A stretch of 56,644 bases of DNA, counting the filler, from Sphacelaria rigidula (lineage: Eukaryota), in the NCBI GenBank assembly GCA_964200075.2. It is 3 parts of 3 records of this genome, joined end to end, with 100 filler letters (N's around TTAATTAATTAA, not from the genome) between each part and the next. Parts side by side here need not be neighbours in the genome. Positions count along the whole stretch, not along the records: positions 1 to 18,817 come from CAXNAA020000784.1; 2 more parts are not named here. The stretch is one strand, 5' to 3'. Below, one piece after another: positions 1 through 56,644 of the stretch (position 1 is its first letter; every line of letters begins with the position of its first letter). Below the pieces are notes generated by a model. That model ran no database searches. It was given only the letters and a program-made list of their open reading frames with translations, and had not been told where the DNA came from. A program made the translations under genes and the position numbers.

Positions 1-53
1 GCCTCATTTTTCGTGCAACCAAATACCCCCCCCCCCCTATCGTAGGATGACTC
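1..53. mobile_element. Right end of a GAGTCATG-family MITE inserted in the Gypsy pol
   Basis: Ends cccccctatcgtaggatgactc, matching the right TIR of the copies at 38174-38438 and 45662-46039. Confidence 0.75.
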
Positions 54-54
54 A

Positions 55-3000
55 TTGAGAATGGGAAAAACCGTCCACCGTCTTCTTGACACCCTTTCGC
101 GCCCGCCGATTCTCGTCTTCTCCGACTGGTCGGCCGCGGAGCAGGGTTCCCGGCCTTTCCGGCTCCACACAGATTCTTCCAAAATTGGGTTTGGCTGCAC
201 ATTAGAACAGGAGCAAGTCGATGCTACTGTTCGTTCCATTGTCTATCTGAGTCGCACCACTTTTCCGAATGAACAGAACTGGTCTGTCATGGAACAAGAG
301 GCCGGCGCAGTTGTTTGGGGCGTGCGACGTCTGCGTCAATATTTGTATGACATCCCGTTTGTGATTTATACGGACCATCAAGTCTTTGGAAAGCCTTGCC
401 AAAATGGCGAGACACAACGCTAGGGTACAACGCTGGTTCGAAATCCTGTCGTCTTACAACTTCCATTTGAAATATCGCACAGGCCCGCAAAATGCAAACG
501 CCGACTTTCTGTCACTCCTGTCCACATCAGCTCAACCTATCGATGAATCCCCCATGGGACGTATCACCGATCCCACCGAAGACATTGTATATTTCATAAG
601 CAGGAATGGACATAGAGGTCTCTACACACCACTTTCATTGAGAGAAACGCCGGCTTTAGGCATGGGTGGGCTGACGACCACAGCCCACGCATTAGTTTCA
701 GGCAGCTTGCAACCTTAATCGTTGTACTCAGTTTGGTTTGGACTGTTTACGAATTGATTGATTGATTGCTTGACTGATTGTCGCACTTCAAGTGACCCCC
801 CAGGAGTTCAGCCGTGGTCTCGTGATAGATGTACCCAAGAAAAACGAAATTCAAACACGCTCGAAGGAAAAAACAAATAGATTCTGTTGGCTATGATTAT
901 TTTCGTGCAACTGGCCAGCGCATGGTTTTCGCAGCAGGTGTAGAACCGTCCTTTGCTGACGCCGTCTCACCGGTTCAAGTTCGAGATTTGATTTCGAGTA
1001 GGACTCGTGGACGGCGGACCGCCGAAACGGCCACCAAATTAGCCGTATCTGGTCCTGACTTTCTCCTCCCTGCGCCCACCCCGGTCCCCAGCAGTCTCCT
1101 TACGCCTCCTCAACCTCCACGACGCAAGGCTCCCAGAGAATCGACCCAGACCGTGCCGCCCCTGCTAACCACAGCCGCAACCACGGCGATGCCCCCCTCT
1201 CTTGGTGATGATATTGCAAACACCACCACAACACCCTCCACGCTAATCGACGCAGGAGTAGACGTTAACGTTCTGTCTGAGAGTACACCAACTGGTAGGC
1301 TCACTGTTGATTCCGAAACCACCGCTTCGTGCCAACCCCGCCCTGAACCGACCCAACATAAAGTAGACGCTTTAACCGATGACGTATTCAAGGAATGTTT
1401 GACTCTCTTCTCCCACGCCGATTGGGCCCGGGAACAACAGGGGGAACCTGCTTGTAAATCAGCTATCCATTATCTATTTAAAGGTTGCTCTTGTCCATTC
1501 TCAGAAACCGGTTTCCTTTTGTCAGTCGGGAACCTCTTAGCGCCCACACAGGATGAAGTTACTGAACTTTCAAGGAAAGGTATGCTGCGTACAGATGATG
1601 ATGATATAGTTCTGTTAGTTCCCCGGCCCACAGCAGCCCTTCCAGGGGGAAGCCTACAAGTCGACATGCCCGCTTGCTAGATGATGAATCCACCCACATA
1701 TATATCCCGATGCTCCTGCGCCCATGGGTTCTACACGAATGTCATTCACAGGCATCGACTCATTTAGGCGCCAGTAGGACCTCTCAGATGTTGGAACGTT
1801 TTTATTGGTGGATTTGTATGGATCAGTGTTGTCGCTGGTGGGTTCGGCGTTGTCTTTTGTGTCAGGCGCGAAAATTTTCTTGTCAAACAGTTCGTTGGCC
1901 AATTGTTTCCCTGCCACTCCCAAACGAGCCTGGTGAAGTAGTTTCGTGAGACTATTTTGGTCCTTTGCCCCTGATGGATAATGGCAATAGGTATATTTTG
2001 TTGTTTACGGATAGATTTAGTCGACATGCACTTATGCACGCTGCCCCCCCCAGTAGCTATAACGCGGGAGGTACCGCCAACATCTTGTCTACATCTACAT
2101 CCCACAGTGGGGTGTGCTCAAACGCTTACTGTCTGACAACGGCCCGCATTTTTCAGGCAAACGTTCAGCCGCCGTCAGTGACCTTTTGGGTGCCCGTCGC
2201 ATTTTTACTAGTTCACATCACCCTTCCACCAATGGTGGAATAGAACGAGTGAACCATACGATGGCACAGCTGCTTTCTGCTGTAGCAAATGAGAGACAGA
2301 TGGACTGGGATATGCACCTGCCCCTTGTTCAAATTAACTGCAACAACTGACTGCTGCCGAGATAGCCCCCCCAAAAAACCGGTCCAAAACGTGCACGTAG
2401 GCCATGATCATAACTGCCGTTGAAGCTGGTTTTATGCTGCACGACGCGACTGATTTGGGCGTTTTAGCTGATTTCGGACTGCTACACGCCTCTCATGTGG
2501 GCGAAATTGCTGCAAACGAGCCCAATAGNNNNNNNNNNAGTGGGATCGCAGCCGATTCGTTGGATGGTCTCTGGTGCACTTTTTGTGGGGGGGCTATCTC
2601 GGCATTAGTCAGTTCAGTCAATGCCGCTACGGGATTGTCACCGAATGAAATTCAATTGATCGCATGCCTAGGTCACCTCTAACCGTATTCGAACGCAAAA
2701 ATACAGGCGAACATCAGAGTCTGGATCGTGGTGTTGTAGAGTATCATTAGTCGATTAGCAATTGTCTTCGTCTTGCATATGAAGTGGTACGAGAACAGAA
2801 CCAAATCAATTTGGCCAAGGTGGCCAGGGCGAACTCAATGTTGGATGATTTGGTACATAACCGCCCGGTGTGGAAGGTAGGCCAATAGGCATGGGTGTAT
2901 AACGATGTGAAGACCATCTATGAAGGGGCTAGCTCGAAATCATCTTCTTTGGACAAAGTGTTGAAGGCGAAACTATCCTTGAATTGGACTGGTCCTTGGG

Positions 3001-3800
3001 AGATCTTAGCTGTTGGTCCAAGCGCTACCGCACCCGACAAGAGCCCGGTGGGAGCGAAACGTTTGTATTTGTATTTCCCCACGGATGAACCTGATTTGAA
3101 ACCGAAAAATCGCGCCTCGATGCTATGATGCAAACCATGTACCCCCCCCTTGACTCCTCTGACATGCCCAAACACCTGCCGCTAGGGCTCAGCCAGTATG
3201 TGTAGGCCAAGTATGCGATCAAAACTCCGCCGTATCATATGACGGTCGAGGAAGCGGACGCACCCCTGGAACGCGTTGAGGTAGATAGAATTTTGGGCCA
3301 TCAACTGGTTCGCGGTCGTGGAGGCAAGATCGCGGTAATGCATCAAACACATTGGAAGGGTATCATGCGTGTTACATGGGAGCGTGAAGTTGATTTGCGT
3401 CATTTTCGTCGGGAAATATTGCTGTACTGGGTAGGTGATACCGTCCAACACCGCCCGTTGAATAAGAGATATCGGTCGATGCGCAGGGGAGCTGCCGCTC
3501 GGGAACTAGCACGTAAACACTCAGCGCGGTTTGTTGTCACAGGTTATAGCCTTCTTTCGCGTTCACAATACATGCAGTCTTTTCACGGGCAACGCTTGCC
3601 GAAGGTGGCGTACTTTTGGTGTAAGGCCTTGGATTCACTGTGATGGTTGGGTAAAATTCATTTGGTCGATCCTGCATCTGGCCACTCCTACTTGATCGGT
3701 TTCCTCGATGACCCGAGCCCTCAAGATTCGCTTGGATGACACCTACTACACCGAGGTGCCGACCGCTCGGAGGGGATCCTGGTGCGTCCAATGACACGAC
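55..3800 (+). mobile_element. Degenerate Ty3/Gypsy LTR retrotransposon pol (RNase H, integrase, chromodomain-like); 5' part lies outside the window
   Basis: RNase H: PFRLHTDSSKIGFGCTLEQ...YLSR...EQEAGAVVWGVRRLRQYLYDIPFVIYTDHQ (55-423) and RVQRWFEILSSYNFHLKYRTGPQNANADFLS (386-718). Integrase HHCC: LHECHSQASTHLG...RRCLLCQARK (1674-1949). DDE core: DYFGPLP..NGNRYILLFTDRFSR, LSDNGPHF, HPSTNGGIERVNHT (1950-2350). Chromodomain-like: VDRILGHQ..HWKG..TWE (3239-3643). RNase H precedes integrase, the Gypsy order. Many stops and frameshifts. Confidence 0.93.
2349..2610. mobile_element. MITE (about 260 bp, contains an N gap) interrupting the integrase
   Basis: TIRs gactgctgccgagatagccccccc / gggggggctatctcggcattagtc, flanked by aact/agtt. 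Removing it restores integrase ...QINCNNSVNAATGLSPNEI. Confidence 0.85.
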
Positions 3801-5007
3801 CAAGGCGATCTCGAGAAAGCCGTTCTACGGAACACGGACACCGCTTGGGATGCACATGACTCATGATGCCGCATCCGAGTCCGCTTCCTCATTCACCTTG
3901 CGTAGTGTACGACGTTCGAGTCGCTTGTCTTGCACCGTAGCGTCGTTGGAAAACCATGTGTCCCCCCCCTGCATCCCCCTGCATCCCCCTGCATCCCCCT
4001 TCATTTTTTTTTCGAACTGACTAGCCCCGTACTTGTAGTGGTTGTATCTTGTATTTCGTATTCTGTTTTTGTCTTCGGTATTTTGTATTTTGTAGTTTTT
4101 TTCTTGTGTTTGTTTTGTTTTGGCTTTGGACCCTGCTTTTGTGTTGTTGTTTTTTTGCCTCTGCGTTATTTTGGTTTGATTTGTTTTTTGCCATTGTTTT
4201 TTTCTTCCCTTTTTCTTATCTTCTCTTTTCGCCTCGTGTTTTGTTTATGTTTTTTTTCTTGTGTCCGATGAGTAATCTTCATGGTTATTCCTGGGTTCAT
4301 CTGGCACAGTACAAGTGACGACCGTTCCATTCCTGACCCCGAGTCCGGAACCTTGAACCTCCGTCCTCCGCGCCGTACATTCACGACCATTCCATATACT
4401 GGTACAGTTGCCACGAGTTCTTCATTTCTTTATTTTTCTTCATTGTACGCACCTTTTGCCTTGCTTTGTTTATTATAGGGTTCAATTTTTATTTTGTCTG
4501 TCTTTTCGGTCGAAGGGTTTTCGGAGCAAGCGCTGGATATACCTGACCCCCTCGTCCGGAATAATTGCGCTCTTGCCCAATCGCTCCGTACACGCATACC
4601 GCCTCCCTCTTCGGGATCGGTCGTGACGTGTCTCTTTTTTGTGTGCGTACCACGTTGGGTCTTATATTAACATGAGCGATAGTAACCGAAGCCGAGTGTC
4701 TGAAATATTTTGACCTTCGTGGCTGAAACGTTTGACCCTACTTGCTTCGTACACACGATAGCCGCTCCCGTTTACAAGGCCGGCTGCCACGTATTGTTTT
4801 TCTGCTCCATGTTGCTGATATTTCGTTTTCGCTGTTGCCCAGCGTGCCCCTAGTTTGTATTTTTGGTTTTGGTTTCTGCGCCCATGTCGGCAATATCGCC
4901 ATGAGTGTTTCAACGTTCCTGACCCTCGAGTCTAGAACACTTGGCCTACTTTTTTGCCAGTCCTGCACACGTGTGACCGACCTCATTTATAGGAGGGTCA
5001 CGGGTAA

Positions 5008-6355
5008 TGCGACGCGATGATTTATACTTTTGTGATTGGTAAGTTACAACGAGGTCACCACTGCCCGCGTCATATATAGCGGTGTTGAAGATTTGTCATT
5101 GAAGTCGCGGTATAATCGGTTGCAAACGTCTCCTCACACAAGACCATTACGTATCATGATAAGGTAGATTGCTCTTCCGGAACTGTCCGTTCCATCATGT
5201 CGATATTCGACCATTGGTACAGCCTACAGGCTCAGAGTCCGCCACTCGCTATCTTTTTCTGTCACTTTTACCAGTTTTGTTTGTACAATTACCCGCCCCT
5301 GAAATCGGTCAGTGGTTTTTTGTTTGTATCAGGGAATATTGGACAAAGTAACGTGACGGTACGACCGGCTATGGTTTTTACTCCAGTTTGTGTCCGGGCC
5401 AGTCTCGTTTCAGTCCGGACGGGCAAATACTGTGAGGAGTGGGCTGCGTTGGCCCTCTCTGTCCTGTGTATTTGTTGTGGTTCAGAAATGTGTTACGCAA
5501 TCCGCCTCGGAACTACGTAGTAGGCCCGAAGGTTGTGTATTGACTCAATTACGTTTCTTTTGACGTGTACGAACACCTGCCCTCACAAACCGGTCGGTTG
5601 TTTCCGTATCTCGTCGTGTGAGAAAAACAAAATGCTGTACGACTGGTTCATCACCCAGACGTCCCAAGCAAGTCGTTGCTCTCACAAACATGTATGGACA
5701 ATGAACTCATGTCAAACGGGTTGATTTGTCCGTATCATGCTATATATATTTTGTTTTCAACGTGTGGTTACCGCGGGAAACTACCTTTTTCGCGACGAAA
5801 TCGGTTACACGTTGTTGGCTATTGCTGATTGACTGGGACGAGTGATTAGCATGAACTTGGTCATCGGAGTGATATAATGCCTCGGCGGGCTTGCTTGATT
5901 TTCTACCAGTGCCTAAATAAATCGGACATCCACACAAGAGTGAACTATTGTATTCATGATATAGTTATGGCAGGGTAGGATGATCGTTCGATGATAGGTC
6001 TCTGATTTCCTGTGGCTATCCCGGAAGTGCTCACGGTAATCTGAGGACACTGATTTTTTTGGTATATGGTTTCGATTGTTGATTTTTGATTTTTGTGATG
6101 TTTTTTGGAATTCCCATGGCTCCGTCTGAAATGCGGAACATAAGGACACTGAATTCTTGTATCGGTTCGATCTTTTTCCCCTCTGCTTTGTTTTTTTGTT
6201 CGTGTTTTTCTTGTTTCTTTGTGTTGGTCGTACCTTATCGCTCCCCAAATCGAAAAAATACTTGATGTTCAAAATGAGTCTTAGTTTCTGTGGTGTGGGA
6301 GTGGTGTGTCTCGATGCAACTTCGTTCCTTCTAAAAATGAACTTCACTTGTCACA
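5008..6355 (+). mobile_element. Possible 3' LTR of the first Gypsy element
   Basis: Purine-rich ataggagggtcacgggtaa is followed by tgcgac..., and the block ends ...gtcaca (TG..CA with an imperfect short IR). No second copy in the window to confirm it. Confidence 0.3.
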
Positions 6356-6499
6356 ATCCAGGGTGGGCTATTGTGATGGTATGTGACCGCGTGCGATAAT
6401 TAAACTAGTACAGTAGATTATCACGATCGTTTTATAAACGATCGGCGGGTATGAAAAGATCCTAGTCGAAAGTGTGCTTATATAAGGTAGATATTGGAT

Positions 6500-6890
6500 T
6501 GTTGTTATGGTTGATGCAGCTGCTTGAAGCTGGATACAGAGTTGTACCTGACTAGCCGCAGGCGTACGTCACTACTGACGCTTTGATTGGCCACAGCATG
6601 GCGCGTCAGGCTGATTTTGTAATATGACAGGGTTGTATGCGAGGCAGGGTAAGGGCGAACAGCGCGCTGACCATCGCCTGCCGAGTTCACTCGACCCACC
6701 GATCCGTCTGCAGGCATCTATTCTATATAAGAAGAGCTTTTCACACACCACCCACCACCATCGGTCTCTCCCGTCTACACGGTCGCGAGCCCACAACCTT
6801 GACGTGAGTCTCTAGCTGCGCTATACCATCACCCTTATCCACAGTTATTATTTGTGTTGAGGTTTTGGGCTGTGTGATTCTCCCCAAACA
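6500..6890 (+). mobile_element. Probable LTR of a different (possibly Copia-type) element
   Basis: Starts tgttg, ends aaaca, with an internal TATA-like ctatataaga near 6724. No partner LTR or TSD seen. Confidence 0.4.
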
Positions 6891-7969
6891 GCTAGTTGAT
6901 TGAAAGAGAAAGAACTCTCAGTTTGATATTTCAAGTTGAGCACAGGACTGGCGGCTTGTCATATTCTCTCTCTTGTGGGGTGCGACTTGCTCTGCTAGTG
7001 CATACTAAGACAGAGGCTTAAATGAACGAAACATGAGGTATTTACCCTACCCCCTGATCGGGGGGGGCAGGTCATTAATGCTCGGAATGCTTTATTGTCA
7101 TGGAAAAAGGATGTAACCTCAACGTGGTTCCCCTCGTGTCATTGTTTGCGCCCTTGGTGGATAGCTCCAAAGGGTATAAACGAGCCATGCATGTGTAAAC
7201 CAAATGGGGAGTTATGTGAAGTTGTTTCGATTTTAAGAGATCAAACCCAACCATGTACTTCTAGTTTACATTTCGACTTTGAATATGTGGGTGGTTGTTC
7301 CGGGGTGTACTGCTGAACATATCATTGTTTGATTAATATTACCCGCAGCGATGGATCACAGGACTGCATGAAGCCTGCAACAGTTGCTCGTCAACAGCTG
7401 TTGCTGGTGCCCGCCTACCAATTTCTATGTAGCTACTCATGAGTGTGATGGTCAACCCAGATCCACAACGATTGAGCGGCTATGAGTGAACCTGCATGCT
7501 AAAGTGTTTGCATGAGGCCACCAGACGGATGCCTCGTCTGTTTCCGTGGACCGTCTATACTTGTGCACGCTCTGACAATCAATTCGAAGATAACCGTCTA
7601 CATGTGCGTGCTCCGACAATCAATTCGAAGATGACCGTCTACGTGTGCGCGCTATGACCGTCCCCGGGAGGGCCTACATTCTTCTGGTCTTGAGAGTCCA
7701 TGGGTTCCACACATTCTTTTACCGAGATCCACACCGGAAATAATCTGATGAAAGTTGTTGGCTTGTAATGAACGACTCGTGTGTTTATCGTGGAGACTAT
7801 GCAAGTTGCCAAAATACAAGCCGGAACATCGAATGGGTGAACGAAAAAGTTGTGTGAACCAAATGTATGTATATATATATATATATATGCTTTCACCAGA
7901 CAGCGAATAAGCAGGATTTGATTGCACACAGGAAAATGGGCGAAGACAAAGGCTCAAGATGTCAAGACC

Positions 7970-8290
7970 ATGCTTGTCCGGACAGGTTAACAGGAAATCA
8001 GGATTCCCCTTCCTTGTCCGAACAGGTTGACAGAGAACCAAGAGCTCCCATGCTTGTCCGAACAGGTTGACAGGGAGCCAGGATTTTCCAATGCGCGTTC
8101 AAACAGGTTGACAGGAACTCAGGATTTCCCATCCGTGTCCGAACAGGTTGACAGAGGACCAAGAGTTCCCTTGCTTGTCCGAACAGGTTGACAGGGAATC
8201 AGAATTTCCCATCCGTGTCCGAACAGGTTGATAGGGAGCAAGGATTTGCCCATGCGTGTTCGAAGAAATTGACATGGAGCCAGAATTCCC
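7970..8290 (+). repeat. Tandem array of about 8 x 40 bp with core gtccgaacaggttgacag
   Basis: Core recurs near 7976, 8016, 8056, 8097, 8137, 8177, 8217 and 8258. A homologous array of about 6 units lies on the minus strand at 17270-17500. Confidence 0.9.
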
Positions 8291-8691
8291 GTTGCAGTCC
8301 ATGAAATCATACTTGACTGTCTCCGACACGTGATAACCCGGCCAAATACACGCGTGAACCTGTATTGTCCGGTCTTATTGCTGTTCCCTTCATTCTCCTT
8401 CCCCTTTATTTTGTTCGCTATTGTTACAGTGGTGAAGCGCTGCTATCCATGTTACTGCTTCCATCGTTTCTCACGCTGTTGATGACTAAGAACGTTTCCG
8501 CCAGACACCGCCCTCGTGACTCTTGGATCATGAAGATTGTAATACACTGCAATAAATTGTCCTTAATTCTTTCAATCGGTGTTTTTACATTCATGTGGCA
8601 CGTGCGTGTAGGTTTAACGTGTCGAGTATCGCACAGCTAGCCCCAGATTGGTAAAACATGAGTGGAAACCCCTTCAACCCTCGAGCCCAAC

Positions 8692-9132
8692 AACACGGGA
8701 TCTTACAAATTGGGGATGGATCTTTTATTGGGGATGAGAAACCCGGAAAATCAAATCTTTGTATCCACAACAAAGCTTCGAATTATGGTTTATTTCTTCA
8801 CCTACTAGTAGCTATCGACAACTACTGAACGCCATACAAATTTGGATTTTGATCACCGAAATTTTGGGGTCCTAGGTGAAAAGCCAAGTTTGGGGAATTC
8901 CGGGTGTCCGAACGGACGCCAAAATGGTTCCAGTATTGGTTTTTGAACTAGGGCCCCAAGATTTTGATAGTCGAAATCCAAATTTCTATGGCGTGTAGCA
9001 GTTGTCAATAGCAATCAGTAGGTGAAAACTGGAACCATATTTCGAAGATTTGGGGTGGAAACGAAGATTTTAATTCTCCGGGTTTCTCATCCCCAATAAA
9101 AAATCCATCCCCAATTTGTAAGATCTCGTGTT
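8692..9132. mobile_element. Foldback MITE (441 bp, TIRs about 190 bp, 4-bp TSD caac) inserted at the start of gag
   Basis: aacacgggatcttacaaattggggatgga... / ...tccatccccaatttgtaagatctcgtgtt, with caac at 8688-8691 and 9133-9136. Confidence 0.9.
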
Positions 9133-10561
9133 CAACCCTTCTACCCGGCGGAATACGTCCAACAGTCTCCCGTACGAGCACCTTCCCTTGCGGCAGCAGG
9201 TTGACGCACCTCCCGCGCAGCTGTAGGTTACCGCACTTCCTCAGTGGCATCAGTCTTTTATGCGTCCGCAACTGCAGCAATGTTTCTGCGCCACGACAAT
9301 AAGAGCAGTATTTTTGCGCCGTTGCAATAAAACGCCGCTGAGGTTCCGCAGATTAATTTGCTTAGTGATCCTGACCAACGATTTGCACAACTGGTCTTTT
9401 CTCCGTCTGTTTTCAGCGGATACTTCCAGTATCTGGGTCTCCGTTGACGTTGTTCATCCCAGGCCAGGCGCAACCAGCAGTGTACATATTCCATGCTCAG
9501 CTGCCGCCGCCGCTGCTGCCGCCTCTGTAGCACCGATCTAGGGACTAGGTTTCACCTAACCCGGTAGGTACGCATGCAAACTCATTGTATGGATCATTTC
9601 ACCTGTCCGGGGCTACCCCTGCTTCGAACGCCATTTTAGCCAAAGCGAGTAGGAACGATGCACAGCAGCTGTGGGGGAAAATTGAAGTTTGGTACCACAG
9701 CAAGGGTAGCCACCGCTCACCAGTAGGGGTGTTACTGGGCACCGGGGCAGGGGGGGGAGCTATGCATCGAAACAGTGGTGGAGGTTGTTGGTAACGTGGA
9801 GTAATATAGCGAATAAGTTGCAACGACTGGGAGCAGGAATTTTGAGGTCCGCTAACCCTAGTAACAGTAAGATACCTCCGATGAAGATTCTATGGTCAGC
9901 GGTAATTCCTACTCGTTTCCACACAGAGGATGAGTAAAGTATGTATGGGTCCGGGTAGTCCATGGATTATCATATGGATTTATTCCGGGAGCGAGTTTCT
10001 TCAGGAGAAACAAGACCACGTTATCTTTCGAAGGGAGATCGAGATTTCGGCCTTCGCCGGAGGCGCCGTGAGTACGGTTCGTGTCTCACAGCCCCCAAAA
10101 CTCGGATCTGTTACCTCACCAGCCAAGGAAATTCGGCAACTTTGGACCTCTTTGGTGCCGTCACGCGAAGCGCGCTCGGTGACGGCTCGACGGAGGGGTT
10201 GTCTGGTCGGAGCGAACTGGCAGCATCGAATGAGGTGTGGAAAAGCCTTGGAGTGGCGCGGGAGGACGATGCTACGCTGCAGTGGCTTCTGCATCCAACG
10301 GAGGACGTAAGCTCAGAAGGCTTCGCTAGCAAGCTAGTCCCGGGCTACGTGCGATCGACGCTAGCATGGGCAGCCGCCTGCGTCACGGTTCGGAAGAAGA
10401 ACGGGCGGTAGTTCACGACTATATCAAAATTATCGTGGACTGAACCAACTTCTGGAGTCATGCAGCAGCAGTTTGAGGGATATGCAGACCATGTGTAGTG
10501 GGCTAGCAGAATCCAAGTATTTTACGAGTGTTGATTTAGCGAATTGGGATTTCCAGTTGGA

Positions 10562-11401
10562 GGTGGAGGAAGTGTTTTGGCAGCCAAAGTGTTCGTGGAG
10601 ATGATACGCTGATGCGGACAGGAAGGCGTTGGGTTGTGTTGGAGTAAACCAGATTGGACAGGGGGTCAGGCTGGTACGTACGAGTCCGGGGCGCGGTTCT
10701 TTCCACGACCTTGTGGAAGAAGTGCATTAAGAAGTGTTGGTACGGGATACTAGTCGGGTTGCACCAATCGAACGGGCCGAGCCGGAGTCCGCGTTAGCCA
10801 GCGTCGCCAAAGAGTTTGTCGAGTCATTCCTCTCATCAACCTCTGTGATAACGCTGATCTTGGAGAGTATTGCTGTGATGGTGCGCTCTCCTGGTAGGAA
10901 CGAGCTTGTTGCCCCGTGTTAAGCGGAGCTGGGTGTCTCACTGAGCACGCCTCAGTCTCAGCCGTGCAGGTGGGCGCATCTTATCGGAAGAGACGGACCT
11001 ATGTGGTCGGCTTGAAAGCTGACCGTCGGAGGGAAGGACAACTGCAAGCGTGGAAGCAGCGAGTGGAAGCGTACACCATCGTCTGCCCCACTTTGGGTTA
11101 GCGATTAGGGCGAACAGGTATTTACTTTTCTGGTGCCGACAGGACAGGGCAAGGCGATTCACACTTCCGAGAATCCGATGCTCAGATTCTCTTAGCTGAC
11201 GAACGGGAAACCAAGGCGCGAGGAATCCATACCCCATGGGGCGGACACAGGTGGATAGGACGAAGCAGTCGAGCTGGAAAGAGACGGTTTGGTGAAAGTT
11301 GCGACTACTCTCAACTGTTACGAGACACCACCCCGATAAATAACGACGCCATGCCATAGATTGTGGCTAATTTTGTTCACCCGTAGATGATGAAGGCGGT
11401 T
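10562..11401 (+). pseudogene. Degenerate C5 cytosine DNA-methyltransferase-like domain within Gypsy pol
   Basis: Manual translation across frameshifts gives motifs in canonical order: I-III GGGSVLAAKVFVEMI../ADADRKALGCVGVN; IV position EVLVRDTSR (10731-10757, no PC); VI TLILESIAVM (ENV position 10863-10871); VII-VIII LSGAGC..ASVSAVQVGASYRKRRTYVVGL (to about 11013); IX ELERDGLVKVAT; X VANFVHP*MMKAV (11363-11401). Confidence 0.72.
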
Positions 11402-12110
11402 CCATCATGTGGAAGCGGAAGGTTCGTTCAGCCTGACTCATAACCAGGGTGATGATGAGGATTTGAGCACGCTCGCTACGATGTGGCCTCGTGGCGAAGC
11501 AGAGTTACCGTAGGCTTGGGGAGCCACTGTACCTCGTTCGTCAGTTCAAGAGGCAGAGCGGAAGTCAGACCAAGACCCTGGTGGGGGGAGGCTTCAACTG
11601 AGGAGCCACGGATACCAGGTAAAGGTAGCTCTCACACTGTACTCGAGCAGGCGAGAGCGATTCTGATAAACAAGCCCCGACTAGCTTTGCTGCAAGAGCG
11701 GGACTCCCGGCTTGGTCCCATCAGGGATAGGTTAATGTAGGAGAATAAGGATGAAGGAACAGGCAAGAGGCAGGAAGCGTACGTTCCAAAATGATGATGA
11801 TCTTCTATGGTATGCCTCACCTAGGGCGCCAGGTAAGTTAGCTATTCCACGCAGTCTAGTGCCTGGCCTGCTCACGTTGGTGCACACTACGCATGGGCAC
11901 GCCGGAGGGATGAAAACGACTGTAGCGGTCAACGCACGCTATAAGTGACCCGGTCTTTTCGCCGACACTCGCAAATACGTGCTATCTTGTGGATGCCGCC
12001 GACGCAAACGTACTAATAGCCACACCACAACGATGCGATCCGCCCGCTTCTTGCAGTTCTGGGAGATGATGTAGATGGACATACCGGACATGAAGCAGAT
12101 TTTTACTTCT

Positions 12111-12338
12111 GACACTCTCTACGATAGTAACCCCCCCAAAAAAGTGCATGGTTTGGGGGGGAAAAATCTTCACGTCAATCGAAATGGGAAAAGCCGAGCA
12201 CAACGAGAAGCTCGGAATTCCCACTCTTGGGTTCGTTCTAGCCAATGTCGCCAATATGAGGCTCTTCATACAGCCTGATCCCGAACATCAGGCGCGGTAT
12301 GGCCATTTGTTTGGTGACATTTTTAGCTGGTTAGTGTC
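12111..12338. mobile_element. GACACT-family MITE inserted in the integrase (right TIR partly deleted)
   Basis: gacactctctacgatag... to ...tagtgtc, TSD ttct/tcct. Homologous throughout to 26601-26855. Removal restores KQIFTSVNRCLLVV. Confidence 0.85.
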
Positions 12339-13529
12339 TCCTGTTAATAGGTGCTTGTTGGTTGTTATAGGTCGAGCGACCAAGTTCTTTTTGCTCTTCC
12401 ACTAGCAGCCAAGGTTACTGAGCACGTAGTTAAGGGTCTGCTGAAACTGTTCTTGACGCTCGAAACGCCCTATTTCCTTTGAAGCGACGCTGGGGGGGAG
12501 TTCACTTCGGAAGAAGTAAATCATGTGTGCCATGTGGATGAAGGTGAGATTGGATCATGGTCCCGCAGATCACCCTCGCGATCAGGGCGCGGTGGAAAGA
12601 TACGGAGAGTGGTTGCATGGTGTTTTAGCCTAGCTATGTAAGCAGTGGCTGGAATGGTGGGACGGGTACGTGGATCCTGCTATATGAATTCATCATACTA
12701 CTTCCGACCAGTCACTGCCGCATAACCCAACGCGATTAATGCTGCTTTTGAGCGCGAGCTTCGCACCCAAGTCGACTCTGTGTCACCTGAAGCAGAATTT
12801 CTACCGTTGAATAACACGGTAGAGCAACAGCGACAAAATTGAAGGACGTTCACGAGCTGTTAACCCAACGCCACCGGCGTAGGGAAGAGGTAAGATTAGC
12901 TACAAGTGCGGAGATGATTCGTCAGTCGGCAGCATCGCGAGCTAAGGTGTAAGATATGATGCTAGTCAAGGAATCTGACAGCTCCCTTCTGAACGAAAAT
13001 GTACTGGCCGAATGAGTACACGACTGGTGGACTGGGCCTGGGACGGTGCAGCAGGTGGTGATACCAGGCCTCAATCTTGAGTTCAAAATGCAGGTGCGTA
13101 AAGTAGAAGAGCGAACGGTGTTTGCGGCCAACGCTTAGAAATTTCATGTGCGCCCAGAACAGCTGCAGCACTCATTTCCAGACGATGTTTCTTAGCTAGC
13201 TTAGGGGGGCATATTTAGGGGTGGCTGAGGTCATCACGTTCACACCTCTACTATATACTCTAACGGATAGGAAAGCAGTGCTGGGCCCAGGATCATCGTG
13301 AGTGTGGGAACATCAACGGTTGTTTCACGACTGAGCTGAGCCACACCGGCTTTCAGAGGAGAGGCTTTGGACAGTTTCGCTGGGTTACAGTTGGACGTGT
13401 TTCATGCCTTGTGGGAATTATATCACCCGCAGACCAGGCCACGTCCACCTGATACACCATCCCGAGCAGAAAGGGACTCAATTGCACGGCAGATTCCCCG
13501 AGATACCAAGATCTGTAAACGGTTGATGG

Positions 13530-13995
13530 ACAGCCCGGAGCGATTAACAGGATCAAGAACTTCTCCGGACGGGATGACATCGTTTTTATACGGTGTTTGA
13601 ATTTCCCACGTGATCTAACGCGGCAGAGCGGTCAACAAAGATTCAGGACTTCTCCGGACTGGATGGGATCGTTTCTGTACGGTGTTGAAATTTCCTACGT
13701 GGTCTAACCCGGCGGAGCGGTCAACGAGATCAAGAACTTCTCCGGACGGGATGGGATCATTTCTGTACGGTGTTACAATTTTCCACGTGGTGTAACCCGG
13801 CAGAGACGTCAATAAGAGCAAGGACTTCTCCGGACTGGATGGGATCGTTTTTGTACGGTGTTTAAATTTCCTACGTGGTCTAACCCGGCAAGGAGGTCTA
13901 CAAAAGCGGGAGTTGCCCAGACTGCTCGAGATCCTTCTGCACCGTGTTTAAATTCCCTACGTGGTCTAACCCGGCAGAACGGTTACCAAGATCGA
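13530..13995 (+). repeat. Tandem array of about 88-bp units (5-6 copies) in the Gypsy 3' UTR
   Basis: acttctccgga recurs near 13559, 13648, 13736 and 13823. The unit contains cggtgtt.aaatttcctacgtggtctaacccggc. Confidence 0.9.
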
Positions 13996-15387
13996 CGGCT
14001 ATACGAAGTAACGCCGATTACTCGGGGAAGAGGAACATTGTGACGCGGCGATCCATCGTCGAACCACCTTCAGCCCCAGGGTTTTTCAACCCTGGGCCTG
14101 AGGGGGGGTGTTATGGATCGCGGCGTCATGGTGGGAGGGTGATACAAGGATGAGCCCAGCTATTCGACTGACGGGCTCGGAGGGCTAGTTCATGTGACCT
14201 ACGGATATTTCAACTAGAGGGGAGGGAGTGGTGTCCGTTGTAACGGTTACAGACACGCTTCCGTGCGCGCCGTGGTTGCATTACCCGGCACGACCCTTGT
14301 TTTTACTCTCTTTTCGAGCGCAAAAGAATGAGCTAAGAGCTTGCGTGAATCTATTCATGAGGCCATCAAAACCACCACCACGAAAGAGAAACTGAATCGC
14401 TTCTGGAGCCGTGATCAGGATCCTTGCCGTTCCATGTGAACTGTCCTGCGTTGGATGTATTCTCTCTTGCCATGATTTTGCTGGTTGGTTGCTGAACACG
14501 GTTAGACAATACAGTACGGATTCCTGAACCATAATCGGTACGTCAGCATGTGAAATATGTCCTCATGATAGTATAATATTGAATTTCAGTGCACAAACAG
14601 CATGGTGTACTTGTGACGTGTTCCGGCATAGTCAACATGGTATATATTAGTCATCACGTATTTGTATGCGCATGATTTGACTCAACTGGATGCGTGTTCG
14701 AGACCACGAGACATATCGCCTTCCTGTCAGCGAGTAGCGATGCCTAATGCTGAGAACTCCCCAACTACACCGTCTGTTTATAACAGAGCTTCCTCTCCGC
14801 CGTTGCTCCTCAAGTGATATCGTCATCGACACGCGTGTGCAACGCATTCATTTGGTGCACCTACCCCCCCGGCGTAAGTGCAAAAGAAACGTTTTCTTGC
14901 GAAAATGCTTTCCCGTGGTGATCCTGTTTGGCATGAATTGTCGAGTTTTCGAAAGCGAGTTGAACCCCATTTTGTTGTATGGTGCTGTCCTGCACGGTAT
15001 GGTACGGTCCGGTGCAGCACCATATCGTGCTTTAAGTGATTTCCCTATCAAGGTACAGTAAACCGCGGCCAAAATTATGTGCCTTTCGTTTGATCAACTT
15101 AGTGCTGTGATGGGTTTTTGTAGAGCACTGACAACGGGGTTTTCGAAAAAGAGGAATCACATATAGAGCGTACTCATCTGTGCACTCAAGTATCAACCAC
15201 TGTTATAGCACAGCCATGTGTACATATACTGGCAGTCAGTGTATTGGGCTTGTACAGCAGAGGTGTTACGGACGGTTGGGGTTGGACGGCTTCATACATG
15301 TCCGTGCACTAGTTCGCTGTTACCAGTATCTCAATTGCACTGGTTACCATGATCGCTGGAGACACGCTGTGGAAGCGGATCTTGAAG

Positions 15388-18300
15388 TGTCGGGGAATAA
15401 AAATAGAATTCAGCGACTCCCAGCGAACACGTGATATATTTATTCATAAATGCACTGACTGTATATATTCGCTCACCGTTATCGGACAGCAAAGAGCAGA
15501 ATGATCACAGCAAGCGGCATCCAGCACCAGAGATGATCAGTTCAGCGCAGAGCAGCTTATACTGAATGTCCGAGCGTACTGAGCACAGCTTCAGGGGTGA
15601 GTCAGTTATTCTTCTCGGTTGGTGGTTTTGATAACTCTAATTCAGTTCACGAGCTTCGGTCCAGATTCTTGCAGGGTACTAATAAACAGGGGCTCAGCAG
15701 AAATCCGTGTTGAGAACATCCGAACCTAAGCTGGATACGAAGAGACATGTTTATGTAACCGTCGTAAACAAATGCAACTATCGTCCCCCCTGACTGCGGC
15801 ACTTGCCGGTTCCCGCAGTCAGCCCTCCAGCCACTATTTGTCGGAATGACTGGCCCATCATCTTACTGCCCTGCCACCACTACGCTGTGATCCATAACAC
15901 CACCCCTCAGGCCTAGGGTTGAAAATCCCTCGGTCTGAACGTGGTTCGACGATGGATCACTGCGTCACCATCTTCATCTTTCCCGAGCAGTCGACGTCAT
16001 CTTGAGCAAGCTGCCGATCTTACTGACCGCTCTGCCGGGTTCGACCACGGAGGGAATTAAAACACCCAGCTGAAACGATCCAATCATAATCTTGAACAGT
16101 CGCTAATCTTGCTGACCGCTTTGCCGGGTTGGACCACGTCGGGGGAATTTGCACACCGTGCAAAATCGATCCCATCGTAGTCTTGAAGATTTGCCAATCG
16201 TGATGACCGTTCTACCGGATTAGACTACGTAGGGAATCTAAACACCGTGCAAAACCAGTCCTATCATAGTCTTAAACAGTCCTCGGTACTGAGGATCCCT
16301 ATGCCGGGATAGAAGACGTAAATAATTTAAATACCGCGCAAAATCGATCTCATCATAGTCTTGAACGGGTCGTTCATCGTGATGATCTTTATGCCGGGCT
16401 AGATCACGTAGGGTATCTAGACACGGTGCAAAATCAATCTTAGCACTCCTTCGCGAGAAAACGGCTCGGTTAAGTTGTTATCTTCTCCGCATCTTCCATC
16501 CTTCACCGTCCCCTGACCTAGGGGATGATCTGACAGACCATGACCTGATATAATCCTCCTCGACTGGCATACAAGATCGATCACCTTCCGAAGTAAACTC
16601 CCCCCCAGCGTCATTCCATGGCGGTTGCACCGAGCTCAGGATGAACTGCCAACGGAGATCTAGCGAAGGAACGGCCGGTTGCGAAGCACGTGGCCGTAAA
16701 TAGTAGGCAAATTTACCTGCGGCGTTCATAACCCGGGATGGCATGCGCTCGAAGCAAAATGCATACCTAACTGGATCTAGTTCACCGGTTGAGCTTGTTG
16801 CTGCAGGCTCACGGGAGCATGAACAGAAACTACTGCTGTTCAGGAGATGCACAAACCTGCATGCGGTTGTCCTGTGTTGGAAGTGGAAGACTGCTATCCC
16901 GCCGGAGGAAGGGCTGAACATCGTATATCCACCACAATAGTAGTCAGGCAAAAAGCAGTTGTGCACCGGACAAATATCCAGAGAAAGCACGGCAAAGGAT
17001 AACGACGGAGTAGACACACGAATCGCACCATACAACAAAGAGGACGGCAAACGTACTCACGCGTAGGGACATAAGGGAACAGGACACGACCAAACAAGGC
17101 GCAATCACACGCGGGGAACGAAGGGGACGGCGTACGACCGGACAAGATACACCCACGCGTGGGGAACGAAGTCAACGGCAATATGACCGGACAAAATGGG
17201 TCCACGCGTATGCACTTGGCCAGGGTATCATGTGTCGGGGACAGCCGTGTGTGATTTTCTGAACTCCGACCCTTGTCAACCTGTTCAAACACGCGTGAGA
17301 AATTCCGGCCCCCTGTCAACCTGTTCGGACACTCATGGGAAATCCTGGCCCTCTGTCAGTCTGTTCGGACACGCATGGGAAAGTCCGGCTCTCTGTCAAC
17401 CTCTTCAGTCACGTATGGGAAACCCTGGCCCCCCGTCAACCTGTTCGCACACTCATGGAAAAATCCTGACTCCCTGTCAGCCTGTTCGGATACGCATGGT
17501 CTTGACATCTTGAGCTATCGTCCTCGCCCATCTTCCTGTATGCGATGATATCCTACCTGTTTGCTGTATGGTGCAAGCGTATTTCCGGTCCATAAAACTT
17601 TCTCGTTCATCCATCCAATGTCCGGCTTGTATGCTAGTAACTTGTGTAGTGCCCACGATAACTACAAGAGTCGCTCATTACAAGTCAACAACCCTCGTCG
17701 GTTCCTTTCCGGTGTAAATCTCGGCAAAAGAATGTGTGGAATCTATGGACTCTCAAGACCAGAATAATGTAGCCCTATCCCGGGGACGGTCGTAGCACGC
17801 ACAGGTAGACGGTCAACTTCGAGTTGATTGTCGGAGCCCGCATAAATAGACGGTCAACAGGAGCTGAAGGAGCATCTGTCCGGCGGCCTCGTGCAAACCT
17901 CTTGGCATACAGTTTCACTCGTAGCCACTCAATCGTTGTGTATCTGAGTTAATCATCACATTCATGAGTAGCTACATAGGAATTGGTAGACGGCCACCCG
18001 TAAATTATCAACGACCTACCGTTGCCGGCATCAAGCAGTCCAGTGGTCGCCGATCCACCGCGGCAGGTCATAGTAATAATCATATCAGAGTACGCTCAGC
18101 AGTGCACCTCGAAACGATCACCGATGTATTGATGGTCATGAAATAAACTAGAAGTACACGGTTGGGTCTGGTTTTTTGGAAAAGGGAGCAAACATCACAT
18201 AGGTCCAAAGTTTGCACGCATGCATGGCTCGCTCATACCCTTTGGAGCTATCCACCCAAGGCGTAAACGATCGAACAGGGGGAACCCGTGTAGGCCACAT

Positions 18301-18398
18301 CCATTTTTCATGACAATAAAACATCCCATGCATCAATGACCTGCCCCCCCTGACCGAGGATACGGTAAATACCTCATGCTGCGTTTGTTCAAGCCTCG
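15388..18398 (-). mobile_element. Internally deleted Gypsy element related to 7013-14550, on the opposite strand
   Basis: Read on the minus strand: 5' block homologous to 7013-8400 (18398-17161); gag-start remnant cagcccttcctccggcggga (about 16900); integrase fragment DAGGEFTSE / GHG..DHP.GQG (16480-16620); about 89-bp tandem array (16010-16440); PPT gaggggtgg; LTR tgttatggatc (15899) to probable end ccccgaca (15388). Confidence 0.82.
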
Positions 18399-18519
18399 CA
18401 ATTTCTGTACACGACAAATCGACTCACATAGTATCGTGCCTTGCAATATGCATGGACAGTATAGCATTGTGATATTCACAAACAGTCTCGCGCATTAGCG
18501 AACGGCAAGGTAACGATGT

Positions 18520-18800
18520 CCATGTGCCGAAACATCGAGCTGCGGAGAGATTTCCACTCCTCGTACAATTGCCTGTCGAGCTCACCAATGCGAAGATGGA
18601 TTTCTCTCTGCCTCTCCTTTCGAACAGGACACGCCCATGTGCGCTGAAAAACATGCCGTTGAAAAACAGGGCAATGTTCTCGTCACCGCTACTACTGTTC
18701 TCTGTCACACACATGCCAGCAAGGGCGGTGGGTGCGGCCATGACAAATGGATTCAATTTGACCTTGGCGGGGTGTTATTCACCATTGATTTTACCCACAT
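18520..18800. repeat. Unclassified interspersed repeat, second copy at 55370-55630
   Basis: Shared direct-orientation sequence, e.g. gttgaaaaacagggcaatgttc.cgtcaccgctactactgt.ctctgtcacacacatgccagcaagggcggtg. Confidence 0.8.
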
Positions 18801-18817
18801 CGGACGCTCTGAGTGCC

Positions 18818-18917
18818 NNNNNNNNNNNNNNNNNNNNNNNNNNNNNNNNNNNNNNNNNNNNTTAATTAATTAANNNNNNNNNNNNNNNNNNNNNNNNNNN
18901 NNNNNNNNNNNNNNNNN
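18818..18917. other. Assembly gap with artificial ttaattaattaa spacer
   Basis: N run, ttaattaattaa (stop codons in all six frames), N run. The same structure occurs at 37732-37831. Confidence 0.95.
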
Positions 18918-21305
18918 AATTTATGTCGGCAAAAAAAAAAAAACGAACAGCAGAAGAAGCTGTTCAAGATCGATCCATTTTTCGCCCATTTGAAATGGGC
19001 GAAAAATGGATCTATTTCGAACAGCTTCTTCTGCTGCGCAAATCCCATGCACACTGGCAGATTCGGAATTTGAACAGCAGAAGAAGCTCGAAATAAACAT
19101 TTGCTTTTCCCTCCAATTCATCCAGAGATTGGGGGAAAAGAGATTTATTGCGAGCAGCGTCAGCTGCTGGGCAAATCCCGCATACTGCATCGTCGCCAGC
19201 GCATGGGATCCGACACGCGGAAAACGTTGCTGAAAGGTATTCATCCTTTTGCCCCCCAGTCCGTATGTGCATGGGCTGAAAGATGAATAGCTCTCAACAG
19301 CTTTCGCTGAGCAGAGATCCCACACGTTGGATATGCGTGTGTATGTTCACACCTGTGCTCCGTCTGAAACCCCTGGGAAGGCGTGGAAAGATGCTAGACC
19401 GTCGGGTATGCCTCGTCTATGTAGGCACATTTTCCCCAAAACCCTGTATTGCATCATCTACCAACACGAACCATTTTTAGAAAGTATCACTTAATCAATC
19501 GTATATTAATAATGTATGTAGATCATCATAAGTCATAGATATATCTATACTCCGTATATATATCACCGCACACAAATCGAACATCAATGAACGCACCCGC
19601 CCGCACAACAGTATTATTCCGCCCGGCTATACCGCCACAACCCCGCAGCAAAGAGCACGGGTTGAACACAGGGATATAGACACATACACACTGCCGTGCG
19701 GGTGGATATGATGTACTTCTCGTTGATGAAAACTTGAGCACCTTCTTTCGTGGTCGCGACATCGCGCGGCGACGACATACGCGGGGTGCGTATATATAGG
19801 CGCGGGTGCGAGGAACAATAATCAAGCGGCCGCCTATGTTATGCATATCCACACTCACCATCATATGCATGCTGCGGACGCACCGCGATATAACATGGTG
19901 CGACATACAGTCCGCGCACGATATGCTGCACGTTGTTCAAGTCCTTTTCACGTCGCACTGTAGGTAGAGAACATACACATACATTGTCCTGCGCTGTCTG
20001 TACTGTACTTTCCCCCTTCCCTTTCACGCCCTACTTACTGTGCTGCAGCAGCTGTGCGCGCAAATATGATGTGGAACGCGCGCGTGAAAAACTGGAGTTT
20101 GTGACGGTATATAACACCCGCCCCATATATCCAAATAAGCTGCAGGCATCTACATCGTATTTATACCCAGCCATCTGCAGTACATGGCGCCGCACGTATA
20201 AGCACGGCGGTATAGCGCACTGTCCCGCATGCAATGGCATCGTACAGCCCAGTACAGTTTATTGGTATGAATATATATCCCGAGTACGCAGTATCAACCG
20301 CGCGATGAGATGTTTCATTATCCCCTGTATATTGTGTTAGTTTCGTCGACCCGGGACTACGGAGTTGTCATCACGTATATGCATCTATGACCGAGATCAA
20401 ATGCGATCAATCACCATGACGTCAGCTGCAGCAAAAGCTTGAGTGCAGTATGTGGGACTTGAACAGCTGAAGCTGCTCGCGAGCAAGTTATTTCTCCACC
20501 CAATTTCAGGTATTCTTGGTGGTGTACAAATTCCATCTGCTATATACAGTGTATATGGGATTATCTGTACAGCTGAAGCTCTTCGAAATTAATAATTTTT
20601 CCCCTATATTCCAAGCTTGGAATTAGGATTTATTTCGAATGAATTCTTTTTGCCCTATTCCAACTTTGGAATTAGGATTTATTTCGAACAGCAGCGGCTG
20701 TCCAAATTCCAGATTTCCATTACACTTGTGCCTCTAAAACCAATTCGGGGGATTTTAGTGTGTTATTGACACGGACCTTCGAGGGCTCCAAAATTCAGAA
20801 GTACAAAAAATATTCCAGTCCTCAACGTCTACCACGCGTAGCTCCGTGTGCAACCGTTTAACTGTATGACATGAAGGCGAGGATTTTCCGTCCAACCTAT
20901 TCAGTTCTTTTCCCCGCCAGTATCTTGCAGTATCTTGCGCCCGCAGCTGCATGTGGAGGGTAGTGTTTGTGCGTAAACACACTGCACAACTGCACAGCAT
21001 TGTCAGCAGCGAGGAACTCTTCACGGGGCGACGGAACCCTGTGTTGCACACTATTCATGACCACCGTAGAAAAACCCTGTGGAGCGTCCTGTGCTACGCT
21101 GGAAAACATTGTACAGTAAAATTCCCGCCAGAAACACTGCGCAGCGTACGTGAACCGTGTAGACCCCCTCCACAGGGTGCTATCTGTCCACGTGTGCACT
21201 ACCTGTATGCCCAACGCTGTGTACTGTACAGGGTTTGTACCCCGAAGATGTGTTGACGATACGGTTGTCGCGTATTCAACGATATGGGGACAGCATATAC
21301 ATCCG

Positions 21306-21542
21306 TAGTCATGCTACGATAGGGCGGGGGGTATGTTGGGCCATTGCTTCCACGAAACCTAACTTCGAACCATGGCTGTAAGCAGCAACAACCGTTTGAG
21401 CACTTGTGTTATCGCTAAATAATGCTCATTCACACTGCGTGAGGCCGTTTTACTCAAATACAAGCGCATGGCGAGGGTGTCAGGTTGTTCGGCACATCTA
21501 TGAGTATTTCCCGGGATCAAACCCCCTCTCGTAGCACGGCTC
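21306..21542. mobile_element. GAGTCATG-family MITE (diverged copy)
   Basis: agtcatgctacgatagggcgggggg ... ccccctctcgtagcacggctc. Internal homology to 38174-38438. TSD not preserved. Confidence 0.8.
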
Positions 21543-22260
21543 TGTACATGCTCTTCCGCGCCGTACGGGTAGCATCGCATGGATAGGCGTAGAGTACAAA
21601 CGCAGGACGGCACGGCGCGGCTTCAATCTCTTCCACTCATGACACCGACCACGTGGCATTCGGAACAGAAATACTGAACTCTGAAAAGTTTACCAAGGTC
21701 CACACCTATGCAGTAAAAACGCCAACAATCCATCCGCTTTTCGCTTATCCCTGAGTTACGTTTTTTTTCCCCCCGAAGCTCTCTAATGGTCCGTATATTT
21801 CGGGCTCCGTTGCACGAGTGCCACGGGTTGAACCTCCCATGTCCTGATACCACCAGACAGTACGCGTGTGTACACTGGGTTCACCGTGATGGTTTTCTTC
21901 GCGAAATCTCATTTTGTCGCATCTTGCCGCAGCAGGCTAAATAACAGCGATTGGTGTTCCCCGGCGGAATCTTTAACCTCGTACAGTTTCTTCTCTTGGT
22001 CACGCGAGAAAATGCCGGAATCAGCCTCATGAGCTCTTCGTGGTGGTAACGGCCTGGTGACGCCCAGCACTAGAGAGGGTGATGACCATCGACTGACTTA
22101 CTCGATCGCATTGCATGTCAAGCTACAAGAATCAGAGGGGCGCCTGTAACGAGTTCGACCTCCGGAGCTGCCTCGAGAGTTTCACAAAGTGAAATTGGTT
22201 TTTGCTGCGGATAAGAATTCGACTAACCGGTTATTTGGGACTCCATTTTCCCATAAAAAG

Positions 22261-22612
22261 AGCCGGTCGCCCCGGTGGCTCAGTTGGTTACCTCGTATCC
22301 TTCTGAGGGTTGAGTGGGGGGGTTTGATTCTCGGAGCGATCCGAAGTCTTTTCTCACACCATGCTAAACAGTTGAGAGCGACTATGTTGCGGGTACACAA
22401 GTTCTACTTGACGGTCGACGAGGGAAAAGGACTGCTGAACTCCTCTCGCGATGAAACATAAAAGGCAAGCACCGCAGAAGGACAGTGGGGCATTAAAAAA
22501 CAAAAAAGCTCCTGTGTTGACCCTCCTCCTGTGTGACGCCGGCTGATGCGCCCACATATACCGAAAAGTGTAGAGTGGTGCCCACAATAAATGGGACGTC
22601 AACACACACAAC
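22261..22612 (+). mobile_element. tRNA-derived SINE with (CA)n tail
   Basis: Head agccggtcgccccggtggctcagttggtt (A box) ... ggtttgattctc (B box). Body and tail are shared with 52352-53652 (-) and a 5'-truncated copy at about 23190-23270 (-). Confidence 0.82.
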
Positions 22613-24892
22613 AACCCCTACTGATTTCGTTTCTTTTGGGAAAACTTCGTCAAACAGAAACGAAACGGATCCTACTCCAAGGGGCACCTTGACACACAGC
22701 AGTTGCTGCAGTACTACCTACCTAGTATCATCCTCCAGATCGACGTCTTGAGTGCAAACGCTCAGCGTGCAGCTGCTTGACGTGACCACTGCGTTCTGCC
22801 ACCGACCCTTCCCCACGTGCCAGACAAGGGGGCAACACCCCCGTACAGACAGTAGCAATGCTAGCGGATCTCACGTCCTGACAGTCTGGCTGCCGGCAAG
22901 GTGGTTGTGGTCGTGTTCTTCTAGCTATATCAACTTATTGTACAGTGCACTGGAGCAGACTTTGCAGGTGAATATTTTCGCGATTGCCTCACCCGCTCGC
23001 CCAGATTTTGCGGATTTTTTTCACGATATCACGAAGTAATATTACATACATGTACACGTGGAAATGTACCAGACCCTGTATCATGAGTGGAGATGTACCA
23101 GACAGACCCGGCATCATATGTGGCAATGTCTCAAACGTGGACAAAGGTTCCTACAGTCAGTACGAACACAATATTGAAAGTGTACTGCGCACAGTGTGTC
23201 GTGTGTGTTGTGGTCCCATCTATTCTGGACGCTGGTCTCCACCTCTCGGTATATGTGGGCGCACCAGCCGCGGCTATGTTACCATACAGCTTCGCCCGAG
23301 ATACAGGCAGCCATTACAGCGGCGGAGGCGGCCTTTCACTCCTCCGTGCGCCACCTGGAGCAAACGCACGCTGTAGCTGTAACACGGACAGCTTGACAAA
23401 ATGTGGCGTAGCGATATAGCGCGTAGCGAGGGGTGATATCCTGCGTGCACGTTGGCCGCAGATACAAGCGGCTGTGTTCATGATGTGGCGAGCTGCATAG
23501 CACAACGCGAAATCAATGCAGGACAGGAATAGACTAAGGGAGTCACGTCCTGCCGTGTGCTCTGTCACCCTGCACCCCGCGGCTGTGCAGTGAGCAGGTA
23601 GTACCGCCGAACACGTCACGCTGCGGTTGGTCACAGTGTCGGAGGCAGCAGCAATCAGCATATTTCATGTGCCGTACTTAGTAGGTCTGTGCTTTAAGGA
23701 GACCGATGCGCACACAAACAGCAACTACTATCGCCAATACCCATCGATGAGGGGGGCGTTCCCCCTCCTCAAACGGGGTACCCAGGGGTTCCCCCCTTCC
23801 CCCTTCACACGGCCCCAGAATGAGGTTTGGGCGACCTGGGGGGTGCTGGTGCCGTCGTTTCCCGATATGAGGCTCCCCGACACGGCGGGCAGTTGCTTAA
23901 CGCTTGACGCTGTCTCCTGTCTGCCCGAGAAACAGCAGTTTGCGACTTGGAGACTGTGGCATACCGGGAAGCAAGTCGTGTACGTGCACTTGAAAACGGG
24001 CGTGTTAGTGGCTGGGACTAGTGCGGGACGACCTAGCGGGAATTTGCCTGGAAACGGCTCACGTCTCAGCGCCGGCTTGCTGCGGGCCCTTGCGAATGTA
24101 GGGCGACGGCGATAACCCCAACACAATTTATGCTTCATTACAACGTTACGCTTCCGCGCTACGGCACATCGCCATACCCCGGGTGCGTACGACGGACCTT
24201 CATTTTAGAGTAGAAGGACCCAGCCGAGACCACTCCGGTTCCACCGCCGAAATGCGAGACCGCAACGTCACAAATACCGAAATAAATTGAAATTAGAAGC
24301 GTCCTGGGCACAGGGCAACCTACAGAAAATGGCACTCGATGCATGCAACCCCTTGCCTTTTCATTGCGTCACAACATAACTTTACAGAGGGGTCCTCGGA
24401 GATCAGTTGATATGCGACATCGACCAACCACATAAACCTGTATCAGATTCATCCAATAGCACCAGCATACCGTCAATGGTCATTTCTCATCAGTGAAATG
24501 TGTTTGACAGGCGCAAGACGTGTCCAACCTCCCAAATACTTTCTCAAGCATCACGGAACATGGTGAACGGAAAGAAGGCCCACCACGCGCGCAACATGAA
24601 CTCTTTGCCCCGCAACCGCTGTGCTTCAGTAGTGGGTTGTTCAGAGTGTTGGAATCCAATTCTCGCACGCACCCTGGTATTAAAATGTACACAGCTAAAA
24701 CTCCATGCGCCGGTAGCGTGCTGCAAACGTGCTCTTCACACATAAGCTCCTCCGAATATCATCGCTATTTCCTCATCAGAATTTCACCTCTAGTACCTAG
24801 CTTGGTACAGGAGTCACAGCACAGGTGGTCAAACCCACAAATTACAACGGAAGAGGGCCTTCTACCGCGCCATACACCACCAGTCTAAGCCC

Positions 24893-27800
24893 TTACGCAA
24901 CCATCTGAGCGATAGCCTCCGCACACTCCTTGTACTTGCTGGCCGGCACAAGGCCCACGACGTACCGTTGTCCACTCCCCCCGCCATCCCGTGACGCCGA
25001 GCTGGCCCCGGCGCCGGCAGTTGTGGAACCTGTCCCCTCACTTGAGGCTGCCGTTCCCATGGCGAAGAAGAATTCAGCCTCCTGGATCAAGGGCACGATC
25101 AAAACACGAGAATTAGGTGGACACAAACGAGGGTACGCATAAATCATCATACGGTTTGACCGCTGTTTACGGATAGGTGAGAGTTGAATTTCGGGTTTCA
25201 GGGAAATCTCCCGTACAGTTTGGTTCTCATTGGTACGTCCATCATGTGACCACGGCTCGATCCCCGGGGAGTCAGGAAAAATGCGACAATCAATCACTCA
25301 ATCAAATACTCTCGGGAATACGTTCATGGTTGGTAAAATAATTTGTTTTCTTTCTCCTCAGATGGTTTCCTAATGCAGTTCCAACACCGCAATCCTCACA
25401 AATCATACCAAAATTGATGACTGAAGCATGCAAGTGTACGAAATATGTTGGTCGAGTTGATTTGGAGGGGGGGGTGAATGACGCGACACGGGCGGGGGCG
25501 AAAGTAGTCATGTCTATCGTGCTTTGGGGGGTGTACTCATAATATTGCATGCCATAGTCATATGATCATCGACCTCGTATCCCTGCAAAGCCGGGACAGA
25601 GCACGCTGGGTGTTCGCCGGACCAGGCTCAGTCAATCACCAAGCGCGAGGCGCCATGGCGTGCTCCACGAGTCGCATGAAGAATGAGCTGCATTTTGCCA
25701 AGATCGTTCAATCCGAAGCGTACTGACAGCCTAAAATGAGTTGCTTCATGTTGAGGACCGACGCCCGGATGGGTAGGGTGACTCGTGTACAGAGTCGAGC
25801 TAGGGGACGTTGTAGGAGGTTTGGTCGGTGAGGGACATTTTGTTTTACTTCCCAAGTCCGACACTACCTGGGTGGGGGGGCACTCCCACCTTGGTACCTA
25901 TCCATACAATGCTAGACATGCCTACCCTCGGATGGGCATGTCTGACGGGTGGAGCGACTCGAAGCGCTGCACGAAACTAGAAATAGCGAAGTGCATGGTT
26001 CAAGGTTCCTTCCTGTCCTCTGGGGACCATAAAAGAAAAAAGTTGCTTCATGTTCCGGTATCGCCACTTCCGGAGACAGCCACGGCTTATACACTGCCTC
26101 ATGGGTATCTCATCATTTGAACACTACGTAGTACGATCGATCATTTCCTTTACGCGGAGTTGAGGTTCTCATACCCCGCACATTACGATCTAGCTCGACC
26201 ACCATGATGGTTACCGCAAAAATAAAAACAAGCACGCACAAAAATCGGTCACCCGGTTGCCTAGCTTACGCAGTGAGTGGCGTGTTTTACAACGCCATTG
26301 CCAACCGACGCCAACGCCATAGGGGGTTCGTCCTGACAAAGCCGGGACGGAGCATGTCGGGTTCTCGCGGGACAAGGCGCTCTATCGCGCTTTTTGGGGA
26401 TAGCATCTCTTATCTTGGCCTGTAAAATCATGCAGCGCTACCTCTCAATATGGCAGATGTTTTCGAAAACACTGAATTATGAGCACGGGAAAAGTCGTTG
26501 CTCTCCGCATATACATGCGCGAATAGCGTTCGCAGGCGAACACGTAGAGTACATCGGACACGGTAGTGGAGGAATAGCGCCTTCGGGGACATTTTCTATC
26601 GACACTCATTACGATAACCCCCCTCCAAAATGCCTGATTTGCGCAGGCAACATCTTGACGTGAATCGAAATCGAAAAAGCCGAGCACAACGAGCAGCTGG
26701 GAATTCCCGCGCTTGGGTTGGTTCTCGCCGTTGTCGCCCATATGAAGCGCTTCATGCACAACCTGAACCCAAACATCAGGCGCTGTATAACCATTTTTGT
26801 CGTGACATTTTTCGGTTGATTTTTTTTTGGGGGGGGGGCTATCGTAGATAGTGTTTATCCCGCTGCGTTGCTGTTGCTACCGCAGCAGGAACTCCCCTTC
26901 TGCAGCTAGCTGCGATTCTTGGGGACTAGATTGCCGCACAATTGCAAACACGCGATTCACCCACACCCTGTACGTACAGCAAACACATTGAGAATGCGAG
27001 AGGTCTGGCAGGCATCACCAAAGATTTCATGAGATCTGTCATAGTTGTGGACTTTGACGTCACTTTGTGCGCTGTCCCTGTTTGGCTGTGCTTTGCTGCT
27101 CGACAAGCTCAACCCCTAGACAGCATCGCATCGGAACAGTTTCACAGGTTCGCAGTCCAGGGACATCCGGGGTTTTTCACAGTGGGCGATACTGTGGGAA
27201 TATGCCTGGCGATTGACGACTGTGCGAAAATGAACGAAGGGCTTATATGGCCGTGCATGAAGTTTCACCAGTGACAGTTTTTGATTGACTTGCCTTATAC
27301 TAAAAGACGTAACGAGGCGTTCACACTGAACTTCGAGCCCAAGTATGTACGTGTGCATTCATTATAAATGCCAGTTGCTGTTCAAAGGGTATGTTCTGCC
27401 CGACGGGGGATCGCACTCGGGAATTAAGGCATTTTTTCTCGTCATAATGGTGACGGATAATATTTGCCCACAACCTCAGCGTACAGGTACATCCACTCCA
27501 CTATAGAGTAATCAACTCAAGGCAATTTACCAAACCTAACAGGCTTCGTGCTCCACGACCACGATACTCGTGAACTGGGGCGAGCATTCGAGAGAAAAGA
27601 TACATATCAGAGCACTATTTTTCGAAATACCACAACGCAATGGGAAAAAAGCAAAATCTGGGGATAGGGAACCATATGGCTTCCCTGGATTATGAAAGAC
27701 GAACCTTTTCGAAACCGGTACAGGATTTCAGCTGGGCGAGTTTCTCGTGTTTCCCTTCATCTTTCTCCAAACCAGACTCTTCTTGAGCGAGTGTTTCCAT

Positions 27801-30800
27801 CCATTTGCCTTGGGCATGTCTATCTTATGACGACCACGGATTTGTAGCGGATCACTTCATGCGCGACAATCGATGGATCAATCAGCATCATGGGCGGGTA
27901 AACACACACATACATACACAAATATACGTACCTGCAACAACACCTCGTCGTCAAATCTAGAGAAGCAAAAGTCCGACAGCATTGCCGGCCCGGATCCCGC
28001 TGGTGGGCCCCCTCCCACCGTTTCACAAGGTGCCACCACCACGAAGCTGTCGAACCGGAACTTGTCCTTGTGCTCCTCAGAAATCTACAAGAGCACAAGA
28101 GCATAAGGTAAACAATTCGCAATGGTTTCCATCAGAATTTTCACAAATGAAAACCAATTAGAAAGTGGTGAAGCACTCCGGAGCGCACGCTTTGAGTTTT
28201 CAGTTCTCGCTTGCACCACCGTGCCTTCTGCTACACGTACACTACAGACCCTGGATAGAGTCGTGAACTGGCCGCTAGTTTTACTGACCAATTACTGTTG
28301 AGCTGTTAGACTGGTTAACTGATCGATTTTGTAAGCAGTTGAACCAGTTATTTCACCGAACATGTCATATTCCGAAGTGTTCTGTGTGCATATGTGTCAC
28401 ACTTGACTCAATATTTCTGGAGTATTGTATTACAATGGCCGTGGGGACGCAGTCACAGAGGCGAGTACATGACCGCACAGCGCATACGCCTCGACGTAGA
28501 CACGAATATCGCAGACAATTTAGTATAATATACTGAATAAATCAAGATTGGACGCAGACAGTTACATGCTCCGGAGCATATTTTTGTGCACCGATTACGT
28601 GCTCGAATTGCTGTCGCTAGGCGACTAGAATTTACCGTGATTTTGAAGAGATGTGAAGCCAAATGGCGTATTTCCTTGCCTCCCCCGTGGCCCCCTCACC
28701 AGCCGGGGGGGGGGGGCTTTTACGCGACTCCGCCAGCTATCCAGTTTCAACTAATAACTGTAACTGGTTGTAATTTTTTGCAACCAACCGGTTCACTGGT
28801 CAGCAAAGCCAGTTCACAACTCTACCCCTGTATATTTGAACAGGGTTTCAAAAGGAGAAGTCCTTGCACACGAACGACATCGCATCGCGGAGTAAGGGTT
28901 AACAACGAGTGACCCCATGACCAGGGAAGTGAGTGCTTGGAACGACGTCCGTCGCCGACGATCTCGGGTGGAAATACGACAAACTTTGTACTGTACTTGA
29001 CGTTCCTCCGCGTTAATAGCTTTGTTTTCTAATCTTCTTGCGGGGATAGCAGCAACAAAATCACGAAGTACGGGGGAAAGAGAGGGTGGCGACCTAGAAA
29101 GCACCCTATGCGAACATCTCCATAACAGTCACCGTTGAGTATAACCGAACTCGGTGAGCAGCGTCACGTTCGTTTCAGGTCACACCTAAGCCGAGAAAAG
29201 TGTCCATATGCACCACTACGAAGCTGCCAAGACAGACAACACAAGCTGAATGATGGGAATACGGTTCGCCTACCGTAGAAGCCCGCCGGACACGCACACA
29301 CAAGGGCACTCATACTCACAGGAACACCGCGCAAACATCATGCGGCAACACAAGCAGCAGAACGAAATGCTTCACGATACCACGCCGCTCGGAAGATGAT
29401 GGGTATATCGCACTAGGGTATCCATCATAACACCGGCGCCAAACGACCTTATCACCGCGGTGCAAAGAAAGTGCAAGATAGTACAGCACGGGCATGATTC
29501 TCCACACCTGTCGAAAACTCACACCACATATAAAAGTGCGTACCTCGTTCTGCACCGCCCACGCAATGTCATCGAGGAGCGCTTCGTGAAGCTTCGGTAC
29601 CGCCTGCATGGGACAGTTGATCATGCGCTCGCTCAGTAATAGGCCCACCTTGCCTGTTGCCCCCTGCAAACATCAAACAGGACGGGAAAATGCGGGGAAA
29701 GCCGGCCAACGTGTGCACAAGGGGGGTAAGGCGAACAAATAAACGCCCCTCGTCCTGTGTTAAAAGAGTATGCAAAAAGGGACCGGTGCACAAATCACAG
29801 TTCTCTTTTTACAACTGGTCCATCGCTTTTGCCGTGTTGCACCATCAAAATGCGGATGTGGCGCGAGAATTCAAGGGATTCGTTCGATTTACATTGGACA
29901 ACCATCACTGATATCGGTCGGCGACGTCAGCGACAAGAGCAAACCCGGCACTCGCCTCGCCAATGGCGACTTCCATTTCAGCCCCTCGGCCGGCCAGCGC
30001 TGCCTTCTTCAAGAGAAACTTGACAATTGCCTGCGCAAGCAAGAGTGCATGGACGAAGAAAATGAGAACCCAGTCAAACCTAGAACACCAGCTGTACGGA
30101 AAACGCATTTAAAGTGAAAACCACAGACTAAGCTCACAAGAGTAGAGCAGCGCGTGTACTGCGCCAAGTTGATGGGGGATTTAAGTGGGTTCGAGCCCCA
30201 CACTTGCCTCGAGCAAAACTTCCCGAACGCTCGAAGCCCCTACCCCAAATGACTGTCGCGAGGCGGTCTAGCCGAGCATCCGGGTAATCGGCACACGAAC
30301 GCGCTTGCGGGGTAAGTATTGGGTGAGGTTCCCTCTTTCTTCGTGAGGGGAGAAGAAAACCACACACACACAGGCTAAGGAAGCTAATTCGGTGAACATT
30401 CCCATCGCAACTTCCGCGCCACCGCTCTACTTCTGTCACCCACATACTAGATTTGATATAAGGACGGGGCGAGAATGTGATTGGAACGGAATACTTCTGG
30501 TGTGGGCCGGAAAACCTCTGTATTCGACATCGCCTCCCGCCCCCCCCCCCCCTGGTCACATGACTACGGCGTGCAAGATCATGCGTACACCCCCGCCGCC
30601 TACTCAGCACACTGCCGCATACCTGTACAAAAACCCACCTCCGCGCACTGGTGTTTCTTAGCGAGGAAGCGAAGCGGCAAAGCTGTGATGACAGCGAACA
30701 CGTCGCTGTCGTCGTCACCGTCCGTCGACAGCACCGTTCCAACGGCGCCTTGTTCCACGGTGAGATCTACGAAAGGAGAGAGTCCCGCCCCGCCGCCCGC

Positions 30801-32885
30801 TGCCTCCAACAGGTACGAGTGAGCAACGAGTGCCCTATTTGGGTGCGGATGGAGGTGGGAATGTTTGTTATTCGTGATTCGTGGTGTTTCTGGTTATCAA
30901 ATTGCTTGAAAATGAGTGTATATCCCCATTGCGCAAGCTAATATCAAACTCGCGGTGCAAAAGTAGATTGTCACTGTTTTCAACAAGTATGTACGGGTAC
31001 ACACCTGATACCGTGGAAAAACCGGTCGTGAGGATCACAGAAATCTAGATTAACATCAACGATCTCTTGTTCTCCCTCCCCCTCTTCCTCCTCCTCTTCC
31101 CCTGCGCTGCCCTCCCCGTCATTCTCCGAGTCGTGGAGCTTCCGCAAAGCTCCGGCAAGGTTGATTTCGCCATCGCTCTCATCGCTGTCGTCATCACTGC
31201 TACCTGAGGGCGTGTGGAATGTTGCGGTTCCAGCAATATGCCACCACGATAGAGGGGGGAACGACTGACCACAGCTCGTCAACAATTTCGCACCCTGCCT
31301 CTCTGACTGTAGTCGTGTGTCTTGGCTAGGGAAAACTGGAATGAGCGGGAGTAGCCTGCTGATTTAAACGCTAACTACAACTGTTAGCACTGCGGAGGGG
31401 GGGGGGAGCTGTCTTGGAGAATGGGCAATCAACGAGAACGCAGCTGCGGTATTCGAGAATGACCTCTTCCCTTTGCCCAAGCAGGAATCGCCGATATTGG
31501 GCGACAACAGTCAACTCGTTTCAGGGACGGCATGGGGGAGAGGGAACGCTCATCTGGTCTCAATATGGACAAAACCATCGCTACAGCACTTCTCAAGATC
31601 GCTTCCACAGTTTTTACACCGTGCGCGTTCAGAACTCATCTTTTTGACAAGAAGTGGTCTTACAATAATACTATCAAACGTGCTGAGCTTTTTCACAGGG
31701 TTGAATGGGTTGGTCAAAAAAGAAACGACGATGACTGCATTAGCGGATGCTGCTGTAGCCACTGCAAAAATCGTGTGGCATGCTTGCGTACGTGCCTTCC
31801 GAATCGTTGTCGTCGCTGCTGTGCTCATCCACCGGCCCCTCGTAGTCATCATCGTCTTGATGCGATACACCTCCTTCTCCTCGCTTTCTTTTCTTCTTGA
31901 CCGCTGTCGCTTTTGGCGAATGAAGATCTCTGCTGCTGTCGCTGCTGCCTGATTGTTCCTTCGCCTGCTCTTTTTCTTCGTTGGCTTTGCTATTGCGTAT
32001 TTTCACACTGTCATCGTGTTTTTCACCGATGTTTTTGCTATCCTGCAGCTTTGCTTCCTCGTCACCGCCAGCGTTGTTTTTCTTCTTCTTTCCCCCCTCT
32101 ACATGAAGAACGTTTCGTGATTGTTGGTTGGAAGCGTGTCAATTGAAAAACAAAAAAGAGGGGTTTAACAAGGGGTAAAATAAATCACGCGGGGGCCGAC
32201 CAGCGGCTAACATGAAGTATCATGTGCGCTGTCGTGCTACCTCATGCCGTGCGCAGAAATACTTTCATGAATTTCACACACATCGAAGGTATTTGCCTCC
32301 GCGTCCATCAATGCAGTAGAGTCTGAAACGCTGCAAAAGGAGCATGACTGGGGCAACGGAGTATAACACCCTCCTCCTTCTTCCACGAAGACGAACTCGA
32401 TGCTCAAGCGGCCACACTCCTCTCGCTACCGATGACGTTACTCATCAAAATAGACGGACAAAACCTGTCACCAACACATCTTCCGACAGTGCGGTTGCTA
32501 CAGGTCTCGATAGTGTGGAGATTGAAGGGCTCTAAAGCTCTGATCGTGAGCGGGGGTAAACACCGTGACAGACGGCACTGAACAAGCCACTCCGACAACC
32601 TGATCTTCACGAGTGACCTGTTGTCCGGCAAAACATGATCAATAGGCATATTGTAAGAATACTCCTAAAGGCGCGTGTTCCATTGGCCACAGATATTTTC
32701 AGAGCATCTCGATGTATACACGAGAGCGCCGACTGGAGTATTATACCGTGTTGTATCGTTGTTCTGTATGGTTGAACCTCACGTCGGCGGGGGCGGCATC
32801 TTACAGTATCAACCCCTCGCCAGCCATCATCACTCTCCACTTGCTCACCTGCATTTGCTCTGCGTGTCTTTTTACGCTTCGCCAT
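24893..32885 (-). CDS. BCCIP: BCP1/BCCIP-family protein (60S ribosome biogenesis/export; p21- and BRCA2-interacting family), 8 exons
   Basis: Hand-built exons: 32885-32849, 32098 to about 31796, about 31203-31005, 30834-30639, 30030-29956, 29663-29544, 28084-27932, 25081-24893. Phases are consistent and the frame is open. Basic then acidic N-terminus, followed by family motifs IVDVNLDFCDPHDRFFHGIR, VDLTVEQGAVGTVL..DVFAVITAL, KVGLLLSERMINCPMQAVPKLHEALLDDI, FRFDSFVVV and FSRFDDEVL. The exon 2/3 boundary is ambiguous by a few nt. Confidence 0.9.
26601..26855. mobile_element. GACACT-family MITE in a BCCIP intron
   Basis: gacactcattacgataacccccc ... ggggggctatcgtagatagtgtt with perfect 4-bp TSD tatc. 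Confidence 0.88.
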
Positions 32886-35800
32886 GATGTGCCGCCTTAA
32901 ACACACAACTCAATCAGATTGAATCAGTTGGGAACCTTTAGACTGCTGTTCTGTATCAACCGCTCCCACAACTGCCCTCTGCTCTGCTGTCCAGGCGATG
33001 CATTATTGCTCAGGTGTGTCCGCCGCCCGCCGAAATCGTTTTGTTTTTGCATGTCATTTATCCTGATACTTTTCAGACCCGCAACACCGCACGCTAAAAC
33101 TATTTCGCAATCCCTTGAAATGCACTAGCATTGCAGCGAAGTAGTCGAGCATGAAAATTGTTCTTGTGCGGACTATTCAGTATTACGCATACCCTTCTCT
33201 GCAGGTGAAGCCAACGGGGCCAGATAGACATATTGCACAATGACCAAAGGCACCGTTGATACGAGGAAAATGACATTTTTCGCGTATATCCGGGTGTGTC
33301 GAGGCTGTCTCACGGGGTCGGTTTTTACTCCGAGTACGGAATACTGCTGTGGGCTACGCTACCGTAACAGCGGAGGACGTGAGCTTCCCGTACTGTGCAT
33401 CCATTGTAATTGTAACCCAGTATCCAGGGGGAAATCATAGCATACAAGCAGTAGGAGAACGAAAGCAATACCCTTCGATATCACCAGCTGCCGCGTTCTT
33501 CCTCTGTTCACTGCTGACGGCTGTTGCTGCGTCCTTGGAAAGCTAACTGCTGCTTCATTGGAGGAAACCTTGAGCTTTTTCGTTAGCGTCAAGTGCTGTG
33601 GGGCTGTAGGGGGTTATACGGGAAAAGCTCTAGCACAGGGATATCATCACACTTTGTGCTGTCCTTGCATGCGATAGCGATACTGCAGTGAGCGACGGAT
33701 GAAGGACTGACTGGAAGTGGGCGGCCGTTTTTCAGCCAGGTGTGTTATGTCACTGGGCGGTCTGCAGTAGAAATCGAAACAGTCGGCCGGTACCGCGCAG
33801 CACAGGCAACGAGGGCATGAAACAACACCTGGGTAACGAGCAGTACACGGTACAGTACAGTATAATACAGGGCAGTGAGTAGCCCAATTCCCTGTACCGT
33901 ACAACGCAGTTGCTGTTCTCACGATTAGATACAATTGTCCATCTATTAATTTGCTCTTTTTTCGGCCGCCTTGCACCATGTGTACATGAGTGAGGCTCAC
34001 AGGTTCAGAGACAGACCGTCCTACTGTATCTGTCGCCAATTAACCCACCCATGGTTTTCGATTTTCGGGGTCCTCTCTGGGAGTTCGGCACGAGTGCTGC
34101 ATGTTTTGAACCCTGGTCTTCTCGAGCACATTCTTATGTAATTCTGCTGTGCATAACGGCTGTTTCGAGGCGATGTCGACGGGAGAACGACGCAATCCTG
34201 CCCGTACCGCACAGCACTAAAGTATTAGTTGCCCGAAGCAAGATCACGAGATGTTCACGAAGTGTAATTGATTTGAAATTACATAGGCCCAGCAAGTTGA
34301 CCCGACTTTCAACGAAATTCCTGCGTGCGTTACTCGCGTGGATGTGTGTAAATAGTAACCGAAGGCTTCGTGCAAGATACACCAACACAATCTACTACCC
34401 GCACAGTAATGTGCGGTCAAGACAGAGCAATGAAGCACAAAATCGCAGCACTTTATCCCTGATGCTTACTGTCCCTGATGCTTGCTGTACGAGCCTTTTC
34501 GAGTCGCGAGGGGGGGTGTTAAGTCTCTCAATTGCGGGCACACCAGATGCACCACGCGTCATGTGCACACCAAAAATACTCGTGTTGAAAGTATGTCTTG
34601 TGTCTGCTATGTTGTTGTGTGCCATGTACTCGTTGTGTCTCAACTGTGGGATATCGTAAATGTCGGGTCGCTTCTCATAAAATTGAAGGAATCCAGTAGC
34701 TTGAGAAGAAAAAAAAAATGTTTGTTTTTTCCCCAACATTCTTTGCTCATTTTCAACCGCTTCTTATGGAGTTCAAGTGTTGCACACAAACTGATAGGCT
34801 TGACTTTTCGGAGGCGGGGTTGTACTTGGTCGTGGACTACAGATTTGCAGATGACAGGCAAACAAGAAGAAGGTCGAATGGCGTATGCATCGCACCGCGC
34901 AGAGGAACTGTTTCATGGCCATCAGACACAGCATCGCGAGAGCAGGAGGCAGCGCCAAAGTAACTGGTGGCACTTCGTCGTCGAAAAGACCGTCACGTTA
35001 CGTCCCCAATGATTCCTCGGCGTCAAACATGTGAAATTGTTTGGGACGGCGATCTGGGTCATGACGTTCATCATGCTGTTGTGAAGATGGTGCACAACTG
35101 CTATAAGCTCGTTATACCTTTACAATTTTAGATCCCATAGTCCTACCCGCCGCGTCCATACATGATCGTGTTAGCCATGTCGATTTCTGGAACAACTCTG
35201 ATCCAATTTTCAAAATCGGGGCCATTTCTGAAACAGATTTTCTTGGAGGAAACGTCCCGCAACAACCGGCGTTTGAGGACTCTGTTCGAAGAAGACCATA
35301 ATTTTTCTCCCAATGAATTTTTTTCCCACCACCAAAAGCGACTTCAACTCGCAAACAGAAGCACTGGCATCGGGGGCATGCGTACACCTGGCGGCCAGTG
35401 GCGCACTTGAATCGCTACACTGTACTGAAACGTGCACAGCTTTCAACTGCATGGTCTCAACAACTTTGCACTGGACACGCCCAGAACAATCGCCTTCCTA
35501 TCGTCTGTACTTGTTGGTGTTCAGCGACAGCCACAACCAAACCCGCCCGCGTTGTTAGTTTCTGGCTACTATGTAACCAATTTCATCATCAACATTTGCT
35601 CATGGCTGTATGATCCTCTCTTGATAACTGTTCCGATATCATGATTGTCACACGAATAAGGCGTGTTCTGTTGTTGACCACTTTGAATACTGTAAAGACG
35701 CTTTCTGGACCGCATGAAGGGAGTTTGCGTGCAGCTCCCTTGGCACCATATAGCCCAATATGCACAAAATTGGGCAACACCAGCCGCGACGGGGGGTTGC

Positions 35801-36773
35801 TACGAATGCTAGTGAGGTTTCATCGATCCTTACTTGCTCCGACCGGCATGTTCTCGAAACGCTTTGAACCCCTTTAGCTCCCTGGATTTTCAGTTCCGAG
35901 AATACGGCCTGCCAGTCCCGCAGACATTTTGAGTATGATAACTATATGCGAGGGTGGTCCTTTCATGGCCACGGGGGCGTAACGGATAAACAAACTTCCC
36001 GATTTTGGAGTATGACATACTATATGCAGTAGTTCGTGTCCATGGCTGGGCAGAAGGGTTGGAGCTTGTTCGGCATTTGCCTTCCGTGAAGACACTCACA
36101 CCGGCGCTCCCGTAGGTTTCAGCTTGTAAATTCTTCTTACATGCCATCCCACGTGCGATGGTGGCACGGTTATCGCTCACGGGGTCTCCACTCACCGATC
36201 GTTCTTGTTTTTGTTACTGTACGGTGCAGATTTGGTTGGCGTGCATCCTTTCTCTCTGCATGAGCCTGATCTTGTTTTTTTCTGTGTGGGCTCGCTCTCG
36301 GGCCCCGCTCTGTACGAAATGCCTGCTTTAAGATGCGTCGAAGCTCGTTGTGTGAACGTTAGAACGGCAACTTCGACGAGGAACAGCTCGCTACAGGCGA
36401 CATGCTTGCGCTGCGCCTGAACTCCTACCTATACGTTCCTTGCTCGAAGACGCTGAGAAGAGCTCAGGACGTTTTGCGCGTGCCTCCGAGAAAAAATGAA
36501 GAAATATGAGTGTCACGCGAAGGGAAGGCCGTAGTTCGCCCTCTGCTCGAAGCTGCATCACGGACACAAACATCAGGCGCGGCCAAACATAGCAGTCAAG
36601 GTACGGTGCGCGGACGCATATCACCATGCAGCTGTCCTAAAGTCGGAAGTATCCCTCGAGTCAAGCCTGACTGAAAGAATGGGGAATTCGAGAAGTACAT
36701 CGGTACATTTTGACGGAAACAAAAACATTGGATACGAGCTGGGCCAGCCGAGAAGCGATTATTTAGTTTGTAG

Positions 36774-37466
36774 GCCCATTAACCGGCCAATATTTAGAGT
36801 TGGACCCTGAAATTTGGAATAGACAATACGAAGGGCACATTCGAAACAAATAGCAGTGCACACAAGTTTTTTTTTTGTCATGAGTTAGGCTACTTCTTCA
36901 CGTATCAAAAAGTAAAGCTTGCTGTAAAGTGCATTTTTGACCGTTCTCCGTCGTTTTACCCCGAAAAGAGGATTGGGCGGCTGCTGACACCTTGGAATGA
37001 CTTGCTCTACTCGCTGAGACCGTTCAAGAGCACCTTTTGCGTTTCCTGTAGGTCACGGTTTCGTTTTTGGCCAAACTTATTTTTTCAGTAACAAACGGTC
37101 AAGTTATCTAAAACAGGGGGAAAACTGACATACTTGGGTAACTCGACCGTTTGTTATTGAAAATGCAAGCTTGGCCAAAAATGAAACGCGACCTACGGGA
37201 AACGCAAAGGTGCTCTGGAACGGTCTCAGCAAGTAGAGCAAGTCATTCCAAGGTGTTAACAGCCGCCAAGCCCTCGTTTCGGGGGAAGGATGACGGAGAA
37301 AGACCAAAAATGCACTTTTCAACAAGTTTTACTCTTTGATACATGAGAAGTAGCCTTAAGGGCAATATTCATTTTTTGTCTATATATTTTTTGTTGTTAT
37401 TATGTCCTATTCATTGTCCATAACAAATTTCAGGGTCCAACTCTAAATATTGGCCGGTTAATGGGC
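36774..37466. mobile_element. MITE with about 41-bp perfect TIRs, hosting a nested foldback element
   Basis: gcccattaaccggccaatatttagagttggaccctgaaattt / aaatttcagggtccaactctaaatattggccggttaatgggc. TSD unclear. Confidence 0.85.
36888..37355. mobile_element. PIF/Harbinger-like foldback MITE (TIRs about 220 bp, TTA TSD)
   Basis: tta|ggctacttc ... gaagtagcc|tta. Arms pair over nearly the whole length. Confidence 0.85.
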
Positions 37467-37731
37467 TGCCCAGTGACGAGGTCAGAAGAATTTCGGAACA
37501 GTATTTTGCAGGCCACTTACCGGCCCACGTTCGGTGCTTGTGTATTGGAACTTTGAGTGAGCCCTCGCTAGGGCATAATTTACAAAACAAAGTGGGTCGA
37601 GTTGATATTTATTTCTATTTTTCATTGCTTTGGGACGTTTTAGTATGGAAACGACCATTTTTTTACGAGAACACCCGAACATCTTTCACCCCCTCCCTCC
37701 TCCTGCCTTTACCGCACACCGCCCCCCCACT

Positions 37732-37831
37732 NNNNNNNNNNNNNNNNNNNNNNNNNNNNNNNNNNNNNNNNNNNNTTAATTAATTAANNNNNNNNNNNNN
37801 NNNNNNNNNNNNNNNNNNNNNNNNNNNNNNN
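37732..37831. other. Assembly gap with artificial ttaattaattaa spacer
   Basis: N run, ttaattaattaa, N run. Confidence 0.95.
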
Positions 37832-38131
37832 CTCCACACTTTCAGCGATGGTGCCCGATGACTTTGTTGTCGGCCTAATGCTCCTCGATCGCGTAGATAC
37901 TTCTTCAGCGCATTTTACCGACTCTGTGAGAGCTCACAGCGCTGACCGAAACCGCTGTTTTCCCTGATATCACCTCCCCCCCCAAAAAAAAAGTAGAAAT
38001 GGCGGTTTTGGACAGCGCTGTAAGTTCACAGAGTCAATAGAATGCCCTGAAGAAGTATCTACGCGATCGAGGGGCATTAGGCCGACAAGAAAGTCATTGG
38101 GCACCATCGCTGAAAGTGTGGAGATAGTACT
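37832..38131. mobile_element. Foldback MITE (arms about 130 bp), left end lost in the gap
   Basis: ctccacactttcagcgatggtgccc... / ...gggcaccatcgctgaaagtgtggag. Confidence 0.82.
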
Positions 38132-38173
38132 GTTTTGGGCTCGAACATTTTATAGAGGTGTGTCTGTTGTCTG

Positions 38174-38438
38174 GAGTCATGCTACGATAGGGTAGGGGGG
38201 TATTTTGGGCCGTTCTTCGACGGAGTTCTACTTGAAAATGTTATTAATAGCAACAACTATTGTTCAAACGCGATTGCTTCCGGTAGATAACGCTCATCAT
38301 TTATACTGCTTGACACCGTTTTTACCTAAATATTTTAAACCAAAATACAAGCGCACCGCGCGTGTGTAGGTCGTTTGAAGCATTGATGAGCCCATTTTTT
38401 CGCGGAATCGAACATACCCCCCTATCGTAGCATGACCC
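38174..38438. mobile_element. GAGTCATG-family MITE
   Basis: gagtcatgctacgataggg ... ccctatcgtagcatgaccc with perfect 4-bp TSD tctg. Confidence 0.88.
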
Positions 38439-38650
38439 TCTGCTCTACGCATTCTTCTCTTCGACAAAGAGAAACCCACCGAAAGCTGCTTGGCCGATGG
38501 TGCTCCGATTTCATGGGTACTTGCGGTGAAGTAGTTGAAGCATCAATCGGTTGGCATTACAATGCAAACTCTACTACATGCACGCGTCCATTTATCGGAC
38601 GTCTAATAATACTGATACTGCTGCACTGCCCTTTTTTCACCGTCTGGCAG

Positions 38651-41600
38651 ACTATCACCGCCAATAGGACTTCCTTCGAGACGTTGGACGGATCCTCGTT
38701 CGACGACGGCATTGCTCGGAGCGTGAGTCTAGTACATCCTTGTAGTGTATTTGTGAAGGCATCGGCTTCGCAAGATACTCGAGGACATCGCACCTGGTGA
38801 TGTCGTGGCCGATGAGGAAAATACCAAAGCAGAATTACATAGCGATGATTTCATTACGTGCCTTCGTGTCCAATGGAGTAATGAGATGGAATCGATCCCA
38901 ATGGTTCTATCTACTGCGATGCAGCTTCGGCAGTTGTGGTCCTCGTCAAACATATTGCGTTTCATTGCGCGCCTTTGCTGTCAACAGGCCTGGCTGGGTG
39001 AACGACTCACACAGGAGGAGGATGAGATAGCACCCACTACCGTCAGCATGGTGTGGTCCGACCCGTGCGAAATCGAGGTAGGCTTGATGAAACGCTACGT
39101 CGTGGGAGTCGTGGACTCAAGTGGCCTGAAAATACTTTTGTGCGCGGTTTGCTTGGGTAACGGCGCACCATGGGCAGTCGTGTTGAAAGAGATGCGCAGA
39201 CGCACCCCCTGACAGTGCCAGCCAGGTGGCTCTGACCTTTCGTAGAAGGCTGAGGCACTCATCAGTCGCCGTTTGATCTGTAGAAGTGCTAGCTATAAAT
39301 GAACTGATTTGCCAACGCCTCAAGTGATAGGAGCACGCCTTATTCTGCTCTCTTATCATGGTCTGTGTGCGAGTGTTGTGCCCGTGCAATATCGGACAGA
39401 CATGGTATAAAAAAGGGTCTTGGGTCAACCCCCCAGTGTTGCTCGTCAACTTACAACCCGCCCTGTTGCAATGACGCTCCTTCCAGACTTTCTCTCTCAA
39501 GATAACGTCCTTCAAGACCGACGGAACCACCGTCGTGATCAGATCCATCCCTTGCTCGGAAGAGGGGGGTATCGACACCTGCCTGGTCACGGTGAGTGAC
39601 GCGATGATAAGTGAGGAGGCGAAAAGAATCATGCTATAATAGGCGGGGGGGGGGTATTTTGGGCCATTTCTTCCGCGAAATTCCGCTTCAAATCGTCGTT
39701 GAAAGCAGCAGCGGTCGTTCGAACGCGCGTGTTACTGGTAAGTGGCGCTCACTGACACTGATTAACCTCATGCAAGTTCCCCGGGGGTGTGTTCGGTCGT
39801 CTAAGACATCTGTGAGCCCTTTTTGTCGTGGGAGCAAACACCCCCCACCGTATCGTAGCGCGGCTTAAAAATGGATATTTCGTGGTTCCTGATGTAGAAG
39901 AATTCGTCAGTGCGATGTCACAGAAAACGCTGATCTTATTTCTCTCTTACACCACCCATTCACTCGACAATGTCTTTGCGCACTGAACGATGTATAGGTC
40001 ACCACTGAGTTCCAGGACGGCGACGGTTTGATCGCTTTTACCACGGGTGCTGCTCGTCGCAAGCTGCGCTCGGAAACCCGCAAACTACAGGAGGAGCCCA
40101 TCACCGTAAGTGCGCTGGGCAAAGGATGCAGCTTTGCAAAATACGCCTTCACCCCCGCCCGCTGCTCGGTCACAGAATAAGCATGCTTTGAGTATGCTAC
40201 GTGTTAGTAAAGCGGTTGATTTGATGGAAGCTGATTTTTCCTAGAATGATTCGCTGCAAAGACGGTAGAATCGCGAAATGTTCTCGGCTTCCAAAACACC
40301 CGTTTGATCTCCCGATGTTCCCCTGCTACCATTCTTGCTGGACTTCCAAAACACTACAACGAACGCCGGAAACTGGAGCAGTTGGCTGCGATGTTCCTGT
40401 ACACCGATGGCGCGAGGGCTCAGTTGGGCGATGTCAGCCCTCTTCACATGGCTTCTGCCATCATGGGCAGCGTGTTTTCAACCAACGCGGCATTTGAAAA
40501 CTCGGAAATCCCGCTTTTAGTCCTTCCCTCCTACATTGGTGTGGTGAGCCTTTGAATGCAATGCACGCTTGAACGACTTTCGGGGTAGTGGCGGCGACGC
40601 AAGGGGAGAACGCACGTAGACCTTCGGGTTCCTTCTTGTGACCAATTGCGTCCATCATATGGGCTTGCCACGCGAGTTCCGATTCAGAAAGTCGTCCTGT
40701 ACACTTCGATAAATATGACTCGTCGATCTTTACAGTGTCCTCTACCTGTGGAAGCCTACTACATATCTGTACGAATACATGCATTTTGTTCATGCTAAGG
40801 TGTCGGAGCCGATCGCCTGAGTTCCGGAGGGGAAGAAGCAACTGTGAGCATTCTCGAGGAGCGATATCCACTACCTACAGCGCTAGGAGTCGCTAGCGTG
40901 TTTTCTTCGTTTCCGCGATATATATGATGTATATTTACTTTTGCATGCGTACATCCTGTCAAGACTACCACGGGGTGTACTCGGGTTGCTCACGCGTTAG
41001 CCTCGGTACCGTCGGTTACTATGGCGTATTGTATTATGTATATATACATATGTGTGTAAAGAGCTCTCTCTCTATATACACATATATCATATCATATATA
41101 TATATGTATATATGCCAAACCTTTTCCCTCGTCATGGCGCCCTGCTCCTCTACTTTCGGCACCCACTACAGGCACCCATTACTGAAAATCCCGACGATGC
41201 CGTCGAATCGGTGATCAGCCTTCAGGGAAACGAGGATGTGCGCGCGCTTCGCGATACGTACGAAGCGGACTTGGTGCAACTTGTTGCAGGCTTCACCGGC
41301 TGCGGCGCTGCGTGAGTACAGAAGTTGATGAATCAATGACGCGGCGTGACACGTAGGCAGAGTTGAAAGGTGATGAAGCATAATTTCAGAGTTTCGAAAA
41401 AAATGTAGTCAGCAATAAGTGTGGTAATAGATATCTCCACCATGTCCCGAAACACTCAGTGTGACCTCGATAACATATTATTGAAGAGTCTAAATGCTTA
41501 CCTAGTAAATTTTGACATCAGAACGAGCGTCCATTTCTCTCTGTCCCAAGTACTGCTCTGAAGGATGGTGGTATTGATCCAAGGCAGAGACGATTGTGGC

Positions 41601-44600
41601 CATTTTCGTCACCGGAGTTTGTGGACGAAGGCGAATATTCGCAACAACGTGGCTGAGATGCTGAAAGGACCCTACGTGGCATCACTTGACCCAATTTTCG
41701 TGGTCCGCTGCATTTGCAGATCAACAAGTGCTTGAAGACACAGCTGCCGTAGTCCAAACCCTCCCAGCCTCCCTCTTTCCGAATGTCTGGATCTTTGTTG
41801 CTTTAATACCAAATTGTCGAGTATCCCTTGCACTTTTGGCCATCAGACAGACGTGTCGCGCTGCGTCACCCTCCCCTCACCTGATCCTTCCAGGTACCCG
41901 TACAACGGAGAGGCTGACAACGGATTTTCCGCCGTGAGCCCGTCGTGCTTCGAGGGTTTGTGGCAATCATGGATGTTCGCCGTCAACCTTGGCTGCTTCG
42001 AATCCGACGGCTACCGGTCTTGCGACTCTGCAGCGCCGTGAGTTTATGTGTGGCTGTCTACGAACTTTGCTTCTTCTGACGCACATAAATAACTTCGCCA
42101 TGCGATGTACAAGGCGCTGGGAGTTCGCTGCAGTAGACACCGGGAGGGTTTGAACAGATAACATTCAACATGGCCTGGCTTAGATTTTCCCCCAAGTACT
42201 ATAGTGTAATGCGTGGGAGGGCCGCGAGCTTAGAGGACCGCGTCGTAGTTCCAAACACCTCAGGATCGACATTTTCCGAGACCAATCGGGCCATTCCCTG
42301 CAGGGACCACGCCCCCGACCCTACCCCCAACACTATAACCCTAACCCTAACCCTAACCCTAACTATAGCGATGTTTAAATTCGGATGCAATCCTCTATGC
42401 ACGCGGTTCTCCAAGCACGTGGTCCTCCCACGTATTACAGTAGAACCTGCACCGGAAGATCCAAGCTAGTAGATATTGAAAGGCTTGCTGAGCTTCACCG
42501 AAGCGTAGCTCGCCAATATACAGGGAAAATTTTGGCGCGGGTGGTTGTGAGCTACTACTGCAAACCTGCACCGCGGGTTTTGTGAACGGGAAAGTTCGGG
42601 CCGAGATATAATGTCACTGTGTTTCAATTCGACTGCCGCAAACCATCAACAGGAATACCGCTGTTTTAAACAACAGTGAGGCGCGTAGCGTCCTATCCAC
42701 TGCAGCTTCGCAATTGATTGGTGACTGCTGTCACAGCAACATGGTTTCAGTGGAGGATTGTCCTTGCTGTATTGCGTGGAAGGACTGCGTGCTTGGGGGA
42801 CCGCGTCGTAGTTCCAAATACCTCATGATCGACATTTTTCAAAACCATTCGGGCCAGTCCCTGCAGGGACCATGCCCCTGACCCCAACCCCAACACTAAC
42901 CCTCACCCTCACCCTAACCATAGGGATGTTCAAATTCCGATGCGGTTCCCTCAGTCCTCGCCCTCCCACACATAGCACTCGCTATGCCAGTATATTCCTA
43001 TCGAAGATGACAGCAGTCTGATGAACGAACCCACGTTCATTCCCGGCCGTTTCCCAGTTTCTTCCGGCTGACTTATTCGGTTGGTTCTAATACATGAATC
43101 AGGTTCAGCACAATCATGGGCTTGTACTGCCCGGATCTAGGATCGAGCGGGAGGATCAACCACTTCGCCAACCCCAATGTGCTCTTTGAGGGCGAGCCAA
43201 CCGGCACTGCGACTCAAAACTGCGCGCAGATCATCATCGACAACATGGTGTGTGGAAGGTCATTTTTGCCGGCGGCGAAATCACATTAGTTTATCATCTG
43301 TACGGCTTCAGCATAGTCTTGAGAGTATCGGCTCGCGTTGCTACTCTTTCGCATTCCGCGGTAAAATCGAGCGCATGTATTTATTGCACTTTGTTCACGA
43401 ATGCGAAGTCTATGCTACCCCGTCGGTAACTGACGTTGCGCAAACAAAGGTAGAGTCCCACACGAAGCGATTTACAGATAGTTTTCGCCACCAATAAATA
43501 TTTCTCGCCCGCCGCCGCAAAGGATGGCCCCGCAGGGAAGCCAGACTGAAACAAAATAGCTCCGGTATTTTGTTGCTTGAGCGACGCTCGACGTTCTCAG
43601 GGGGAAAAGGGATATGGGGGACGGTTCCACATCTGCGGTACGTACTTTCGTTGTAACAGGTGGCCCTCCCTCGAGATTCAACGACCTCATTTGCACTTTG
43701 CTACACCCCGTGTTGAGGCATGCTGTCTGTTTCCCCCCCATATTTGCAGAATCTTCTTGTGTATGTACAGAGCATCCCCGGACAAATCTCACCCTTGCCT
43801 TAAATCTACCCTGTGAAATGTCTCGAATGCAAGAAGGCTTTGAAAAGCCCACCTCACACGCCTGTCTCGTCGCCCAAACGTGTGTCCGAAATCCAACACA
43901 GGCTACCGTCGAGACATATCAGCCTATCGTGGACGATGAATTCTACACTTCGGAGGGATGCTTTGCTGACAGCGTCGCCAACCGTGTGCTGCCTGGAGCA
44001 TCTTTCACTGATAGCGCCATGACCACAGATGTGCGTAGCAATAATCTGTGACAGACGCAAAATATGTCGGCGAGTTACAATCGTGGACCCTCAGTGAATT
44101 GAGCTCTTCTGAATGGGTTGTTGGCATTACCGTCCTATCTTCGATGCGTTCGGGTGAAGATCAATTGTAGATGGAAGAAAAGAAGCGCCAGGCCTTGGTT
44201 ATCTTGCTTCCACTACCGCCTCACACTCTCGCCCGTCGCTTCACCGTTTCCTCTCCGTTTCAGGATTGCGCCAGCTTCTGCACTGGATATGCCTATTTCG
44301 GAACGGAGTTCGGCGTTGAGGTGCGTTCCATCAATGTGAAGGTTGTCGGGGAAGCGCAGTAGGTCCACTACCCTGTAGTAATGTATCCTTGTCGTGAATC
44401 TTGGGAAGACAGTAGCTGGAGTAGCTCTGGGATTTGTGTACCATACTAAAAATCCATCACTAACTTGATCCCTTTCGAATTAGGTAAATACATATACCAC
44501 GAGCCGCCGCCCCGGTGGTCAAATGGAACATCTAAAACTGTTACGTCGGAAAAACGTGGGTTCGGATCCCTCCAAATACGTTTAGTATCTGGTTCCCGGA

Positions 44601-46834
44601 GTTGAGAGCATGAGCACGCGAGTAGCAACAGTCGTTTCTTTCGCCGAGTTTGAGGAAAGTTGACGCGTTGTGATAGTAGAATGCATGGTGGGTACCTTGA
44701 GAGAGATGGGTTGATCCCTTCAGAGGACAGACTTGTCCGGGAAGGGGGTGGATAAGAGGCGGGACGAAGACAACAAAAAGTTACCAATAATGAACGCATC
44801 ATTCCCCTCAACTATAGGTCTTCCCGTTCACTCCAGCTAGGGGCGGTGGAACGCTGTGATGGGCCTGACACAATCGGTTTTGTTGGCGCTTTTCCTATTG
44901 ATCCGCGTCTTCCTCACTACTCCTCTGCCCCGCTTCGAACATGCCGGTCGTGTCTGCAATCGCTCTTTTGCAGTGTTTCTGTGGCTGGGAGCTCCCGTCC
45001 ACAACGAGTGATAGCTGCACTTTCGAATGCGGTGGAGCACCGGAGGAAATTTGTGGTGGGAGCAATGCAATCAGCGTTTACTCCTTCAACACGGATTTAA
45101 ATGTCCTCGGATGCGTCGCCGACACGTTCGCAGACCGCATTTTCGAGCCGGTTCTTTTCGACGATAGCATGACCACTGAGGTAAGGCAGACCGCTGAACT
45201 TTACACTACAGCGTTATTTGCTTGTTGTGACACACACATAGGATCGGTTTTCTAGTTTGTGGTGGAAGGCAGGCTACTGTACTGACCTGGCGTTCTCGGA
45301 AAGAAATACGCTCCAAAGACGGTTTATCGTCAAGTTGATGGATATACGCTATTTCTTCGCCTCACACAAGTGACCCCGGTTATGATAAACACCATCTTCA
45401 GTCATTCAGAATCAAATATTTCCTTTAGGCCCAAATTTCCGTGATTTTTAGGGCGCCGACCAAGTCGTCTCCAGGCGTTGTCGATATTTTGGGTGAAAGT
45501 GACGTTGTGTCGACATTGAGTGAAGTGGTTCCTGTACGGAGTATGGCCAGTTTGCGTATAGGTTTACAAGACGTGTGATAGTAAGTTACATGTGTACGCC
45601 CAGAATATGCAGGATCCCACGTGGGCGAGATCGCATAACACGAGTACCGCACACTTTATACGAGTCATGGTACGATTGGGGGGGGGGGGGGGGGGGGGGT
45701 TTTTGGGGGTTTTCTTCCCCAAAAGTTTCTNNNNNNNNNNGACGGTTGGGTGTGTGGGTGGGTGGGGGGGGGGGGGGGGGGGGGGGGGGGTATTTTTGGC
45801 CGTTTTCTTCCACTAAAGTTTCTTCCACTAAATTCTACTTCCATCTCGTCAGAAGTAGCCAACGGTTGTTAGAACGCGCTTGCTCCCGATCAATATCGCT
45901 CATCCATACTGCTTGACACCGCTCACACTCAAATACAAGGGCACCGCGAGTGTTTTAGGACGTTTGACGCACTTATGAGCCCATTTTTTCGTGGAATCAA
46001 ACGCTCCCCCCGCCCCCTCCCCCCATCGTAGCATGACTCAGACGACCACGTTCGTTTCCCAGGTGAAGGGGTTGATCCTGAAGATGCGGCCTGCATCGCA
46101 CGCATCTTGCTCCGTTAAGACACATCAGTCAGCTCATCCGTACCGTTCCACACTCCTGTACCCTCTTCCTTTCCGTCCGCTGCGCTCGCTTTCAGCTGTG
46201 CGCGGAGGAGTGCACCGGGTTTACCTACTACGGCACTCAGTTTGGAAGAGAGGCAAGTACATACAGACCGAGTGACGTGAAGGCCATCGCCATCTAATAT
46301 CCAAAGTGAAACGCTGTTCCACCGAGCTCTTAGGGTGTTTTACGACGAGGCATACATGTAAACACGGCGCTTGCTTCGGATGGTAGTGCTACCAACCTAC
46401 CAGGTTAACCTCGTCATCGATGCACACATACCAAGTTGCTCAACGATGGTAGTGGTTCCTAGCCGACTGAAACCCAGAGTAAAGGAAAGCACGCGTCAAT
46501 TTATTTTTCACGTAATAGGGTTGCTCCCGCGTCCTAGGTGGCTCGCGAATTGAATATATACGATCATGATGCTTCGATAGTGCTTCCCATGTGCAATGCC
46601 GGTACAGCTGAAGGTTCGTTCCCGAAAGCATTTGCGATCGACATACTTGCTAGACAAACACCCTTATCGCATATTTTCTGCGCTCGCGGTTCCACGCCAT
46701 CCACACAGTGCTGGTGCGGTGATGACGAAGACTATGCTCGCCACGGCTCCTCGGGCAACTGCGTCATGACTTGCGCCGGAGACAGCAATCAGATCTGTGG
46801 TGGCCCCCTAGCGATGAATGTGTATGAATACTAA
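38651..46834 (+). CDS. Propeptide + reprolysin/peptidyl-Asp-metallopeptidase-like domain (zinc motif lost) + 2 WSC domains; at least 13 exons, 5' end not located
   Basis: Exons 38651-38722, 38988-39077, 39487-39591, 39998-40105, 40382-40543, 41172-41311, 41894-42037, 43103-43247, 43902-44030, 44264-44320, 44974-45180, 46196-46252, 46709-46834 splice in frame without stops. Motifs: RKLQ; MFLYT..NAAFENSEI; VRALRDTYEADLVQL..CG; Met-turn FSTIMG; RINHFANP; WSC GCFADS..R..MTT.C..C.GY.YFGTEFG.ECFCG..C...CGG..EICGG..ISVY (twice). Confidence 0.9.
39626..39866. mobile_element. GAGTCATG-family MITE in an intron
   Basis: gaatcatgctataatagg ... tatcgtagcgcggctt, TSD aaaa. Confidence 0.82.
42230..42950. 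repeat. Two copies (about 42230-42390 and 42795-42950) of a ~155-bp element with internal (CCCTAA)n
   Basis: Both read ggaccgcgtcgtagttccaaa.acctca...ccctgcagggacca...ccctaaccct...gatgtt.aaattc.gatgc. The second ends gcggttccc, forming an imperfect TIR. Confidence 0.82.
45662..46039. mobile_element. GAGTCATG-family MITE in an intron (contains an N gap and a probable assembly duplication)
   Basis: gagtcatggtacgattggggg ... cccccatcgtagcatgactc, TSD atac/agac. Confidence 0.82.
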
Positions 46835-47827
46835 GTGAAGAAAGTGCTGGGTTTGTCTGAATGGCCATTGAGTTTCCTTCTCAGCCAACTCCCAATATAC
46901 ATATCTGTACACATGGTTGTACAACTAGAGATTTCGAGGCTTCCATGATGGCCAACGCAGATTCGGTTTCTTAGAACGGAAGTGAGTGTAGCGAGGAGTA
47001 AGTGCGCCCCTCTGGTGCGTTCGTTGCGATGATGTGGGGTAGATGTCGACCTTATCGGAAACTGGCACGGTTAGAATTTTCTCCGGCAGGGTTCTCGGAG
47101 CGCATGAAGTCTCCAAGCATTGGGCCCGTGTACGATGACAGGAACGGCATAGTAGTATTGGCTGGTGTGATGCGATGCCTTGGGCAGTATACAAAGACAT
47201 GGCTTGTTGTAGAGAAAGGATGAGTAGGGTGCTGTGTATTCTCCTCATATGGTACCGCCGTTTCTTCGCATTCCCGTGATGCGTTGAGTATTGCCCGCAA
47301 GCACTGCACGACCGATTTTTTAAGGGCGGTACAGCGCAACTGCAAGATTCGTAAGAACGACCGGCATATATTCTGGCCACTCAGTTTTCGATTTTGTGGC
47401 TGTTATCATTCGCCGTGATTGATGTTGCTTGTAGTTTTGTGTGGTTTTCGTATGCAAATATGGACGAGAATAGTATATAAGGAGAGGAAAGCGGAGACGA
47501 TCATTTCGGGCGGGGGCTTCCTCGTCGCTTGTTTCATATATCAACGGCTTGAGGCGGTGGTAAAACAGTGTGTGTCATGAAGTTGAAAGTCGCTAGTCTC
47601 CATGCCTTCGCAGGCCCGTGGATTCGGTACTTGAATTTTTTTCTAGAATAATATGTGGAATATTGCAGATCTGATCGTGCTTGGTCAGGCGAGCGTGATG
47701 TACACTTGAAAATTTGTCAAAAATAATAGGATGTGAGAATTGCAGATTTTATCGGGCTTGATCAGGCGAGTGTTGTGTACGCTCTGTCGAACTGGGGTTA
47801 GCATTTTTGTTCTCGCTTGCTCCTCTG

Positions 47828-48095
47828 CGTTTAGGAACTCTCCTGCCATTGGTGAGATACGCATGAAAGAGTGCGGGCTGAGCTTGACGTTTAGGAACTC
47901 TCCTGCCATTGGTGAGATACGCATGAAAGAGTGCGGGCTGAGCTTGAACTAGGGCGAATAGTAAAGCCCATATATTCGACGGGCATAACCTACCGCGTGG
48001 ACGCCGTTGGTGAGATACGCATGAAAGAGTGCGGACTGAGCTTGGACTACGGCGAATAGTCAAGCCCATACATTCGAGGGGCATAAACTACCGCT
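47828..48095. repeat. Perfect 60-bp tandem duplication plus a third overlapping partial copy
   Basis: cgtttaggaactctcctgccattggtgagatacgcatgaaagagtgcgggctgagcttga twice, then ttggtgagatacgcatgaaagagtgcggactgagcttg near 48007. Confidence 0.9.
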
Positions 48096-50649
48096 TGAAC
48101 TGAAGATGTCTTGCTCAGCGTGTCGCCTATACACCCAGCATGACCTCGTTACATATTATGTCGTATGCCTATACACGCCGCATGACCCCATTGCATATAC
48201 CGCATGGCTCTTCTGCAATGGATCATTCATTCGGATACCGTCTGGGACCAGTGTCGCGGAGTTGCAAGGGAATCTGCAGCTTTTGTGTTCTCTGATTTAC
48301 AGATAAATATGACTCACCCGTATTCATGTGTCCACCGATAGTGTATCCCATCACCGCTTCTCGTCGAAAACAATTCTATGTAGTACAGGTATACCATAAA
48401 ATAGAGACGCCGAAAAGGTTGGGTCTATCCCGTACGACGGTTGTTCAAACCATGCGCTCGAGTCCCGCAGAACAGCAAAGCGTTGGTGAAGACACCAAGG
48501 AGGGGCTCAGCAGGCAAAGAGATAACTATCACGTATATCGCAGAAAATAATGGCTGGTATAACAGCAGTAGGTTGTTTGTAGCTTCGTGACCCCGTGAGA
48601 GGATGGGGTGCAGACTCGACTCAGATAGTCGATCAATGGACACGACTGCGATAGTCGATCAATGGACACGGCTGACTGCCGATCAAGATGAGGTAGAAAT
48701 GTATATAAAGCTTTGTTGATGAAGAGGGAAGGAAGGGGAGTGGGCCCAGTAGGCGCCAAAGTCTCAAGATGTGACAAGCACCACTCACGTATGTCTAGTC
48801 GCCAACATCACAACATAAAGTCATCCCGCGTAGTACCCGGAACTCAAAACAGGTATGCCACTAGACCATTGTACCTTATCCCGACAAGGTGTATCTTACT
48901 GACCACCCCGGGCCATCCTACGAACATCCCGCCCCTCCGCCCCGACGGCTTGACACCATCAATGTCCGCAGACATGGCAGCAAACGTTGTACCCAGATTT
49001 ATATCCAGATAAGAAGAGCGACACCCTCACCCCCCTTCCCCATCCGCTCCTGCAAGTCGACCGATAGGGGTTGGTTGTTTCTGGAGAAAGTTGGTGAGAA
49101 CGAAAGTCTCCCTGGTTCATGATCATCATGTCCCGCTCCCTGCCGCCTAAACTATTCAACGATTCAGACGACGAAGCGAAGAAGGATCAAGATAGCGACA
49201 TCGACAGAGAGACCAGCGCAAGATAACGAGACGAGCGGGCCAAACATGGCGACTAGAAGTCCTCTGCTCGTTCCTCGGATTCCGGCGGCGGCAAGGAAGA
49301 GAGATCCCCGACTGGATCGGGGGAGTGATAAGCGAAAACGCGCTCAGTTGCCGAGACCTTGCCGGGGATATATTTATTCGGGTTCCGAATGCATTAATTT
49401 CACAGTGAGATCTATCTGAATGGGTATTCGAGTTTGATGGGGAGAATAGATGCATGGTGGTGCGCTCTACAGGCGATGCGTTGCAGTATGCGGCTCGCTT
49501 CGTACGCATTTTGGCGGAGGAATTGACGGCGGACTTTCGCTCCTATATTATACAAAGAGCAATCAACACATCTAGTGGTCTACTCACCTTGGTGGAGTGA
49601 CCTCGGCGGTAGTTTGTCCTTCAGCCGTTCTACAGTCATATCTAACGAGTGGTGCTCACCACGTGCTAGTGTCAGCCGTGTCCGGGTTCTCTCTGCGAAG
49701 TAGCTAACGCTGGCGGTTGCGCAACTGGTCTTCCCCTCCTGCTGTCCCGCATATTCCCGCTGTAACAGTGAAGGTGGAGGGGGCTTGCTTGTCGTCGAAC
49801 ACGCGCGACTTTCGTGCTGTTATGTATTGATGTACTGTACTGTCTGATCTGCCCTGCCCGCAACAAAAATGCTTGTGAAAACACTGTTCGTATCAGCTGC
49901 GTGTGGGGCTGCTGTTTTATACCCGCCCGTGGATGCTCTGTCGCAAACTCTCATGAACATGGCACAGCATACCTGGCCCCACATAAAAGTACGGGTGTGC
50001 CAAGCGTCACGGGAATACTGCCCGTGCCTTTCCTAGGTCTTCGCCTGGTCCAAGCCGTAGCCATCGATGATTGTTTGCGTCATACTCGTACGTACCTGTC
50101 TACGGCTTCGCTCAGACCCGGTATCCTTAGAGGCACAGGGGCCGGTGTCTGCTGAAGGTTGTTTCTTCGAATGTTTTTCTCTTGCTCTGTGGGAACTCTG
50201 TGCTGTTGTTTACCGTGGAGCATGCCGTGTTGGATACAGCGCGACAACGACATGCGTGCGTGAGTATCGATGAGCAAGATGGTTATGGACAGCTCGGTAG
50301 ATCATGGTCCATCTGCGAACCGGTTCGAGCGCCTTTTACCGGCGAACAGTTTTGAAGCGAAGCGACACGCGACGGCGTGGGGTGGGTTATGCAACCCGTA
50401 AAAAGCTGAAGCAAGCATGAACACTGACGCAGAAGAGTTGAGGTCAGAGATAATGAGTATACTTTCCCGTGAGCAATTTCGGGATCATTTTCAGATACAG
50501 CCCCGGTAGCACTAAAATTTTCCCCAAAACGGCCATCTGATAGCCAATGAGGCGCATGAGACGACACCAGAAGGTATCGTACACGAGGAGGATTTTAAAT
50601 ACCCCGAATACAGGGGATGTAGCTAAAACCTCCGTATGCGGGGATTCAG

Positions 50650-51128
50650 CGTTAGACCCACTTTTATGGCAACGAGTCCCGATTTTTACAAATATGAGGA
50701 TTTCAGTCGATCTACAGGCGATTTTCTCCCGTGGATTGATTTTTCGGACCCCAGTCCAATGGACAATGTTTTCCGGCTAGCTATAGGCAAATCAGACCAT
50801 TTCTCCGATTCTATTCTATTGACGTTGACTTTTGGTTTATCACATTTCTGCCCAAATCGGGACACTCCCGCATCTCCCCCGATTTTTTTTTTTAAATTGG
50901 GGGAGATGCGGGAGTGTCCCGATTTATTTCAGCAGAACGGTGACGTATCGAAAGTCAACGCCCAGAAAATCGGAGAATTGATCTGGTTTGTTCAAAGCTA
51001 GCCGAAAAACATTGCCCAACGGACTGGGGTCCGAAAAAGCAATCCACGAGAGGAAATCGCCTATAGATGGGCTGAAGTCCTCATATTTGTAAAAATCGGG
51101 ACTCGTTGCCATAAAAGTGGGTCTAACG
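50650..51128. mobile_element. Foldback/palindromic element (arms about 230 bp, loop about 18 nt)
   Basis: cgttagacccacttttatggcaacgagtcccgatttttacaaatatgagga / tcctcatatttgtaaaaatcgggactcgttgccataaaagtgggtctaacg, with inner stem aaatcgggacactcccgcatctccccc / gggggagatgcgggagtgtcccgattt. Confidence 0.88.
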
Positions 51129-51699
51129 GGAGTGATTGTCTAAGGCAAGTCTATGGCAAGCCTCAGGCAAGCCTCAGGCATCCCGAGCTATAAACTAAGG
51201 CATTTCAGGCATGAATACGGGGTAAGGCATGCCTTAGTAGTTGCCTGAGGCCAACTTTTTTGCCGAAGACGTGCCTTAAACGGTTTGCATTAGACCCCCC
51301 TTCGGCATGTCTCATCGGTCATGGCCTAAAGGCGAAGAAAGAATACAGTTATTTTTTATCGATCGGCAACCAAGCTAACCCCGATCATGCTCCTGCCGTC
51401 TATTGCCTTACCCTTGATATACGCCAAAACCATGCAACGTATAAATAATTAATGATGTCCTGCTGGAAAATGGACGCTTCACACATTCACGGTAGTATAC
51501 ACATTGCAAGCACACTGCACACGTGGTATCCCCAAGCATGAAACGTGTGTTGTCGTCTCATCCATCGAAATGCGGCCTAATAAAATGAAACCGGTTCGGT
51601 TCTACAGAGAACCCAATTCGTAATTCTGTAGTTCTTGTGCTCTGGAGGCGAGCATGGGCCACACAGCATCGGCAAAGCAACGTAGTGTCTCGCGCAAAA

Positions 51700-51893
51700 A
51701 TGAGTGGTATAGAGGAAGATGAGAGCGGTGGGGGCGTGATGATTGTGTTTTCGACCAATTCGGATAAGCAGAGCGAGGTAAGCGAGGCCATACGGCACGC
51801 TGCCCAGGCGCTGAGACGGCACAGGTTGACTGTCACGGAACACGACAGCAGCCTGGATAAGTATGGCGTTAAGAAGTCTGCCCCCAAGCCGAG
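51700..51893 (+). CDS. Possible first exon of an unidentified gene
   Basis: aaaaATG start, protein-like MSGIEEDESGGGVMIVFSTNSDKQSEVSEAIRHAAQALRRHRL..., followed by donor AG|gtgtgt. No downstream exon identified. Confidence 0.35.
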
Positions 51894-52149
51894 GTGTGTA
51901 TATGCCCTCGGATGCATTACGTGTGTGTTTACGTGTGCCTGTGCCAGCTGTAGATATAATACTCAAGCAATACGGTACAGTACGGTACGGTACACTACTC
52001 TAAATGAAATGTCAAGTCGCTCTTTATTTGAATTCCAAGTTGTGTTGGTTTTTCGTGCACATGTAGATACACCCATGTTGCAGTCTAGGAAAATAATGAC
52101 GATACAAACATTTCTTGTCTTGTGCAGCAGTCGAAGATTTCAAGGGCAG

Positions 52150-52349
52150 GTAGGGTAGGGTATACCGAATACTCGGTATTCTTGAAAGGTCATACTCGTG
52201 GTACCCAAACGTTGGGGTAGGGTATCGAAATCTTACCCAAACTCCCCAAAAATTGGATAGAATGTTTCAGATCATATCCAACATACCCGAAGTTTTGGGG
52301 GAGTATCAAGGTCATACCCGAGTGATCCTCTATGTCCAGGTATTGCTGA

Positions 52350-52410
<61 letters not shown>

Positions 52411-54625
52411 GTCCTCCCTTCTATTCTGGGAGCCGGTCCACACTTTTCGGTATATGTGGGCGCACCAGCCGGGGCCACACAGGAGGAAGGTCGACACAGG
52501 AGCTTTTTTTTTTTTAATTTGTTTTTAGTACCCCACCTTCCTCCTGCGGTGCTTGCCTTCATTTTTTTATCGCGGAAGGGGTTCAGCAATCCCTTTCCCT
52601 CGTCGACCGTCAAGTCGAATTTTGCATTCGTAGGACAGCTCATGAGCTAGCTCATCTGTTGGCGGTAGCTCACTTGTAGTCAAACATGCACATGTGAGCT
52701 ATGTCCGATAGCTCAACACAAGGTGAAGGTGCGCTGATGAGCTACGAGTTGGTAGCTCACCCAGGGCGAATATGAGCTGATGAACTACAGGTTGGCGGCT
52801 CACCTATCGCAAACGTGCGTAGCTCATACAGCTCCCGTAGCTCACTCAGTGCAAACATGTGCAGCTCGTGTAGCTCTCACAGCTCACCCCGAGAAAACAT
52901 GCGCGGATGAGCTACGTCCGGTAGCTCACCCAAGGCAAACATGCGTAGCTCACCTAGCACTTGTAGCTCACTCTGGAAATACATGTGTAGCTCACGCACT
53001 TCTTACAGCTTACCCAGGAAAAACACATGCGGATGACCTACGCTCGATAGCTCACCCAAGGCAAACATGTGCTCATGTGAGTATGTGTAATCCCGTCTTC
53101 CACATCGATCGCCTGTTGCGAAGGATCCAGATGCACGGCGTCATTTCCGACTGAAGCGCGGCTAGAGCTGCTGCTCCCCGCGGTCGCCATGCAAGGCGAA
53201 TTGTGTGTGTGGTTGTGTGTGTATGTGGTGGCTATGATGCGGATGATTTCTGATGCAGCCATGTTGATCGTTGATGTTCACAAAAAGCAAATCCATCGCT
53301 ACACAAAACGGAACAGGTGTGTGCACGCACATCTAACCGTTGTCACGTACGCACAATATCAACGTGCATGAGAATCGGAACAGAAAGACTCCAAGATCGG
53401 CGTAGCTCCCGCCGCTCTTTAGCTCAACCAGTGCAATCATGCGTAGCTCCTGTAGCTCTCATAGCACATCCAAGGGCAAACATGCGTAGCTCATGCAGTT
53501 CTCATAGCTCATCTTGTGTATCCACAACATAGTCGCTCTCCACCGTTGGGCATTGTGTCAGGAAAAATCCCAGATCGCTCCGAGAATTGAACCCACGACT
53601 CAATTGTCAGAAGGATTCGAGATTACCAACTGAGCCACCAGGGCGACCGGCTGAGAGTGCTTACCCAATATTTGGGTAGAGTATTGAAGTCATGCCCAAA
53701 TGATACTCCATACCCCTGTATTGCTTAGGTTACTCGCCCAATATTTGAGTAGAGTATGTGAGGTCGTACCCAAACTACCCAAAATATGGGTAGAGTATTT
53801 GAGGCCGTACCCGATCTACCCAAACCTTGGGTAGAGTAAATACCCGAGTATTTTACCCGATTATTCAAAAGTGCATACGCTACTCGACCTGCCCTTGACT
53901 TTTTCGATCGAAAGCCTGCGGAGGGAAGGTACGAAGGGGCACTTGACTCCTGTCTTGCAGACCACCACGCCCAATACCACCCGTTCACAGAGCCATCATG
54001 CAAACCTCAGACCTCAGAACTCACTCTCAACTACCACCGCAACCCTGCAGCATAGAGCACGAGTTGGGTACAGGGATAAATACACTGCAGTAGTTGGGTA
54101 TGATATGTTTATTCTTGTCGGCGAAAAGTTGAACATATTTTTCATGGTAGTGATCGGGCACGGAACTGCGTGGTGAGGTGGACGACTGACTTGCGTACAC
54201 TCATGGACAGTACAGGTAGTACAAAGCTGCAAGCTGTTCAAGTCCTTTTCACGTCGCCTTGTAAGCAGGGAGTACAGATAGTCCTGTGCTGTCTGCACTG
54301 CACGTTGCCCCCTTCTCTTTCACATCCTACAGCACGGAACACGCACACACACACTCAGGCACACCGTATGAATACAGCGCAGACAGTACAGTACTGTACT
54401 GTAGACAAGCGAACAAGTGCCACTCCACGAATTTCACTGTCGTTTTAATGATCGAAAAATAATGTGCGAAGACACGGCCTTACCCAATACTTGGTTAGAG
54501 TAGTTTAGATGATACCCGACATATCCAAATTTTGGGAAGAGTATTGAGGTCATACCCAAGTGGTAACTCCATAACAAGGTATTGTTGAGAGTGCTTACCC
54601 AATATTTGGGTAGAGTATTTGAGGT
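52150..54625. repeat. Degenerate tandem array (tacccaa.atttgggtagagtatt motif) split by later insertions
   Basis: Units at about 52150-52350, 53653-53870 and 54480-54625. Confidence 0.7.
52352..53652 (-). mobile_element. tRNA-derived SINE with (CA)n tail and an ~880-bp internal gtagctca repeat block
   Basis: The minus strand starts agccggtcgccctggtggctcagttggtaa...ggttcaattctc. (TG)n at 52352-52408. Flanked by gctgacagtg/gctgagagtg (TSD-like). Block about 52635-53513 is absent from the 22261 copy. Confidence 0.82.
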
Positions 54626-55965
54626 TTTAGACAGCGACTCCCCCCGCAGGTGGATTGAGTTGGACTATGCCACATTTGGGGTTCAAAACTGCTCTTTTCT
54701 CGCTACACAAAACGACTTTTTCATGAACATTTGGATATTTGCCATATATTAATATATAGAATATAGTTCCGGAGAACCCCTTACCAGTTTTGACCCTGCA
54801 GTCAATTGCGTGCAGAGTCGGCATGTATGTGTGCTGTATGTCTTCACGGGATACAACGGCGAAAGACCGTATGAGTGTGCCATCGCTCTCCACTGAACAC
54901 AATTTACTGCATGCTACTGAGGTCTCTGCCTAGTGCTCAACAACAACACTACAGGTAGTAACAGCCGATTTTAAATTTTGGGGTTCAACATTAAAATGGG
55001 GCTCAAGTCGCATTTCTCTATTGCAGGGAAGATACGAAAGAGTAACACAAAGCGAAAGTATCTTCCCCCCCAAAACTCCGTAGGAGGACTTAACCGTCAG
55101 ACCGCGAGAGTAGGTCACCTGCTGAATCGGCATCAATATTCACTTGGAAAAAGTACACTTGGTCCAGATGGACTACGGGCACCGGGGTCCAAGGATTAAG
55201 CAACTCTGGCTAGGCGCACCCAACGAATGCGGCGTACACGCGTGTTGATGACGATACCACCAGAGAGAGAAGTAACGACAGAGAGGAAGCTCCTCGCCCG
55301 TGTCCTTTGCNNNNNNNNGCTCGAGAGACTCGCATCATCGATGTTACTACCATGTACCCAATTTCCCATGTATGTTGTCCCAGAACACCAAGAGCTGCGG
55401 AGAGATTTCGGCTCTTCTTGCTTTCTGGATGCGAAGATCGATTTCTCTCTGCCTCTCTTTTTGGACAAGACGCGCGTCTGTGCACTGAAGAACATGTCGT
55501 TGAAAAACAGGGCAATGTTCGCGTCACCGCTACTACTGTACTCTGTCACACACATGCCAGCAAGGGCGGTGCTGCGGCAATAACAGATAGATCTAATTTG
55601 AACTTAGGGGGTGTTATTCATCCTTGATTCTCCCCAACCTCCCCCTCCCGCCAACGGGGCGCTTGACGGCACGCCAGTTGGGATGTGTATGCGTGAGAGA
55701 TCAAAAACTTGTAGGGACCTTTTTGACATGCAGAGTGAAAAAAGATACCTATCGTGGTGACTTAACTGTTGCTAGCGTGGCGCATAGGCAATCTGCAGCA
55801 CACATACGGTGGTCGCGTCGACAGCTCGGTACAGCACGCGTACCTTCCCATAGGTGATAATTATGCCGATGTCAAGAGATCATGGATTATCACAACTCGA
55901 AAGGAGAGACGAGAGTGCTCTACGATCAACCGCATGTCGTTGCATTCGAGACCCACGCCATCAAC

Positions 55966-56644
55966 CGCCGACAGCAAGGGTCTTGTGGCTTTCACGCGAC
56001 GCTGTCGGCGGTACGCCAGGCAAACCGGATCATAGCTACCTCCCGTCTGCGCAGTGGTGGTCACGCTAACAGACTGCACCGATTTCGCAAGACCTGAGAA
56101 AGCTAGAGAGTTTGGTTTTCATGAGCTATATGCACAAGATGAAAACGGTTCTGAAAACCTGAGGGAGGGTGGCTTCCCTGTCCCCCAGCCAGGCATCGAT
56201 GAACAAGGAACGACTTTTTCAGGCGGGTACAACCCTTATGGGGGCCCGGAGAAGTTTCTTTCCATGAAAATCTGTGTCTTCGAAGCTGCAAAGTGTTCCA
56301 AGCGCATGGTTCTTCAATACGAACAGTAACTTGTCGAATTATGTTCCGTTGTTCGAGCATTGTCCGACGCTGATGCCGGAAAAGTTTCGTTTTGCTGTTC
56401 GACAGGTTCTTCTGATGTTCAACTGGACCTCAAGCGGACACCTTCCCTCAGGTTTTCAGAACCGTTTTCATCTTGTGCATATAGCTCATAAAAACCAAAC
56501 TCTCTAGCTTTTTCAGGTCTTGCGAAATCGGTGCAGTCTGGTAGAGTGACCACCACTGCGCAGACGGGAGGTAGCTATGATCCGGTTTGCCTGGCGTACC
56601 GCCGACAGCGTCGCGTGAAAGCCACAAGACCCTTGCTGTCGGCG
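55966..56644. mobile_element. Young foldback element with at least 205-bp near-identical TIRs, running off the window end
   Basis: 55966-56170 is the reverse complement of 56440-56644 with only a few mismatches; spacer about 270 bp. Confidence 0.88.

Follow-up and report, generated by a model that had tools for sequence, protein, structure and literature searches.

A probable methyltransferase-derived relic in a dead, high-copy Ty3/Gypsy-derived repeat of the brown alga Sphacelaria rigidula

The segment at 10562-11401 of the stretch of Sphacelaria rigidula DNA analysed here (56,644 nucleotides with filler included, hereafter the window) lies within one copy, now dead, of a Ty3/Gypsy-derived repeat that is non-autonomous and occurs in brown algae in high copy number. 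Judging from its sequence, the segment is probably a relic derived from a methyltransferase, that is, a sequence fossil and no working enzyme. The first 155 codons or so of the module to which it belongs most likely descend from the core of a C5 cytosine methyltransferase, from motif I to motif VIII.

The element lies on the plus strand and consists of a reverse transcriptase (RT) stump of about 65 codons, a module of around 280-290 codons in a different reading frame, and an integrase. The stump (10377-10571), recognised by tblastn and, in the Sphacelaria rigidula family ORF P0030, by a match to RVT_1 (profile positions 18-88, E 0.018), is the N-terminal piece of a Ty3/Gypsy reverse transcriptase; it ends at 10571 in the DFQLEVEE block and the RT catalytic core is missing downstream. 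The disputed module can be divided into an N part (10562-11023), which resembles a C5 methyltransferase core with motif I-, IV-, VI- and VIII-like blocks and is without the catalytic Cys, and a C part (11024-11440), which is conserved in the family and includes the sequence claimed as motif X (11363-11401). There follow a linker and pre-integrase region (11441-11735), matched in tblastn by the family ORFs P0006 and P0088 and by residues 723-779 of the Nemacystus Gypsy Pol P0138, and then the remnant of the N-terminal zinc-binding domain of the integrase (11736-12108), which was detected by tblastn with 14 long Pols and by the Pfam family Integrase_H2C2 (11844-12008, E 9.9e-7). The remnants of the integrase core and C-terminal region extend over 12346-13543 (tblastn with P0007 216-622, P0132 1108-1394 and P0138 859-1108). 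With the RT stump and the integrase in the right order but neither RT core nor RNase H between them, the element is a deletion derivative of Ty3/Gypsy and not a complete element; the original prediction of a Ty3/Gypsy retrotransposon was borne out as regards its Gypsy derivation.

The integrase is split by a secondary insertion of a short repeat, with no strand assigned (12109-12340), whose depth is about 1e6 against about 1e4 alongside. The contigs of other copies show its joints: in all four runs they pass directly from 12108 to 12341, leaving out 232 bases. A further copy of this short repeat, with inverted ends, is found at 26601-26860. No pair of direct repeats of at least 80 nt that could be LTRs was found around 9500-13600, where decayed LTRs might escape detection, and there is no second copy of 10562-11401 within the window. 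Regarding the window as a whole, 10 of its 16 ORFs of at least 150 aa had no Pfam match.

The repeat is very abundant. In each of the four runs, between 7,125 and 12,239 contig pieces with at least 80% likeness covered 9500-13500, the contigs of other copies filled 30 of 30 bins every time, and in three of the runs they bridged the RT junction (10236-10690). The segment is thus shared by the family at large and does not represent an insertion private to this copy, a point on which the original prediction had asked for a check. The brown-algal host that it had supposed was also supported, the proteins related to the element being those of Sphacelaria rigidula, Ectocarpus and Nemacystus. A weak Tudor match (PTM_DIR17_Tudor) is seen in the best relatives of the integrase, P0007 (E 8e-4) and P0127 (E 2e-4). 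A word-indexed protein search returned no match for residues 155-914 of P0001 and nothing besides itself for the family ORF P0018, and metagenome scans found no relative of either P0025 or the P0143 region described below.

All the strings on which the methyltransferase claim had been built were found in their places. GGGSVLAAK (10562-10588), VSAVQVGASYRKRRTYVVG (10955-11011), VANFVHP (11363-11383) and MMKAV (11387-11401) are in the frame of 9902, and ADADRKAL (10608-10631) and LILESI (10854-10871) are in the frame of 9900. Over the N part the reading goes from the frame of 9902 (10562-10609) to that of 9900 (10605-10919) and back to that of 9902 (10898-11023). Reading through the whole of 10547-11440 takes at least five frame changes and crosses four in-frame stops.

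The methyltransferase ancestry of the N part is suggested by an intermediate, P0143, which is a Gypsy Pol of 1,943 aa from a metagenome contig with an additional domain between RNase H and integrase. It is a single open frame with complete RT and RNase H, and its domain keeps the Pro-Cys of motif IV as well as the motif VI Glu and the R-x-R block. This region matched the phage families phrog_116 (E 4.3e-6) and phrog_363 (E 6.1e-6) in PHROGs, both labelled 'DNA methyltransferase', and its top Pfam match was PF00145 (E 0.038, profile positions 4-79). Against a Dcm-type profile, hhalign paired motifs I, IV (PC), VI and VIII over 205 collinear columns (P 0.012), the motif I block falling on AGIGG of Dcm, and in a home-made profile test the score was reached by 0 of 300 shuffles. 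The region had no match among PDB sequences at E up to 10, its structure model (pLDDT 38.3) was too poor for a fold search, and phmmer gave no second carrier of the domain among the 150 matches listed. The identity between P0143 and the window is about 29-36% in RT and integrase, therefore P0143 is not a close relative of the window element.

We aligned the family with P0143 by means of a home-made profile aligner, from which the significant results come, each staggered family fragment having been positioned against three overlapping natural ORFs in pairwise local alignments. Family columns 16-173 align with residues 1110-1272 of P0143 with 4 gaps, nearly gapless over 158 columns. Against residues 1081-1440, the score under BLAST-like gaps (z 5.7) was reached by 1 of 3,000 column shuffles, and under permissive gaps by 4 of 2,000 shuffles. 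When columns 11-180 were used, the three pieces of the window alone gave 0 of 2,000 and the ORFs from outside the window alone 6 of 2,000; with all columns, target shuffles gave 0 of 2,000 and block shuffles 1 of 2,000. The alignment thus holds under four types of null and in split-half replication, and the score of the reversed profile drops to the null mean. When 73 windows taken from 18 long proteins were scanned, that of P0143 came second under both gap settings, and one of five gap settings of the aligner gave no signal (66/300). An ESM Atlas look-up of P0018 returned clusters of PF00145 in 30 of 30 matches (top score 0.93, recognition 3152), in a tool for which, by its own figures, shuffled proteins attain 0.9 in 4-10 of 100 cases. 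A calpain match of P0025 residues 1-100 in the same resource, at 0.90, was taken as noise.

Regarding the individual motifs, motif I of C5 methyltransferases is the glycine-rich AdoMet loop, FxGxGG. The window has GGGGSVLAAK where P0143 has GVGGAHLAAK, with 7 of 11 positions identical and a pairwise score reached by 31 of 1,000 shuffles. All three rows that cover motif VI (ENV) have its Glu, the window reading LES there as P0143 does and Dcm reading LEN, and both rows that cover motif VIII (QxRxR) read YRKRR, compared with KRAR in P0143 and HRER in Dcm; these two match only at the level of a pattern. In motif IV, the column aligned to the Cys of APCSP in P0143 is Val in five of the six family rows and a gap in the other one, so that no row has Cys, and the preceding Pro is found in one of the six. 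The positions proposed originally for motifs I, VI and VIII are the very columns which the profile alignment pairs with those motifs of P0143. The claim that C5 methyltransferase motifs are present beyond chance is supported indirectly for 10562-11023, by the shuffles against P0143, whereas the direct tests given below do not support it. Motifs IX and X are not supported: the C part of the family has z 0.07 against the C part of P0143, and its score against the Dcm-type C part is marginal (28/2,000 shuffles), with an alignment that falls after the GN block of Dcm.

The original prediction went further and proposed an element that could methylate or shield its own cDNA. Elements of Symbiodinium and Klebsormidium described in PMC5890265 offer a precedent for a family that encodes, or lately encoded, an active methyltransferase acting in this way, and P0143 retains Pro-Cys, the Glu and the R-x-R block. 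Nevertheless, we consider this extremely improbable here, because of the loss of the catalytic Cys and of most of the preceding Pro residues, the module and the RT stump being out of frame with each other, the stops and frame changes of the window copy and the lack of RT core and RNase H in the family; furthermore, the CpG observed/expected ratio, 0.96 over the module and 0.98 over the window, bears no mark of CpG methylation. The segment might also be a decayed rest of the reverse transcriptase (motifs B-E and thumb) and RNase H. About 370 codons separate the RT block from the integrase, which is compatible with the spacing in an ordinary Gypsy Pol, and an RT-RNaseH window of P0151 (residues 361-720) reached z 3.66 under permissive gaps, a score on a par with that of P0143. 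However, that alignment strings together 25 small blocks and falls to z 0.87 under BLAST-like gaps. In tblastn, 17 long Gypsy Pols gave no HSP in 10641-11584 despite matching the flanks, the RT stump in 10 cases and the integrase in 14, and 11 of the 12 stump HSPs end at 10565-10571 and the other at 10640. In the same tblastn comparison, RNase H could still be recognised (E down to 1e-17) in an unrelated, likewise decayed Gypsy remnant of the window, at 67-544. The family profile showed no likeness to a profile of 10 RT-RNaseH-pre-integrase sequences (z -0.16 and -0.07; best hhalign P 0.13). Moreover, P0138 has its own complete RT and the start of RNase H in addition to a segment homologous to family columns 251-306. 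We rejected this identity, as hhalign, profile tests and tblastn all came out without likeness; it is largely refuted and very unlikely to be true. In this family the roughly 280 codons, which had been regarded as extra to RT-RNase H, rather take the place of the absent RT catalytic core and RNase H.

The main rival reading denies the module any methyltransferase ancestry and sees in it an accessory or spacer domain that is specific to a lineage of brown-algal Gypsy elements; the motif strings and the likeness to P0143 would then be due to chance or shared composition. This reading is unlikely in our judgement, with several results on its side. The direct profile tests were negative throughout: PF00145 had no match in three read-through frames (E up to 10), in nine ORF pieces or in ten family ORFs (E up to 1); PHROGs and NCBIfam gave no methyltransferase match for six family ORFs; and P0001 and P0003 had no match among PDB sequences at E up to 10. 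The comparison with the Dcm-type profile gave a best hhalign P of 0.11 and was not significant in the home-made test (31/300 and 129/1,000 shuffles), and the family HMM reached at best -0.7 bits against 81 Dcm-type proteins; this comparator is narrow (Dcm and 80 loci with 46-84% identity) because the search with E. coli Dcm gave close orthologues only, with 74-100% identity among the 120 matches listed. The original prediction had named the lack of any significant profile or structural match to C5 methyltransferases as evidence against itself, and besides these negative profiles, the AlphaFold2 model of P0018 with seven family rows (pLDDT 50.1, pTM 0.22) was, like that of P0143, too poor for a fold search. 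The link with P0143 is weak by standard tools, namely -3.2 bits in HMMER, P 0.18 in hhalign with a score reached by 9 of 170 column shuffles, and p under 0.05 for one of 16 pieces in pairwise Smith-Waterman. The C part, at columns 251-306, is homologous to residues 527-582 of P0138 (z 5.2-6.4, 0/500 shuffles), a Pol that has no counterpart of the N part. As to this C part, the idea that it duplicates the pre-integrase motif was discarded (z -0.8 to 1.2 against six pre-integrase segments). Finally, RT and RNase H motifs can equally be 'found' by eye in the same residues, therefore motif spotting is cheap. Against the spacer domain without methyltransferase ancestry stand the nearly gapless alignment to P0143, which survives four nulls and the split-half replication and is lost on reversal of the profile, the ESM features, which point by an independent method to the same Pfam family, and the location of the P0143 domain at the same place in Pol.

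Descent from a methyltransferase, which we prefer, would imply the following history. Some Gypsy elements bear such a domain between RNase H and integrase, with P0143 as an intact natural example, and an internal deletion probably fused the RT stump to this domain. The domain was probably inactive already when the family amplified, since the position of the catalytic Cys is Val or a gap across the alignment, and the amplification must then have used enzymes supplied by other elements. The window copy has no function today. More tentatively, an old stramenopile Gypsy lineage may have carried a C5 methyltransferase between RNase H and integrase, intact in P0143-like elements, of which brown algae keep thousands of inactivated relics; we hold this broader scenario to be speculative. 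According to bioRxiv 10.1101/2024.02.19.579948, DNMT1 is missing from most brown algae, and 5mC is scarce or absent in them. If the scenario is true, the relics testify to a period in which DNA was still methylated by the ancestors of brown algae or by their transposons, and a high-copy, transposon-borne methyltransferase relic would provide a trace, open to dating, of an epigenetic system since lost. Stramenopile Gypsy elements would also gain one more instance of an accessory chromatin domain. The interest is evolutionary, there being no sign of present activity, and P0143, as an intact Pol with a methyltransferase-like domain, may be a more useful object than the relic in the window.

Dinoflagellates and a charophyte are known to have retrotransposons that bear cytosine methyltransferases (PMC5890265). 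One comparable system is KnitGypsy-Dnmt3 of Klebsormidium nitens (de Mendoza et al. 2018, PMC5890265), likewise a C5 methyltransferase domain inside the Pol of an LTR Gypsy element, which is described there as Dnmt3-related, with its key residues kept and under purifying selection (Ka/Ks below 0.2). In contrast, the Sphacelaria domain is recognisable only through the intermediate P0143, is without the catalytic Cys and belongs to a stramenopile repeat family that is decayed and non-autonomous. SymbioLINE-Dnmt and SymbioDIRS-Dnmt3 of Symbiodinium also encode their methyltransferase, and the same paper presents them as a LINE and a DIRS element with tyrosine recombinase, active families in a heavily CG-methylated host, whereas the Sphacelaria element is a relic of Gypsy type and its window shows no CpG depletion. 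Regarding brown algae, no methyltransferase-bearing retrotransposon was found reported in the available text of PMC12477816 and bioRxiv 10.1101/2024.02.19.579948 or in literature searches; in that text, PMC12477816 reports no C5 methyltransferase in Ectocarpus Gypsy elements ('DNMT' occurs 0 times) and does report chromo, Tudor and NADAR domains. In the Tudor-bearing Gypsy lineage of Ectocarpus (Gypsy-10_Ec32, PMC12477816), a brown-algal Gypsy likewise has an accessory domain related to chromatin. P0143 itself shares with the window family the order of RT, methyltransferase-like domain and integrase and, unlike that family, has its RT and RNase H complete.

All the strings quoted in the original prediction, which placed a captured C5 cytosine methyltransferase domain in a Ty3/Gypsy element at 10562-11401, were found at their window positions, spread over two reading frames. 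The frame of 9902 holds GGGSVLAAK, VANFVHP/MMKAV and the motif VIII-like string, that of 9900 ADADRKAL and LILESI. They lie in a segment (10562-11440) between an RT stump (10377-10571), whose RT-like block DFQLEVEE ends at 10571, and an integrase starting at 11736. Measured against the open frames of other copies, 10547-11440 holds at least 5 frame changes and 4 in-frame stops, and judging from its sequence the window copy is dead. The only Pfam match on the window element was the integrase zinc-binding domain downstream (11844-12008, E 9.9e-7), and no second copy of the segment was found within the window.

Contigs of 4 public runs, whose labels are 'organism A' or 'algae metagenome', were mapped to region 9500-13500 at a likeness of at least 80%, and each run yielded between 7,125 and 12,239 contig pieces. 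All 30 bins of the region were covered in each of the 4 runs, and the depth of the segment bins was similar to that of the flanking bins. Furthermore, contigs of other copies spanned the RT/module junction (10236-10690) in 3 of the 4 runs, with 66-68 differences per ~456 bases. Since the junction is bridged and the segment is covered in other copies, the segment belongs to the family and a private insertion is ruled out. A HMMER search with the read-through frame of the window (P0001) against 1.84 billion proteins gave 164 matches at E <=1e-3, the best 150 of which were examined. Short ORFs of other copies tile the segment (P0049, P0056, P0152, P0133, P0018, P0094, and further P0090, P0021, P0025, P0026, P0071 and P0088). 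The named relatives are all brown-algal, namely P0030 from Sphacelaria rigidula, which has the same junction reading as the window, P0132 from Ectocarpus and P0138 from Nemacystus, and they bear out the brown-algal host proposed before. By these counts and relatives, the family is a high-copy, brown-algal one. Its staggered alignment has 18 rows, of which 12 are ORFs and 6 are pieces of the window.

That a decayed RT and RNase H had been misread in this segment was rejected on tblastn and profile comparisons. None of 17 long Gypsy Pols gave an HSP within 10641-11584, although the RT stump was matched by 10 of them and the integrase by 14; the HSPs of the RT stump stopped at 10565-10571 in 11 of 12 cases and at 10640 in the other. 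In contrast, RNase H is still detectable (67-544, E down to 1e-17) in the other decayed Gypsy of the window, an unrelated remnant at 67-2347 whose integrase lies at 1659-2347 (tblastn with the long Pols). Against a 10-sequence RT-RNaseH-pre-integrase profile the family reached a best hhalign P of 0.13, and z values of -0.16 and -0.07 in a custom profile test. A decayed RT and RNase H is therefore very improbable. As the segment has no RT/RNase H likeness, the family lacks both RNase H and the catalytic core of RT and is non-autonomous. At ~10556-10571 the RT stump overlaps the module start in a different frame, as would be expected of a deletion junction.

Regarding the methyltransferase itself, direct tests for C5 METHYLTRANSFERASE were negative throughout. 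PF00145 was matched by none of 3 read-through frames, 9 ORF pieces and 10 family ORFs, PHROGs and NCBIfam gave nothing for 6 family ORFs, and a PDB sequence search had no matches. Against a Dcm-type profile (E. coli Dcm and 80 loci, 46-84% identity) the best hhalign P was 0.11, in a pairing of the family motif VIII-like block with Dcm motif VIII, and the family HMM scored at best -0.7 bits against 81 Dcm-type proteins. Structure predictions (pLDDT 38.3 and 50.1) were too poor for use. The lack of a significant profile match to C5 methyltransferases, which the original prediction had itself named as refuting, counts against it.

Indirect evidence is in favour of the prediction for the first half of the segment. 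It involves P0143, a Gypsy Pol of 1,943 aa in an open frame on a 7,945-bp metagenome contig, which is among the long matches of the HMMER search. Pfam places RVT_1 at 590-748, RT_RNaseH at 826-954, Integrase_H2C2 at 1740-1791 and rve at 1813-1905, leaving 785 residues without a Pfam domain between RT_RNaseH and Integrase_H2C2. Residues 1101-1427 matched phrog_116 (E 4.3e-6) and phrog_363 (E 6.1e-6), two phage families that bear the name 'DNA methyltransferase' in PHROGs, and their top Pfam match was PF00145 (E 0.038, profile positions 4-79). Against the Dcm-type profile, 205 collinear columns paired motifs I, IV (Pro-Cys), VI and VIII (P 0.012), with a second alignment at motif X (P 0.11); in the custom profile test no shuffle of 300 reached the score (z 5.3). 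On sequence grounds these residues are a divergent, methyltransferase-like domain; the Pro-Cys is retained, and ~300 more residues separate the domain from the integrase.

Only 4 gaps interrupt the alignment of family columns 16-173 (window 10562-11023, the first half of the segment) to residues 1110-1272 of P0143, in which the motif I, VI and VIII strings fall on motifs I, VI and VIII of P0143. By the custom profile aligner, and with P0143 singled out among 17 long proteins after its motif I had been noticed, the score was attained by 4 of 2,000 column shuffles under permissive gaps and by 1 of 3,000 (z 5.7) under BLAST-like gaps. With columns 11-180, window rows alone gave 0/2,000 and non-window ORFs alone 6/2,000; with all columns, target shuffles gave 0/2,000 and block-of-10 shuffles 1/2,000. 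When the profiles were reversed, the score was no higher than the null mean. Among 73 windows (360 aa) taken from 18 long proteins, that of P0143 ranked second under both gap settings. The first rank was a true local homologue in P0138 under BLAST-like gaps and, under permissive gaps, an RT-RNaseH window of the long Pol P0151 (z 3.66), whose alignment is broken up into 25 small chained blocks and has z 0.87 under BLAST-like gaps. When family ORF P0018 was looked up in the ESM Atlas, 30/30 matches were PF00145 clusters (top 0.93, 154/256 features shared, recognition 3152), where by the tool's own figures 0.9 is attained by 4-10 of 100 shuffled proteins; residues 1-100 of P0025 gave calpain at 0.90.

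Other comparisons of the family with P0143 gave no such signal: one of five gap settings (66/300 shuffles), HMMER (-3.2 bits) and hhalign (P 0.18, attained by 9/170 shuffles), while pairwise Smith-Waterman was significant for 1 of 16 pieces only, the motif I piece (31/1,000). These results would suit an unrelated lineage-specific domain, a reading that we consider rather unlikely. On balance, we take the first half as a probable, inactive relic of a C5 methyltransferase core borne by a transposon; the brown-algal Gypsy derivative that contains it is non-autonomous and heavily decayed.

The second half shows no clear likeness of this kind. Family columns 176-310 (window ~11024-11440) gave z 0.07 against the P0143 C part, and their likeness to the Dcm-type C part is marginal (28/2,000) and falls after the Dcm GN block, so the claimed motif X (11363-11401) has no clear support. 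Columns 251-306 are homologous to residues 527-582 of P0138 (z 5.2-6.4, 0/500 shuffles), a Nemacystus decipiens Pol that has, besides this 56-residue segment, a complete RT and the beginning of RNase H. A counterpart of the methyltransferase-like first half is absent from P0138. A pre-integrase duplication was tested for the second half and ruled out.

In the column of the catalytic Cys, 5 of 6 family rows have Val and one a gap; the motif VI Glu is present in 3/3 rows and the motif VIII basic block in 2/2. The observed/expected ratio of CpG is 0.96 for the module, 0.98 for the window and 0.83-1.04 for the element parts, that is, there is no CpG depletion in the window or the element parts, and differences between copies are mainly transitions in both directions. 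The proposed self-methylation thus finds no support in the family, and it is extremely improbable that the family codes for an active methyltransferase or did so until recently. The original observation is real and its interpretation right in part only: motifs I, VI and VIII have counterparts in P0143, the direct profile tests count against a methyltransferase, and motif X and self-methylation lack support.

The integrase carries an inserted short repeat (12109-12340), whose 232 bases are skipped by other copies of the family in 4/4 runs and whose summed contig depth is ~100x that of its flanks. A second copy at 26601-26860 has inverted ends in which runs of C/G are frequent, and so resembles a miniature inverted-repeat element. 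Directly past the integrase C-terminal region there are about five tandem units of 88 bases (13536-13990), and a similar array lies inverted ~2.5 kb downstream (16009-16440). Short tandem arrays also occur at 7968-8289 and 52798-53049, with spacings of 40/81 and 42 bases, respectively.

As for known systems, DNMT1 loss in brown algae is placed after the divergence of Discosporangiales in bioRxiv 10.1101/2024.02.19.579948. For Ectocarpus Gypsy elements, the pertinent passages of PMC12477816 describe chromo, Tudor and NADAR domains and report no C5 methyltransferase; its main text uses 'DNMT' 0 times. P0143 may represent an undescribed Gypsy lineage bearing a methyltransferase, and an intact element of its type is possibly a better lead than the window family. 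The pertinent passages of PMC12344493 mention retrotransposon-embedded DNMT3 members for no groups other than streptophytes and dinoflagellates. Methyltransferases are encoded by LINE and DIRS elements of Symbiodinium, in the account of de Mendoza et al. 2018 (PMC5890265). The same account includes a Klebsormidium Gypsy element, KnitGypsy-Dnmt3; whereas 0 of 6 rows of the window family have the catalytic Cys, this element has conserved catalytic residues and is under purifying selection.
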